In this document: positions 1-64,000 of the stretch, piece by piece
Numbering within the stretch: the stretch's first letter is position 1
Layout of the letters: every line of letters starts with the position of its first letter
Program-made: the position numbers and the translations under genes
The notes under the pieces: model-generated
The model's input: the letters and a program-made list of their open reading frames with translations, nothing else
Databases searched by the model: none
Told to the model about the DNA's origin: nothing
Assembly (NCBI RefSeq): GCF_963921235.1
Contig: NC_086108.1
Location: 68,884,001 to 68,948,000 of the forward strand
Direction: 5' to 3'
DNA length: 64,000 nucleotides
Source: Mobula hypostoma
Lineage: Eukaryota

Positions 1-2552
1 TGAGGGTGGGAGTTAAGAAACTACAGAGGTAAAAAGACCCTGAATGGAGTTATATACAGGCCTCCGAATGGTAGTCAGGATGTGGGCCAGAAAATAACAA
101 CAGGAGATAGAAAAAGATTGTCAAAAGGACAATGCTACAACAGTCGTGGGGGACTTTAATATGGGAAAATCAGGTTGGTGCTGGATCCCAAGAGAAGGAA
201 TTTGTAGAATGCCTACAAGATTGCTTTTTAAGAGGAGCCTGTGGTTGAGTCCACTAGGGAATCAGTTATTCTGGATTGGGTGTTTTGCAATGAACCAGAT
301 TTGATTAGGGAGCTTAAGGTAACCCTTAGGAAATAGATCATAACATGATGGAATTCACCCTGTAATTTGAGAGGTTGAAGCTAAAATCAGATGTATCAGC
401 ATGAGAGTAGAGAAAAGGGAATTACTGACGCATAAAAGAGGAGCTGGCCAAAGCTGAGTGGAAGGGGCCACTAGCAGGGATGACAGCAGATCAACAATAG
501 CTGGAATTTCTGGGAGCAATTCAGAAGGCACAAGGTAAGTAGCATTCCAAAGGTAGGATGATGCAACCACGACTGACAAGGGAAGTCAAAGCCAACAGTC
601 AAGCAAAAGAGGGGGCACATAATAGAGCAAAAATTAGTGGGAAGTTAGAGGATTGGGAAACTTTCAAAAACCAACTGCAGGCAAGTAAAAAAAAGCCATC
701 AGAAGAGATGAAATATGAAGGTAAGCTAGCCAACAATATCGAAGAGGATGCCAAAAGTTTTTTCAGATGTATAAAAAGTAAAATATGGGTGAGAGGACAT
801 ATTAGACCTCTGGAAAATTAAGCTGGATAGGTAGTAATGGGGCACAAAGAAATGGCAGCAAATGATTTTGCATCAATCTTCACTGTGGAAAACACTAGCA
901 GTATGCTGGAAGTTTGAGGGTGTCAGGAGGCAGAAGTGAGTGCAGTTGCTATTACTAGGGAGAAGGTGCTTGGGAAACGGAAAGGGCTGAAGGTAGATAG
1001 GTCACCTAAAGCAGATAGACTATACCCCAGGTTTCTGAAAGAGGTAGCTAAAGAGATTGTGGAGGCATTAGTAATGATCCTTCAAGAATTACTTGATTCT
1101 GGAATGGTTCCGGAGGTCTGGAAAATTGCAAATGTCACTCTACTCTTCAAGAAGGGAGGAAAGGAAATTATCAGCCAGTTAGCCTGACCGCAATGGTTGG
1201 GAAGATGTCGGATTCGATTGTTAAGGATGTGCTTCCTAGGTACTAGGAGGTATATGGTAAAATAGGCCAAAGTCAGCATGGTTTCCTTATGGGAAAATCT
1301 TGCCTGACAAATCTATTAGAATTCTTTGAGGAAATAACAAGTAGGATAGACAAAAGAGAATTAGTGGATGTTGAGTATTTGGATTTTCTGAAGGCCTTTG
1401 ACAAGGAGTTGCACAAGAGGCTGATTAACAAGACAAGAGCCCGTGGTATTACGGGAAAGATATAAGCATGGATAGAGCATTGTCTGATTGGCAGGAGGCA
1501 AAGAGTGGGAATAAAGGGAGCCTTTGCTGATTGGCTACCTGTGACTTGCGGTGTTCCGCAGGGGTTGGTGTTGGGACCACTTCTTTTTAAGTTATATGTC
1601 AATGATTTGAATAACGGAATTAATAGCTTTGTGGCCAAGTTCGCGAACGATACAAAGACAGATGGAGGTGCAGGTAGTGTTGACGAAGCAGGGAGGCTGC
1701 AGAAAGCCTCAGACAGATTAGGAGAATGGGCAAAGAAGTGGCAAATGGAATACAGTGTCAGGAATGTTTGCTCACGTGCTTTGTTAGAAGGTATAAAAGC
1801 AAAGATCATTTGCTAAACGGGCAGAAAATTCAAAAATTTGAGATGCAAAGGGTCTTGGGGTTCTTTGTGCAGGATTCCCTAAAAGTTAATTTGCAGGTCG
1901 AGTCGGTGGTGAGGAAGGCAAATGCAAATGTTAGCATTCATTCTGAGGGCTAGAATATAAAAGCAAGGAGGTAATGCTGAAGCTCTATAAGGCATTGGTG
2001 AGGCCCCACTTTAAGACTTGTGAGCAGTTTTGGCCCTTTTATTTAAGAAAGGATGTACTGAAATTGAAGATGGTTTAGAGGAGCTTCACGAGACTGATTC
2101 CAGGCATGAAATGCTTATCATATGAGGAGCAATTGATGGCTCTGGGCCTTTATTTGCTGGTATTTAGACGAATGGGGGGGAGGGGCGCAGGGGAGAGAAT
2201 TTCATTGAAATCTATCAAGTGTTGAAAGACCTAGATAAAGTGGATGTGGAGAGGATGTTTTCTATGGTGGGGGAGTCCAGAGGGCACAGATTCAGAATAG
2301 AGGAATGTCACTTTAGAACAGAGATGAGGAGAAATTTCTTTAGACACAGTGTGATGGATTTGTGAAATCAGTTGCCACAGGCAGCTTGGGAGGCCAGATC
2401 TGGGTGTATTTAAGGCAGAGGTTGATAGGTTTTTGATTAGTAGAGCCTAAAAGGTTATGGGATGAAGGCAGAAGAATGTAGTTGAGATGCAAATTGTGCA
2501 GCAGCTCAATGGGCTGAATGACCTAATTCTACTTTTATGCCTTATGGTCTTA
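1..2552 (+). mobile_element. CR1 LINE, decayed ORF2 (endonuclease + RT) and 3' end; runs off window start
   Basis: Broken frames give SQHGFLMGKSCLTNL, LDFLKAFDK, GVPQGLVLGPLLF and KFANDTK. Ends in a CTTATGGTCTTA tail at 2541-2552. Many stops and frameshifts. Confidence 0.93.
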
Positions 2553-2699
2553 ACTCAACCAACGCTGAGTAAATTATCTATCATGATTACTTCCCAGATC
2601 CCCAACCATCACAGAAGCCAGGATTCAGCCAATTCAACTCACTCTACTTTAAAAAAACACAGCAGAGTGCAATTAATACAGTAGACTGTTAGACCACTT

Positions 2700-3640
2700 A
2701 ACAGTCCTACTGCAGTAGTGAAAGACAGCACTCCAAGCCCAATTGCACTACTAAACAAGTTGCTCCACGATAATGACAAAACAGTTATCTATCTGACAAT
2801 GTGGAAGATTATCCAAGATAAATTCTGTTCACAAAAAGCAGGAAAAACTTGGCTGTTGGAGGTCAATCATCCCAGTCCCACGACATATCTGCAGTAGTTC
2901 CTCAGAACAACTAATATTGTCATATTAGAAACTGCAGCCTGTTGACTTGATTCTATTTATAATTCCTCAACAAACACAGCAAACCATTCCTACATGCAAC
3001 AAGTTCACCAAAAACACTTTCAAGCATAGGCTAATAACTGGCCAGCAATGCTTCTTATGCAAGGGAGATGTTTGCTCATGAGCACAGTATAACTTCTAGT
3101 TACAAATAATAAAGCAAAACTAGAAAACTTTCAGACAGAGATTGATGAACAAGTTTCTAACCACCACTTACCATCCTTCATCAGCTTACTCAGCAGTATG
3201 ACAGAATACATTCTATTTGCCTGATCCAAACAGATATAAATAAAGCAATGTTTACACTCACAAGCATCTGGTACAAAAAAAAGCACTTTCACTGGCAACC
3301 CATCCAATATCTTGAACATCCATTCTCATTCGGAGAAGCTTAAATTTTTTTCTTGGCGACACCTCCACCTGTTGGAATTTTGACCTCTATCAACAAAGAA
3401 AAAGGCAGCAAGCTCACAGGAGCAATGTCACCAGCAAGTTTATCTCAAGTTCACAGACTATCCTTCCTAATGGATTTCCCTTCCTACAGTATCACTTTCA
3501 AAATCTTAGAACATCTTAACTAATAGTACCATAGATACTGCAGAGATCGTAGGTGGGTCACTCCTTAGCTTAAAGTACAATTAGAAATGGGAAATAAATG
3601 CTGGTCTTTTCAACTATCCCATTTTCCAGAAATGAATAAA
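2700..3640 (+). mobile_element. Very old LINE remnant (CR1/L2 group) 3' part
   Basis: Ends in ...CAATTAGAAATGGGAAATAAATGCTGG, resembling the GGCAATTAGGGATGGGCAATAAATGCTGG 3' end of ancient vertebrate CR1/L2-type repeats. A similar tail is at ~9450-9490. Highly diverged. Confidence 0.4.
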
Positions 3641-3936
3641 ATCAAAGAGAACCAATCGTGAGTTGGAGAGCTATGTGAGAGGAGGCGGTGGACAGGTCTG
3701 GGAGCAAAGTGTAAAAGGGGAAAGCCTCGCGGGAACTCAGTTATATCTGGTACACCAATCGTGTGTCGGAGAACAGGGAAGGTTCAGACATAAAAAGAAG
3801 ACACTGCCTAGCAGAGCGGTCATCAAAGGAGTGGCCTGAGTCAGAGTGGTAGGGCTTTGACTTATTCGGGCTTAGGTGAGACAAGTGGGGAAGTGGACTT
3901 CATTTTTTTCCTTGCAATTTTTGAGGACTAGAGAGC

Positions 3937-4948
3937 ATGTCTGCAGGGTTAATGCTTTGCTCTGGGTGTCAGATGTGGGAATCCTGGGAATTTTCCAGTC
4001 TACTAGATGGCCACATCTTCACCAGGTCCACCGAGATGCAGCTCCTGAGAGAGCATGTTAAAGATCTGGAGTTGCAGCTTGACGACCTACAGCTTATTAG
4101 GGAAAGTGAGCAGGAGATAGATAGGAGCTACAGGGAATTAGTCACCCCGAGGCTGCAGGAGTTAGACAAGTGGATAACTGTCAGGGAAGGGAAGGGAAGA
4201 GCTCAGATAGTAGACAGCACCCTGTGGCCAGCCCCCTCAGTAATAGTTATCTCATTTTGGACGCTGTTGGGGGGGAGGGGGTGACTTGAGAGTGGATGAC
4301 CACGCCAATCGGGTCTCCGGTACTGAGCCTGGTTCCATGGTGCAGAAGGGAGAGAAGATGATGAGGAATGACGTAGTCATAGGGGATTCCAAAGTGAGGA
4401 GGACAGACAGGAGGTTCTGTCAGCCTGATAGAGATACCTGCATGGTGTGTTGCCTCCCAGGTGCCAGGGTACAAGATGTCTCAGGTCAGGTGTAGAGCAT
4501 TCTGAAGAGAGAGAGTGTACAGCCAGAAGTCTTGGTACACATTAGTACCAATGACATTGGTAAAAAAAAAAAGGGAAGAGGTCCTAAAGAGAGAATTCAG
4601 GGAGTTGGGTAGGAAGATGAAAAGCAGGACCTCCAGGGTAGTAATCTCATGATTGCTGCCTGTGCTACATGCTAACGAGGCAAGAATAGCATGATCAGGC
4701 ATACTAATGCATGGATGAGAGAATGGTGTAGGGGGCAGGGGTTCAGGTTCCTGGATCATTGGGGCACTTTATGGGGTAGGTACAACCTGTACAAAAAGGA
4801 CAGTTTACACCTGACCTCAAAGAGGTCCAATATCCTAGCAGACAAGTTTAATAGAGCTGTTAGGGAGGGTTTAAATGAATTTGGCAGGCGGATAGGAACA
4901 GGAGTGATAGGGCTGAGGAAGGGGGAAACAGAAATAAATCTAAGATAG
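3937..4948 (+). pseudogene. CR1 ORF1: zinc-finger/leucine-zipper plus SGNH esterase, frameshifted
   Basis: CSGCQMWE, LELQLDDLQLIRESE, VVIGDSKVR (esterase block I), CCLPGARVQDV, HISTNDI and FRFLDHW...DSLHL, spread over several frames. Confidence 0.88.
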
Positions 4949-5059
4949 TGTGCAACAGAGATGATAGAAAGGACAGGCAGGAGATAAGGCATAATCACAG
5001 CCAGTGGAGTGATTTACAGGGCATTAGAGATGTGGTGCAGTTAAAACAGAAAACAAAAA

Positions 5060-7800
5060 TTACTGGACTGAAAGTGTTATATTTGAATGCATGCAGCATA
5101 AGAAATAAAATGGCCAATCCTGAAATTCAGCTACAGATTGGCAAGTATGACGTTGTGGCCATCTCTGAAACTTGGCTAAAGGATGGCTGCCATTAGGAGC
5201 TGAAAGTCCAAGGATATATGGTGTATCGAAAAGATAGGTTAGTAGGCAGAGGGGATGGTGCGGCCCTGTGTAAAATAAATAATATTAAATCATTAGAAGG
5301 GGATGGCATAGGATCGGAAGGTGTAGAATCTCTATGGGTTGAGTTAAGAAATGGCATGGGTAAAAGGACCCTAATGGCAGTTCTACATAGGCCTCTAGAC
5401 AGCAGCTGGGATGTGGATTACAAATTACAGTAGGAGATAGAAAAGGCGTGTCAGAAGGGCAATGTCATGATAATCATTGGGGATTTTAACATGAAAGTGG
5501 ACTGGGAAAACAGGCCAATAATGGACCCCAAGAGAGAGAATTTATAGAATATCTAAGGGATGGCTTTTTAAAACAACTTGTTGTTGAGCCAGGGGATCAA
5601 GGCTGTGCTGGATTGGGTGTCATACAATGATCCGGAGGTGATAAGAGAGCTTAAGGTTAAGGAACCCTTAGGGAAAAATGATCACAATATGATCCGAGTT
5701 CACTATGAAATTTGAGAAGGAGAACCTAAAATCCAATATGTCGGTACTTCAGTGGAATAAAGAAAATTACAATGGCATGATAGGGGAACTAGACAAAGTT
5801 GACTGGAAAGGGACACTAGCAGGAAGGACAGCAGAGCAGCAATGGCTGGAGTTTCTGCAAAAAATGAGGGAAGTGTATGGGAGATACATTCCAAGAAGAA
5901 ATCTTCGAATGGAAGTACACTACTGTGGCTGACAAGTGAAGTCAGAGCCAAAGTAAAAGCAAAAGAGAAGACACACCAGGAAGCCAAAGCTAGTGGGAAA
6001 ATAGAGGACTGGGAAGCTTCAAAAAACTTGCAGAAGGAAACTAAGAAGGTCATTAGGAAGGAAAAGATGAATTATGAAATGAAGCCAGTGACTAATATCA
6101 AAGAAGATATCAAAAGCTTATTTAAGTATATAAAGGGTAAAAGAGAGTTGAGGGTAGATACAGGACCAATACAAAATGACGCTGGAGATGTTATAATGAA
6201 AGACGCAGAGATGGCAGAGGAACTGAATGTGTATTTTGCATCAGTCATCACAGTGGAAGACATATGCAGTATACCAGACATTCAAGAGTGTCAGGGAAGT
6301 GAAGTATGTGCAGTGAAAATTACGACTGAGAATGTGCTTAGGGAGCTTAATGGTCTGAGGGTGAATAAATCTCCTGGACCTGATGGAATGCACCCTTGGG
6401 TTCTGAAGGAAGTAGCTGGAGAGATTGCAGAGACATTAACAATGATCTTTCAAGAATCAATAGATTCTGGCATTGTACCAGATGAATGGAAAATTGTAAA
6501 TGTTACTCCGCTATTTAAGAAGGGTGGGAGGCAGCAGGAAGGAAACTATAGACCTGTTAGCCTGACATCAGTGGTTGGGAAGTTGTTGGAGTTGATTGTT
6601 AGGCAAGAGAATACGGAGTGCCTGGAGGCACGTGACAAGATAAGCCAAAGCCAGCATGGTTTCCTGAAAGGAAAATCCTTCCTGACAAACCTACTGCAAC
6701 TTTTTGAGGAAATTATAAGCAGGGTAGACAAAGGAGATGAAGTAGGGGTGGTGTACTTGGATTTTCAGAAGGCCTTTGATAAGGTGCCACACATGAGACT
6801 GCTTAGCAAGATAAGAGCCCATGGAATTACAGGGAAGTTACTAGCATGGGTGGAGCATTGGCTGATCAGCAGAAAACAGAGAGTAGGAATAAAGGGATCC
6901 TATTCTGGCTGGCTGCCGGTACCAGTGGAATTCCACAGTGGCCGGTGTTGAGACCGCTGCTTTTTATGATGTATGTCAATGATTTGGACTGTGGGATTAA
7001 TTGACTTGTGGCTAAATCTGCCGATGATACAAAGATAGGTGGACGAGCGGGTAGTATTGAGGAAACAGAAAGCATGCAGAGAGACTTAAGATAGTTTAGG
7101 GGAATGGGCAAAGAAATGGCAAATGAAATACAATGTTGGAAAGTGTATGGTCATGCACTTTGATGGAAGAAATAAATGGGCAGACTATTATTTAGCTGGG
7201 GAGAGAATTCAAAATGCAGAGATGCAAAGGGACTTGGGAGTCCTTGTGCAGGATACCCGAAAGGGTTAACCTCCAGGTTGAATCGATGGTGAAGGCGGCG
7301 AGTGCAATGTTGGCATTCATTTCTAGAGGTAGAGAATATAACAGCAGGGTTGTGATGTTGAGGCTCTAGAAGGCACTCGTGAGACCACACTTGTGTGCAG
7401 TGTTGGGCTCCTTATTTTAGAATGGATATACTGACATAGGAGAGTGTTCAGAGGAGATTCATGCGAATGATTCCAGGAATGAAAGGGTTAACATATGAAG
7501 AACGTTTGGCAGCTCTTGGGCTGTATTCCCTGGAGTTCAGGAGAATGAGGGGGAATCTCATAGAAACATTCCAAATGTTAAAAGGCTTGAATAGATTAGA
7601 TATGGCAAAGTTATTTCCCATGGAAGGGGAGTCTAGGACAAGAGGGCACAACTTCAGGATTGAAGGATATCCATTTAGAACTGAGATGCAGAGAGGGTGG
7701 TAAATCTGTGGAATTTGTTGCCACGAGCAGCTGTGGAGGCCAAGTCATTGGGTGCATTTGAGGCAGAGATAGATAGGTTCTTGATTAGCCAGGGCATCAA
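5060..7800 (+). pseudogene. CR1 ORF2: APE endonuclease + reverse transcriptase, disrupted
   Basis: LKVLYLNACSIRNK, AISETWL, IIGDFN, KSPGPDGMHP, NYRPVSLTSVVGK, QHGF, YLDFQKAFDKVPH and KSADDTK. Longest open piece is 5842-6951. Confidence 0.92.
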
Positions 7801-10699
7801 AGGGTATGGGAGAAAGCAGGGCAATGGGGATGACTGGAAGAAGTGAATCAGTCCATGATTGAATGGCGGAGCAGACTCCTTGGGCCGAATGGCCTAATTC
7901 TGCTCCTATATCTTATGGTCTTATAGAATAACCTCAAAACTTTCATGTCACCACTGCTCTTAGGAAGCAACCATTTGCTGGTGACAACATTGTTTGTTTG
8001 TATGTATAAATAAATAAATACATATATATATATACATACAGACCTGCATGTTTCTGGAAGTTTGCACTCTCCCAGAACTTTGGGAAACACTTTTGCATCT
8101 ACTTTTCAAAACACTCAAAACAGTATGTGGTGGAAGATAAAGCATTCAGCTGTGATTATTGACAAGGCAGCTTTTACTCAAGGCAGATTACTAGATATTC
8201 AAGTTTAACTGAGCAATGAAGGATATTTTCCTGCAGTTTTCATGATGAAACAAATCTGAAGATCATAGGGCAAGAGAGGGAACCCAAGAAAATTGAACAG
8301 AACAAGGCCAATTACCTTTGGAATTCTCAGCTTTGAAATTATTTTATACGCATAACACTAGAACTGTTTTTTCACCAAACTCCATTGAAAATAGACTGCA
8401 TCACAGCAATACTGCATTTTTCATTCAAGTATTCTGTGAACAAAAGTGCAGACTGCTGGTTTGCCACTGTATCTGATTTTAATAAAAGCTTTATAGCATA
8501 CTTTCCATAAAGGTATAAGAACAGAAATTATGTTTGCAATACTACGGCAGACAGTATGTAAAATACAGTTCTGATTCCTAGGTTATAAGATCATTTAATT
8601 AGACATTCAGCTGTGAAAGGTGTTTTCTGGACACACATCCTTGTTTCGGAAATTCTTCCGTCCAAACCCTAACAATTCAGCAGTAACTAACACTTAGGAT
8701 TACGTTTTTTTTATTGGTAGCTCAAAAACAGAATTGGCTACTACTATATATCTGGCTATATAGATATACAGGACTGAATTTTGATGCATGAAGTGAAACA
8801 GGCTAGTGCCACTTTCTGCTATTGGCCCAAGGTCCAATAAAACATGATTGTGACATAATTAGTTTTAAAGAGAAAAAAGTCTGGTGTGTTTGCTTTGGAA
8901 TATCACCAATTTTATCATTTAAAAAACTGTAAAAACAAGGGATGTTACTCAAAATACATTATACTGAAATGAAAAATATAATGTATCTCTGGATCATACA
9001 TGGCTTTGAGACTAGATTTATAGCATTAAATACTTGTTTCAATCCACAAACTGTTGAGGCAACAAATTATGAAAGCTTTTTCATTTACTTGATCACAAAC
9101 CGATTTTTCCAAACAGCAAAATGGCTGGCTGATAAAATTAATTATATTATGTAAAAGCTAATTAGGCAGTATTTTAGTGAAGCAGTTCAAATTTCAGACA
9201 GGTATAACATACGTGGATTTCTTAGTGTCAGCTAAGTTTTAAAACAGTTTTTAAACAGTAAAGTAGATGAAAATCCAATATGAATTTTGAGTAAGATACA
9301 CAAAATCGGTCACTTCACACCTCCCCAACACTACTAATAAACTCAGGGAGACCTCTGCTGGATGGTACCTATGTTTTCTAAGATATTGTCAGGAAGCCAT
9401 GAGAAAATTTATTCAAGTAAATTTCAGTTAGGGTGGCATTTCACCATTTTCATTGGCAATTAGTGATAGACAATAATAGCTAGTTTTGGCAACTTGGGAT
9501 GGGCCAAAGGGATCTCACTTGGTCTTGATAAAACCAGAAAAATTACAGAATCTTTGCATAGACTATACTTAATGATTTACTTAGCCACTCTAAACACAAA
9601 TGGGTAACACTCAAAATATTTTTATAGTAATTTACTCTTAACTATCCCGTCCCATGAGAAAATTATCAACTAAGCATCTGGAATATTTAACAAAAACACA
9701 TCTGAAAATACTGTAATTATGATTTTGAATATACATATTAAATTTAAAATCAGGTATTTAAATCAACTTGCAGGAAAAGAACATTGTTTTAAAACCATAA
9801 ATGTCTTTCTTGGATTATATTTATGTCTGCATTAAATACTCGCTCATTTGGATTACTGTAAAAACTGCATTTGTTTACAATGAAATTTGATTTGTACTAA
9901 CAAAACTGTAAATTATAATTTTTAAATCCAGTAATTCATATATTTTAAATTATGGATTGCATCCCACTTTGTATTCAAGTCCCTATTTCCATCCGATATA
10001 TACATCGTTCTAACAGATCTTTATTGCACAAGTTTCAGTAATGAAAATTCCCAACTATGTAAATATCAGAAGAATATATTCAATCCTTGTACATCTGAAG
10101 AGGGATTTAAAAAAATGAAATCCTAAGGTATGTGGTACCTGGTACAACCTGAAGCAACTGAAGCAAATAGTACAGATTTGTTTTGGGGGGGTGGGGGTGG
10201 ATGTAGAAATAAATTAGATGCAAGATAGAAAAAATGGAAGGACAAAATGTGTTTACACAAAATGAGACGAAGAAAGACTTGGTTTTGTTTCAAAACAAGG
10301 CTGAGATGCAACATTTTATGGAACACATTTTTTCCCCTTTTACATTCTAGGAAATCATTACACTGCTGGCAATATTGTTGTAAATCTCCCCTGTAACTCT
10401 GGATAGAACTTTAAAGTCTGAAAAATGATGCACAATGTCGGCTACAGTCATCAAAAGATTTAACTACGTTGCTTAATATACTGTAATACCATGGACAGAG
10501 CTGAAAACAATTTTAGAAATTGATTTCATTTGAAGTTATTGCATGTGGACTTCATCAATTATTTTAAGTCTGAGTCTTATTTTGAGACACCAGGATTAGT
10601 ACTGTCCCAGTGTAGACAGTTTTCCAATTTTCTTTTGGAGTATCTTGTACAAATGACCTTTCATTTGTTTTGCCTCAACTCTTAATGGGTGCAGAAAAT

Positions 10700-11410
10700 C
10701 CTCTTCTCCCACCCCTTCTCCATGGCAGAGCATGAACAAAATTCCCCTGGTCAATATATTGCATCCCTCCAGCTTTCACAAGTACCACCAGCTCCAACAA
10801 GATTACATCACCAGATATACACTCACTCCCCCCTTCAGCATTCTTCAGTGATTGTTCTTCTGTGATTCCAGTGCACTCTTCCATTCCCAGCTACACTCTC
10901 ATGCTCACAACACATTCACATAAAACATTTGAAGATGCAACACCTGCTGTTTCACATTTTGCTTTCCCAGCATCTTGAGATCCAAATAGTCCTTCCAATG
11001 AAGTATCAATCATCTGCACTTCTGTAATGTACTGCATTCAGTATCCACTAAGTGGACTTCTCGATCTTGGAGAAACTAAATGTAAAATGGGTGATCGCTT
11101 AGTTCATTCAGCAGGAACTTCACCCAGCTTCACTCGCCCCATCACTAAACTGTTTCCACACCTATGGACTCACTTTCGAAAACAAATCTCAGGGTTGTGT
11201 ATGGCGACATACATGTACTTTGATAATAAATTTACTTTGAAGACTTTGAATGACTCTAAACTTCTATTTGCCTGCCAATTTAAATCACCACCCCATTCTG
11301 ATCTTTCCCTAAGTGGCCTGCTGCACTGTTACAAGTTCTGATGCAAATTTCAGCAACACCACCTCGTTTTCCATCTGGACACATTTCAGCTTTCCAGAAT
11401 ACAGAAAACT
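10700..11410 (+). mobile_element. Penelope-like element remnant (GIY-YIG endonuclease region), interrupted at ~11120-11255 by a LINE-tail fragment
   Basis: MYCIQYPLSGLLDLGETKCKMGDRLVH at 11027 resembles the PLE GIY-YIG motif YCIxCxxCxxxYIGETxRxLxxRxxEH. A PLE terminal repeat follows at ~11700-11790. Confidence 0.65.
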
Positions 11411-12378
11411 GCAAATTACTCTTTTTGTGTGTCTGTATAAGAACTTATCATTTCTGTCTGTCATTATGATTGCCATTTTTCTTATACTATTTATATAGTT
11501 TGGCAGCTGGGTAAATTCCATAACCCAGCTCACTCACAAAACATTACATGGCCAAAGCAGGTTAATGTGCTCATAACTGCCCCTATTAACCCATTTTGAC
11601 TTGTCCTACAACAGACAGCCTTTATTCTGCAAATCCTTGCCCATCTTCTCTCCTACTTGTTTTTCACTTTCCCAGTTCAGATCCTGAAGCTTTATTTTCT
11701 TCCAAAGATGCTGCCTGATACGCTGAGTGTTTCTCGCATTTTCTGTTTTTATTTCAGATTTCCAGCATCTGCAATTTTTTGTCTTTCTCACAGTCAGAGT
11801 TTCTGTCCCATATCTTGGAACGAACAGATGATATATATGAACTTATTTTACACAATAAATCATGTACACTCTATTTACCACACTGAAAATTTTGGATATG
11901 TCAATAAAAACAGTGCAATCAAAGTTCTGTTCTAAATCTTGGACCATAAGACATAAGAGCAGAATTAGGCCATTCAGCCCATCGAATCTGTACCGCCATT
12001 CCACCATGGCTCATCCTGGATCCCACTCAACCCTACACCTGCCTTCTCGCCATATCTTTTGATGTCCTGACTGATCAGAAAGCGATTAACTTTCACCCTA
12101 AATATACCCATGCACTGCAATCTGCAGCAGAGCATTCCACAGATTCACTACTCTCTGGCTAAAAAAAATTCCTTCTTACCTCTGATGTGGCCGGCTCCCC
12201 CACCGGACTTAGTCTGGTGAGGAGGGTGTGAGGGCACCCAGCAAGACTAAAAAAAACAAGATCTGACAAAAGGCTGATGAGCTCCTTGCGGGCCAACGGC
12301 CATCTTCCATGGAAGAGATTAAAGCCTCAACACGCATCTACGAATCGTATGCTATGCACCTAGTTAGAAGAGATGATG

Positions 12379-12557
12379 TAAACACAAAATAATCTGCAGA
12401 TGCTGAGATCAAAGCAACAGTCACAACACGCTGGAGGAACTCAGCAGGTTGGGCAGCATCCGTGGAAACCATGAGTCGACGTTTTGCACGTCGCCTCATC
12501 GTTTCCACGGATGCTGCCCGACCTGCTGAGTTCCTCCAGCATGTTGTGAGTGTTGCC
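12379..12557. mobile_element. Fold-back Penelope-like terminal-repeat insertion
   Basis: 14-bp TSD TAGAAGAGATGATG (12365-12378 and 12558-12571). Two ~69-bp inverted arms (12414-12482 and 12488-12556) of the GCTGGAGGAACTCAGCAGG repeat. Confidence 0.88.
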
Positions 12558-12580
12558 TAGAAGAGATGATGACTCCGGCA

Positions 12581-12757
12581 CTGCACCATGTGCCTGGACC
12601 TGCCCAAGGCCTCTGCCTAAGGAAGGGCCGAGCTCAAAGAAGCAGCTGCAGCTGGAGGCCGACACAGCCTCGGGCTCAAGTTTGGTGGGGGAGGCGGCAG
12701 GCGGTGCCAAGGCGGCCAGCGAGAACAAACTGGAGGAGAGGCTATACTCGGTGCTGT
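12581..12757 (+). pseudogene. CYHR1: Permuted fragment of the CYHR1/ZFTRAF1 first coding exon
   Basis: 12622-12757 reads EGPSSKKQLQLEA...[12 protein letters not shown] and 12582-12620 reads [12 protein letters not shown]. Vertebrate CYHR1, as I recall it, reads PPKKRLR...[26 protein letters not shown]. GC-rich relative to the surroundings. Confidence 0.82.
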
Positions 12758-13237
12758 CGCAAGATCGAAGAAGATGGAGGTGCATAGCCGCCAACCCCGG
12801 ATTAGGGACAGCACCCACTGACCTCTGTTCTAAAAGGTCGCCCCTTAATTTTGAGGCTGTGCCCTCTAGTTCTGGGTACCCCCACCATAGGAAACATCCT
12901 CTGCACATCCACCCTTTGAACATTCAGATTTCCAAGAGTTCCCTCTGCATTCTTCTAAATTCCAGTGAGTACAGGCCCAAGCTGCCCAATGCCTCTGGAC
13001 TAACCTCTTCATTCCTGGAATCATCCTTGTAAACTGCCTCTGGACTCGCTCCAACGACAACACATTGTTTCCAAGATATGGAGCCCAAAACTGCTGACAA
13101 TACTCCAAATAAAATAATCTTGAACCACCTTTGGTAAGAACCATTTCAAAGGTGCACTGACCTAGCATAAAACCTCACAGTACTACTTGCATATTCAGCT
13201 CAATAATGTTTGCAATTAAGTTTGTTTACAGTAAAAT

Positions 13238-13551
13238 TGTGGGCACATAGCCAAGTGGTTAAGGCATTGGACTAGCGACCTGAAAGTCTTGAGTTCGAGC
13301 CCCAGCCAAGGCAATGTGTTGCGTCCTTGAGCAAGGCACTTAATCACACATTGCTCTGCGACGACACTGGTGCCAAGCTGTATGGGCCCTAATGCCCTTC
13401 CCTTGGATAACATTAGTGTCGTGGAGAGGGGAGACTTGCAGCATGGGCAACTGCTGGTCTTCCATACAACCTTGCCCAGGCCTGCGCCCTGGAGAGTGAA
13501 GACTTTCCAGGCGCAGATCCATGGTCTCGCAAGACTAACAGATGCCTTTGA
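13238..13551 (+). mobile_element. tRNA-derived SINE, full length, with RTE-like tail
   Basis: A box TAGCCAAGTGG, B box GAGTTCGAGCC, then GTCCTTGAGCAAGGCACTTAA. 10-bp TSD ACAGTAAAAT (13228-13237 and 13552-13561). Second copy at 61649. Confidence 0.9.
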
Positions 13552-16500
13552 ACAGTAAAATCAGTTTATATTTTTCCTTGCCTAATAGAGGATTATCTCC
13601 CCACATCTTTCAATCACCTTTGCAGCACTTTGGAACAATGGTAAAATGTTCCATTTCTGAAGGCTCGTGGCCATTTTTTTCCCCCATTTAGACACAACCT
13701 AAGCTGCTGTGAAATATCCTAATAACTTTGGCTTTGTTGCTTTATACAATCTTGCTCTAACTCTATTTTTGAGCGATGTCATCTCAGAGTCTGGCTATTT
13801 GATGTTTTTTTTATCTCTTCCATTGCTAGTCAAGATCCACTGCTGGATTTCTCAGGTAATTAATCAAAGTTACACTGGCTGATTGTAGATGTTCTAGAGT
13901 GTGTACATCCTTTGCTGTATAATTCAAAGTTCAAAAAGTTCAAAGTACAATTTATTATCAAGAATGTATAAATTTCATACCTTGAGTTATGTTTTGCTTA
14001 CAGGCAGTCACAAAGCAAGAAAGCCAAAGAACCCAATTTTTAAAAAAAGACCAAAACCACTGCGGGGAGACAGAGAAATAAAGACACAATCATGCTATCA
14101 ATAGAAGCAAGCAACAGCGTTCTGACCCAAATTGAGTTCTTGGACCCGCTCCCCTGAGCAGCCAGAAAGGCATCATATTAGCATTTGATAAATATTGTGA
14201 TACTCATCAAATTCAGGGGAATGATAACAAGTTTGAATGGTCTGTGGAATATTTTGAGAGCAGCAAAAACCATCGTACAATCCTTCATATCAGAGTGAAT
14301 TTCAGAAATTTCATCTATCATTACTTGCCCCGCTATTCTCTCAAAACAGAACCAAGAAGTAACTTTGAATATTTTCTAAGAATTATTTTGTTCAATTGAA
14401 AAGAATCATTTCTCCTCAAGGTTTCTTGGGTGATTAACTGATATCCTTTTCTTAAAAATAGGACAGAACACTCATTTAGGAATTGGATTTCATGACTTTT
14501 TAAGTGTGTTAAATGGGAAATGCAGTTGGCACTAAAACCCAAACAGGGAATCCCAAAAATAACAACATTTGAACATTTTCTTTAAAAAAAATCCTAAGGG
14601 TGAATTCCACTAATTGCTGTATTAAAATGTGACCTTTGAAGTTCTTGACAGCAGCTGCCAGTTGATATCACAACTTCCATATTTTTGCCAAAGAGAAGCA
14701 AGTTAATCACAACCTTTATGAACTCTATTATAAAGAGCTGCCTCGGAGGCAAAGAAAATACTAGGAAAGTGGGTATGTATTTTCAGTGTCAACCACATTC
14801 TTGCCCAACGCCCTTATGGACAAACCCTAATACTGTGAATGGTTCAATGATATTGAGGCATGGGCTTATTATTCAAGCAGAGATTATAATAGATCTACGC
14901 TGTGCACTGAGATGCACAGCATTGAAAACTCAGACTGAGACCTGCAGGGCACAATGGTTTCTTGGTCATAACAAAGTTACATCTCCTAGTCAACACACTA
15001 TCAGGATTTGATCTTCATTTTACCAGGAGTTTTAATGAAGGTTGTCAGCTGCACATTATAGGTAAAATTTCTGTTGATTATACAAAAATGCATGTTGCAT
15101 ATACTAATCATGTTTTTACATGTGTGAATGACACTGGTAAACCAACTGCCTTGCAAATTGCAAAGAACTTCTTAAAGTGTCTGCCAGCTCATCAAAAATG
15201 GCACCTTCACATTAAACCTAACTCATTTTGCATAAAAATAAGCACCCTTCATTTAAATTTCTAGGCACTTAATTCCTAATTATACATATATTCACCTGAA
15301 CTCTTAAATCTCACAGTGGCATCATCATTCCATTTGAAGTTCAAATTCTTTGAATATACTGCCCTAGTTATAAGTTTAATTTGATTACTTTTTCTCATCT
15401 GTTGCTTATTTGTCAATATTTTCCTGATGGGATGCACCATTTTTACAGGTGTGCATTTATATAAATATTTATGTTTATGATTAAAGCACTCAAACCTGAA
15501 ATATTGGCCTTTATCAAAACTCACAAATTCCTAATAGTACACAAGATATTACGTACACAAACTGAAACACTAATTTTAACCAAAATTCACCTGTTCAATG
15601 TTATGGTACAGTTGACTGCACAGGCTAAGTTTATAACAGGATTAACTAAATCTGGGCTACAATTAAAATTTTTAAATCCCAAATCAATCTAAATTCAATG
15701 GAAGAAGACAACTTCTGTAATGTATTTCAAAAGATTATGGAAAGATCAATTTTGCTTCATGTATAAATTTAGATTTAGAAATGTATTTACGCTTTCTTTG
15801 ATAAAAAGCAGAAAACTACACAATTTCAATCAGGAAGTAACAGAAGCGGTGTTCAGAATAACTATCCATAGCAAACAATGAGATCGCCATACAAAGATTC
15901 TTGTGTGAACTATGCTTGCTGTTCTTAAGCTTTTGTGCCCATGTCTGAACAGCTGCAATGGGGTAACATAAATGAATCTCATCTTGGTCGTACCTAATCC
16001 ACTGCTGGGTACGTAAAAGAAAGTCAGTGTCAAAACTAAACAAAGATAGCCATTCTATGAACACATGCTTCTTTTTTTGCAGCTGTAAAAACCCCTACAA
16101 AATCCTCAGTCTGTCCCGTCTAGTCACGGACCTGCAACTCGAGCAGGCATAATTTCTGCCACAATTTGCAAACATTTGCAATGAGCTTACTGTTGCTCAT
16201 ATTAAATGTGAATAGGTCACACAGTCAGAAAAAATGCTGAAATGTTTGGTGAAACTGTACTTGGTAATCGCTCAATTTTTTTTCTGCTCTGGATCAATAA
16301 AGTGAATGGAAACTTCATATCAGACTTCTTTCTCTTCATTTAAAAAGAAAAGATGAATTTCTGCACTATTTTTCATAAAACAAATGAACAGGCTGTTTAA
16401 CTGCCATTTAAAATTACCATGAGCTCTAGAAACTCCATAGCTTCCAGTTATTGCAATATATTTTGATTTGGTTACACAATTTACATTGCACTTAATTACA

Positions 16501-17224
16501 ACATAGAGGATTAAATAGCAATCTATCCTGAACAAAAATGTATCACATGAAATTAAAGAAAAGATCCATTCTATTTTTCAGTCCATAAAGGGCTTAATCA
16601 CCACAACTGAAGCCTGATATGAAAATGACAATTCAAAGATTTTTTAAAGAATTCTATTGGAAACCTTTCTAATAGTGGTATTGATATTTTTTAAATATCC
16701 TGCAATAGCACTATAAAATATCAAGTTCTTTAATACTGTTGACCATAATTCTCTACTGAACCTAAAACTAAGAAAATTTAAAACTTCAGTCTGTATTTTC
16801 ATATAATTCATTTAAACAATAAGTATACCAAAAAACAAACATATAACATTGATAAATTGAACAATTTTCTTTCTCCCATTCCAGATCCCTTTTGGCAGCT
16901 AACCAGTCAAAATCACTTCAGATAAAGGGTATTGTATCTCTTAATGGTACTCTGAAATGATGCAAAGAGAAGCAAAAATCAAGAAAAGACAACATAATCA
17001 ATCCAGCATTTTCTACAAAGTTTAAAACATTCATGGTTTTCTTAAAAAAAAATACAAAACAGGTTTCCGCAGACTCAGAAACAGTGAATCTTTGAGATCC
17101 TCAGTGATAATGAACAGTGCTATTTTCCAAACTAGCAGATTCAACTTCAAACCATTCATGGGGAAAGTTCTTCACAACCTTCTCAAAAATGCAAAACATC
17201 AATTTCTGAATAAAATAAATCAAA

Positions 17225-18075
17225 AGGGAATGCTGGAAATACTTGTTGGATTTGATACCATCCATGGAGAACTAAAAATGGAACTAATGTTACAGGTGGA
17301 TGACCTTGCATCAGAATCAGCTAGTTCTGAAAGGCTGTTTATCTGGTATTTCCACTGTATATTCAAAACTGAGTCCAAAGTGCTGCAAAATGTCCAAATA
17401 CAAGGTGAGATCCTGTTTCTTCAGCTCACATTGAGCTTTGTTGGAACAGTGTAGGTTGCCAAAGGGTAAGCGGGTCAAAGTGGAGAAGAATTAAAACAAC
17501 AGGAAACCGAAGCTTAAAACACCCTTGTAAACTTAACAGAGGTGTTCTGCAAAGCAGTCACCCTATCCTGTGTGTATTCTCTAAAGAAGAGGAAACCATA
17601 TCTTGGCATCAAATGTAAAATGCTAAATTGAAAAAAAAACAAGTGAATTGCTGCTTCACCTGAAAGGAATTTTGAGTCCCTGGATAATGGCAAAGAAAGA
17701 GGTATTTGGTCCGTACTGAATGCCAATGGTTGAATGAGATGGTGCCAAAAGATGATGAGAAGTTGATGGAAATGAAACAGTGAACCAGGGAGATGAGCAC
17801 GGGACAGTCTGTGATTGCTGATCAAGGGTGAAAATGGGATGTGCCTGGTGGTGGCATCATGCTGAAGGTGGAAATTAAGGGGACTACTGCTGAAAAAGGA
17901 GGCTGATGGGAGTGGAAGGCCAAAGGCAAGAGAAAACCTCTCCTTGCTCTGGGCAGGAAGAGGTGGTGTAAGAGATAAGTTTCCTCATGGATGTGATTGA
18001 AAACTCTATGAACTACAGTAGAGGCAAAGCCACAGTTAAGGAAACAGAAAAACAAGTCAGAGGCATGGACATGAA
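17225..18075 (-). mobile_element. Old Penelope-like element remnant
   Basis: Starts with a degenerate ATGCTGGAAATACT...GACCTTGCATCAGAA terminal repeat. Weakly similar to the minus-strand PLE at 42858-45580. Confidence 0.5.
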
Positions 18076-20061
18076 AATACTGGAGCTTCAGTATTAAAAC
18101 TTATAACTCTGGTTCAGAAGCAGCAAGAGGAAGTTTTGAATTGACCTCATTGGAAGTAAATTCTGCTTTGATACACATTCAAAAACTGCAAAAATCTTTA
18201 AAAACAATCTTTAAATACATGCAAATTGCAAACTAAAATTACATTAGTTGGAAAGTATTCCAGTTTATGGATAAATATTTAATTGCTATTAATTGTTGTT
18301 TTCATATTCATAAATCTCAAATGACTTAAATCAAAACTGAAATGGCTTTCCATTTATAGACACAAATAATGCACTTACAACAAATTTTGTATAAAAGGCT
18401 TTAAGGCCTCTTCTCCTTTTCATACCACTTTTATTTCTGTTTGCTGTAATCTGCCTTTCACTTTTTCATTGCTGCAGAGCAAACAAGGAGCTCAGAGCTT
18501 TGAAAAGACAGCTCAATGTGTAATGGTCCACCAGAATTAATTTAGTTGCACAAAATCTATTCAATGCAGCTTTCTCAACCATTTTGAGCTCAACACAGAT
18601 CTGTCTTTGTAATTCCAGTAAGCACTTAAAGTGCACAGTAGGTGTTCATCAGTACCATCTGGTCAAAAGCAAAACAAGCTACCGATTCTCTCTTTGAATA
18701 GAATGAAGCAAGTGTGAATTAATCTGTTCAATTAGCACTATTACAATCTGTCAAGTGCATATCGCAAAACAAGATTATTACAGTAATGGTAACACCACAA
18801 TAATTCACTTTAAAAAAAACTCAAAATTTGTTAATTTAATCAATGAATGAAACAGTAAACATTAATGGCTTAGATTTTTTGGATTTCACATTCAGTTGAA
18901 TGGCATACAAATGCACTAGCTTCATTTTAGCACTTAAGTTCTCAAAGGACTAGAATGACAATATATTATCATTTTCACAGTACCGATGCTTCTTATTTAC
19001 GAAACTCCAGCTGCCAATAATACACAGATCAATAAAATAATTAGTTGTGATAGTACACTCTACCAAGACCCTAAAAATATCTTAAGAATATATAGTGGCT
19101 GCAGTTAAATACACAATAATCAAATTTTCAATTCATCATTTCTGAAGATAGATATTAGTATACACTTCTTTCTTCTATCATTAAGCATATTTTATACTCG
19201 AGCTAAAGTAAGTGAACGTTCAACTTTTTTAGATCAAAGTACCACCAAAGAATACATTGTTGAACAATATTTTAATTAAAAGGAAGCTTAAAACTATTCC
19301 AAACTCAGTTTTTGATTCCATCCACCCCAAAAAAACCCAAATTGAACAAGGTATGCTACTTTACCTTTTGAAATTAATTTTATAAACTTATTATATATTT
19401 TATATTTATATGAAATTAACACATACACAATAACTGATTGAGTATATCAGCAATGAAGAAAGCCAATTCAAGGCAGAGGCTTATTCTATGTTAACACCTA
19501 ATCTATCTCACTTGCCTGCTTCCTACCTAAAGTCTTGAATAATCCTTTTCTCCCCCCAAACAATTTAAAGAATTTATGAACTCTGATTCAAATATGGTTA
19601 CAGCAGTTTTTTCAGATTTCTATCACCTCTTTCCCAAAAGATTCCTGTATTGATTTAAGATTTGCTCTCTCATTTCCACTGATTGTGGTTTGATAAAGAA
19701 TTAATCTCATCATAATACTACAATATCTTTAATAACTAACTCATTCAAGGTGTCCTTAAATTTTGAGTATTTTATGGCCCCTTCTGGAAGAAAAAGATCT
19801 TTAAAAAGGTTATTTTATTTCCTGAAATTTGATAAGCTGCTTTCACTATTATCTAGCAGGTAACTGATAATGGGGATACGGGTGACATATCTCAATATTT
19901 AATAATCACAAGTAAAAGAAAATCTTCAGATATTATATAATAATGGTCGTTTTACAGAAACTACTTTCCACTGGAGAAAATGGTCATGTATTTTTTTATG
20001 CAAGGCGACATAACAGTACAAACATTTACTCATCAAGACTCCAGGTTGCATCCTCAATATG

Positions 20062-20102
20062 GGAGGGGAGGGAGAGAAACGTCGACTCAGACCATGAGAG
20101 GC
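20062..20102 (-). mobile_element. 41-bp retro-insertion stub with 16-bp TSD
   Basis: TTGCATCCTCAATATG at both 20046-20061 and 20103-20118. Minus strand of the insert is GCCTCTCATGGTCTGAGTCGACGTT followed by a CT-rich tail. Confidence 0.6.
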
Positions 20103-22308
20103 TTGCATCCTCAATATGAGGCATTATATAATCTCAGTGTTGCAGAAGACTGCAACCATCCCCATCACAACGCAAGCAAACAGTCACTAATTCAAAAAGA
20201 ATAATAAGAGTAAAGAACAATAGTAATTTATGGTATATAAAGATAATTTCCACCAGTAAAATCATTCACAGTACAGAGTTCAGATGATAAAATGATGAGA
20301 TTATTAGTGTCAGGAGAGTGGCTTGATGTTCACCATGACACACAGCAAAAAAGCTTCCCAGAAACAAACACAGATCTGTGAAAATTGATAAATTTATATC
20401 TAAGATATCCAGAGGCTATTGATACTTCAGTTAATGAACAAAGTTTCATGCACCTTTAATTAAACAGCCTCTGAAAACATTAATGGCACTTAAAAATTCA
20501 TATTAAATTGCTTCCAAAATTCAAATGTTAAACTGTACTTGTTCTTTCCTCTTTATACTGTTATAAAGAAATGAGTTGCATATTTATAAAAATCATTTCC
20601 TGCACTTTGAAGTTAACATAATGAGAATTGCTGATAGATAATGGAAAGTAAAATGCAGATTATAGTAAGGATAGCCAGCACAAATCACTTATTTAACAGG
20701 TAATCAGGACAGATTTAAAATGAAAAAGTTGATTAAAACTGTGCAATAAAATTATAATAACAAATTTGAAATTCAGAGAAATGCCATTCCTGAAATAATG
20801 GAACATAAAATGAAAATATTCTCATGCAACATGCACAAAATACTGGACGAACTCAACAGGCCAGACATGTATTAAAAGGTTAAAGCATACCTCATTTTAA
20901 AAAAATGTAAAATCCCAGAAATCTCATAAACAAACTGCTAGAAAAAGATGGCAGGTCCATCACTGTTAATTTCTTCATATAGACACTAATGTACAAATAA
21001 ACAGTACTATACAAAAGGAAAAAGGGAAGCTTGATAACAAATACGCCTATAAATGAGTTTATTCCATAAGCATGCAGGCATACAAGTTTGTTCTTCCCAT
21101 TTCTTTTTGTTTAGTTCCTTTATAAATATTCTGTAATTTTATGATAAGTTATGATGCTCATAACTACAACTGATGTTAATATGCCTACCTCTCTCCAAAG
21201 ATTGCTAACCAATCTGTTGAATGTTTTCAGCATTTTGTTTTCATTTGAAGAAACCAATTAATCAAAACAAAAATTCCCAACCTTGCTGCATTCCACTTTA
21301 AAGAACTCATTTTCCCCCTAACATCTATTCTCCACTCTAGTTATAACAAATAAATAAGATCCCTCAAGTTGTATAAATGTGCTCCCTAATTTTAGCAGGT
21401 TCTCTCAGGTTGAAAACCTATTATTTAAAAAACAACATAAAGGGAGCACCATGATTCTGCTTAATAAAAGTCAGAGGCACAGTACATGGCGATGAGGAAC
21501 AGATGTGCAAAATCAGGGATGCTTTGTTTTCCTCTGCAGAGCCATGAATATTCAAATAACTTAATGATTATTCTTTCCTCCATTTATTGTTTATACTACA
21601 CTTTTCAGATTATTGTATGACTTTATCATTCATTCTTTACACAATTTTCCATTTATTTCTGTTCATAGTAAATGTTGAAGCAGAATTTACAGTGGATCAA
21701 AGAACTTCTGTTTTATTTATTCAGGAAGCTTTATTATGTTACTCAGCATCGCACACTGGGTCAGAACTCTATTAGTGGTTTAAAAGCAATATTTGGCAAC
21801 CAGTTACATGAAACTAATAAATGTAAAAAGAGCACAAAATGTGCATTAGCCTGTATTATACTGAAAGGCATTTCCTTGCAAATGGAAAGGTCAAGATTAA
21901 GGACACCATGAGCAGTTGCTCATATTTCACAGACTCTAGCAAAAGAGTAGCACAAGGAGCATGTCTCCAGCAATAAAGATTAGTGACAGGTAACAAAAAT
22001 GAGTAAAGAAAAGCAGACATAATATCTGACTGATATGAACAAACTGAAATCCAAAAAAATCTCAGCAGGAAAGTTCCTGCTTATGATGGCAACTTCAAGA
22101 ATCACCAGGAAAAAAAAATCAATCCTTCATTGCATTAATAGTTTTACTGCGATGTTCAGAGTTTTTTTAAAATAGAAGATGATTGTCTTTCTGGGGTTCC
22201 GGTAATGTCATCGTCCAGAATGGCACCTTAAGTCAACAGCTCCTCCGGAAAAACGCATATTTTGCCCCATTAATCCATCAAATATAAGGTCTTTCGAAAA
22301 TAGCTGAA

Positions 22309-23208
22309 TTGATAAGGGGGGCAAGAATGGGGAAAAAGAATGGAGATAATAAAAGCATCACTGCGGAGCCTATGGAAGAGAGAGGTACAACGAGCAGCTC
22401 TCCTACATGTGCGCGTGGTGGCGAGGGTGACGCTGGGCCAAGTTCAGGTGAAGCGGCAAATATGATAAAAATTCTGATAGAGATAAGGAAAGTCCAAAAA
22501 GATATAAAACAGCAACTCAATGATATAAAGTCAGAGCTCCCCAACGTCAATCAGAAAATAGCGGTGGCAGAGACTCGAATTGAAAAGGTGGAAGATCGCG
22601 TTCAAAACATGGAACAGATATTAAGTAAGATGATAAAAATATTAAATCAACAGGAAAGTAAATTGCTTGAACAGGAGGGAAAATCACGACGGAAAAATAT
22701 CAGGATTTATAATGTTCCCGAAGGAGCGGAGGGGTTGTTGATGATGGAATTTGGAGAAAAGTTACTGCGGGAAGCGCTGGAGATTGGAATTGAGAGGGCG
22801 CATCGTGCACTTGTCCCGAGGCCCTCCGGGGACAGAGAAAGTAAGCCGCGCTCATTAATACTTAGATTCCTTCGATTCAAGAGTAAGGCGGAGATTCTAC
22901 GAGGGGCCTGGGGTAAGAAGAGGGTGTTTTGGAACGGGAAGTTAATATATTTCGATCATGATTACCCCTCGGCAGTCCTACAGAAATGGAAGGAACATTC
23001 CAAAGCAAAACGAATATTAAAACAAGAAAAGATTAAATTCCAAATCCCCTACCCTGCTAAATTAAGGGTGTTTTACGAAGGAGGGATACAGCTATATCAG
23101 ATGGTGGAAAAGGCGACTACAGACATGCACAACAGAGGGTTGCCTGTAGCGTGGTCAGACCGAGGGAAAGCCTGGCTGAGCAGTTATCCCGATCTGCTTG
23201 GGAAATAG
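22309..23208 (+). CDS. L1 ORF1p (coiled coil + RRM + CTD); frame largely open, end probably frameshifted
   Basis: Heptad region, then SRRKNIRIYNVPEGAE, IERAHR, PRSLILRFLRF and YPAKLRV, all typical L1 ORF1p motifs. Likely ATG at 22327. Confidence 0.85.
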   Translation: MIRGARMGKKNGDNKSITAEPMEERGTTSSSPTCARGGEGDAGPSSGEAANMIKILIEIRKVQKDIKQQLNDIKSELPNVNQKIAVAETRIEKVEDRVQNMEQILSKMIKILNQQESKLLEQEGKSRRKNIRIYNVPEGAEGLLMMEFGEKLLREALEIGIERAHRALVPRPSGDRESKPRSLILRFLRFKSKAEILRGAWGKKRVFWNGKLIYFDHDYPSAVLQKWKEHSKAKRILKQEKIKFQIPYPAKLRVFYEGGIQLYQMVEKATTDMHNRGLPVAWSDRGKAWLSSYPDLLGK

Positions 23209-23767
23209 TAAGAGAACCGAGAAAGCAGGGGACGGGAGGAGGACGGGAGAAGGATATTGGGAAGAGACTGAGTTCTCCGAGGACAGCCCTCACCTCCTTC
23301 AGAAGAGCCACAAGGTTTGGCTAACTTTAAAAGTGCTGATAAACTAAACGGAAGCAAAAATAGACAGTGATATACCTATCTTGAGAAATAGGTATTATAA
23401 TATGGACTTTATATTACTCAATTTTTTTCTTACTCATTCAATCACTTTTTCCCCCACCAAAATGAGAATATATACATGAGAGGAATACACAGGGAAATCA
23501 TTTGTGTAATGGACATAGATTTTTTTTTACTTACTTTTATAGGTGCTGCAGTGGGGGCCCTCAACTCATAGGTAGGAGCGGCTATCCCCCATGGCTAGAC
23601 GTTTCTTCTAGCTCAACCCAGGATTATCTATAGACCCCAGCCTTGGAATCACACCTTCGTTACCTTTTTTTTAATTATTCGCATTTCTTGGCTCTTATTT
23701 GTTCAGGGAGTAGATCGATTAAGTTATATTCTGCAAATTTCAATGATATACTAACAGATAAATACAC

Positions 23768-26700
23768 ATGGCTAACGACAAAGTAAAATTCTTTTCTTTT
23801 AATGTCAATGGGCTGTTAAATCCAATTAAACGCAGTAAAATTCTATCAAAAATGAAAAAAAAAACAATTCCATGTAGTATATTTACAGGAACCTCACTTA
23901 AGTGATAATGGAGAATGGGCTTCACTAATTTGTTTTTCTCCTCATATAAATCAGGACATAGAAGAGGAGTTGCTATTCTCATCTAAATTTTGAAAAAGTA
24001 TTCAAAATGGGAGATAAGGAGGGCAGATATATTCTGGTAAGGGGGAATATAGATGGAAATCCAGTTACTTTATTGAATATATACGCACCCCCAGGAAGTG
24101 ATATTAGTTTCTTCCAGAAAATTACTAATATTATGGTAACGGAAACAGAAGTTCTCTTGATATGTGGGGAAGACTTAAATTTACAATTACAACCAAAGTT
24201 AGACTCTTCCAATAGAAAAACTTATTAAACAAAGTCCTGACTTACATAAGAAAGTTAACACTCTTCTTGAGGATGTTGGTCTAATTGATATATGGAGGGA
24301 CCTTTTCTCCGACATTCATTATTCATTATTCTGCCCCCCATTCTGTATATACAAGAATAGACTATTTCATAACATTTGGAAAAGATAAAGACAAAATAAT
24401 CACCTGTGGAATTGGGACAATAGATGTAAGTGACCACGCACCTATATATTTATCTGTTGATTTTGACCAACATCCAAAGAATACTATTTGAAAACTAAAT
24501 TCAAATCTACTCAATGACCCCTATTTTAAGGAACAAATTAAAAAAAGAAATTAGTCTTTACTTAGAATTCTATGATAATGGAGAGGTTTCACCTCCCATT
24601 CTATGGGATACTCTGAAGGCTGTCTTAAGAGGGAAAATTATAGTGATATATTCATATAAGAAAAAAAGGAATAAAACATTAGAGGTATTATAAAATATGC
24701 TGAAGGAACTAGAAAAAAAACACAAATTGAGTTTGGCACAGGATACACTAGAGGAAATTTTAAAAATTAGGAATGAAATTAATAGTTTGGCTACACAAGA
24801 CATTAGAAAAAAATTAATCTTTCTGAAACAGAGACACTATGGAAGTGGATATAAATCTATGAAAATACTGGCGTGGAAACTGAAAAAAAAATAGCAGAAA
24901 ATACAATTTATAGAATTAGGGATCCAAGACCAAAAGTGATAAAAAAAAATAAGCTAAGTGAAATTCAAGAAGCTTTTGAAATGTTTTACAAAACCCTATA
25001 TTCCAAAGTTCCGGGGGAAGCATAACCGGAACCGACACCTTCCTGAATTCTTTAGAGTTACCCACTTTAAGCAAAGAACAAAATAGAACGATGACTGCTG
25101 ACATTTAACTGAAGCTGAACTAAAAACTGCAATTAGCAAGTCACCAGGATCAGATGGGTATACGGCAGAGTGGAATAAGGACTTTAGAAATGAGTTAGTT
25201 CCTGTTTTACTCCCCACACTGAACTGAGCTCTAAGAAAGGCGCAAACGCCACCCAGCAGGAAGGAGGCGATAATCTCAGTTATACCGAAAGAAGGCAAGG
25301 ATAAAATAGAATGTGGATCATTTAGACCAATATCTGTTCTTAATGTGGATTACTAATCTCCATCATGGCCAAACGATTAGACGAGTTTCTACCCACACTG
25401 ATACATAATGATCAGACAGGTTTTATACAACAACGCCAAACACAAGACAAGGGACAAAGGACACTTCACATTATGGATCATATTAAAAAAAAATGAAATT
25501 GAAGCAATAGTGATAAGCGTGGATGTTGAAAAGGCATTTGATTCGGTTAATTGGAATTTTTTTTTAAACAGAGTTTTACATAGATTTGGTCTACATGACA
25601 CAATTATTAAATCTATACAGGCACTATATGACAATCCTACTGCTAGGATTAAAATCAATGGATATTTATCTAATAGTTTTACGTAGAAAGGGGCACAAGA
25701 CAGGGTTATGCACTGTCACCACTACTCTTCGCATTATATCTGGAACCACTAGCTCAATACATCAGACAAAATGAAGATATCAGGGGAATTACTGTTAAAA
25801 GGACAGGGCATAAATTGGCCTGTTACGTGGATGACATTTTGATCTACCTAGGGCAACCAACATACTCTTTACCTAAATTGATGCAATCCTTTGAACAATA
25901 TGGCCAATTATCAGGATACAAGATCAACATAGATAAAACCCAACTACTTTCATATAACTATAGCCCACCAAGAGAAATTGAAAGTAGATATCTTTGGGCA
26001 TGGCAAACAGAGTCCGTCAAATATTTGAGCATCATTATGTCAAAAGATTTGGCAAATTTATCAGAATGTAATTATCAGCCTATACATAAAAAAAATTAAG
26101 GAAGATATAACAGGATGGAACCTAATTCCTTTTCTTGGTCTCAGTTCAAGGATTGAATCTATTAAAATGAATATACTGCCCAGACTACTATATCTCTTTC
26201 AGACCCTACCAATAGAGATTAACCAAAATCAATTCAATGAATGGAACAAGATGCTATCAAGATATATATGGCAAGGTAAAAGGCCTAGAGTTCATCTCAA
26301 AACTTTGCAACTAGCCAAGGAAAGTGGGAGGGCGGGGGGAATGGAGCCTACCTTCTCTTAGAGATTATTATTTTGCAGCACAGTTGAGAGCTGTGATATG
26401 CCAGTGCAACCCATCATATGATGCTCAATGGAAAAACATTGAGGAGGGGATACTTTCCATCCCCATACAGGCAATTTTGGCTAATAACAACCTACAAAGT
26501 TACATAAGTACTATTGATAACCATGGGTGAAATGGATTCTTAAAATTATGGAAAACTATTATAAAAGAATATAAACTAGAGAGAGACATTGCAATTCTTA
26601 AATGGTGTGCATATGATTCGGATTTTACGTTGAATAAACTGGATGCTAGATTTAAGGATTGGACAGCTAAAGGAGTAACAGCTATTTGCAATATAATGAA

Positions 26701-27564
26701 AGAAGGAACACTGTTCAGTTTTGAAATGCTCAAAGAGAAACACTTATTAGAAAAACAAGACTGTTATCGGTATTTACAGATGTGACAGTGTGTTAACAGG
26801 ACGGTTAAAAATGTAACCAAGGCAAGTACATGTCTAATAGAGCTATTTAGAAAAGCATATAATTCAGACAACGGTAGAAGAATCATTTTAAGCGTGTATA
26901 AGGGTTTGTCAAATCTTAAAAACACATTCCACTTCATACATTAAAACAAAATGGGACGAGGAAGGAATAATAATACGAGGAAGAATCGACAATAATATGG
27001 AGGTATCAATGGAAATGTACCAGTTCACAGAAATGGAAGGAGTTGGGGCGGAAAACCTTGATAAGATATTTTATTACACCCTCTCAGAAATCCCATTATG
27101 ATAGTAACCCCCTTGTTTGCTGGAGAAATTGTGGAAATCAAAATGCAAACCATTATCATATTTTCTGGGAATGCCCCATTATCAAAGACTATTGGAGTGG
27201 GATACATAATGCCCTACAAGACATCTTTAAATGTGAAATACCCTTAGGGAGTAAGACCATATATTTTGGGTATATACCTCAAGAATGGTTGAAAAGAGAT
27301 AAATATTTAATGAATATATTGCTGGTGGCTGGTAAAAAGACCCTTACCAGGAAATGGTTATCACAGGAGAGCCCAACTTTAAATGTATGGATGGAAATTA
27401 CAATGGACATTTACAAAATGGAGAAGATAACAGCATCTGTTAATCTTAAATTGGAACAATTTGATTCATACTGGGAAAAATGGTTTAAGTACATAGGCCT
27501 GATTTTATTCACACAAGTCAATCAATATGTTGTTAAAAAAAAATCACTCCCTACTTGTACATAG
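23768..27564 (+). pseudogene. L1 ORF2 (endonuclease, RT, C-terminal Cys domain), multiply disrupted
   Basis: [59 protein letters not shown] and CWRNCGNQNANHYHIFWECP. Confidence 0.92.
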
Positions 27565-28431
27565 TTTTCTTATTTTAATCGTTCTTTCTTTTCTCTCCTT
27601 TCTGTAAGTGTATACCTCAGATAAATATTATGTGGAGATTTGTGACAAATATGATTATATGATATATATGTACAGTATCTGAAATACATCTTATTGAAAT
27701 GTTTGATGATAAACCAATAAAAAATAAACTACAAAAAAAAGATGATTTCTCTTTATTGTTAACTTCTTTCAGAATTCAGTACAAACTAAAACAAAGTAGA
27801 GCTTCTGAATTTCATTCGGGTTGGTGATAGGAACAGTTGAGAGCAGCACTGCTTGTATGGGAGGTTATAATACTATTAACCGAAGTCAGTTTGCATGTAA
27901 CTTGCACATCAAGGAAAGTAATATTAAGAATTGTTCATGTGGAGCTGCTTAGATTGACACACAATAAAGGCCACAAGTCAGTATTTTACTTACAAGTCTT
28001 AAAGAATAAAATTGATAGTATTCAAGGATACCCATGACATCTAGTCTGCTGATTATGTTTTTTTTTCTCCTGGGTCTTAATAGTGATCATTTGGAACAAA
28101 GTAGAAATACAGCACCCCATTTGCACTGCATCTTTGAATTGGCAGGTCGGACACATTGAAAATCAAGCAAAAAAAGGTCTCATAATGAAAACCAGTGATT
28201 AATAGAAAATAATTTCTATTAATCATTAATGCTCTATTACATGGAGTTCCATTTTTCAGATTTCTTAATTACTCGTTTTCTTGCTAGCCAGAATCCAACC
28301 TTTTACATGCCACTCACAACGTACTTCAACCAAATGCTTCAATATCAACTTTGTAATAGATCTTGCAAACAATAGTATAACACATAGTGGGGAAAAAAAA
28401 TCAGTCAAATATACTTATATAAAGGGTCATA

Positions 28432-28913
28432 CAGTACTGTGCACAAGCCTTAGGCACATATCTATAGCTAGGGTACCCAAGACATTTTCACAGTACTCTA
28501 TTTGTCAAAGTGGAACGGAGAGCAAGTCTGTAAATCTGGGGCAACAAAGGATGTTGGGAATGGCAAGAGTGAAGCACTGCAGGAAGATATGGAACAACGG
28601 CAGCAGGTGACACACCCAAGGTCATTTGATTCAAAACAATTGGTTTATTGATCATTACAAAATGTCTCCTTGGTGCTTCCTGCTCCCTTCACCTTTTCCC
28701 AACCATGATTCCCCTCTCCCTGTCCCCTTCCCACTCTCAGTCCACAATGGAGACCTATATCAGAATCAGGTTTATCATCACTCACATGTGTCATAACTTT
28801 TGGGGTTTTTGTGGCAGCAGTGCAGTGCAATACATAAAATTATTACAGCACTGTGGAAAAAGTCTTAGGCACCCTAACTGTATATATGTGGCTAAGACTT
28901 TTGCACAGTACTG
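28432..28913. mobile_element. Tc1-type MITE with ~66-bp self-palindromic terminal inverted repeats
   Basis: TA|CAGTACTGTGCAC...TTGCACAGTACTG|TA. Left arm ~28432-28498 matches the reverse complement of ~28846-28913. Confidence 0.82.
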
Positions 28914-29339
28914 TAGTAATATTATGTTTTGCACTATACTGCTATCACAGTATAACATACAATTTATATTAAGCTCTAAACGAGAACTGGAAAAATAGAT
29001 TGAGTTAATAGAATTCCTATCTCCAAAATATTATTTGCTTGACAAACTTGTCATTGAACTCCCACACCAGTGGTGGCACTACAGCACTTCTATCAGGTCC
29101 TCAGCCTATACTGTAGTAGTACACCCATGCCAACCAACTGCTTAATTTGCCTTAAACTCTTAAGTAATGTCAAAGCACAATAAAGAAAAATACAAACTAT
29201 TCTACTTTTTATATAACTTATTCTCCACTGCATTCACGGCTCAATTTTAGATGTTATTTTAGGGTTCATGGGAATGGTTTGGGGGATATTGAGGGGAGTT
29301 AGAGGTCAGGTTAGAGACAGGCATAGGGGGGAATTAGAG

Positions 29340-30068
29340 GACAGGCCAGAGCATTAAGTCTTTGGTTTCCATTCATATTTGCAGGACAGTGGCACGGACT
29401 TTGTACATCTGCAGACCGAGCCAGGATGTCTGGCTAATGGACCAGCATGGACAAAGGCTGGTGGATCCCTCAAGGTCAGAGAGTTGTCAGTGGCTTCTGG
29501 AATGGGAGTTCCGTTCAGTCCAACTTCTTGAGTTGGAATTCCTCCTCATTCTTTCATGCAGGAGGAATGAGGCCCGATGGCCCCCCTTGGTCTGAGAATC
29601 AGAGAGACTGGAGTTCCATATCTAGAGCATAGGATCTCATCATCAGATCAAGCCTGAGGTTTGAACTGGAAGTCCAGAAGTTGAAGCCCATTGGCCAGAG
29701 CCCCAAATCTGCAACTCTCTGCAAGTCTGCTTGGGTAATCGAAAGCCCATTGTCTATGAGTCCAATTCTGAATACAGGTCCGCTGAAGGCCAAAGAATAT
29801 GGACTGCCTTGAGGTTAGAGAACTGTGTACAGTACATGTACGAATGGGAGGGAGGAACAGAGGCTTGTTTTGCTGCTTCTTGTATTCCGTTTTGTTGTGT
29901 TCTGTGTTGTTCTGCCAAGCATTGTGGGCAAGCTATTTTGGCACCAGAGTGGGTGGTGAATCTTGCGGGCTTCACCAAGCACAGCATTGGATGTGTTAGT
30001 TGTTAATGCAAAATAATATATTTCACTGTATGTTTTGATGTACAGGTGATAAATAAACTGGAATCTGC
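29340..30068 (+). repeat. Unclassified interspersed repeat ending in a LINE-like tail
   Basis: Short internal repeats. Ends TATGTTTTGATGTACAGGTGATAAATAAACTGGAATCTG, like the other Rex/L2-type tails here. Boundaries approximate. Confidence 0.35.
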
Positions 30069-30859
30069 CTCTGTATTCTGACATCGCAGCAAGACTGGAT
30101 TGAGACAATGCCATGGGATCAATACCTAGTAGCCTTTGAAAAGCATAACTAAAGATATTGTAAATCTAAAAGGAAGACAAAAAAAGTGAAAATACTCTGC
30201 AGGACAGGCAGAATCTATGCCAAGAAAACATCTTAGATGAATGACCTTCCACCAGAATTCAAAGAGATTCACATTTTCAGCTTCTGCAGTCCTTTTGCTT
30301 TACAATTTTTATATATGCAGCACTGACAAAATAAAGACACTTCAATGGGGTTTACAATATTAAAAATAAACACAATTGTTATAATTCCCTTTCATCCTTA
30401 CTGACAATGCTTTAAGTTTGCTTATCTACTTCTAGAATGTAGTTTACTGGATAGTTAACTGTCAAGCTTACCACCTCTCCCGCCCCTTCTGGCACCAAAC
30501 AGAAGAGAGCTGGACCATTTTCTTTTCCCCTCTTATTTAATTAAGTGAGTGGCTTGTTTCCTACCCTTCTCTCCCCAATCTCTGAGCTATCTGACATAAT
30601 ATGTCAGTTACTTTCAAAACTCATCCTCTTCTGCTTATGTTTTATATTCTCCTCCTCCTCCTCTTATAAACGTATTCATCTTTAGAGACCACTCTCCCCA
30701 CTCTCTAATTCTGTTCCACTAGTTAACTGGTTTCATACTCCTGACTGTTCTGCCTAATCATCACTTGCAATATATGCATTATGAACATCAACCAACAGGC
30801 AACTTCACAACGAGTAAAACCAACAGAGTTCCAGTGATAGTAGTAGAAAACAGTAACAG

Positions 30860-31740
30860 AGGTAGTTGCTTTTCTGGACAGGATAGAAATAATATTGTTC
30901 TGATACTGGAGCCCCTGTTTGTTCTGGTTCTTGTTGATGGATATTCATAAGCTGTACATGGGTACAAAGGGTATCACTTCAAAGTTTGAAAATGGCACAA
31001 AACACTGAAATATTGCATGCAGTAAGCAGAACAACAGAAGACTTCAGGAGTACAGACTGGTGAAAATAGACAAACTTTCTAAGTAAAACTTGGTGTAAAG
31101 AGCATGAAGTGATGTATTTCAGAGGCAAAGTGAGGAGAGGTTATGTGAAATAAGTTTTAAGAATGATGGTGATGCAAGTTCACATGCAAGACCTGATAAA
31201 GTTCTGAATGAGCATACAGGATTCTGGAGTTTATAACCAGTGACATAAGATAGAAAAGATGGTAAACCATTATAACTCATCTGTTAGAACTATCTGGACC
31301 AGTTCTAAGCAGAATTTGTTAGAAAGCATATCAATGCCTCTGGGAAAGTGCAGATGAGACACCATCTGCGTGGGGAGATTAAATACAACTCCTTCAGTTG
31401 CTCCAAAATGAAAGTATTGGGGATATTGAGATATTTTGATAGACTAGATACAGGTGAATCCATTCCCACTAGAGGGCAGATTAGTAACAAGAGAAAAGTT
31501 CAAGATAATTTGCTGCACAGCCAGAGTCAGAGGTGGAAATGAGAATTTTTTTTCTCTGCAATTAACTACAGTGCATTTGATTTGCATGGCCTAAAAGGTG
31601 GTTGAAGTGGATTCAAAACTAAATTGCAAAGGTTAGTAATTATTCAGAAAAAAATAGTCAACAAAAGAGCAAGCATAGCTCCTTCAAAATAGTTGACGCA
31701 GGCACAAAGGACCAAGTGGGCTTTTCTGTTGCTCACTCCA
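30860..31740 (+). mobile_element. Old CR1 3' remnant
   Basis: Degenerate LEPLF/KFENGTK region and a 3' UTR-like end similar to the younger CR1 copies. Confidence 0.5.
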
Positions 31741-32268
31741 ATAAATAGGAACCAATTATAGCACCAATGAACTGCTCCCAGCCCTTCAAAGCATCTCTAA
31801 TGATAAATATCTCTTGCCTGAAGAAAACCCACCTCAGCAATTCTTTATATACAATTCATTTATTAAAATGCAGATGTTACTGTAGAGCCCAGCATTCATC
31901 ATCTGTTCCTAAATGTCTTCTAGGTAGTAGTGGTCAGCTGCCTCTAAAAGTGTTGCAGTCCTTCTGGCGAAGGAAATTCCAAAATTCCAGGATTTAAACC
32001 TAACAATAAAGTACAGCAGTATAATTCCAACTCAGGAGGTGCAAGACTTGGAGTCGAACCTAATGTGTTCCAAACGGTACACAATATCTGATGGAATCAA
32101 GTGTTGCTGAATCCACACTCCCTACACTGGAACAATACAATAACATATCTACTGCAAATGCGACTTAATTAGATCGTGATAAGCTTTGGAAGACTATATA
32201 CATTCTAACTATACAAATAATACTTTCTAATGTAAGGGGGCATCAACAGATACAGGATTCTTTTAAAG

Positions 32269-32348
32269 CAGGGGTTCCCAACCTTTCTTATGACATGGAC
32301 CCCTACCATTAATGGAGGGGTCCATGGACCTCAGGTTGGGAACCCCTG
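32269..32348. mobile_element. 80-bp hAT (Charlie-like) MITE
   Basis: 16-bp perfect TIR CAGGGGTTCCCAACCT / AGGTTGGGAACCCCTG plus an inner inverted repeat CATGGACCCCT / AGGGGTCCATG. No 8-bp TSD is visible. Confidence 0.78.
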
Positions 32349-34279
32349 TACTTCCAAAAAAAAAATGACTTCATCCCTACTGAAACAGGGAGGTAATTAT
32401 AAATCTACAGTAAGCCTGAAAACATTTATGAAGATCAAACCAACATTGCCCTAAATTTCTGCTTCAGCATATATAAACACTTATACAATATTACAAAGAT
32501 CATCACAACCAATTATGTACAAGTCAAACATGCCAAGTACTTTCCAATTTCTCCCCCTAAATATAGCTTCTTTCAAAATTACTTAAAAGTACTTGAAGCT
32601 GAAAATAAACAATTTGTTAGACAAGAATCTGATGCATACAAGTTAAGCCCACCATGGAATTCTACTGTATTTTAATATTTTGAGTAAATAATTTATGCTG
32701 CAATTTAAATGCGGTCAAAGCAATTAGAATAGTTAAGAATACAGCTAAAGCAATTAAACATTTAGGAATAGTTAAGTATAATTTTATTAAATATTTATAT
32801 TCTACAGTTACAGTAATAAAAAGAAAGCAAACAAAATTTTAAGAACCTACATAAACTGAATTATTAATACTGTCATTTTCAAAGCAGTCACTATTTAATT
32901 TAGAAATGAATTTACGACGACATTTCAATCTGGCAATTATTCACATATGAAAGCTTCCATATTCTGAAAACACCCAAAAGTAATGCATCAAAAACATCTT
33001 TAAAAAGGCATTCCAGAAACTACTATAGCCTTTTTAAAAATTGCCTATTATTGAAGGCCATTTTAATGGCTGGCACTTCATGTTTTGATATGACTTTTTT
33101 CTTCCATTAAAACTAAACATCTTTCTGATTCAATAAACTAACTGGTAATCCCTATGGGGGCTTAACAGAGTAGACATTAAGATGTTTTCACTAGTAAGAG
33201 AGTCTCAAACAAAAGGACATAGTTACAAGCCCAGTTACTTCAAAACAGAAGTGCTTAAAAATGTCTTCGCTCAAAGGTTAGTTTTTGTCTATGTAAATTT
33301 TTGTCAAAATCTATTGTAGTTTTTTTTTCCTATAAATGCCTGCAAGAAAATGAATCTTAAGCTGGCATATGGTAAGATATATGTACTTTGATAATATATT
33401 TACTTTAAATTTAAAAGACAGCCAAGTTACAGTCCATTAACTTCTTCCCAAGAATAATATACAATAGCAGTCAGATCCCATTCAACCATGTTTCACTAGT
33501 TAGATATGCATTACCAATTATCCTGTGCTATCTACCCAGCAAAAAAGTAGCTGATAATTCAAGCTCTCGTAAGCTACTTAGGCTTCATTCTAGTAAAGTG
33601 AGATGGAAATATGACATTTTTATACCATCTTCTGAAAATTCAGGAAGTCTCAAAGATTCTGAAAGCCAATTCAGTCTCATTTTCCTGATAAAGTGTTTGG
33701 AGCACAAGCGTAGTAACCAGCACCCTGTTTACATCAGGGCAATCAGTGCAAGACCTCATGGTAATTGTCCTAGTTAAGGCATCAATTATAAATAACCTGA
33801 GTGGGACACTGCAAAAGTATCTGCAACAACAATACCTTGAAAGCTACAGATGAGTATTAAACTGATCTCTGCCTAATTCATTCTAGCACAGTGGCAAGAA
33901 AAGAGGCAAATAAATTATACATTACACTCTCCCACCAAAACAACAAAAGGATTGAAAACATATTGCCTCCAAGTTTCAATGATATCAAAGGATAAATATC
34001 AGTTTGGATACCATGGATGACTTTTCTGCTCTTCTTCCAAATGGGAAGTGTTTTTTTTTTAAGTGAACTCAAGTTTGAAATGCAACTACCTGACTAAGAG
34101 TTGAATGCGGTATCCACAAGCCACAGTTAATACAATGTTTGTTTGTATGCACATCAATATACGTACTTAGTCACCTCAGCTGTGAGGAACTGCCCAAGGA
34201 AATTAGGACAAGCAACTGGAGGCTAGTGAGTTTAACTTTGGCGGTAGAAAATATTTTTAAAATATTGATGCAGCATATG

Positions 34280-35425
34280 ATTCACGGAGGGAAACAGATC
34301 AATTAAGAGACACAAGCAAGGATTGCTGAAAGAAAAACTTGTTTAACTAACTTGATGTGTTATTTTCGTGATATAGCAGACAGAACTGATGAGGATAATG
34401 TGACATATATGACTTTCAGAAGGCTTTTATCCACCTAGCTAAAAAGGACATTGATGGCATGGATACAACGTAGGGTAAATAACAGACAGCAGGTCATGAT
34501 GAATTGCTGTTTCTTAGAATAGAGCAGGGTGAATAGTGGTGTTGAGAGATGTTCTAGTAATGTTCTAGATACTGGTGTTAAGGACATTGAGTTTTTTTTT
34601 TACTTTCGAGACTAAAAACCTAAACTTGGTGATGCAAACCACGATTTCTATTTAGCAATGACAAAGCTCAACAGCGTTGTAAACTGCAAAGAGGAGTGTG
34701 ATTGCAGCAGAATATAATCAGACTGATGTAATTGGTACATGCAAAGAAATCTGAACTGAAGCAGAATGAGAAATAATGTAGAATAAAAAAATTAATAGGG
34801 AGCATGGTATCTGGTGTGTTGGCCATCACTGGTCTGAATTCAAGAGTTGTGAGAATTCAAGAGTTGTGAGGTAATGTTGCAGCTCTATAAAACCAGTTAG
34901 ACCACACCTGGAGTATTGTGATCAGTTCTGATCACTTCATTATTGGAAGGAGGAGGAAGCTCAAGAGAGGATACAGAGGAAATTTACTAGGATGCTGCCA
35001 GGATTAAAGAACGTGTCTTATGAGGAAATGTCAAATGAGCTAGGGTTTTGCTCTTGGGAACTGAGGAGGATGAGAAGCAACTTGATAGAGGTGTAAAATA
35101 TTCAGAGAGGCATCACTAGAGCAGACAGCCAGTGCTGTTTTCCCATGGCATCTGTTTAAAGGCAGGAAGTTTAGGGGAGATACCAGGTAGGTGTTGGTTT
35201 TTTTTTAAACACATAGCAGTAGATTTCTGGAATGCACTACCAGGGCTAGTGGTAGAGGATGATACTCTGAGATAGGCCCATAGATGCAAGAAAAATGAAG
35301 GGTTCTGGTCTATGTAGGAGGGAAGGGATAAATTGATCATGTAGTAGGTTTATACAGGCAGGTACAAAATCATAAGCCAAAGGGCCTATATTTATACTCT
35401 ACTGTACTGGTCTATGTTCTATGTG
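34280..35425 (+). mobile_element. CR1 remnants: older RT part plus a younger 3' fragment at ~34810-35425
   Basis: KTCLTNL and DFQKAF, then RPHLEYCDQF...RIQRKFTRMLPGL, ending in a TCTATGTTCTATG tail. Confidence 0.75.
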
Positions 35426-35469
35426 CAAGAGCAGAGGAACGTTTAGTACGTGCACAAATCATTGAAGAT

Positions 35470-36268
35470 TGCACCGCACTCAAGCAGTGGCTTCTCTAGG
35501 GCCAACTAAAGTTGTTTTTGTCTTTTTTTTAAAACAGCTTTTTTACGATCGCAAGACAATGCTTGACATTAGTAACTTCAGGTACTGCAGGTCAACCCCA
35601 TTAGCGTGTTGTTCGTTGACAGATGAGCTGCAGGAGATCAATGGTACAGACCTTGTTGCTGCCTGCTACATAAGGGCATCAGAGTTGGTGCAGGAAGATG
35701 GTGTGCCATCTAATAGTGAGTGATTGTCCTCGACGACTTTCTTGCAATCGCAAGAACATGTTGGATATTGGTAATGTAAAATACTGCAGTCCAGTTCACT
35801 GGTTTATTGGTGAGACCAACGGCAGTGGAGCCTTAGCTATAGCAAGGACAAAGCCTCACGCTGCGTGCATGCCTTTGCAGCAGTCCAGGAGGGGACATAC
35901 CTGAGGCAGTGTGGCACAGCGTCCATGCTAGACTGAGGGCTAGCCCCTGCCATCAATACTGCCCTCCGGTGTTCGCTGGGCAAAAAAACAACCAAGATGC
36001 ATGCATGCATTTATTCATTCATCCATCTGTGGACTGCCAGAACTGTCAGTTCTTGCCAACAACACCCATGCACCATCAATTTACAGGACTTGGGATATAT
36101 ATATTTTTTGTGTGACTATGTTTACAGCTATCTATGTGCCTTAGGCTGTGTATGACTGTTTGTATTATTATTTGCACCTTGGCCCCAGAGGAACACTCTT
36201 TCATTTGGCTATATTCATGGGCATTCATATATGGTTGAATGATAATTAAACTTCGAACTTGAACTTTA
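35470..36268 (+). mobile_element. Non-autonomous Rex/Babar-related element with duplicated 5' head
   Basis: Internal direct repeat (~35540-35595 and ~35738-35792) reading YDRKTMLDI / CNRKNMLDI. Tail GATAATTAAACTTCGAACTTGAACTT resembles the Rex tail at 57905-57932. Confidence 0.5.
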
Positions 36269-36659
36269 AGGTGGCAGGACAGGATGAAACTACTGTGCTC
36301 TGCCACCACCTAGATCTCACCAGAATGAAGCACCAGCAGCATTATACTGTTTACTTTTCAAGATGTGATGCAAATGCCTTATTATTAATTTAATTTGATA
36401 ATATTACTTTGTGTTGTTGGTGAGTTATACACACTGTGTTGTAAACTTTGGTCTGGAGGAATATTGTTTCAACTGGCAGTATGCATACAGTTGAAATGAC
36501 AATAAACTTGAACTTGAAAATGGCAAATAAACTTTGTTAAAAGAAGCACTGTATAAAGTACGTGTCAGCATCAACAGCAAGCAAAAAGGGGAAAGTTACA
36601 AAGACCTCAGAAAGTAGCAATTTCTAGATGTTTCCAAGTGCAACCCATCAGGAAGAACA

Positions 36660-37700
36660 AACTTTTCCACACAAAGCATGAGGGAGACATTCAGTTTTTT
36701 TGAAACCAACAGACAGAGGATAGAAACAGAATGCAAAATTTCACAAATATGCTAGCAGAATGACCCGATCTGGCAAATGAAACTTAATTTAGACAAATGT
36801 GAAGTAACACATTTTAGATGAACAGAAATTATGTAAACCAAACGGCGCATTTCTAAGCAACATACATCAAAGTTGCTGGTGAACGCAGCAGGATTGGCGC
36901 ATTTCTAAACTGCTTGCAGGAACAGGGGGAGCCCATGTGTATAACAGAGAGAAAGTTTGAATTGGCATGATATGGCTAGAGTTGTTAGCAAAATATAGGG
37001 GACCTTGGAATTCACGAGGGCAGATCACTTATCCTGAGAAGTCAGGTTCAATCTTTGTAAAATGCTGGTTATGCCACAACTGGTGTATAATATCCAATTC
37101 AGAAAGGATGGAAGATTAAAGAAGCACAACGCGGGAGATCATTTGATTTCATCCCAGATGTCCATAACCCTCTCAAATAGGCTCAGTTTAACATGCAAAT
37201 ACAAAAATCCAGTTATAGAGAGGCTCTGGTGAAATCAGAGCTAGAATATTGAAAACAGGCTTAATTTCTCAACCCAAGCAAGAATACGTATGAGATAAAG
37301 TGAAAACAGCAAGTTCACCAGATTGATTCTTGCAATTTCAAGTTTGTGATATTAAGACAGTAAAATGATAAGTCCCATAATTTGGGGATTGAAATGAGAG
37401 GCAATTTCATGGAAACACAAAATTCTTACAGGTCTTGGCAAGGATGGATGTAGAGCTGAAAATTCCCCTGGCTAGGATGTGCAGAACCAGTGCACACAGT
37501 ATTAAAATAAGGAACTGGCCTTTCAGGACAGAGGGACGAAAATCTTTGTAATTCTGTTCCAAAACAGCTGTGGAAGCTCAGTCACTAAATATATTCAAGG
37601 CAAAGATCACTAGTTTTTCAGATATTAAGGGAAACAAGGCATGAAATTAAGTGCAGCAGCCTCAAGAGGCTGAATAACTTTGTACTGCTTATATTCTCTT
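36660..37700 (+). mobile_element. Old CR1 3' remnant(s)
   Basis: WQMKLNLDKCEVTHF motif, ELEY and a CR1-like 3' UTR. Confidence 0.6.
36857..36895 (-). mobile_element. 39-bp Penelope-like terminal stub
   Basis: 13-bp TSD GGCGCATTTCTAA (36844-36856 and 36896-36908). The insert matches the start of the 47341 insertion (CAACA..AAAGTTGCTGGTGAACGCAGCAGG). Confidence 0.8.
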
Positions 37701-38849
37701 GTGACAGAGACACATTGGTCCTCCATTAGGTGCACTGATTTAATCTTCGGAAAATCAGCAGGTTGATAAGAATCTACTGCTAACACACTATTCCTGCTGG
37801 AAAACCAATGAAAATATCAAGTCTTAATATGCATTAAAATTCAGTTGTTCCTGATTAAATCATAATTACGACAAACTCACCTCACTCTCTTTCTCATGAT
37901 ACAATAATTTTCCATACTGAGTCATATTACCTCAATTACATTTAAAAGCAATTTATACTTTTAAAAAATATATTTATTTCTCATTTCAGGTTGTCTGCAA
38001 ACTCTAGTCATAATTCTGCTTTCATGTGAATTATAATGCTTCATTCTCATTTCTTGCTTTCCCATGTGAGAATCCCTCAGGTTGATTAGCTGATCAATCA
38101 GCTTGTTATCTGCACTGTTCATTGATGCACATCAAGTCTTAAATTAAACATCACTCTGAGATAGAGCAAATAAACACCAGAGTCTACAAAATATGCCCAA
38201 GCAAATTTCTGGAAAAGGTTCACAAGAGTATTACCAAACTGTTATGGGGATGGGGTAAAGAACAAGGGAGACAAGGTTGTTCTCGTTGGAGGAAAGAAAA
38301 CTGAAAGAATATTTGACTAAGATGGATGAGATTACAGAAAATTTAGATAGGATAAACTAATACAAGTCATTTCATTTAGAAAACAATTCAAGGACCATAA
38401 ACACATCAAAAGTGGTAGGCAAAAACATGGGAACAGCGGTGTAAAGGAGGAGGGGTGGGAGACCTTTTTTAATTTAAAGCAATAGTTATTTGAGAAATTA
38501 CTGATCATGCGTTTAAAAGGACAATAATTTTCAGAGATACAGACAAAGTGCAGGGCAAGGGGACTGAGCGAATTTTTCCATAGAGAGCTGGCAATAGATT
38601 TGACGGGCAGAAGGCCTCTCTGGAGCAACAGTAAATTTAATGATTTTGTGAATCTAGCCTGTCTGGGCAGAGGACAAGATTGGCTTTTAATTAGATTGAT
38701 TATCATCATGCATATATATTTTAGAAGTTTGACTATCTATTTGCTATGATTTCAGCCTCTTCACTTATACCAGATGCAAACATAAGCTTTATTTGTCACA
38801 AGTGCAAAACATGAAAGCATACAGTGAATTGCACTGTTTTGCGTCAAGT

Positions 38850-39000
38850 TAAATCAGTGAGGATTGTGCAATGTCGCCATGCTTCCAGTGCCAAAATAGC
38901 ATACCCACAACTCACTAATCCTAACTATATGTTTTGGAATGTGGGAGGAAATCACAGCAACCAAAGGAAACATCCGATCACAGGAGAATGTACAACCTTA
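38850..39000 (-). mobile_element. V-SINE-like fragment
   Basis: Reverse complement resembles the V-domain GTTTGTACATTCTCC...GGTTTCCTCCCACATTCCAAA. Confidence 0.55.
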
Positions 39001-39459
39001 TTAAAAATATTATACAAAACTAGCATACTTTCCCATCATAGTTGCTGTGAAATGGAAAGCTGCTTGAAATAGATGTTGGATAGTTTGATGTTTGATATTC
39101 TGTGTGTTATTCACTCTCCTTCTGCCATTTGCACAATTTGTTCTTTTCTTGAGCATTAGGTGTTTGATGTTTTGTTGAACAGGTTCCATGGTGTTTCTTT
39201 GTTTTCTGGGTTATCAACTCAGAGTTGTTTCTGTATACATAGTTTGATAACAAATGTGCTTTGAATCTTTGGTTGCAAAGACAATCTCAGCACTGGAACC
39301 CAGTAATAGATGCAGTTGGGTGGGTGGGGGGGCGGGGTTCATTCAACTCTCACAATCTATAGAGGACCCAGCTCCATCATATCAGACCGTGCTCTGACAG
39401 CAGACTGTTCACTGTGTGCTTCACACCAGCTGTACATAGCTATCTATATATGCAATGTA

Positions 39460-41310
39460 AGTGGATTTCATCTTTAGACTTGGCCATTCCAAAACACAAT
39501 TTTTTTTAAATATAAAAACCATTCCATTGGTGATTTACTCTTGTATTTCAGATCACTGTCTTGCTGCATCATTCAACACAAATTAAGCTTCAGGTGATGG
39601 ACTACTACCTTGACATTCTTCTGCAAAATGTCTTGATACAATTTTGAATTCATTGTTTCCTCAACAATTGCAAGCTGTTCAGGCGCTGAGGCAGCAAAGC
39701 AGCCCGAAACAATGATGCTCCTTCCACCATGCTTCACAGTTGGAATGAGGTCTTGGTGTTGGTGAGCAGTGCCGTTGTTCCTTTAACCACCACAGTGCAG
39801 AGTTCTGCCAAAAAGTTCAACTTTTGTCTCATCTGTCCACAGAACATTGTCGCATAAGTGTTGTGGAACATCCAGGTGGTCCTTTGCAAACTTGAGATGT
39901 ACAGCAATATTTCTTTTGGACAGCAGTGGTTTCCTCCATTGTGTCCTTCCATGAACACCATTCCTGTTCAGTGTTTTTCTTATAGTGGATACATGAACAA
40001 AAACTAGCAAGTTTGAGATTTCTGCAGGTCTTTTGCTGTTACCCTTGGCAGACATCCCACCTCTCCCGGAAGTTCCGGGAGTCTCCCGCATATTAATAGT
40101 GGCTCTCTGATGCCCGCAAATTATATACAATGTTCCGGAAATCAATTTTTTTTTGAGAGGGAGGGAGCAAGCGAGAGAAAGTAAGAGAGAGCGACCACGA
40201 GAGAGATAAAGCAAGAGAGAGTGTGAGAGCAACCATGAGAGAGACCGAGTGCGAAAAAGAGAGCGCGAGAGAGAGCGCAAGTGAGACAGCGAGAGAGAGC
40301 GAGAGCGAGAGAGAGCGCACGAGTAAGAGAGAGCGCGAGTGCGCCACGGCAGAGTGTTCCAAGAAAAAGAAAATATAAACGTACGTCATCCAGGACTACA
40401 CTGAGGTGTACCCCTGCCTAATAGGGGTCAAAAATAATGACAGTATTGTGCTCTGCACTGTTTGCATCAGTGACTTTTCTATTGCCCATGGCGGGTTAAG
40501 ACTGTAAAAGGCATGCTGAGGTGAGTTTAACAGGTGTCATTCGTTCACTAGCATAGCTAACGTTATTTAAACTAGCTGGCTAGCTGCTAAGGAGCTACTC
40601 TATTGCAGATATCCCACCTCTCCTGGAAGTTCCAGGAGTCTCCCGCAAATTGATGGTGCTACCTCCCTGAAATGAGTTTTTGCAGGGTGGGATGTCTGCC
40701 TTGGGTTCTTTTTCACCTACTTTCATTGGTGTGATCTTTACAGGATGCCCATTCCTAGGGAGGAACAGTACTGAGTTTCCTATATTTGTAGACAATTTCT
40801 CTTACCGTGGACTAATTGACAGTCAGGTCTTGAAAAATGCTTTTGTACCCTTTTCCATCTTCATGAATCTCCACAATTCTTCTTCTAAGGTTCTCTGAAA
40901 ATTGTTTGAGGCATGGTGTCCATAAAGAGATCTTTAAACAGATCTTTCTTGAGAAGTGCAGGCTCTGTCAGTAACCTGACTTTGTGTTTCTTTTTTTTTA
41001 ATATAGGGCAAGGCTCCTCTACAACCTTCAGTTCCAATCTTATCTCATTGATTAGACCACCTAACTCCAAATAGTATTTGTAGAAGGCATCACCCTAGAA
41101 GTTCATATACTTTTATGAACCTTGACTGTGATTGATTAAATGGTGTACTGAGTATTAATGAGAAGTACAATTGTTTGTGTGTTATTAGTTCAGGCAGATT
41201 GTGTTTGTCTATTACTGTGATTTAGATAAAGATCAGACCACATTTTATGAGTAATTAATGCAGAAAACCAGGTAATTGTAAATGGTTCAGAAACTTTTTC
41301 TTGCACATGT
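39460..41310 (-). mobile_element. Tc1-like transposon remnant (one TIR plus transposase pseudogene), interrupted by a hAT-like element
   Basis: LRRRIVEIHEDGKGYKSI, VKKNPRVTAKD, HVSTIRKTLNRNGVHGR...RKPLLSK and VLWTDETKVELFG. TIR-like GCAAGAAAAAGTTTCTGAACC on the minus strand near 41284-41304. The other end is missing. Confidence 0.88.
40049..40698 (+). mobile_element. Non-autonomous hAT-like DNA transposon with BED-finger remnant and 6-bp TSD
   Basis: 13-bp TIR CAGACATCCCACC / GGTGGGATGTCTG. TSD CCTTGG (40043-40048 and 40699-40704). CTVCISDFSIAHGG..DCKRH at 40454-40520. GA-rich tract at 40157-40340. Confidence 0.8.
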
Positions 41311-41314
41311 GGTT

Positions 41315-41381
41315 GCAAATATTTCAAAATCTGAAATACCTCCTTCCTCAAGCATTTTGGATAAGGGATGGTCAACTGGTA
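41315..41381. mobile_element. Tigger/MER2-group MITE end
   Basis: CAAGCATTTTGGATAAGGGATGGTCAACTGGTA resembles the MER2-group terminus CAAGCATTTCGGATAAGGGATACTCAACCTG|TA. Partner end not seen. Confidence 0.45.
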
Positions 41382-41913
41382 CATAATACTGGTACTATGT
41401 ACATATCCAGTACATAATACTGGTACTGTGTTCCAGTATTCAGCAGCCATTAAACAGCATTGTCTCCCTCTCCTCCTTTTATCTGTTCACGGTTCTCACA
41501 CTATAATGGTAAATTCTGGAATGGTATTCTCTCAGAAAAGATTATCTTGTCTTAATAGCTCTACTCATGACTGTCCTAATGTAAACGGGTTGGTTGGTTA
41601 AATTGCTGTTTATCTCCAACTTACTCTAAACTTAGTTTTCAACTTCAATCCTTGAATTTAAAACTCTTCAATATCTCCTCATCACAAATAACATCATTCT
41701 CCCTCACCATCATTTACACACTTTCTCAAATATTTTATTTGCATTCTTATTTTCTTCCCAATTTCATTACATTTCCCTTGATTATACATTCAAGGCATAT
41801 TATATGTGAAATTATGCAGTTGAAATTTAACATTAAACATCCTACTGCAGGATATAACATGAAATAGAAATACGTCACTCTGGCTGTTGACCAATTCCCA
41901 TAGCAATATTCTA

Positions 41914-42536
41914 CGAGGGGTGATTGATAAGTTTATGGCCTAAGGTAAAAGGAGTCAATTTTAGAAAACCTAGCACATTTATTTTCCCTATACTTACACA
42001 CTTAGTCCAGCGGTCATGGAGCATATGGATCCCTTCTTTGTAGAAATCGGCATCTTGGACCTCCAGAAGTGGTCCACAACTGGGGTGATTGATAAGTTTG
42101 TGGCCTCGGGTAGAAGGAGATGAGTTATTAACTTCAAACTTTCTGCATTTTCACTCAGAGAGTTGAACTGCACATGCATGTAACTAGAGCAGTATAACTC
42201 ATCTCCTTCTACCTTAGGCCATGAACTTATCAATCACCCCTGCTGTGGACCACCTGGAGGTCCAGGATGCTCTCATTACATGCACGTGCAGTTCAACTCT
42301 TTGAGTGATAATGCAGAAAGTTTGAAGTTAATAACTCATCTCCTTCTACCTTAGGCCACGAACTTATCAATCACCCCTGCTGTGGACCACTTCTACAAAG
42401 AAGGGATCCGTATGTTCCATGACCACTGGACTAAGTGTGTACATGTAGGAGGGGACTATGTTGAAAAATAAATGTGCTAGGTTTTCTAAAATTGACTCCT
42501 TCTACCTTAGGTCACAAATTTATCAATCACCCCTCG
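41914..42536. mobile_element. Mariner-derived palindromic MITE
   Basis: TA|CGAGGGGTGATTGATAAGTT...AATTTATCAATCACCCCTCG|TA, with long inverted arms and three extra internal TIR copies. Confidence 0.9.
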
Positions 42537-43348
42537 TATTTATTTCTGAATATTTTCTATCCATGGACCAGATTAATATCCAGATGCCTCCTATTTGATG
42601 GAATGTGAACACCATCTTGGCAATAATAAAACATCCATCCAGGAAGAGCTTTGAATTGTTGCCATGTGAATAACTTCATCCATCAGAATTACTGGATAAT
42701 TAGAATCAATGGATTTCTAAGACATCAATGATTCTTCCACTTGTTATGAATCTATAAGTCACTAAGCCAAGAGTCCTTGAACAATACTACTTTACTGCCA
42801 CAGAGTTCATGGCTTGGGGAAGAGGAATTTCCTGTAAATGCAAAACTATCTTCTGAAACAGACACAAAATGCTGGAGGAACTCAGCAGCCAAGGCAGCAT
42901 CTATGGAAAATACAGACGTTTTGGGTAGAGACCCTTCATCAGGACTGGAAATAAAAATAAGAAGTCAAAGTAAGAAAGAAGGGGGAGGGGAGGAAGAACC
43001 ACAAGGTGATGGGTGAAACCGGGAAGGGGATTGGGTGGAGGGTTGAAGTAAAGGGCTGAGGAGTTGATTGGTGAAAGAGATACAGGGCTGGAGAAGGGAG
43101 GGGGGGAAAGAGTCTGATATGAGAGGACAGAAGGCCATGGAAGAAAGAAAAGGGGGAGGAGCACCAGAGGGAGGTAACAGGCAGGTAAGGAGATAAGCTG
43201 ACAGAGGAAAATGGGAATGGGAATGGTGAGGTGGGGGAAGGAGAGGCATTACCGGAAGTTTCCTACCCAGGCAGAGTAGCAGGTGCTGCTCCTCCAACCT
43301 GAGTGTGGCTTCATCGCGACAGTGGAGGAGGCCATGACCTGACATGTC

Positions 43349-44935
43349 AGAATTGCTATTGCAAAGGAAAAAGTGCAAGGCAAACTCAAAGGTGGATAAG
43401 TCACCTGGACCAGATGGGACTACATCCCAGAGACCTGAGAGGGGTTGCTGAAGAGATATTGCATGCATTGGTCATGATCTTTCAAGAATCTCTTGATTCT
43501 GGCATGATCCTGGAGGACTGAAAGATTGCAAATGTTGCTCCACTCTTTAAGAAGGGAGGAAGGCAAAAGAAAGGAATTTACAGACCAGTTAGCCTAACCT
43601 CTGTGGTTGGGGAAGTGTTGGAGTCCATTACTAAGGATGAGATTTTGGGATACGGGGACTAATGAAAACATAAATCAAAGTCAGCACGGTTTCTGTAAAG
43701 GGAACTCTCACCTGACAAAACTGTTGGTTCTTCGAGGAAGTAACAAGCAGGGTGGACAAAGCAGAGGCAGTGGATGTCATTTACTTTGATTTTCAAAAGG
43801 TGTTTGATAAGGTGCCACACATGGCACAGCTTAACAAGATAAAATCCTATGGCATTACAGGAAAGATACTGGAATGGATACAGGAATGGCTGACAGCCAG
43901 GAGACAGCAAGTGGGAATAAAGGGGGCCTTTTCTGGTTGGCTGCCAGTGACTAGTGGTATTCCTCAGGGGTCAGTATTGAGACCACTACTTTTCACGTTG
44001 TTAGTCAATAATTTAGATAGTAGAATTGATGGCTTTGTGGCAAAGTTGCAGATGATACAAAGATATATGGAGGGGTTGGTAGTGCTGAGGAAGCAATGCG
44101 ATTGCAGTAGGACGTAGACAAATTAGAAGAATGGCAAAAAAAGTGGCAGATGGAAAATGTTGGAAAATGTACAATAATGAATTTTGCCTCAACATGAACA
44201 ATAATGTGGACTACTATCTAAATGGGGAGACAGTTCAAACAACAGAGGTGCAGAGGGACTGAGGAGTCCTCATACAAGACTCCCAGAAGGTTAATTTACA
44301 GGTTGAGTCTACAGTTAAGAAGGCAATGTTGGCATTTATTTCAAGGGGAATAGGATATAAAAGTAAGGAGATAATGCTGAGCCTTTATAAGGTGCTAGTC
44401 AGGTCGCACAGAATATTGTGAACAGTTTTGGGTCCCCTATCTCAGAAAGGATGTGTTGTCATTGGAGAGTCCAGAGGAGGTTCACAAGGATTCTGGAAAT
44501 GAAGAGGTTAACATGTGAGGAGCGTTTGGCAGCCTTAAGGCCTGTACTCGCTGGAATTTAGAATAACGCATGGGGATTTCATTGAAAACTACCAAATGTT
44601 GAAAGGACAAGATAGGGTGAATGTGGAGAGGATGTTTCCTATGGTGGATGTATCCAGAACTAGAGGACACAGCCTCAAAATTGAGGGTGATCTTTTAAAA
44701 CAGAGGTAAGAAGGAATTTTTTTAGCCGGACAGTAGTGTATCTGTGAAATGCCTGCCACAGACTGCGGTGAAAGCAAAGTCCGTGGATATATTTAAGGTG
44801 GAAGTTGATAGTTTGCTGATCGGTCAAGGCATCAAAGAATATGGTGAGAAGGTGTATGGGATAGAGTGAAATCCGGGATCAGCCAGAGCAGACTTGATGG
44901 GCTGAATGGGTGAATTCTGCTCCTATGTCTTATGG
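43349..44935 (+). mobile_element. 5'-truncated CR1 nested in the PLE
   Basis: KSPGPDG, YRPVSLTSV, FDFQKVFDKVPH, GIPQGSVL and a TATGTCTTATGG tail. Confidence 0.92.
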
Positions 44936-45580
44936 AATGGGAATAGGAAGTGGAATTAAAATGGGTACCACTGGGAGATCCCGCTACCTCTGGAGGACGT
45001 AGCGGAGGTGCTCGGCAAAGCAGTATCCCAATCTGTGTCAGGTCTCACCAATATACAGGAGGTCACATTGGGAGCACCGAATACAGTAGATGATCCCAAC
45101 AAACTCACAGGTGAAATGTCACCTCGCCTGGAAGGACTGTTTGCAGCGCTGAATGTTAGAGAGGGAGGAGGTGCAGGGGCTGGTGTAGCACTTATTCCAC
45201 TTGCAAGAATAAGTGCCAGGAGGGAGATCAGTGGGGGTGGGATGAAAAGACAAGGGAGTTGCGAAGCGAGCGACCACTGCTGAAAGCAGAAAGTGGTGGG
45301 GGGGGGGTGGAAAGATGTGCTTGGTGGTGGGATCCTGCTGGAGATAGCAGAAGTTACCAAGAATTATGTACTGAACGCAGAGGCTGGTGGGGTAGTAGGT
45401 GAGGAAAAGAGGAACCCTATCCCTGGTGGGGTGACGGTAGGGTGGGGTGAGGGTAGACGTGTCCAAAATGGAAGAGATGCATTTGAGGGCAGCATTGATG
45501 GTGGAGGAAGGGAAGCCCCTTTCTTTGAAGGAGGACATCTCGTTAGTTCTACAATGAAACGCCTCATTCTGAGAGCAGAT

Positions 45581-46076
45581 AGAAACAGAATCACAGAAAA
45601 CCTACAGCACAATACAGGCCCTTCGCCCACGTACTTTAGAAATTACCTAGGGTTACCCATAGCACTCTATTTTCCTAAGCTCCATGTACCTATCAAGGAG
45701 TCTCTTAAAAGACCATATCTGACCCCCTAACTATAGAGTCCCCTATTACTGCTGCCTTCTTCCTTTCCCTACCCTTCTGAGCCACAGGGCCAGACTCTGT
45801 GCAAGAGGAGCGGCCACGGTTGCTTCCCCCGGGTAGACCCCAACAATACTGAAACAGGAGTACTTAAGGGGGACAGCCACAGGGGTATTCTCTAGTATCT
45901 GACTCTTGCCCTTCCCTCTCCTGACTGTTAGTCACTTATCTGTCTCCCAAGGCCCCAGTGTGACTACTTGCCTATAGCCCCTCTCTATCACCTCATTACT
46001 TTCACCGACCAGATTGAAGGTCATTGAGCTGCAGCTCCAGTTCCCAATTCCAGTCCCTAACGACCTGCAGCTCGAT
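45581..46076 (-). mobile_element. Internally deleted CR1: ORF1 fragment joined to the 3' tail
   Basis: Minus strand reads LELQLNDL...AVIGDSIVRG and joins directly to the 3' UTR at ~45720. Flanked by GCAGAT (45575-45580 and 46077-46082). Confidence 0.78.
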
Positions 46077-46341
46077 GCAGATGTGGCAGAGATGGAGGAA
46101 TTGAGAGAAAGCGATGGCGTTTTTACAAGTAACAGGGTGGGAAGAGATACAGTCCAGGTAGCTGTGAGAAACAATGAATTTATAATAGACATCAGTAGAT
46201 AAGTTGTCTCCAGAGAGAGAGATCGAAAAAGAGGAGGCAAGTGTCAGAAATGAAGCAGGTAAATTTGAGGGCAGCAGCAATGCAGTCGTCGATGTAGCGT
46301 AGGAAAAGTTGGGGAGTGATACCAGCGTCGGCCCAAACGTC

Positions 46342-46881
46342 ATCTGGACTGGTCTGGTCACCTCACCTCACTACAGGAAGGGTGTGGAAACCATAGAAAG
46401 GGTGCAGAGGGGATTTACAAGGATGTTGCCTGGATTGGGGAGCATGCCTTATGAGAACAGGTTGAGTGAACTCCGCCTTTCTTCTTGGTGCAGCGAAGGA
46501 TGAGAGGTGACCTAACACAGGTGTATAAGATGATGACAGGCATTGGTTGTGTGGATAGTCAGAGACTTTTTCCCAGGGCTGAAATGGCTAACACACGAGG
46601 ACACAGTTTTAAGGTGCTTGGAAGTAGGTACAGAGGAGTTATCAGGGGTAGGTTTTTTTTATATAAATGCAGAGAGTGGTGAGTGCGTGGAATAGGCTGC
46701 TGGCGACAGTGGTGGAGGATACAATAGGGTCTTTAAAGAGACTCCTGGATAGGTACATGGAGCTTAGAAAAATAGAGGGCTATGGGTAACACTAGGTAAT
46801 TTCTACATTAAGTACATGTTTGGCAGAGCATTGTGGGCTGAAGGGCCTGTATTGTGCTGTAGGTTTTCTATTTTTCTATGT
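46342..46881 (+). mobile_element. CR1 3' fragment nested in the inverted PLE repeat
   Basis: SPHYRKGVETIERVQRGFTRMLPGL and RMRGDL, ending in a TTTCTA-type tail. Confidence 0.88.
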
Positions 46882-47340
46882 ACTCTTTTCCATAGCTGCT
46901 GCCTGGTCTGCTGAGTTCCTCCAGCATTTGGTATGTGTTGCTTGGATCTCCAGCATCTGCAGATTTCCTCTTATTTTTGAAGCATAGATGTGGCCTAAGG
47001 CTATGATTTTGAAGGCATTATATTTATAATTTCATGTCTTCCTTCAACATCTTAATGACTTGTAACCATTCTAATTTATTAGCTTGTAATTTCCATTTAT
47101 GTAATGTACTTTTGAATCAACTCAATGATCTGCAGATATCACTATCTTCTGAAGAATATGACAACCAAGCAGGTACAGCACACTTAAGCAGGTAAAGGAT
47201 CATCACCTTTGCCGGAAGCGAGACAGGAGGGGAGGACTCTAAGCCAGGCTGAAACACAGAGAAGTGAAGCTCACTCTGCCCAGCATTTTGTCAGCAAACA
47301 TGCAGTCGATGGAGAACAAAACTCAACACCTGTGGGCAAG

Positions 47341-47433
47341 CAACACATAAAAGTTGCTGGTGAACGCAGCAGGCCAGGCAGCATCTCTAGGAAGAGGTAC
47401 AGTCAACGTTTCGGGCCGAGACCCTTCGTCAGG
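47341..47433 (-). mobile_element. 93-bp Penelope-like terminal insertion
   Basis: 13-bp TSD ACCTGTGGGCAAG (47328-47340 and 47434-47446). CpGs are retained, suggesting a young copy. Confidence 0.85.
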
Positions 47434-47435
47434 AC
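47402..47435 (-). ncRNA. Minimal type I hammerhead ribozyme motif (PLE-associated)
   Basis: Minus strand GUC-CUGACGA-A-GGGU-CUCG-GCCC-GAAAC-GUU-GAC has both core boxes, stem II, a palindromic ACGU stem III and a 3-bp stem I. Confidence 0.72.
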
Positions 47436-49209
47436 CTGTGGGCAAGATTGCTGTATCAGAGGGAAAGGAAAGATTGTTGTGTTCTATGTTTGAACGAGAC
47501 GTAGCTTTCACCCAGCATACCAGATAAACTCTAGGTGGCACTCCAATGTGGCAGTTTTCTCAAACTCGTGTTCTCCCAATCTGGAAGACCTAACTGTCAA
47601 ATGCCAACCATTCTATTTACCTAGTGAGTTCTCCTCCATAATCCTAATTACAGTCTACACACCACCAGCAGGCAAGTCCTTGACATACTGCATGATGCCA
47701 TCTCCAAACAAGAAACAGTCCATCCCAACACATTTCAGATCATAGCCGTGGACTTGAAACAGACTTGTTTGAAGAAAACCCTGCTCAGTTACCATCGGCA
47801 TATAACCTGTAGCATCAAAGATCCCAACACATTAGATCACTGTTTTACAAGATAAGGAATGCCTACCGTTCTATGCCCAGACCCCATTTCGGTAAATCTG
47901 ATCACTTGGCTGTCCTTCTCCTACCTGCGTTCAAGAAAAGGCTAAAAACCAAAGCTCTGGAGATTAGGACAACAAAGAAGTGGTTGCAGAAGACAAGGAG
48001 CAGTTATGGGACTGCTTCAAATCAGTGGATTGGGTCGTGTTCAACAACTTATCTGTAGATCTGAATAAATACATCATGGTTGTCACATACTTTATTAAAA
48101 CCATTGTAGACGAGTGGGTCTCCACAAAATCATTCAATTTACCCGAACCCGAATCAGAACCCTTGGATGAACCATGAGATCCTGGGGCTGCTGAGGGTCA
48201 GATCAGAGGCAATTAAGTCTGGTAACCAAGAAAGAAGAAAGTTACAAGAGGTTCAGGTAAAATCTCCGGAAAGCCATCTCATGGGTGAAGCGGCAATTCT
48301 GTACTAAACATGAATCAACAAAGGATGCTTTACAGTTGTGGCAGGGCTTGAATACTATCACCTCTTATAAAAGTTAAATCAAGCGAAAACAGGGCTTTGG
48401 TTCCAGAAGAACTCAATGCTTTCAACACTCGCTTTGACTGTCAAAATATGTAGGAACCATCAACTCCCACAGGCCCCAATGATCATGTGATTTCAGGATC
48501 TGAGACTGATGTGCGAGCAGCCATCAGAAGGGTCAACCCACGAAAAACATCCGGTCTAGATGAGGTACCTGGCCAAGTACCTGACCTATGTTGATCAACT
48601 GGCTGGAGTATTCACTGAGATTTTTAACCTCTGACTTAGGCAGTCTGAGATACCCAACTGCTTCAAGCAGGCATCAATTATACTGGAGCCTGAGAAGAAT
48701 GTGGTAACCTGCCTCAGTGACCATCATCCATTAGCACTGATGACTTGATCTCCTTCCTATTTGCCTGCCAATGCAACAGGTCCACAGCAGATGCCATCTC
48801 ACTGGCTCTTTAATCAAACCTGGAACATCTGGACTATAAAGATGCATATATCTGGATTCTTCCTAGCAATTACAGCTCAGCATTCAATATCATCGTCCTC
48901 TCAAAATTAATCAATAAGCTTCAAGACTTGGCTTCGATATCTCCTTGTGCAACTGGATCCTCAATTTCCTCTCTTGCAAATCCCAGTGAGTTCATATTAG
49001 CAACAAATCCCCTCCATAATCTCCCTGAGCACAGGTGCACCACAAGGCTGCATACTTAGTCCCTTGCTCTGCTCAGTTAACTCTCATAACTGTGTGGCTA
49101 AGCACAGCTCCAATGCAATATTGAAGTTTGCTGATGACGCCACTGTGGTAGGCCGAATCAAAGGTGGTGACGACTCAGCATTTAGGAGATAGAATGAAAA
49201 TCCGGTGGA

Positions 49210-51254
49210 GTTGTTTTATGGGAAAGATGTAATAGAGAAATGGAGATCATTTAAAGGTGAAATTTTGAGGGTACAGGATCTTTATGTTCCTGTTAGGTTG
49301 AAAGGAAAGGTTAAAAGTTTGAGAGAGCCATGGTTTTCAGGGGTATAGGAAACTTGGTTTGGAAAAAGAGAGGGATTTACAATAAATATAGGCAGCTTGG
49401 AGTTAATGAGGTGCTTGAGGAATATAAAGAATGTAGAAAGAATTTTAAGAAAGAAATTAGAAAAGCTAGAAGAAGATACGAGGCTGCTTTAGCAAGTAAG
49501 GTGAAAATAAATCCAAAGGGTTTCTACAGTTATATAAATAGCAAAAGGATAGTGAGGGATAAAATTGGTCCCTTAGAGAATCAGAGTGGACGTCTATGTG
49601 CGAAGCCAAAAGAGATGGGGGAGATTTTGAACAATTTCTTTTCTTCAGTATTCACTAAGGAGAAGGATATTGAATTGTGTAAGGTAAAAGAAACAAGGGT
49701 AGTTATGGAAAGTATGACGATTAAAGAAGAGGAAGTACTGGCGCTTTTAAGGAATATAAAAGTGGATAAGTCTCCAGGTCCGGACAAGATATTCCCTAGG
49801 ACCCTGAGGGAATTTAGTGTGGAAATAGCAGGGGCTCTGACAGAAATATTTCAAATGTCATTAGAAACAGGGATGGTGCCAGAGAATTGGCGTATTGCTC
49901 ATGTGATTCCATTGTTTAAAAAGGGTTCTAAGAGTAAACCTAGCAATTATCAGCCTGTGAGTTTGACATCAGTGGTGGGTAAATTGATGGAATGTATTCT
50001 TAGAGATGGTATATATAATTATCTGGATAGACAGGGTCTGATTAGGAACAGTCAACATGGATTTGTGCGTGGAAAGTCATGTTTGACAAATCTTATTGAA
50101 TTTTTTGATGAGGTTACTAGGAAAGTTGACGAGGGTAAAGTGGTGGATGTCGTCTATGTGGACTTCAGTAAGGCCTTTGACAAGGTTCCACACGGAAGGC
50201 TAGCTAGGAAGGTTCAATCGTTAGGCATTAATATTGAAGTAGTGAAATGGATTCAGCAGTGTAGCGGTGTGCCTCAGGGATCTGTACTGGGTCCAATGTT
50301 GTTTGTCATATATATTAATGATCTGGATGATCGGGTGGTAAATTAGATTAATAAGTATGCAGATGATACTAAAATAGGTGGCATTGTGAATAATGAAGTA
50401 AGTTTTCAAAGCTTGCAGAGAGATTTAGGCCAGTTAGAAGAACAGGCTGAAAGATGGCAGATGGAGTTTCATGCTGATAAATGTGGTGTGCTACATTTTG
50501 GTAGGTCTAATCAAAATAGGACATACATGGTAAATGGCAGGGCATTGAAGAATGCTGTAGAACAGAGGGATCTAGGAATAATGGTGCATGGTTCCCTGAA
50601 GGTGGAATCTCATGTGGATAGGGTGGTGAAGAAAGCTTTTGGTATGCTGGCCTTTATAAATCAGAGCATTGAGTATAGGAGTTGGGATGTAATGTAAGGC
50701 CAAATTTGGAATATTGTGTACAGTTCTGGTCACCAAATTATAGGAAAGATGTCAATAAAATTGAGAGAGTACAGAGGAGGTTTACTAAAATGTTGCCTGG
50801 GTTTCATCTCCTAAGTTGCAGACAAAGGTTGAACAAGTTAGGTCTTTATTCTTTGGAGCATAGGTGGTTGAGAGGGGACTTGATAGAGGTATTTAAAATT
50901 ATGAGGGGGATTGACAGAGTTGGTGTGGATAGGCTTTTTTCATTGAGAGTCGGGGAGATTCAAACAAGAGGACATGAGTTAAGAGTTAAAGGGCAAAAGT
51001 TTAGGGATAACATGAGGGGGAACTTCTTTACTCAGAGAGTGGTAGCTGTGTGGAACGAGCTTCCAGCAGAAGTGGTTGAGGCAGGTTCGATGTTGTTGTT
51101 TAAAGTTAAATTGGATAGATATATGGACAGGAAGGCAATGGAGGGTTATGGACCGAGTGCAGATCGGTGGGACTAGGTGAGAGTAGGAGCTCGGCACGGA
51201 CTAGAAGGGCCGAGATGGCCTGTTTCCGTGCTGTAATTATTATATGGTTATATG
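49210..51254 (+). mobile_element. 5'-truncated CR1 (distinct subfamily) nested in the Rex/Babar LINE
   Basis: 338-aa open RT stretch at 49330-50346 (KSPGPD, QHGFVRGKSCLTNL, DFSKAFDKVPH, GVPQGSVLGP), then KYADDTK and a TTATATGG tail. Small internal deletion near 50260. Confidence 0.93.
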
Positions 51255-51430
51255 GTGCCACAACAACAACCTCTCACTCAATGTCAACAATACAAGGGGT
51301 TGATTATTGACTTGTGAAGGAGGAAACCAAAGGTCCATGAGCCAGTCCTCACCAGAGGATCAGAGGTCGAGAGGGGCAGCAAATTCAAATTTCTCACTGT
51401 TATTATTTTGGGTCCAGCATGCAAGTGCAA

Positions 51431-51981
51431 CTGGGAAGAGCCTTTAACATCTGTTGGACGATGCTGAGGATGTTCTACGAGTCTGTGGTGGCCAGTGCGA
51501 TCATGTTTGCTGTGGTGTGCTGGGGCAGCAGGCTGAGGGTAGCAGACACCAACAGAATCAACAAACTCATTCGTAAGGCCAGTGATGTTGTGGGGATGGA
51601 ACTGGACTCTCTGACGGTGGTGTCTGAAAAGAGGATGCTGTCCAAGTTGCATGCCATCTTGGACAATGTCTCCCATCCACTACATAATGTACTGGCTGGG
51701 CACAGGAGTACATTCAGCCAGAGACTCATTCCACCAAGATGCAACACAGAGCGTCAGAGGAAGTCATTCCTGCCTGTGGCCATCAAACTTTACAACTTCT
51801 TCCTTGGAGGGTCAGTCACCCTCAGCCAATAGGCTGGTCCTGGACTTATTTCCTGGCATAATTTAAATATTACTATTTAATTATTTATGGGTTTAATTAC
51901 TATTTAGTTATTTATGATGCAACTGTAACGGAAACCAATTTCTCCCGGGATCAATAAAGTATGACTATGACTATGACTATG
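51431..51981 (+). mobile_element. 3' fragment of a second Rex/Babar-type LINE
   Basis: MFYESVVASAIMFAVVCWG, HPLH and RKSFLPVAIKLYN, then AATAAA and a (TATGAC)n tail. Confidence 0.8.
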
Positions 51982-52082
51982 AAGAAAGCACATCAGTGCC
52001 TCTAGTTCCTCAGGAATTTGCAAAGATTCAACAGGACATCTAAAACTTCCACAAATTTCTATAGAAGTGTAGAAGAGAGTAT

Positions 52083-52932
52083 TGTTACATACCTCAAGGA
52101 GATCTTGTGACTTTCTTGTGAGAATGATGTAATGGTCTTTTGGAGGTTACCTGATGTAATTTTCCCGCCGATGTGAAGTCACGTGATGACATGTTCACCA
52201 CGGGTATTAAAGGGAAGATCCCTGGTGACGCAGTTAGTTTTCCGGTTCGAACTTCAATGAGATACTCCGCTCTGCTACATATTTGCATTATAACGCAGTT
52301 TTGATTTTAAACTGAGTTTTATGTTCTAATGTAAGGTACAGAAGTCTGAGCCAGCAGTTTGACAATTGCTGCCAGGTTTGTTAATGTATCTTTTTAGTAA
52401 CATTGGAGAGTGAAGATGGGACCCTGAAGGAGATGTTCGATGGGTTTGGAAAGGATCAACCATTATTAAATTCATTCAAGAAAGTGATCTGCATGAGATA
52501 GCCTCTGCTAAAAGTGGCTGAAAGGCTGTGCAGGATCTATTCTACGGAAGAAGGTCAGTGCCTTTAAAACTGTTTTATTTCCATCGTCGTGAATTCTGTG
52601 GACAAGGCAGGATTCAACTGGGAGCGGCAGCGATGTCGTGTCTTCGAGGAATTTGTTACTTCATGAAAGTCCCTCCTAATTGACTGTATAAATCTTTTGG
52701 ACTTTAAAATTTACCATTCGAAGAACTGTGTTTGAATTTATCGCTTTAAGAACTGGTTTCACATTTATCGCTTTAAGAACTAGTACTGAGTAGTGCTTTA
52801 CTGAATGGCCACATAGCCGTTTACTTCCGGTTAGGGTTTTCGATTTTTGTTCATTGTTTATCAGGGCTTAATAAATGTTTGTTTGTTTATAAATCCTTAT
52901 TCGATATATTCATTGTTGCCAATCACGTGACA
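52083..52932 (+). repeat. 5' LTR (850 bp)
   Basis: TGTTAC...GTGACA; direct repeat of 56444-57266; AATAAA near the 3' end. Confidence 0.95.
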
Positions 52933-52937
52933 TTAAT

Positions 52938-52955
52938 TGGGGGCTCATCCAGGAT
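52938..52955 (+). promoter_or_regulatory. Primer-binding site for tRNA-Pro
   Basis: TGGGGGCTCATCCAGGAT matches the classic Pro PBS TGGGGGCTCGTCCGGGAT at 16/18 positions; both mismatches are CpG-type G>A changes. Confidence 0.88.
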
Positions 52956-53064
52956 ATGTTCCGATTTTGAGTTTAAGTATTTGTTTAATTATCAAACCTG
53001 ATTTGGAAAAGGGAATATACCCGATTCTTTTGTTTGATTGGGGTGTGAGTGCTATTCGGCAGCA

Positions 53065-54250
53065 ATGGATGTTGACGAGTTTATGAAAACGCCAAACCCG
53101 GAAGTTTTAGTGAATGTGAGAAAACCTGAGGTGTCGGATATTGCTAAAAGGTTGAACCTTAAAGGTATTACGAAGGGTACAACTAAGCCCATAACTCAGA
53201 GAAAAATCGCTGAGCATTATGTAAGTTTGGGGGAGTTTGATGAGGAGGTATTAGGGAGGTTTCCAATGAGTACAATAGAACTGCAGTTGCATTTTGAACA
53301 GATAAAGTTTGAGAAATTTAAAGCGGAAATAGCTGAAAGAGGCAATTAAAATAAGGGAATTTCAAGAAAGAGAAGCTGAAAACCTGAGGAAATTTGAGCT
53401 GGAGATGGAGAAATTAAACATGGAAAATCGATCTTCTGGTTCTAGGAAACAGTTTGTAGCAAGTCATGAGGTTGTTCTGGCTCTTCCTTTTAATGAGACA
53501 GAAGTGAATAAATATTTCCAGCATTTGGAAACTATTGCTCTGAGTTTAGAGTGGCCAAAAGAGAAATGGCCAGTGATGTTACAAAGTGTAATTAGAGGAA
53601 AGGCACAACAAGTTTATACTGCTTTAAATGCTGAGCAAGCACTTGATTATGATATTGTGAAACAGCATATATTAAAGGTGTATGAGCTAGTTCCAGAAGA
53701 GTATAGAGAAAGATTCAGAAATTTGAAGAAACCAGTGGAAAAAACGTATGTGGAATTTGCCTACGAGAAATGTGTGTATTTTGAGAGATGGGTTTCCTCT
53801 AAAAATGTGAATGGGGAGTATAATAAATTAAAAGTGTTGATTTTGCAAGAGGAATTTAAAAGAAGCATTCCTGTTGAAGTGAAGACATATTTAAATGAAA
53901 GGGACACTGCTACATTGAAGGAGATTGCTAAATTTGCTGATAAGTATACTTTAATTCATAAGAGTAAATTTTCTCCAGGTAGAACCTTTAAGAGGAAAAA
54001 GAGCACAGAGAGTCAAAGTGAACCAGAAATTAAATCTGATATTAGTGAGAAAGGTAAGGATAAAGGGAGACATGTGAAGGAAAGACATTTAGGTATTATT
54101 TGTAATTATTGTAAGAAACCTGGTCACGTAATAGCTAACTGTTTTCGATTGAACAAGAAAGAGAAGGAAGCAGTCCCAGATGTTTGTGTGCAACATATTG
54201 AAAACCCTGTAAAGCCACAGGGTTCGGAAATACAAATGAGGTTTTGTTAA
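53065..54250 (+). pseudogene. gag (SCAN-related capsid region + CCHC zinc knuckle), disrupted
   Basis: YELVPEEYRERFRN, LILQEEFKRSIP and CNYCKKPGHVIANC. Break near 53349. Confidence 0.87.
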
Positions 54251-54307
54251 GAGTCTGACCAAGTTAAGAGGGGATATGAACATTTTATAACTGAAGGATT
54301 CGTATCC

Positions 54308-56238
54308 TTGAAAGAGGGATCTACTCCTGTACCAATAAAAATACTTGGAGATACTGGAGCTTCTCAATCACTAATATTAGACAGTGTGCTAAAGTTTAGT
54401 GATGTGTCTGACATTAGTGAAGTAAATTATATAAGAGGAGTTGGGAGTGCCCTTATGCCGGTACATTTACATAGAGTTAAATTAAGGTCAGGGTTAGCTA
54501 CAGGGCCAGTTAAAGTAGGACTACAACCCAGTTTACCTGTGAATGATGTTGCTCTGTTGTTAGGGAATGACTTAACTAATGGACAAGTTTTTCCTGATGT
54601 ACATTTGACAATAAAGCCTATTTCTGAGGAACCACAGAGCAATTCTAACACGGATACTTCCTGTGTTGTAACCAGAGCTATGGCTAAGAAGACTGATGTA
54701 CAGGATGAGGTTGTTAACCATGACAGTTCAACTTGGGATGCAAATTTTGAGGATGTGTCAGAAATTTTCTTACCTTCATTATATGATCAAGGTTCTTATG
54801 GTAAGTCTGACCATGAAGATTTCTCTTTATCTCAGAAGGAGATTATAGCAGAGCAGGGTAGAGATCCTGAGATAGTTAAATTAAAGGAACAAGCTCTTCC
54901 AGATAGTGAAATTGAGAAGGTGCCAGTAGGATATTATTTTGAAAAGGGAGTACTAATGAGGAAGTGGAGATCACCTACAATTCCTGCAAGTGAAGAATAG
55001 GAAGTTAATCACCAGGTAGTAGTTCTTAAAGTTTATCAAAATGAGATTTTAACTATGGCTCATAGTGTTCCTTTGGGTGGCCATTTAGGGGTAAAGAAAA
55101 GTATGAACAAGGTTTCTAAACATCTTTACTGGCCTAGTTTAAGAAAAGATGTAGTGACATTTTGTCGAACTGTCATACGTGTCAGATTGCGGGTAAACCT
55201 CATCAGGTTACTCCAATGGCCCCACTGCAACCAATTCCAGCATTTGGTGAGCCGTTCTCAAAAATCATTGTAGACTGTGTCGGTCCTTTGCCAAAAACTA
55301 AAACCGGACATCAATATTTATTAACTATTATGTGCACAGCGTCTAGGTTTCCAGAGGCAATACCTCTTAGGAATATAACAGCCAAAACTGTGACAAAGGC
55401 TCTTATAAAATTATTTACTTTTTTTGGGTTGCCTAAGGAAGTACAATCGGATCAAGGTAGTAATTTTATGTCTGGATTGTTTCAGCAGATAGTTTATAAA
55501 CTGGGAGCAAAACAGATTACTTCATCTGCATATCATCCAGAATCACAAGGAACCCTGGAGAGATTTCATTCTACCTTTAAAAATATGATTAGGACGTACT
55601 GTGTGGAAAATGAAAAGGATTGGAATGAAGGCGTACATTTACTTCTTTTTGCAGTACGAGAGGCAGTGCAGGAATCATTAGGTTTTACTCCTTTTGAACT
55701 TGTGTTTGGGCATAGAGTTCGAGGACCTTTGGCCTTGTTGAAGGAACAGTGGATTAATAAAGAGGTACACACTAATTTGCTGGATTATGTTTTAAAATTT
55801 AAAGAAAGATTACATAAAGCTTGTAGCTTGACCAAAGAAAATTTAAAATCAGCTCAAGAAAAGATGAAGACTTGGAATGATAAGGAAGCTAGGATGAGGT
55901 CACTTAAGCCTGGAGATAAAGTGTTGGTTCTTTTTCCAGTGCAAACAAACCCATTACAAGCTAAATTTCATGGTCCTTATGAGATTAAATCTAAAGTAAA
56001 TGATGTGGATTACGTGATAAAAACACCAGATCTAAGAAAGCCAACATAGCTGTGTCATATAAATGTGATAAAACCGTATTATGAGAAACAAAATGCTACT
56101 ATGACTGTTAAGGAAAAGGGTTAAGGAAATCAAACTCCAATTTAGTAACACAGTTTAATGTTACAGGAGTACAATATTTTGATCACTCATATTAAAGGTA
56201 AAGATAATGTGATTGCTGATTGTCTATCTAGATGTTAA
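54308..56238 (+). pseudogene. pol remnant: protease, integrase, RNase H C-terminal stub
   Basis: ILGDTGASQS...LLGND (protease); AH..GGHLG..CHTC, DCVGP, SDQGSNF, ERFH and GPY (integrase); LQEYNILITHIKGKDNVIADCLSR* (RNase H end). Confidence 0.88.
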
Positions 56239-56434
56239 ATGTACAATGGAATTTTATTTATGGAGTGGTATTTTAACATTTTTAACATTCCTACTGTATA
56301 TATTAGTTTGTAAAGTGCTGAAGGATAACACTGTGTATATTGTGTATGTTGTAAATATTATACCTGTGTATTTTTTTGTGTAAATTGTTAATTGTTAAAA
56401 TTTTGTTCCTTAAGGGACCAAAATTTTTTTTTTT

Positions 56435-56443
56435 GGAGGGAGG
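56435..56443 (+). promoter_or_regulatory. Polypurine tract
   Basis: GGAGGGAGG after a T-run, immediately before the 3' LTR. Confidence 0.8.
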
Positions 56444-57266
56444 GGTTACATACCTCAAGGAGATCTTGTAACTTTCTTGTGAGAATGATGTAATGGTCTT
56501 TTGGAGGTCACCTGATGTAATTTTCCCGCCGATGTGAGGTCACGTGATGACATGTTCACCACGAATATTAAAGGGAAGATCCCTGGTGACGCAGTTAGTT
56601 TTCCAGTTAGAACTTCAATGAGAAACTCCGCTCCGCTGCGTATTTGCATTAAGACTCAGTTCTGATTTTAAACTGAGTTTTATGTTCTAATGTAAGGTAC
56701 AGAAGTCTGAGCCAGCAGCTTGACAATTGCTGCCAGTTTTGTTAATGATCTTTTCAGTAACATTGGAGAGTGAAGATGGGACCCTGAAGGAGACGTTCGA
56801 TGGGTTTGGAAAGGATCGACCATTCTTGAATTCATTCAAGAAAGTGATCTGCATGAGATAGCCTCTGCTAAAAGTGGCTGAAAGGCTGTGCAGGATCTAT
56901 TCTATGGAGGAAGGTCAGTGCCTTTAAAACTGTTTTATTTCCATCGTCGTGAATTCTGTGGACAAGGCAGGATCTGACTGGGAGTGGCAGTGACGTCGTG
57001 TCTTCAAGGAATTCGTTATTTCATGAAAATCTCTCTTAATTGACTGTATAAATCTCTTGGACTTTAAAATTTACCATTCGAAGAACTGTGTTTGAATTTA
57101 TCGCTTTAAGAACTAGTACTGAGTAGCGGTTTACTGAATGGCCACATAGCCGTTTACTTCCAGTTAGGGTTTTCATTTTTTTTTTCATTGTTTATCAGGG
57201 TTTAATAAATGTTTGTTTGTTTATAAATCCTGACTCGATATATTCATTGTTGCCGATCACGTGGCA
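56444..57266 (+). repeat. 3' LTR (823 bp)
   Basis: GGTTAC...GTGGCA (first base changed from T); direct repeat of the 5' LTR. Confidence 0.95.
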
Positions 57267-58534
57267 GTATAATGACTGGCTGCATCACAGCCTGGTATGG
57301 AAACACCAAAGCCCCTGAATGGAAAATCCTAGAACAAGTAGTGGATACAGCGCAGTCCAACATGGGTAAAGCCCTCAGCACCACTGAGCACGCCTACACA
57401 AAGCACTGTCGTAGGAAAGCAGCATCCATCATCAGATACCCCCACCACCTGGGTCATGCTCTCTTCTCATTGCTGCCATCAAGAAGGAATGGTATGGGAG
57501 CCACAGTACTCACACCACCAGGTTCAGGAACAGTTATTACCCCTCAACCATCAGGCTGTTGAACAAAGGGAGGTGGTAACTTCAGTTGCCCCCAACATTG
57601 AAATGTTCCCACAATCAAAGACTCCCTTTCAAGGGCTCTTCATCTCATGTTCTTGATATTTATTGCTTATTTATTATCATTTTATTTCTTTTTGTATCTG
57701 CAGTTTGTTGTCTTTTGCACACTGGTTGTTTGCCCAGTCAGTGTGGTCGTTCAATGATTCTTTTATGGTTATTACTCTATTATGGATTTAATGAGAATGC
57801 CGACAAGAAAATTAATCTCAGGGTTGTATACGTTGATATATCATACACAATGTTACATATATACATATATATACACATAATTATACATACATATATACAC
57901 ACACTTTGATAATAAATTTACTTTGAACTTGAATAAGAAAATGAATGAGAAAACTGTATTCTTCCATATTACAATTTCCACATGCATGATAAAAGGTATA
58001 GTAAAGTCAAGGATTCAGTTTCAAGTCCAATGCATGAAAGGTTTGTTGTAATTGACTGCTTCCAAGGAAGTGATCAATTGTTGAAAGTTTACAGTTTATT
58101 CTGAGTACTGCAGTACGAGTACAAGGCTCTGAGCAGCAGCCTGCTGTTCACAATACAAGTCAATGATTTGGTTGAGGAGATGAAGTGCAAATTACACAAG
58201 CCTTACTGAGTGGCATTTTGCACTTAATACCTTCAGGCTTACTGAAGGAATGAAGTGCAAAATATAGAGCTGTGCAGTATGAACTGTGAAGAGGATAGAG
58301 AAGGCCTTCAGGATATAAACAGGTTAACCGTATGAGCAAGGCATTAGGAAATAGAAAACACAAGGACAAGAATGAGGTAGAAAATAGAAAAGTGGAGTAT
58401 TTGAAAAAAATCATGAAAGTTTGAAAAATGTTTCTGTTCAGAAGGACCTGCACGCTTGTGTGGATTACTAAAAATTTGTACAATTTGGAAGGCATACAGC
58501 AGATTGTCCCGCAGCTCTAGGGAATAGAAATAGT

Positions 58535-58670
58535 GGGTCCTGCCAAGGGGTTTTGGTGCAAAACGTCAACTGTACTTTTTTTAACATAGATGCTGCCTGG
58601 CCTCATGAGTTCCTCCAGCACTTTGTATGTGTTGCTCGGATTTCCAGCATCTGCAGATTTTCTCTTGTTC
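58535..58670 (+). mobile_element. Penelope-like terminal repeat with decayed hammerhead motif, inside an old CR1 remnant (~58100-59150)
   Basis: GTCCTGCCAAGGGG...AAAACGTCAACTG...GATGCTGCCTGG...GAGTTCCTCCAGCA...TCCAGCATCTGCAG. Confidence 0.75.
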
Positions 58671-60509
58671 GTGCACCACTTGTACAGACTCCTGATGTAA
58701 CTTGCACCTAGAAAAGTGTGCACAAGCTTAGTTTCCAATCTGAAAGAGGGATAGCAACTTTGTGCCAGGAGACATAAAACGTACTGAATTTACCTTCACA
58801 AGTATGGAAAAATGACACCTCACTGAAGCATAAATTCTTACAAAGCTTGACAAGGTAGATGCAGGGATACTTCTTTCCCCTAACAAGGGTGTCAAAAGAA
58901 TTACAATATCAAAATAAAGATTTGTTAATCCAAACAGAGATGAAGTGTATTCAATATCCTTTGTCATTTACTACCCAAGAGGATCATGGGAAGTCAAGTA
59001 CTTTCAAGTCAGAGGTGATTAAATTTTTAGAGTTTAAGAAAATCAAGTGAAGTAGCACAAGACGTAAAGGATCAATCATGATCATCGAATGTCACAGCAG
59101 GCAAGCAGCAGAGCTATGACTTAAATTTCCATTTATATGATTCATATGTTCTAAAAATTTCTTGTCAAAATCCAAGGTGAGATATATAGATTTTGCCCAG
59201 TGAGCATCACATATTAAAGCAGCGGATCTCACTCAACTCTTCAAAAATGTACTCAGAAAATAGTAGGTCACTTAGACCATCAAGCCTATTTTACCATTCA
59301 ATACGATCATGGCTGATCTATCTCAGTAACATATCTCCACTCTGACTTCTTTACATCTGGAAATATTTTTCAAAAATATTCAGTAATTTGACCTCAAAAA
59401 TGAACTTTGGACTAATACAAACCAAATTACATCTGTATTTGCTCTGCAAGAGCTATCTGTTTCCCTCCATTCCCCAAAATGATTTTCTTACTTGAAGTAC
59501 TTATTGATATCCTTTTCAAAAGCAGCTATTGTGGATTAGACTTACTCCATCCCTGGTAAGGAAATAAACATATATCATATAAAAGCATTTACTCACCTTC
59601 TCCAATTTCACTGTATTGATGATTACATGTGCTTAAGTCCACAATGGCTTAGTACACAGTGGATTACAGTATACTGAAGACAAAAACATTTTGGATAATA
59701 AAGCACATCTTAGGAGTTTGTTTCAAAGCCATTAAGAAAAGAGCAGAAGATGCAAGTCAGATTTTTGTAATCCAAGTAAACCAAGCTTTGTTGCACAGAA
59801 ATATTAATTTCTCTCTCTCAAAAGGCAGGTAAAAAGAAATAGTTGATGTACAGGCATGAAATCAGTTAAAGGATGAGGGCAATCACATATGTGCTGATGT
59901 TCTTTAATCGTCCTGGGTGTCGGAACAATAATCATCTGGGATTCCCTTTTAAAAGTGCGTGTTTGGTTGTAGTCAAATAATGACCAGTAAAGTTCGCATA
60001 TGACAACAACTACTAGTTATGGGCCTAATGATCTTAGGAAAATATTGCAACAAGATGGTCAATGGCAAAGGAATTTTAAAATTTCTGGGGCACTGGGACC
60101 ACACTTTGGGGAGATGGAACTTGCACAATTAGCTGGACTGCAAGAAGACCGCGACCTGCATCCACAACTCGATGTTTGCTTGCTGGTTTGGAACCTAACC
60201 TATTAAATCAGGGGGATGGGGACTAGAGCATAATTTTGGAAAATGGGGTGGGCAATCCAAAATTGGATTAGGATGGTTGAGGAATGGCATGCAAGTTTTT
60301 GGAGCCAGCAGAAAAAAAAAGCAGGAAAAAAGACAAAGTACTTTGACAAAGTTTAACTGCAAGTGCCACGATGCCAGTAATGTGTAAAATAAGAAGTAAA
60401 TAAGATGAGGGTAGAGAGAGGCGTGTACTCCTACCTAACGTGATCATGTTTTAGTGGTAAAGATTCCCAAATTCAAATTTAATTTATCATTCAATCCATA
60501 CATGAATAT

Positions 60510-61010
60510 TGTGAATTTTGGTTCATTGGGACACACTGGGACCTGTACATTTTCATCCAATTAAGCATCTGCCGCAATTAGCCAGAAGTTTTATGGAAAT
60601 AGTTAAAAATGTATAAAAAGACAAACAGAATAACAAATTTTGTATTTCAATGAAATATAGAATAAATTAGAATAGTACCGATACTACTACGGTACTACAA
60701 AGCTGCATATTAGTTCCTAATACTTATAAACAGAGGAAATCATCCATGTTGCATTCTTTTAACTATGAATGAACAAAATCAGCACAGATACCTAATGCAG
60801 ATAATGGACTGCCTTCACACAACTTTTTCACCTTCATTTTCATTGTGACATTCAAGATGATTGTCGATACTTTCAAATTCTTCGTAGTTCCAAACTTGAA
60901 GTAGTGAAATCATATCTTTTTCACTCCAGGCTGTTATCAACACCTCCAACCTTGAATACTTGAAACCACAGTGAGCAAAGCAGTTCTGAATTGTCTTACT
61001 GCTTATTACC
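60510..61010. mobile_element. Probable Tigger/pogo-type MITE, one end lost
   Basis: TTCATTGGGACACACTGGGAC...CCAATTAAGC...CAATTAGCC subterminal-like repeats. No partner TIR was found. Confidence 0.35.
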
Positions 61011-61014
61011 TTGA

Positions 61015-61240
61015 GACCACAAGATATGGGAGCAGAAGTAAGCTATTTGGCCCATCAAGTCTGCTCCACCATTTCATCATGGTTGATCCCTTTCCTCTCA
61101 GCCCCAATCTCCTGCTGCCTTCTCCCCGTATCCCTTCATGCCCTGACCAATCAAGAATCTATCAACCTCTGTCTTAAATATACATAAAGACTTGACTTCC
61201 ACAGCCGCCTGTGGCAACGAATTCCACAGATTCCTCACCA
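61015..61240 (-). mobile_element. CR1 3' end fragment
   Basis: Reverse complement of the CR1 tail/3' UTR (ACCACAAGATATGGGAGCAGAAG...GAATTCCACAGATT). Confidence 0.85.
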
Positions 61241-61244
61241 ACTA

Positions 61245-64000
61245 TCAGCTGATCGGGAGAGTTTAAACTCCAGTGGGGTGGGAGCTGGAGTGGTAGTGCT
61301 GAGGATGGGGTATGTGGTTTACAAACAGAGGCAGTGTATAGTCAGACTACAAGCAAAGAGAGGCTGATGACAGGGCAAAAATGCAGTCAACACGATGACT
61401 TGCAATGTAAAAGGTAGACAAAATCGTAAAGGGTGAACACAGGACTGAAGGTGTTACATTTGAATGGATGCAGAATAAGAAATAAAGTAGATGAACTTTT
61501 CCAGTTGTAGAAGGGTAGGAGTGGCTCTGTTAGTAAAAAAAGAGAAATCAAGTCATTAGAAAGAGGTGACATAGGATCGGAGGGTGTAGAATCGTTGTGG
61601 GTAGAGCAAAGAAACTGCAAGCTTAAAAAGATCTTGATAAGAGTCATATGTTGGCGCGTGGCCAAGTGGTTAAGGCGTCAGTCTAGTGATCTGAAGGTCG
61701 CTAGTTCGAGCCTCAGCTGAGGCAACGTATTGTGTCCTTCAGCAAGGCACTTAACCACACATTGCTCTGCGACGGCACCGGTACCAAGCTCTAACGGCCT
61801 TAGTGCCCTTCCCTTGGACAACATTAGTGGCGTGGAGAGGGGAGGCTTGCAGCATGGGCAACTGCTGGTCTTCCATACAACCTTGCCCAGGCAATATATA
61901 AAAGAGTCATAAACAGACCCCCAAACAGTAGTAAGAATGTTGTCTACAAGTTACAATGCAAGATAGAAAACACATGCCAAAAGAGCAATGTTATAATAGT
62001 ATGGGGGATTTCAATATGCAGGTAGGTTGGGAAAATCAGGTTGCTGCTAGATCCCAACAGGGAGAATTTCTAAAATATCTACGGGATGGCTTTTTAAAGA
62101 GCAGCTCATGATTGAGCCATCTAGGGGATCAGCTATTCTGTATTGCAATGAACTGGAACTGATTAGGGAACTGAAGGCAAAAGAACCCTCAGGGACCAGT
62201 GATCATAAAATTCAGCCCACAATTAGAGAGGGAGAAACTAAAATCAGATGTATCAGTATTACAGTGGAGTAAGCAGAATTACAGAGGTATGAGAGAGGAG
62301 TGGCCAAAATTGATTGGAAGGGAACATTAGCAGGAATGATGGCAGACCAGAAATGGCAGGAATTTCTGGGAGCAATTCAGAAGGCACTGGATATATACAT
62401 CCTAAAGATGTGGAAGTATTCTCAAGGCAGGTTGATGCAACTGTGGCTGACAAGAAAAGTCAAAGCCCAACATAAAAGCCAAAAAGAGGGCATATAATAG
62501 AGTAAAAATTAGTGGGAAGTTAGAGGATTGGGAAGCTTTTAAAAGCCAACAGAAAGCAACTAAAAAGAGTCATAAAGGAAGAAAGATGGAATACAGAGAT
62601 AAGTTAGCCAATAATACTAAAGAGGATATGAAAAGTTTCTTCAGATACATAAAGTGTAAAAGAGAGGCAAGAGTAGATACTGTACTGCTGAAAAGTGATG
62701 TGGGAGAGGTAGTAATGAAGACAAGGAAATGGTGGGCGAATTGATTAAATATTTTGCATTAGTCTTCACTGTGGAAGACACAAGCAGTATGCCAGAAATT
62801 CCAGAGTGTCAGGGCAGAATTGAGTGCAGTTCCTATTACTAGGGAGAAGGTACTTCGGAAGCTGAAAGGTCTAAAGGCAAAGAAGTAACCTGGACCAGAT
62901 GGTGTACAGTCTTGGGTTCAGAACAGGCTGAGGAGATCGTGGAGGCTTTAGTACTGATTTATCAAGAATTAATTGATTCTGGTGTGGTTCCAGAGCACTG
63001 AGAAATTGCAAATGTCACTCCACTTTTCAAGAAGGGAGGAAGGCAGAAGAAAGGAAACTATAGGCCAGTAGTCTGACCTCAGTCTTTGAGAAGATGTTGG
63101 AGTTGATTATTAAGGATGTGGTTTCAGGGTACTTGGAGACGCGTGATAAATTAGGCCATAGTCAGCATGGTTTCCTTAAGGAAAAATCTTGCCTGACAAA
63201 TCTGTTGGAATTCTTTAAAGAAATAACAAGCAAGATAGACAAAGAAAAATCCATGGATGTTGTATACTTGGATTTTCAGAAGGTCTTTGACAAGGTAACA
63301 AGTTAAGAGCCCACAGTACTACAGTAAAGAAACTAGTATGGATAGAGCATTGGCTGATTGGCAGGAGGCAAAGAGTGGGAATATAGGAAGTCTTTTCTGG
63401 TTGGCCAAGTTTGCAAACAATATGACAATAGGTGGAGGGGCAGAGAGGCTATAGAAGACTTGGATAGATTAGGAGAATGGACAGATGGAATACAGTGTCG
63501 GGAAGTGAACAATCAAGCACTTAGGTAGAAGAAATTAAAGCGTAGACTATTTTCTAAAGGGAGAGAAAATTCAAAGCTCTGAGTTGCAAAGGGACTTGGG
63601 AGTCCTCATGCAGGATTCCCTAAAGGTTAATTTGCAGATTCAACCGGTGATAAGAAAGGCAAATGTGATGTTAGCACTCATTTTGAAAGGACTAGTATAT
63701 AAAAGCAAGGATGTGATGTTGAAGCTTTATAAAGCACCTGCGAGGCCTCACAGAGTATTGCGAGCAGTTTTGGGCCCCTCATCTAGGAAGGATGTGCTGA
63801 CATTAGAGAGGGTTCACGTAAATTATACCAGAATTGAAAGGCTTGTCATATGAGGAGCGTTTGATTGCTCCAGGCCTCTGCTCACTGGAATTCAGAAGAA
63901 CGAGGGGTGACCTTATTGAAACCTATCAAATGGTGAAAGGCTTCAATAGAGTGGATGTGGAGAGGATGTTTCCTATGGTGGGGGGAGTCTGACCAGAGGA
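61245..64000 (+). mobile_element. CR1 LINE (end of ORF1 through ORF2), decayed; runs off window end
   Basis: GLKVLHLNGCRIRNK, GDFN, HSQHGFLKEKSCLTNL, YLDFQKVFDK and QRDLGV, with several internal deletions. Confidence 0.92.
61649..61901 (+). mobile_element. tRNA-derived SINE, short-tailed variant, nested in CR1
   Basis: TGGCCAAGTGG and AGTTCGAGCC boxes; body aligns with 13238-13481; 10-bp TSD AAGAGTCATA (61639-61648 and 61902-61911). Confidence 0.9.

Follow-up and report, generated by a model that had tools for sequence, protein, structure and literature searches.

The window, by which we mean the whole 64,000-nucleotide stretch of Mobula hypostoma DNA that was analysed (G000:C50:68884001-68948000), carries at 12580-12757 a segment whose source is exon 1 of ZFTRAF1/CYHR1, with a block B of 40 nt followed by a block A of 138 nt. 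In the host gene the order is A-B, whereas in the element it is B-A, and the segment is therefore non-collinear sequence from one gene. It sits inside a retroposon copy inserted into a LINE fragment that we take to be CR1-like, and the parts of the locus are given in Table 1. Mapped on the reference copy near 44700-44935, the two halves of the interrupted LINE share about 10 nt. The window copy of the retroposon is 5'-truncated and without the family head, and its LINE-derived 5' part is itself interrupted by a palindromic repeat flanked by a 14-nt duplication (12365-12378 and 12558-12571). This repeat is private to the window copy, being absent from the other 29 loci compared, and relatives of it were seen in the window at about 11696, 42857, 46884 and 58578. 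Elsewhere in the window, nested inverted repeats with arms of 59-127 nt at 90-95% were found at 41912-42538. Direct repeats of ~600 nt with 94% identity, at 52084-52687 and 56445-57047 and 4.36 kb apart, enclose long ORFs at 53333-56049, and together these are possibly an LTR element.

Table 1. Parts of the window copy and its insertion site (positions in the window).
Feature	Position	Strand	Basis
Host LINE fragment left of insertion	11944..12184	-	73% match to copy near window 44700-44935
Left copy of 7-nt target-site duplication	12178..12184	+	same 7-mer at 12178 and 12821
5' part of RTE-type parent LINE	12185..12378	+	family match from 12189; aligns with 5' end of parents L075/L076
Secondary palindromic repeat, inserted	12379..12557	.	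inverted arms 12409-12482/12488-12561 (74-nt)
Last bases of RTE-derived 5' part, blunt joint to B	12572..12579	+	parent and element diverge at first base of B
Block B, 40 nt of ZFTRAF1/CYHR1 exon 1, stopping 4 nt before donor	12580..12619	+	gene alignment
Block A, 138 nt preceding B in exon 1	12620..12757	+	gene alignment and protein matches
3' end of RTE-type parent (ORF end and short 3' UTR), blunt joint to A	12758..12820	+	27/30 pattern loci with LINE ORF upstream of tail
Host LINE fragment right of insertion	12818..13105	-	76% match to same reference copy; contiguous with left part
Right copy of target-site duplication	12821..12827	+	same 7-mer as left copy

An earlier note, made from the letters of the window, had assigned two swapped blocks to CYHR1 and had placed an exon boundary after VYQ. 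Both blocks were present with the translations it gave, and their origin in exon 1 was confirmed by the protein matches of block A together with alignment to the host gene. These matches were to ZFTRAF1/CYHR1 of cartilaginous fishes only (4 of 122 candidates, best E 4.6e-6, 63% identity), and searching the 3.48-Gb genome with the best of them located the host gene on G000:C5. Its exon 1 lies in locus L034 and is closed, as the note had it, by a GT donor after the VYQ codons; exon 2 is ~91 kb off, so that intron 1 is ~91 kb long. The gene is close to the ZFTRAF1 proteins of rays and sharks, as fits a cartilaginous fish and probably a ray. Alignment to the gene kept the blocks and shifted their proposed limits to those in Table 1. 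With B beginning at 12580, the last base of A and the first base of B are contiguous in the gene with 0 gap and 0 overlap, which replaces the earlier estimate of about 1 nt, and the insert is one exact turn of the exon segment as had been supposed. The majority sequence, built from 37 copies (L001, L023 and two duplicate loci were left out), showed the same cyclic AB-to-BA order against the gene, with full coverage and no overlap. Set against the gene with its blocks swapped, it showed 4 differences in 178 positions, one of which was split 19 to 18 among the 37 copies, and the insert and the carrier LINE were in the same sense. The permutation of the exon-1 blocks is real.

The window element belongs to an amplified non-autonomous retroposon family, and the site is one 5'-truncated copy of it. 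The family flanks and RTE-type LINE ends bore out the earlier assignment of the carrier to a retroelement. A one-off capture at this site is ruled out because the insert is common to the whole large family, of which the window copy, unremarked as such in the earlier note, is an ordinary member. The element is ~570 nt long and consists of a foreign head of ~105 nt, ~215 nt of a LINE 5' part, the 178-nt insert and the last ~75 nt of the LINE, its tail ending in a 4-nt tandem repeat. A search with a 188-nt query gave 929 first-look candidates; all 40 that were scored aligned with it almost from end to end, and, the window copy apart, the remaining 39 did so at 91-93% identity. The same flanks were observed in 30 examined loci, L023 and L025 having them only in part. 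The insert is a fixed part of the family, and among the scored protein matches no element-type copy read from A on into B, which speaks against other element copies as a DNA-level source of the order. The permuted joint, counted across the genome with a pattern that allowed 0-4 extra bases, gave 475 exact matches, and the left-joint motif gave 452. Given that 32 of 44 aligned copies match the joint motif, the copy number was estimated at ~650 or more, which is probably too low. The copies stand 4.7% from their majority sequence and 2.1% outside CpG, as measured on 37 copies biased toward the best-scoring ones.

The copies are dispersed, with staggered 5' truncation, target-site duplications and no enzyme ORF, and a duplication of 7-13 nt was found at both ends in ~17 of 37 copies by a crude search judged by eye. 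The element had a single origin, and target-primed retrotransposition then multiplied it to hundreds of copies. Since the window copy is ordinary and the insert is fixed in the family, the capture happened once, in the founder. We infer that RTE proteins mobilise the element through the shared 3' tail. An older subfamily with a gene-like joint was rejected, as 0 of 44 copies exceed two of four gene-like diagnostic bases and these states are not co-inherited. An 85-codon ORF was seen in family copies such as L041 (the frame lies at 12550-13032 in the window); it has its ATG in the RTE 5' part, passes through B off frame, reads A in the native ZFTRAF1 frame and includes the LINE C-terminal codons in frame. 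A frame of at least 78 codons with the A motif was kept in 16 of 34 copies examined. Two further copies, L078 and L079 (G000:C12, ~100 kb apart on opposite strands), share one deletion where B begins and show equal identities, and are probably a segmental inverted duplication.

The parent LINE was located via the tail, which gave 160 matches, with LINE sequence upstream in 27 of 30 examined. Two parent copies of ~3.2 kb (L075 and L076) contain a long endonuclease and reverse transcriptase frame broken by mutations, with a YADD motif and Pfam endonuclease domains. This length, the presence of both enzymes in one reading unit and the short tandem tail are RTE-type features, and the parent fits the RTE clade by these features, not by a tree. 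The element has its 5' and 3' ends in common with this autonomous-type LINE of the same genome, and the majority sequences of the two tails are identical. The tail divergence was 0.071 for the parent and 0.072 for the element, and from this likeness both are taken to have spread in the same period. At the parent 5' end, a ribozyme search gave no Rfam match near the gathering score. The parent copy L074 has an inverted 5' segment (oriented 3677-4191) and the 5' part of the element copy L023 also appears inverted, the two suggesting twin-priming-like insertion in this RTE family.

The head of ~105 nt was defined in L020 (reverse strand, ~1203-1310) and other full-length copies. It is GC- and CpG-rich and has a sharp 5' end, which resembles a polymerase II start site. 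It was absent from 13 of 13 full-length parent matches; being foreign to the parent, it indicates that the founder lineage joined foreign sequence more than once, and the head is a probable second capture or 5' transduction. ARAGORN found no tRNA in the head in any of three near-full-length copies, which sets aside a tRNA-derived SINE, a decayed tRNA being able to escape this search. The best outlier as a source of the head proved to be another element copy. No CpG-island-like upstream flank was visible by eye among 70 matches to the first 20 nt of the head, and an exact pattern for the head end running into other sequence gave 0 matches.

The left joint is blunt: the match between element and parent breaks off precisely where B begins. 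The right joint is likewise blunt, the last base of A meeting the parent tail; here a G expected from both gene and parent is absent from the element. At the middle joint, the end of B is 4 nt short of the donor, and A opens on AG. The earlier note had placed this joint at the 3' end of exon 1, with B ending in AG. The joint does adjoin the true donor, but B stops short of it with two bases absent, and the AG is the exon end only if these two bases are assumed to be lost; otherwise it opens A. As a 180-nt donor-to-AG join, the joint requires the loss of two bases and has 3 nt of microhomology, as against 0 nt for the 178 form. The exact donor-to-acceptor joint is absent, the two bases being missing in all matching copies. 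They were kept in none of the 44 aligned copies, and exact matching for a joint with 1-4 extra bases, which decayed copies would escape, gave 1 genomic match, whose extra bases were not the missing pair. This two-base gap is the only fixed indel in the 178 nt. When circles of 150-250 nt were simulated, B ended 0-4 nt before the donor in 505 of 55,752 (0.9%; 1.4-1.8% on narrower ranges), and 86 of these 505 (17%) were within a 2-nt deletion of some AG-to-donor joint, so that agreement with an AG is cheap.

The turn opens exactly midway in a hairpin whose 6-bp stem is perfect and whose loop has 6 nt. A centred 6-bp stem was unique to that bond among 178, and was found at 6 of 178 when loop size and a 1-nt shift were relaxed; the hairpin was noticed post hoc. 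Folding predicted 24-30 base pairs between A and B. The probability of the opening bond being unpaired was 0.81-0.99 in linear folds and 0.20-0.67 in circular folds, and a pair of the inner stem had a probability of 0.15-0.89 depending on context. The loop was less stable in some of the longer contexts as well. The fragment folded modestly better than its shuffles (z -1.9). The hairpin-centred opening moderately favours a single-stranded template, whether ring or linear RNA.

The earlier proposal for the capture was a back-spliced circular RNA. In that event the exon-1 donor would have joined a cryptic AG to give a 180-nt circRNA, which would have been nicked once and copied into an RTE transcript, and the founder would have lost two bases before amplification. 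Proximity to the donor speaks for the proposal, while the joint is not an exact donor-to-acceptor one and the implied acceptor is weak. A ring with one nick would be the simplest way to an exact turn, and restoring the two bases makes the joint exactly donor-to-AG. The restored ring has 60 codons, in phase and stop-free, the phase match having a 1-in-3 chance, and a near-donor end plus an AG occurred jointly in only 86 of the 55,752 simulated circles. The founder lineage had also lost 7 and 10 nt elsewhere, within the RTE 5' part, so that small losses would have precedent there. Upstream of the implied acceptor lies a branch-point-like motif, and the long intron 1 is in keeping with this account. 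Against it, the two bases are found in no exact genomic match and in no aligned copy, and the lone fixed indel of the 178 nt would have had to hit the joint exactly. The implied acceptor has G at -3, a pyrimidine fraction of 0.53 and another AG just upstream, coming 9th when the 32 AGs are ordered by pyrimidine content, whereas the best AG of the stretch, skipped 24 nt upstream of the start of A in L034, has C at -3 and a fraction of 0.76, which is also that of the real exon-2 acceptor. Back-splicing at this best AG would yield a 204-nt exon-1 circle. In addition, comparison of the 345 nt upstream with the first 1.5 kb of intron 1 gave no convincing inverted repeat (best E 0.22). Six probable RNA runs from two organisms contain the gene stretch; runs X15-X20, which contain 5% of its words, were left out. 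We regard the back-spliced circle as possible but doubtful.

At the DNA level, a 178-bp microcircle from the CpG-island first exon, opened once, may have served as filler in a break that deleted the 2.9-kb RTE middle. Its size would be near that of one nucleosome, and the exon-1 segment has a GC content of 71% and a CpG o/e of 0.91; a high GC content and an excess of 5' UTRs, exons and CpG islands are described for microDNA (PMC11660679). The AB-to-BA order is the signature reported for germline circle insertion (bioRxiv 10.64898/2026.09.03.749254), and the blunt 178-bp joint would need no later deletion. However, the donor-adjacent end would be a 1-2% coincidence and the sense orientation a 50% one, and an opening at a hairpin centre is unexplained in relaxed double-stranded DNA. 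No joint of the 178 form has microhomology, which the same preprint reports for 23 of 82 insertions. An empty ancestor was absent as well, with 0 matches for the 5' part joined to the tail within 5-35 nt; of 5 off-pattern left joints, the 4 examined were ordinary copies with small deletions and the fifth adjoins a block-A match. The microcircle is judged unlikely. Had the gene or an older retrocopy once contained a tandem duplication (A-B-A-B), the B-A joint would need no ring; the earlier note had named tandem duplication as an alternative. The segment, however, occurs once in L034 and is not duplicated in 3.3 kb around exon 1. Among 102 protein matches scored out of 1234 candidates, the exon-1 locus was the only one to run A through B, and 98 element-type matches stopped at residue 112-113. 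The exact single turn would also be left unexplained, and with a single segment and a lone A-through-B locus we consider a tandem duplication very improbable as the source of the order.

The reading that we tentatively prefer, while giving it less than even odds, is that a folded fragment of exon 1, nicked in its loop, was captured at the RNA level with a non-spliceosomal B-to-A join. Capture at the RNA level in total, by such a join or by a back-spliced circle, we hold to be likely; these gradings are judgements and not computed posteriors. The template would have been a strongly folded exon-1 fragment with its 3' end at or just short of the exon-1 donor. A single cut in the hairpin loop would fix the zero-gap, zero-overlap opening and supply both free ends required for end-to-end joining, while the halves would remain base-paired. 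The pieces would then be joined end to end, either through jumps of the reverse transcriptase from one template to the next or through ligation of the RNAs ahead of reverse transcription; A would thereby be linked to the RTE 3' end, the end of B to the start of A, and the RTE 5' part to the start of B. There are reported precedents in LINE chimeras formed by double template switching (PMC2104539) and in RtcB ligation ahead of retrotransposition (PMC6789731), and copying across an open-ended structured RNA has been named as an alternative to a circRNA origin (PMC4897178).

A non-spliceosomal join would explain why the B-to-A joint lies near and not at the donor and why the better acceptor was ignored, and the rarity of a near-donor B end among simulated circles points to an exon-limited RNA. 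RNA capture agrees with the insert being in the LINE sense, with all three joints being blunt, and with the family pattern of common flanks, tandem tail, staggered 5' truncation and duplications. The opening at the centre of the sole centred 6-bp hairpin and the predicted A-to-B pairing would favour it too, and the foreign head may represent another joining event in the founder lineage. On the other side, two or three RNA pieces have to be brought together by three joints, and an intermediate of that kind was not observed; the folding only modestly beats shuffles, and the loop is predicted to be less open in circular folds. For the non-spliceosomal join in particular, the AG at the start of A must be chance (17%). 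Template jumping of the R2 type is described as requiring non-templated additions (PMC8857657), and none are visible at the joints. By sequence alone, a ligated ring is indistinguishable from jumps across a linear molecule.

No paper describing the element was found in the open-access literature, and several known systems resemble it in part. The circRNA-derived pseudogenes described by Dong et al. 2016 (PMC4897178) share the reversed host exon order across one joint, the lack of poly(A), several genomic copies and the retroelement association. They have an exon-exon back-splice joint between annotated exons and variable length, whereas here the joint lies within one first exon, is 2 nt off and belongs to a fixed one-turn family module; since its joint is not exact, the window insert, though alike, is not classed with them. 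The mechanism by which such pseudogenes form is called mysterious in that account (PMC4897178). Bipartite ORF-less non-autonomous LINEs of the RTE clade, among them Bov-A, RTESINE and WALLSI3 (Kojima 2018, PMC5786205), share a 5' part joined to the extreme 3' end, a microsatellite tail and an added foreign head. In contrast to these as described there, the deleted middle is here replaced by a rotated host exon and the head is not a tRNA. The element is a bipartite non-autonomous RTE derivative, the clade name being taken from the features of the parent.

Blunt fusion of a cellular RNA to a LINE, with more than one joint and target-site duplications, is described for U6/L1 (PMC6789731) and for tripartite Magnaporthe chimeras (PMC2104539). 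Those chimeras, as reported, keep the RNAs collinear and mostly 5' of the LINE part, while the host piece of the present element lies internally, is rotated and has multiplied along with a whole family. Germline insertions of eccDNA (bioRxiv 10.64898/2026.09.03.749254) likewise carry their blocks in cyclic order, the whole source being covered and nothing overlapping. They are reported from humans as single events, of which 80 of 82 lie on the chromosome of origin, often with microhomology; the present piece differs in lying within a retroelement, in its blunt joints and in the splice donor next to one of its ends.

One genome contains the source exon together with the parent LINE and hundreds of element copies, and all three joints are therefore known to the base. 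Reads derived from the family would imitate a ZFTRAF1 back-splice to within 2 nt, which calls for caution; three fixed substitutions also set such reads apart from those of the gene. A stop-free 180-nt first-exon circRNA, opened at the hairpin loop and copied for one turn by the RTE reverse transcriptase, could have become the body of the retroposon family; we think this doubtful, and if it were true, a new mobile element would have been built from a circular RNA, and the family would be a fossil that records the position of the nick to the exact base. As the family shows, a rotated host exon can form the middle of a short retroposon.
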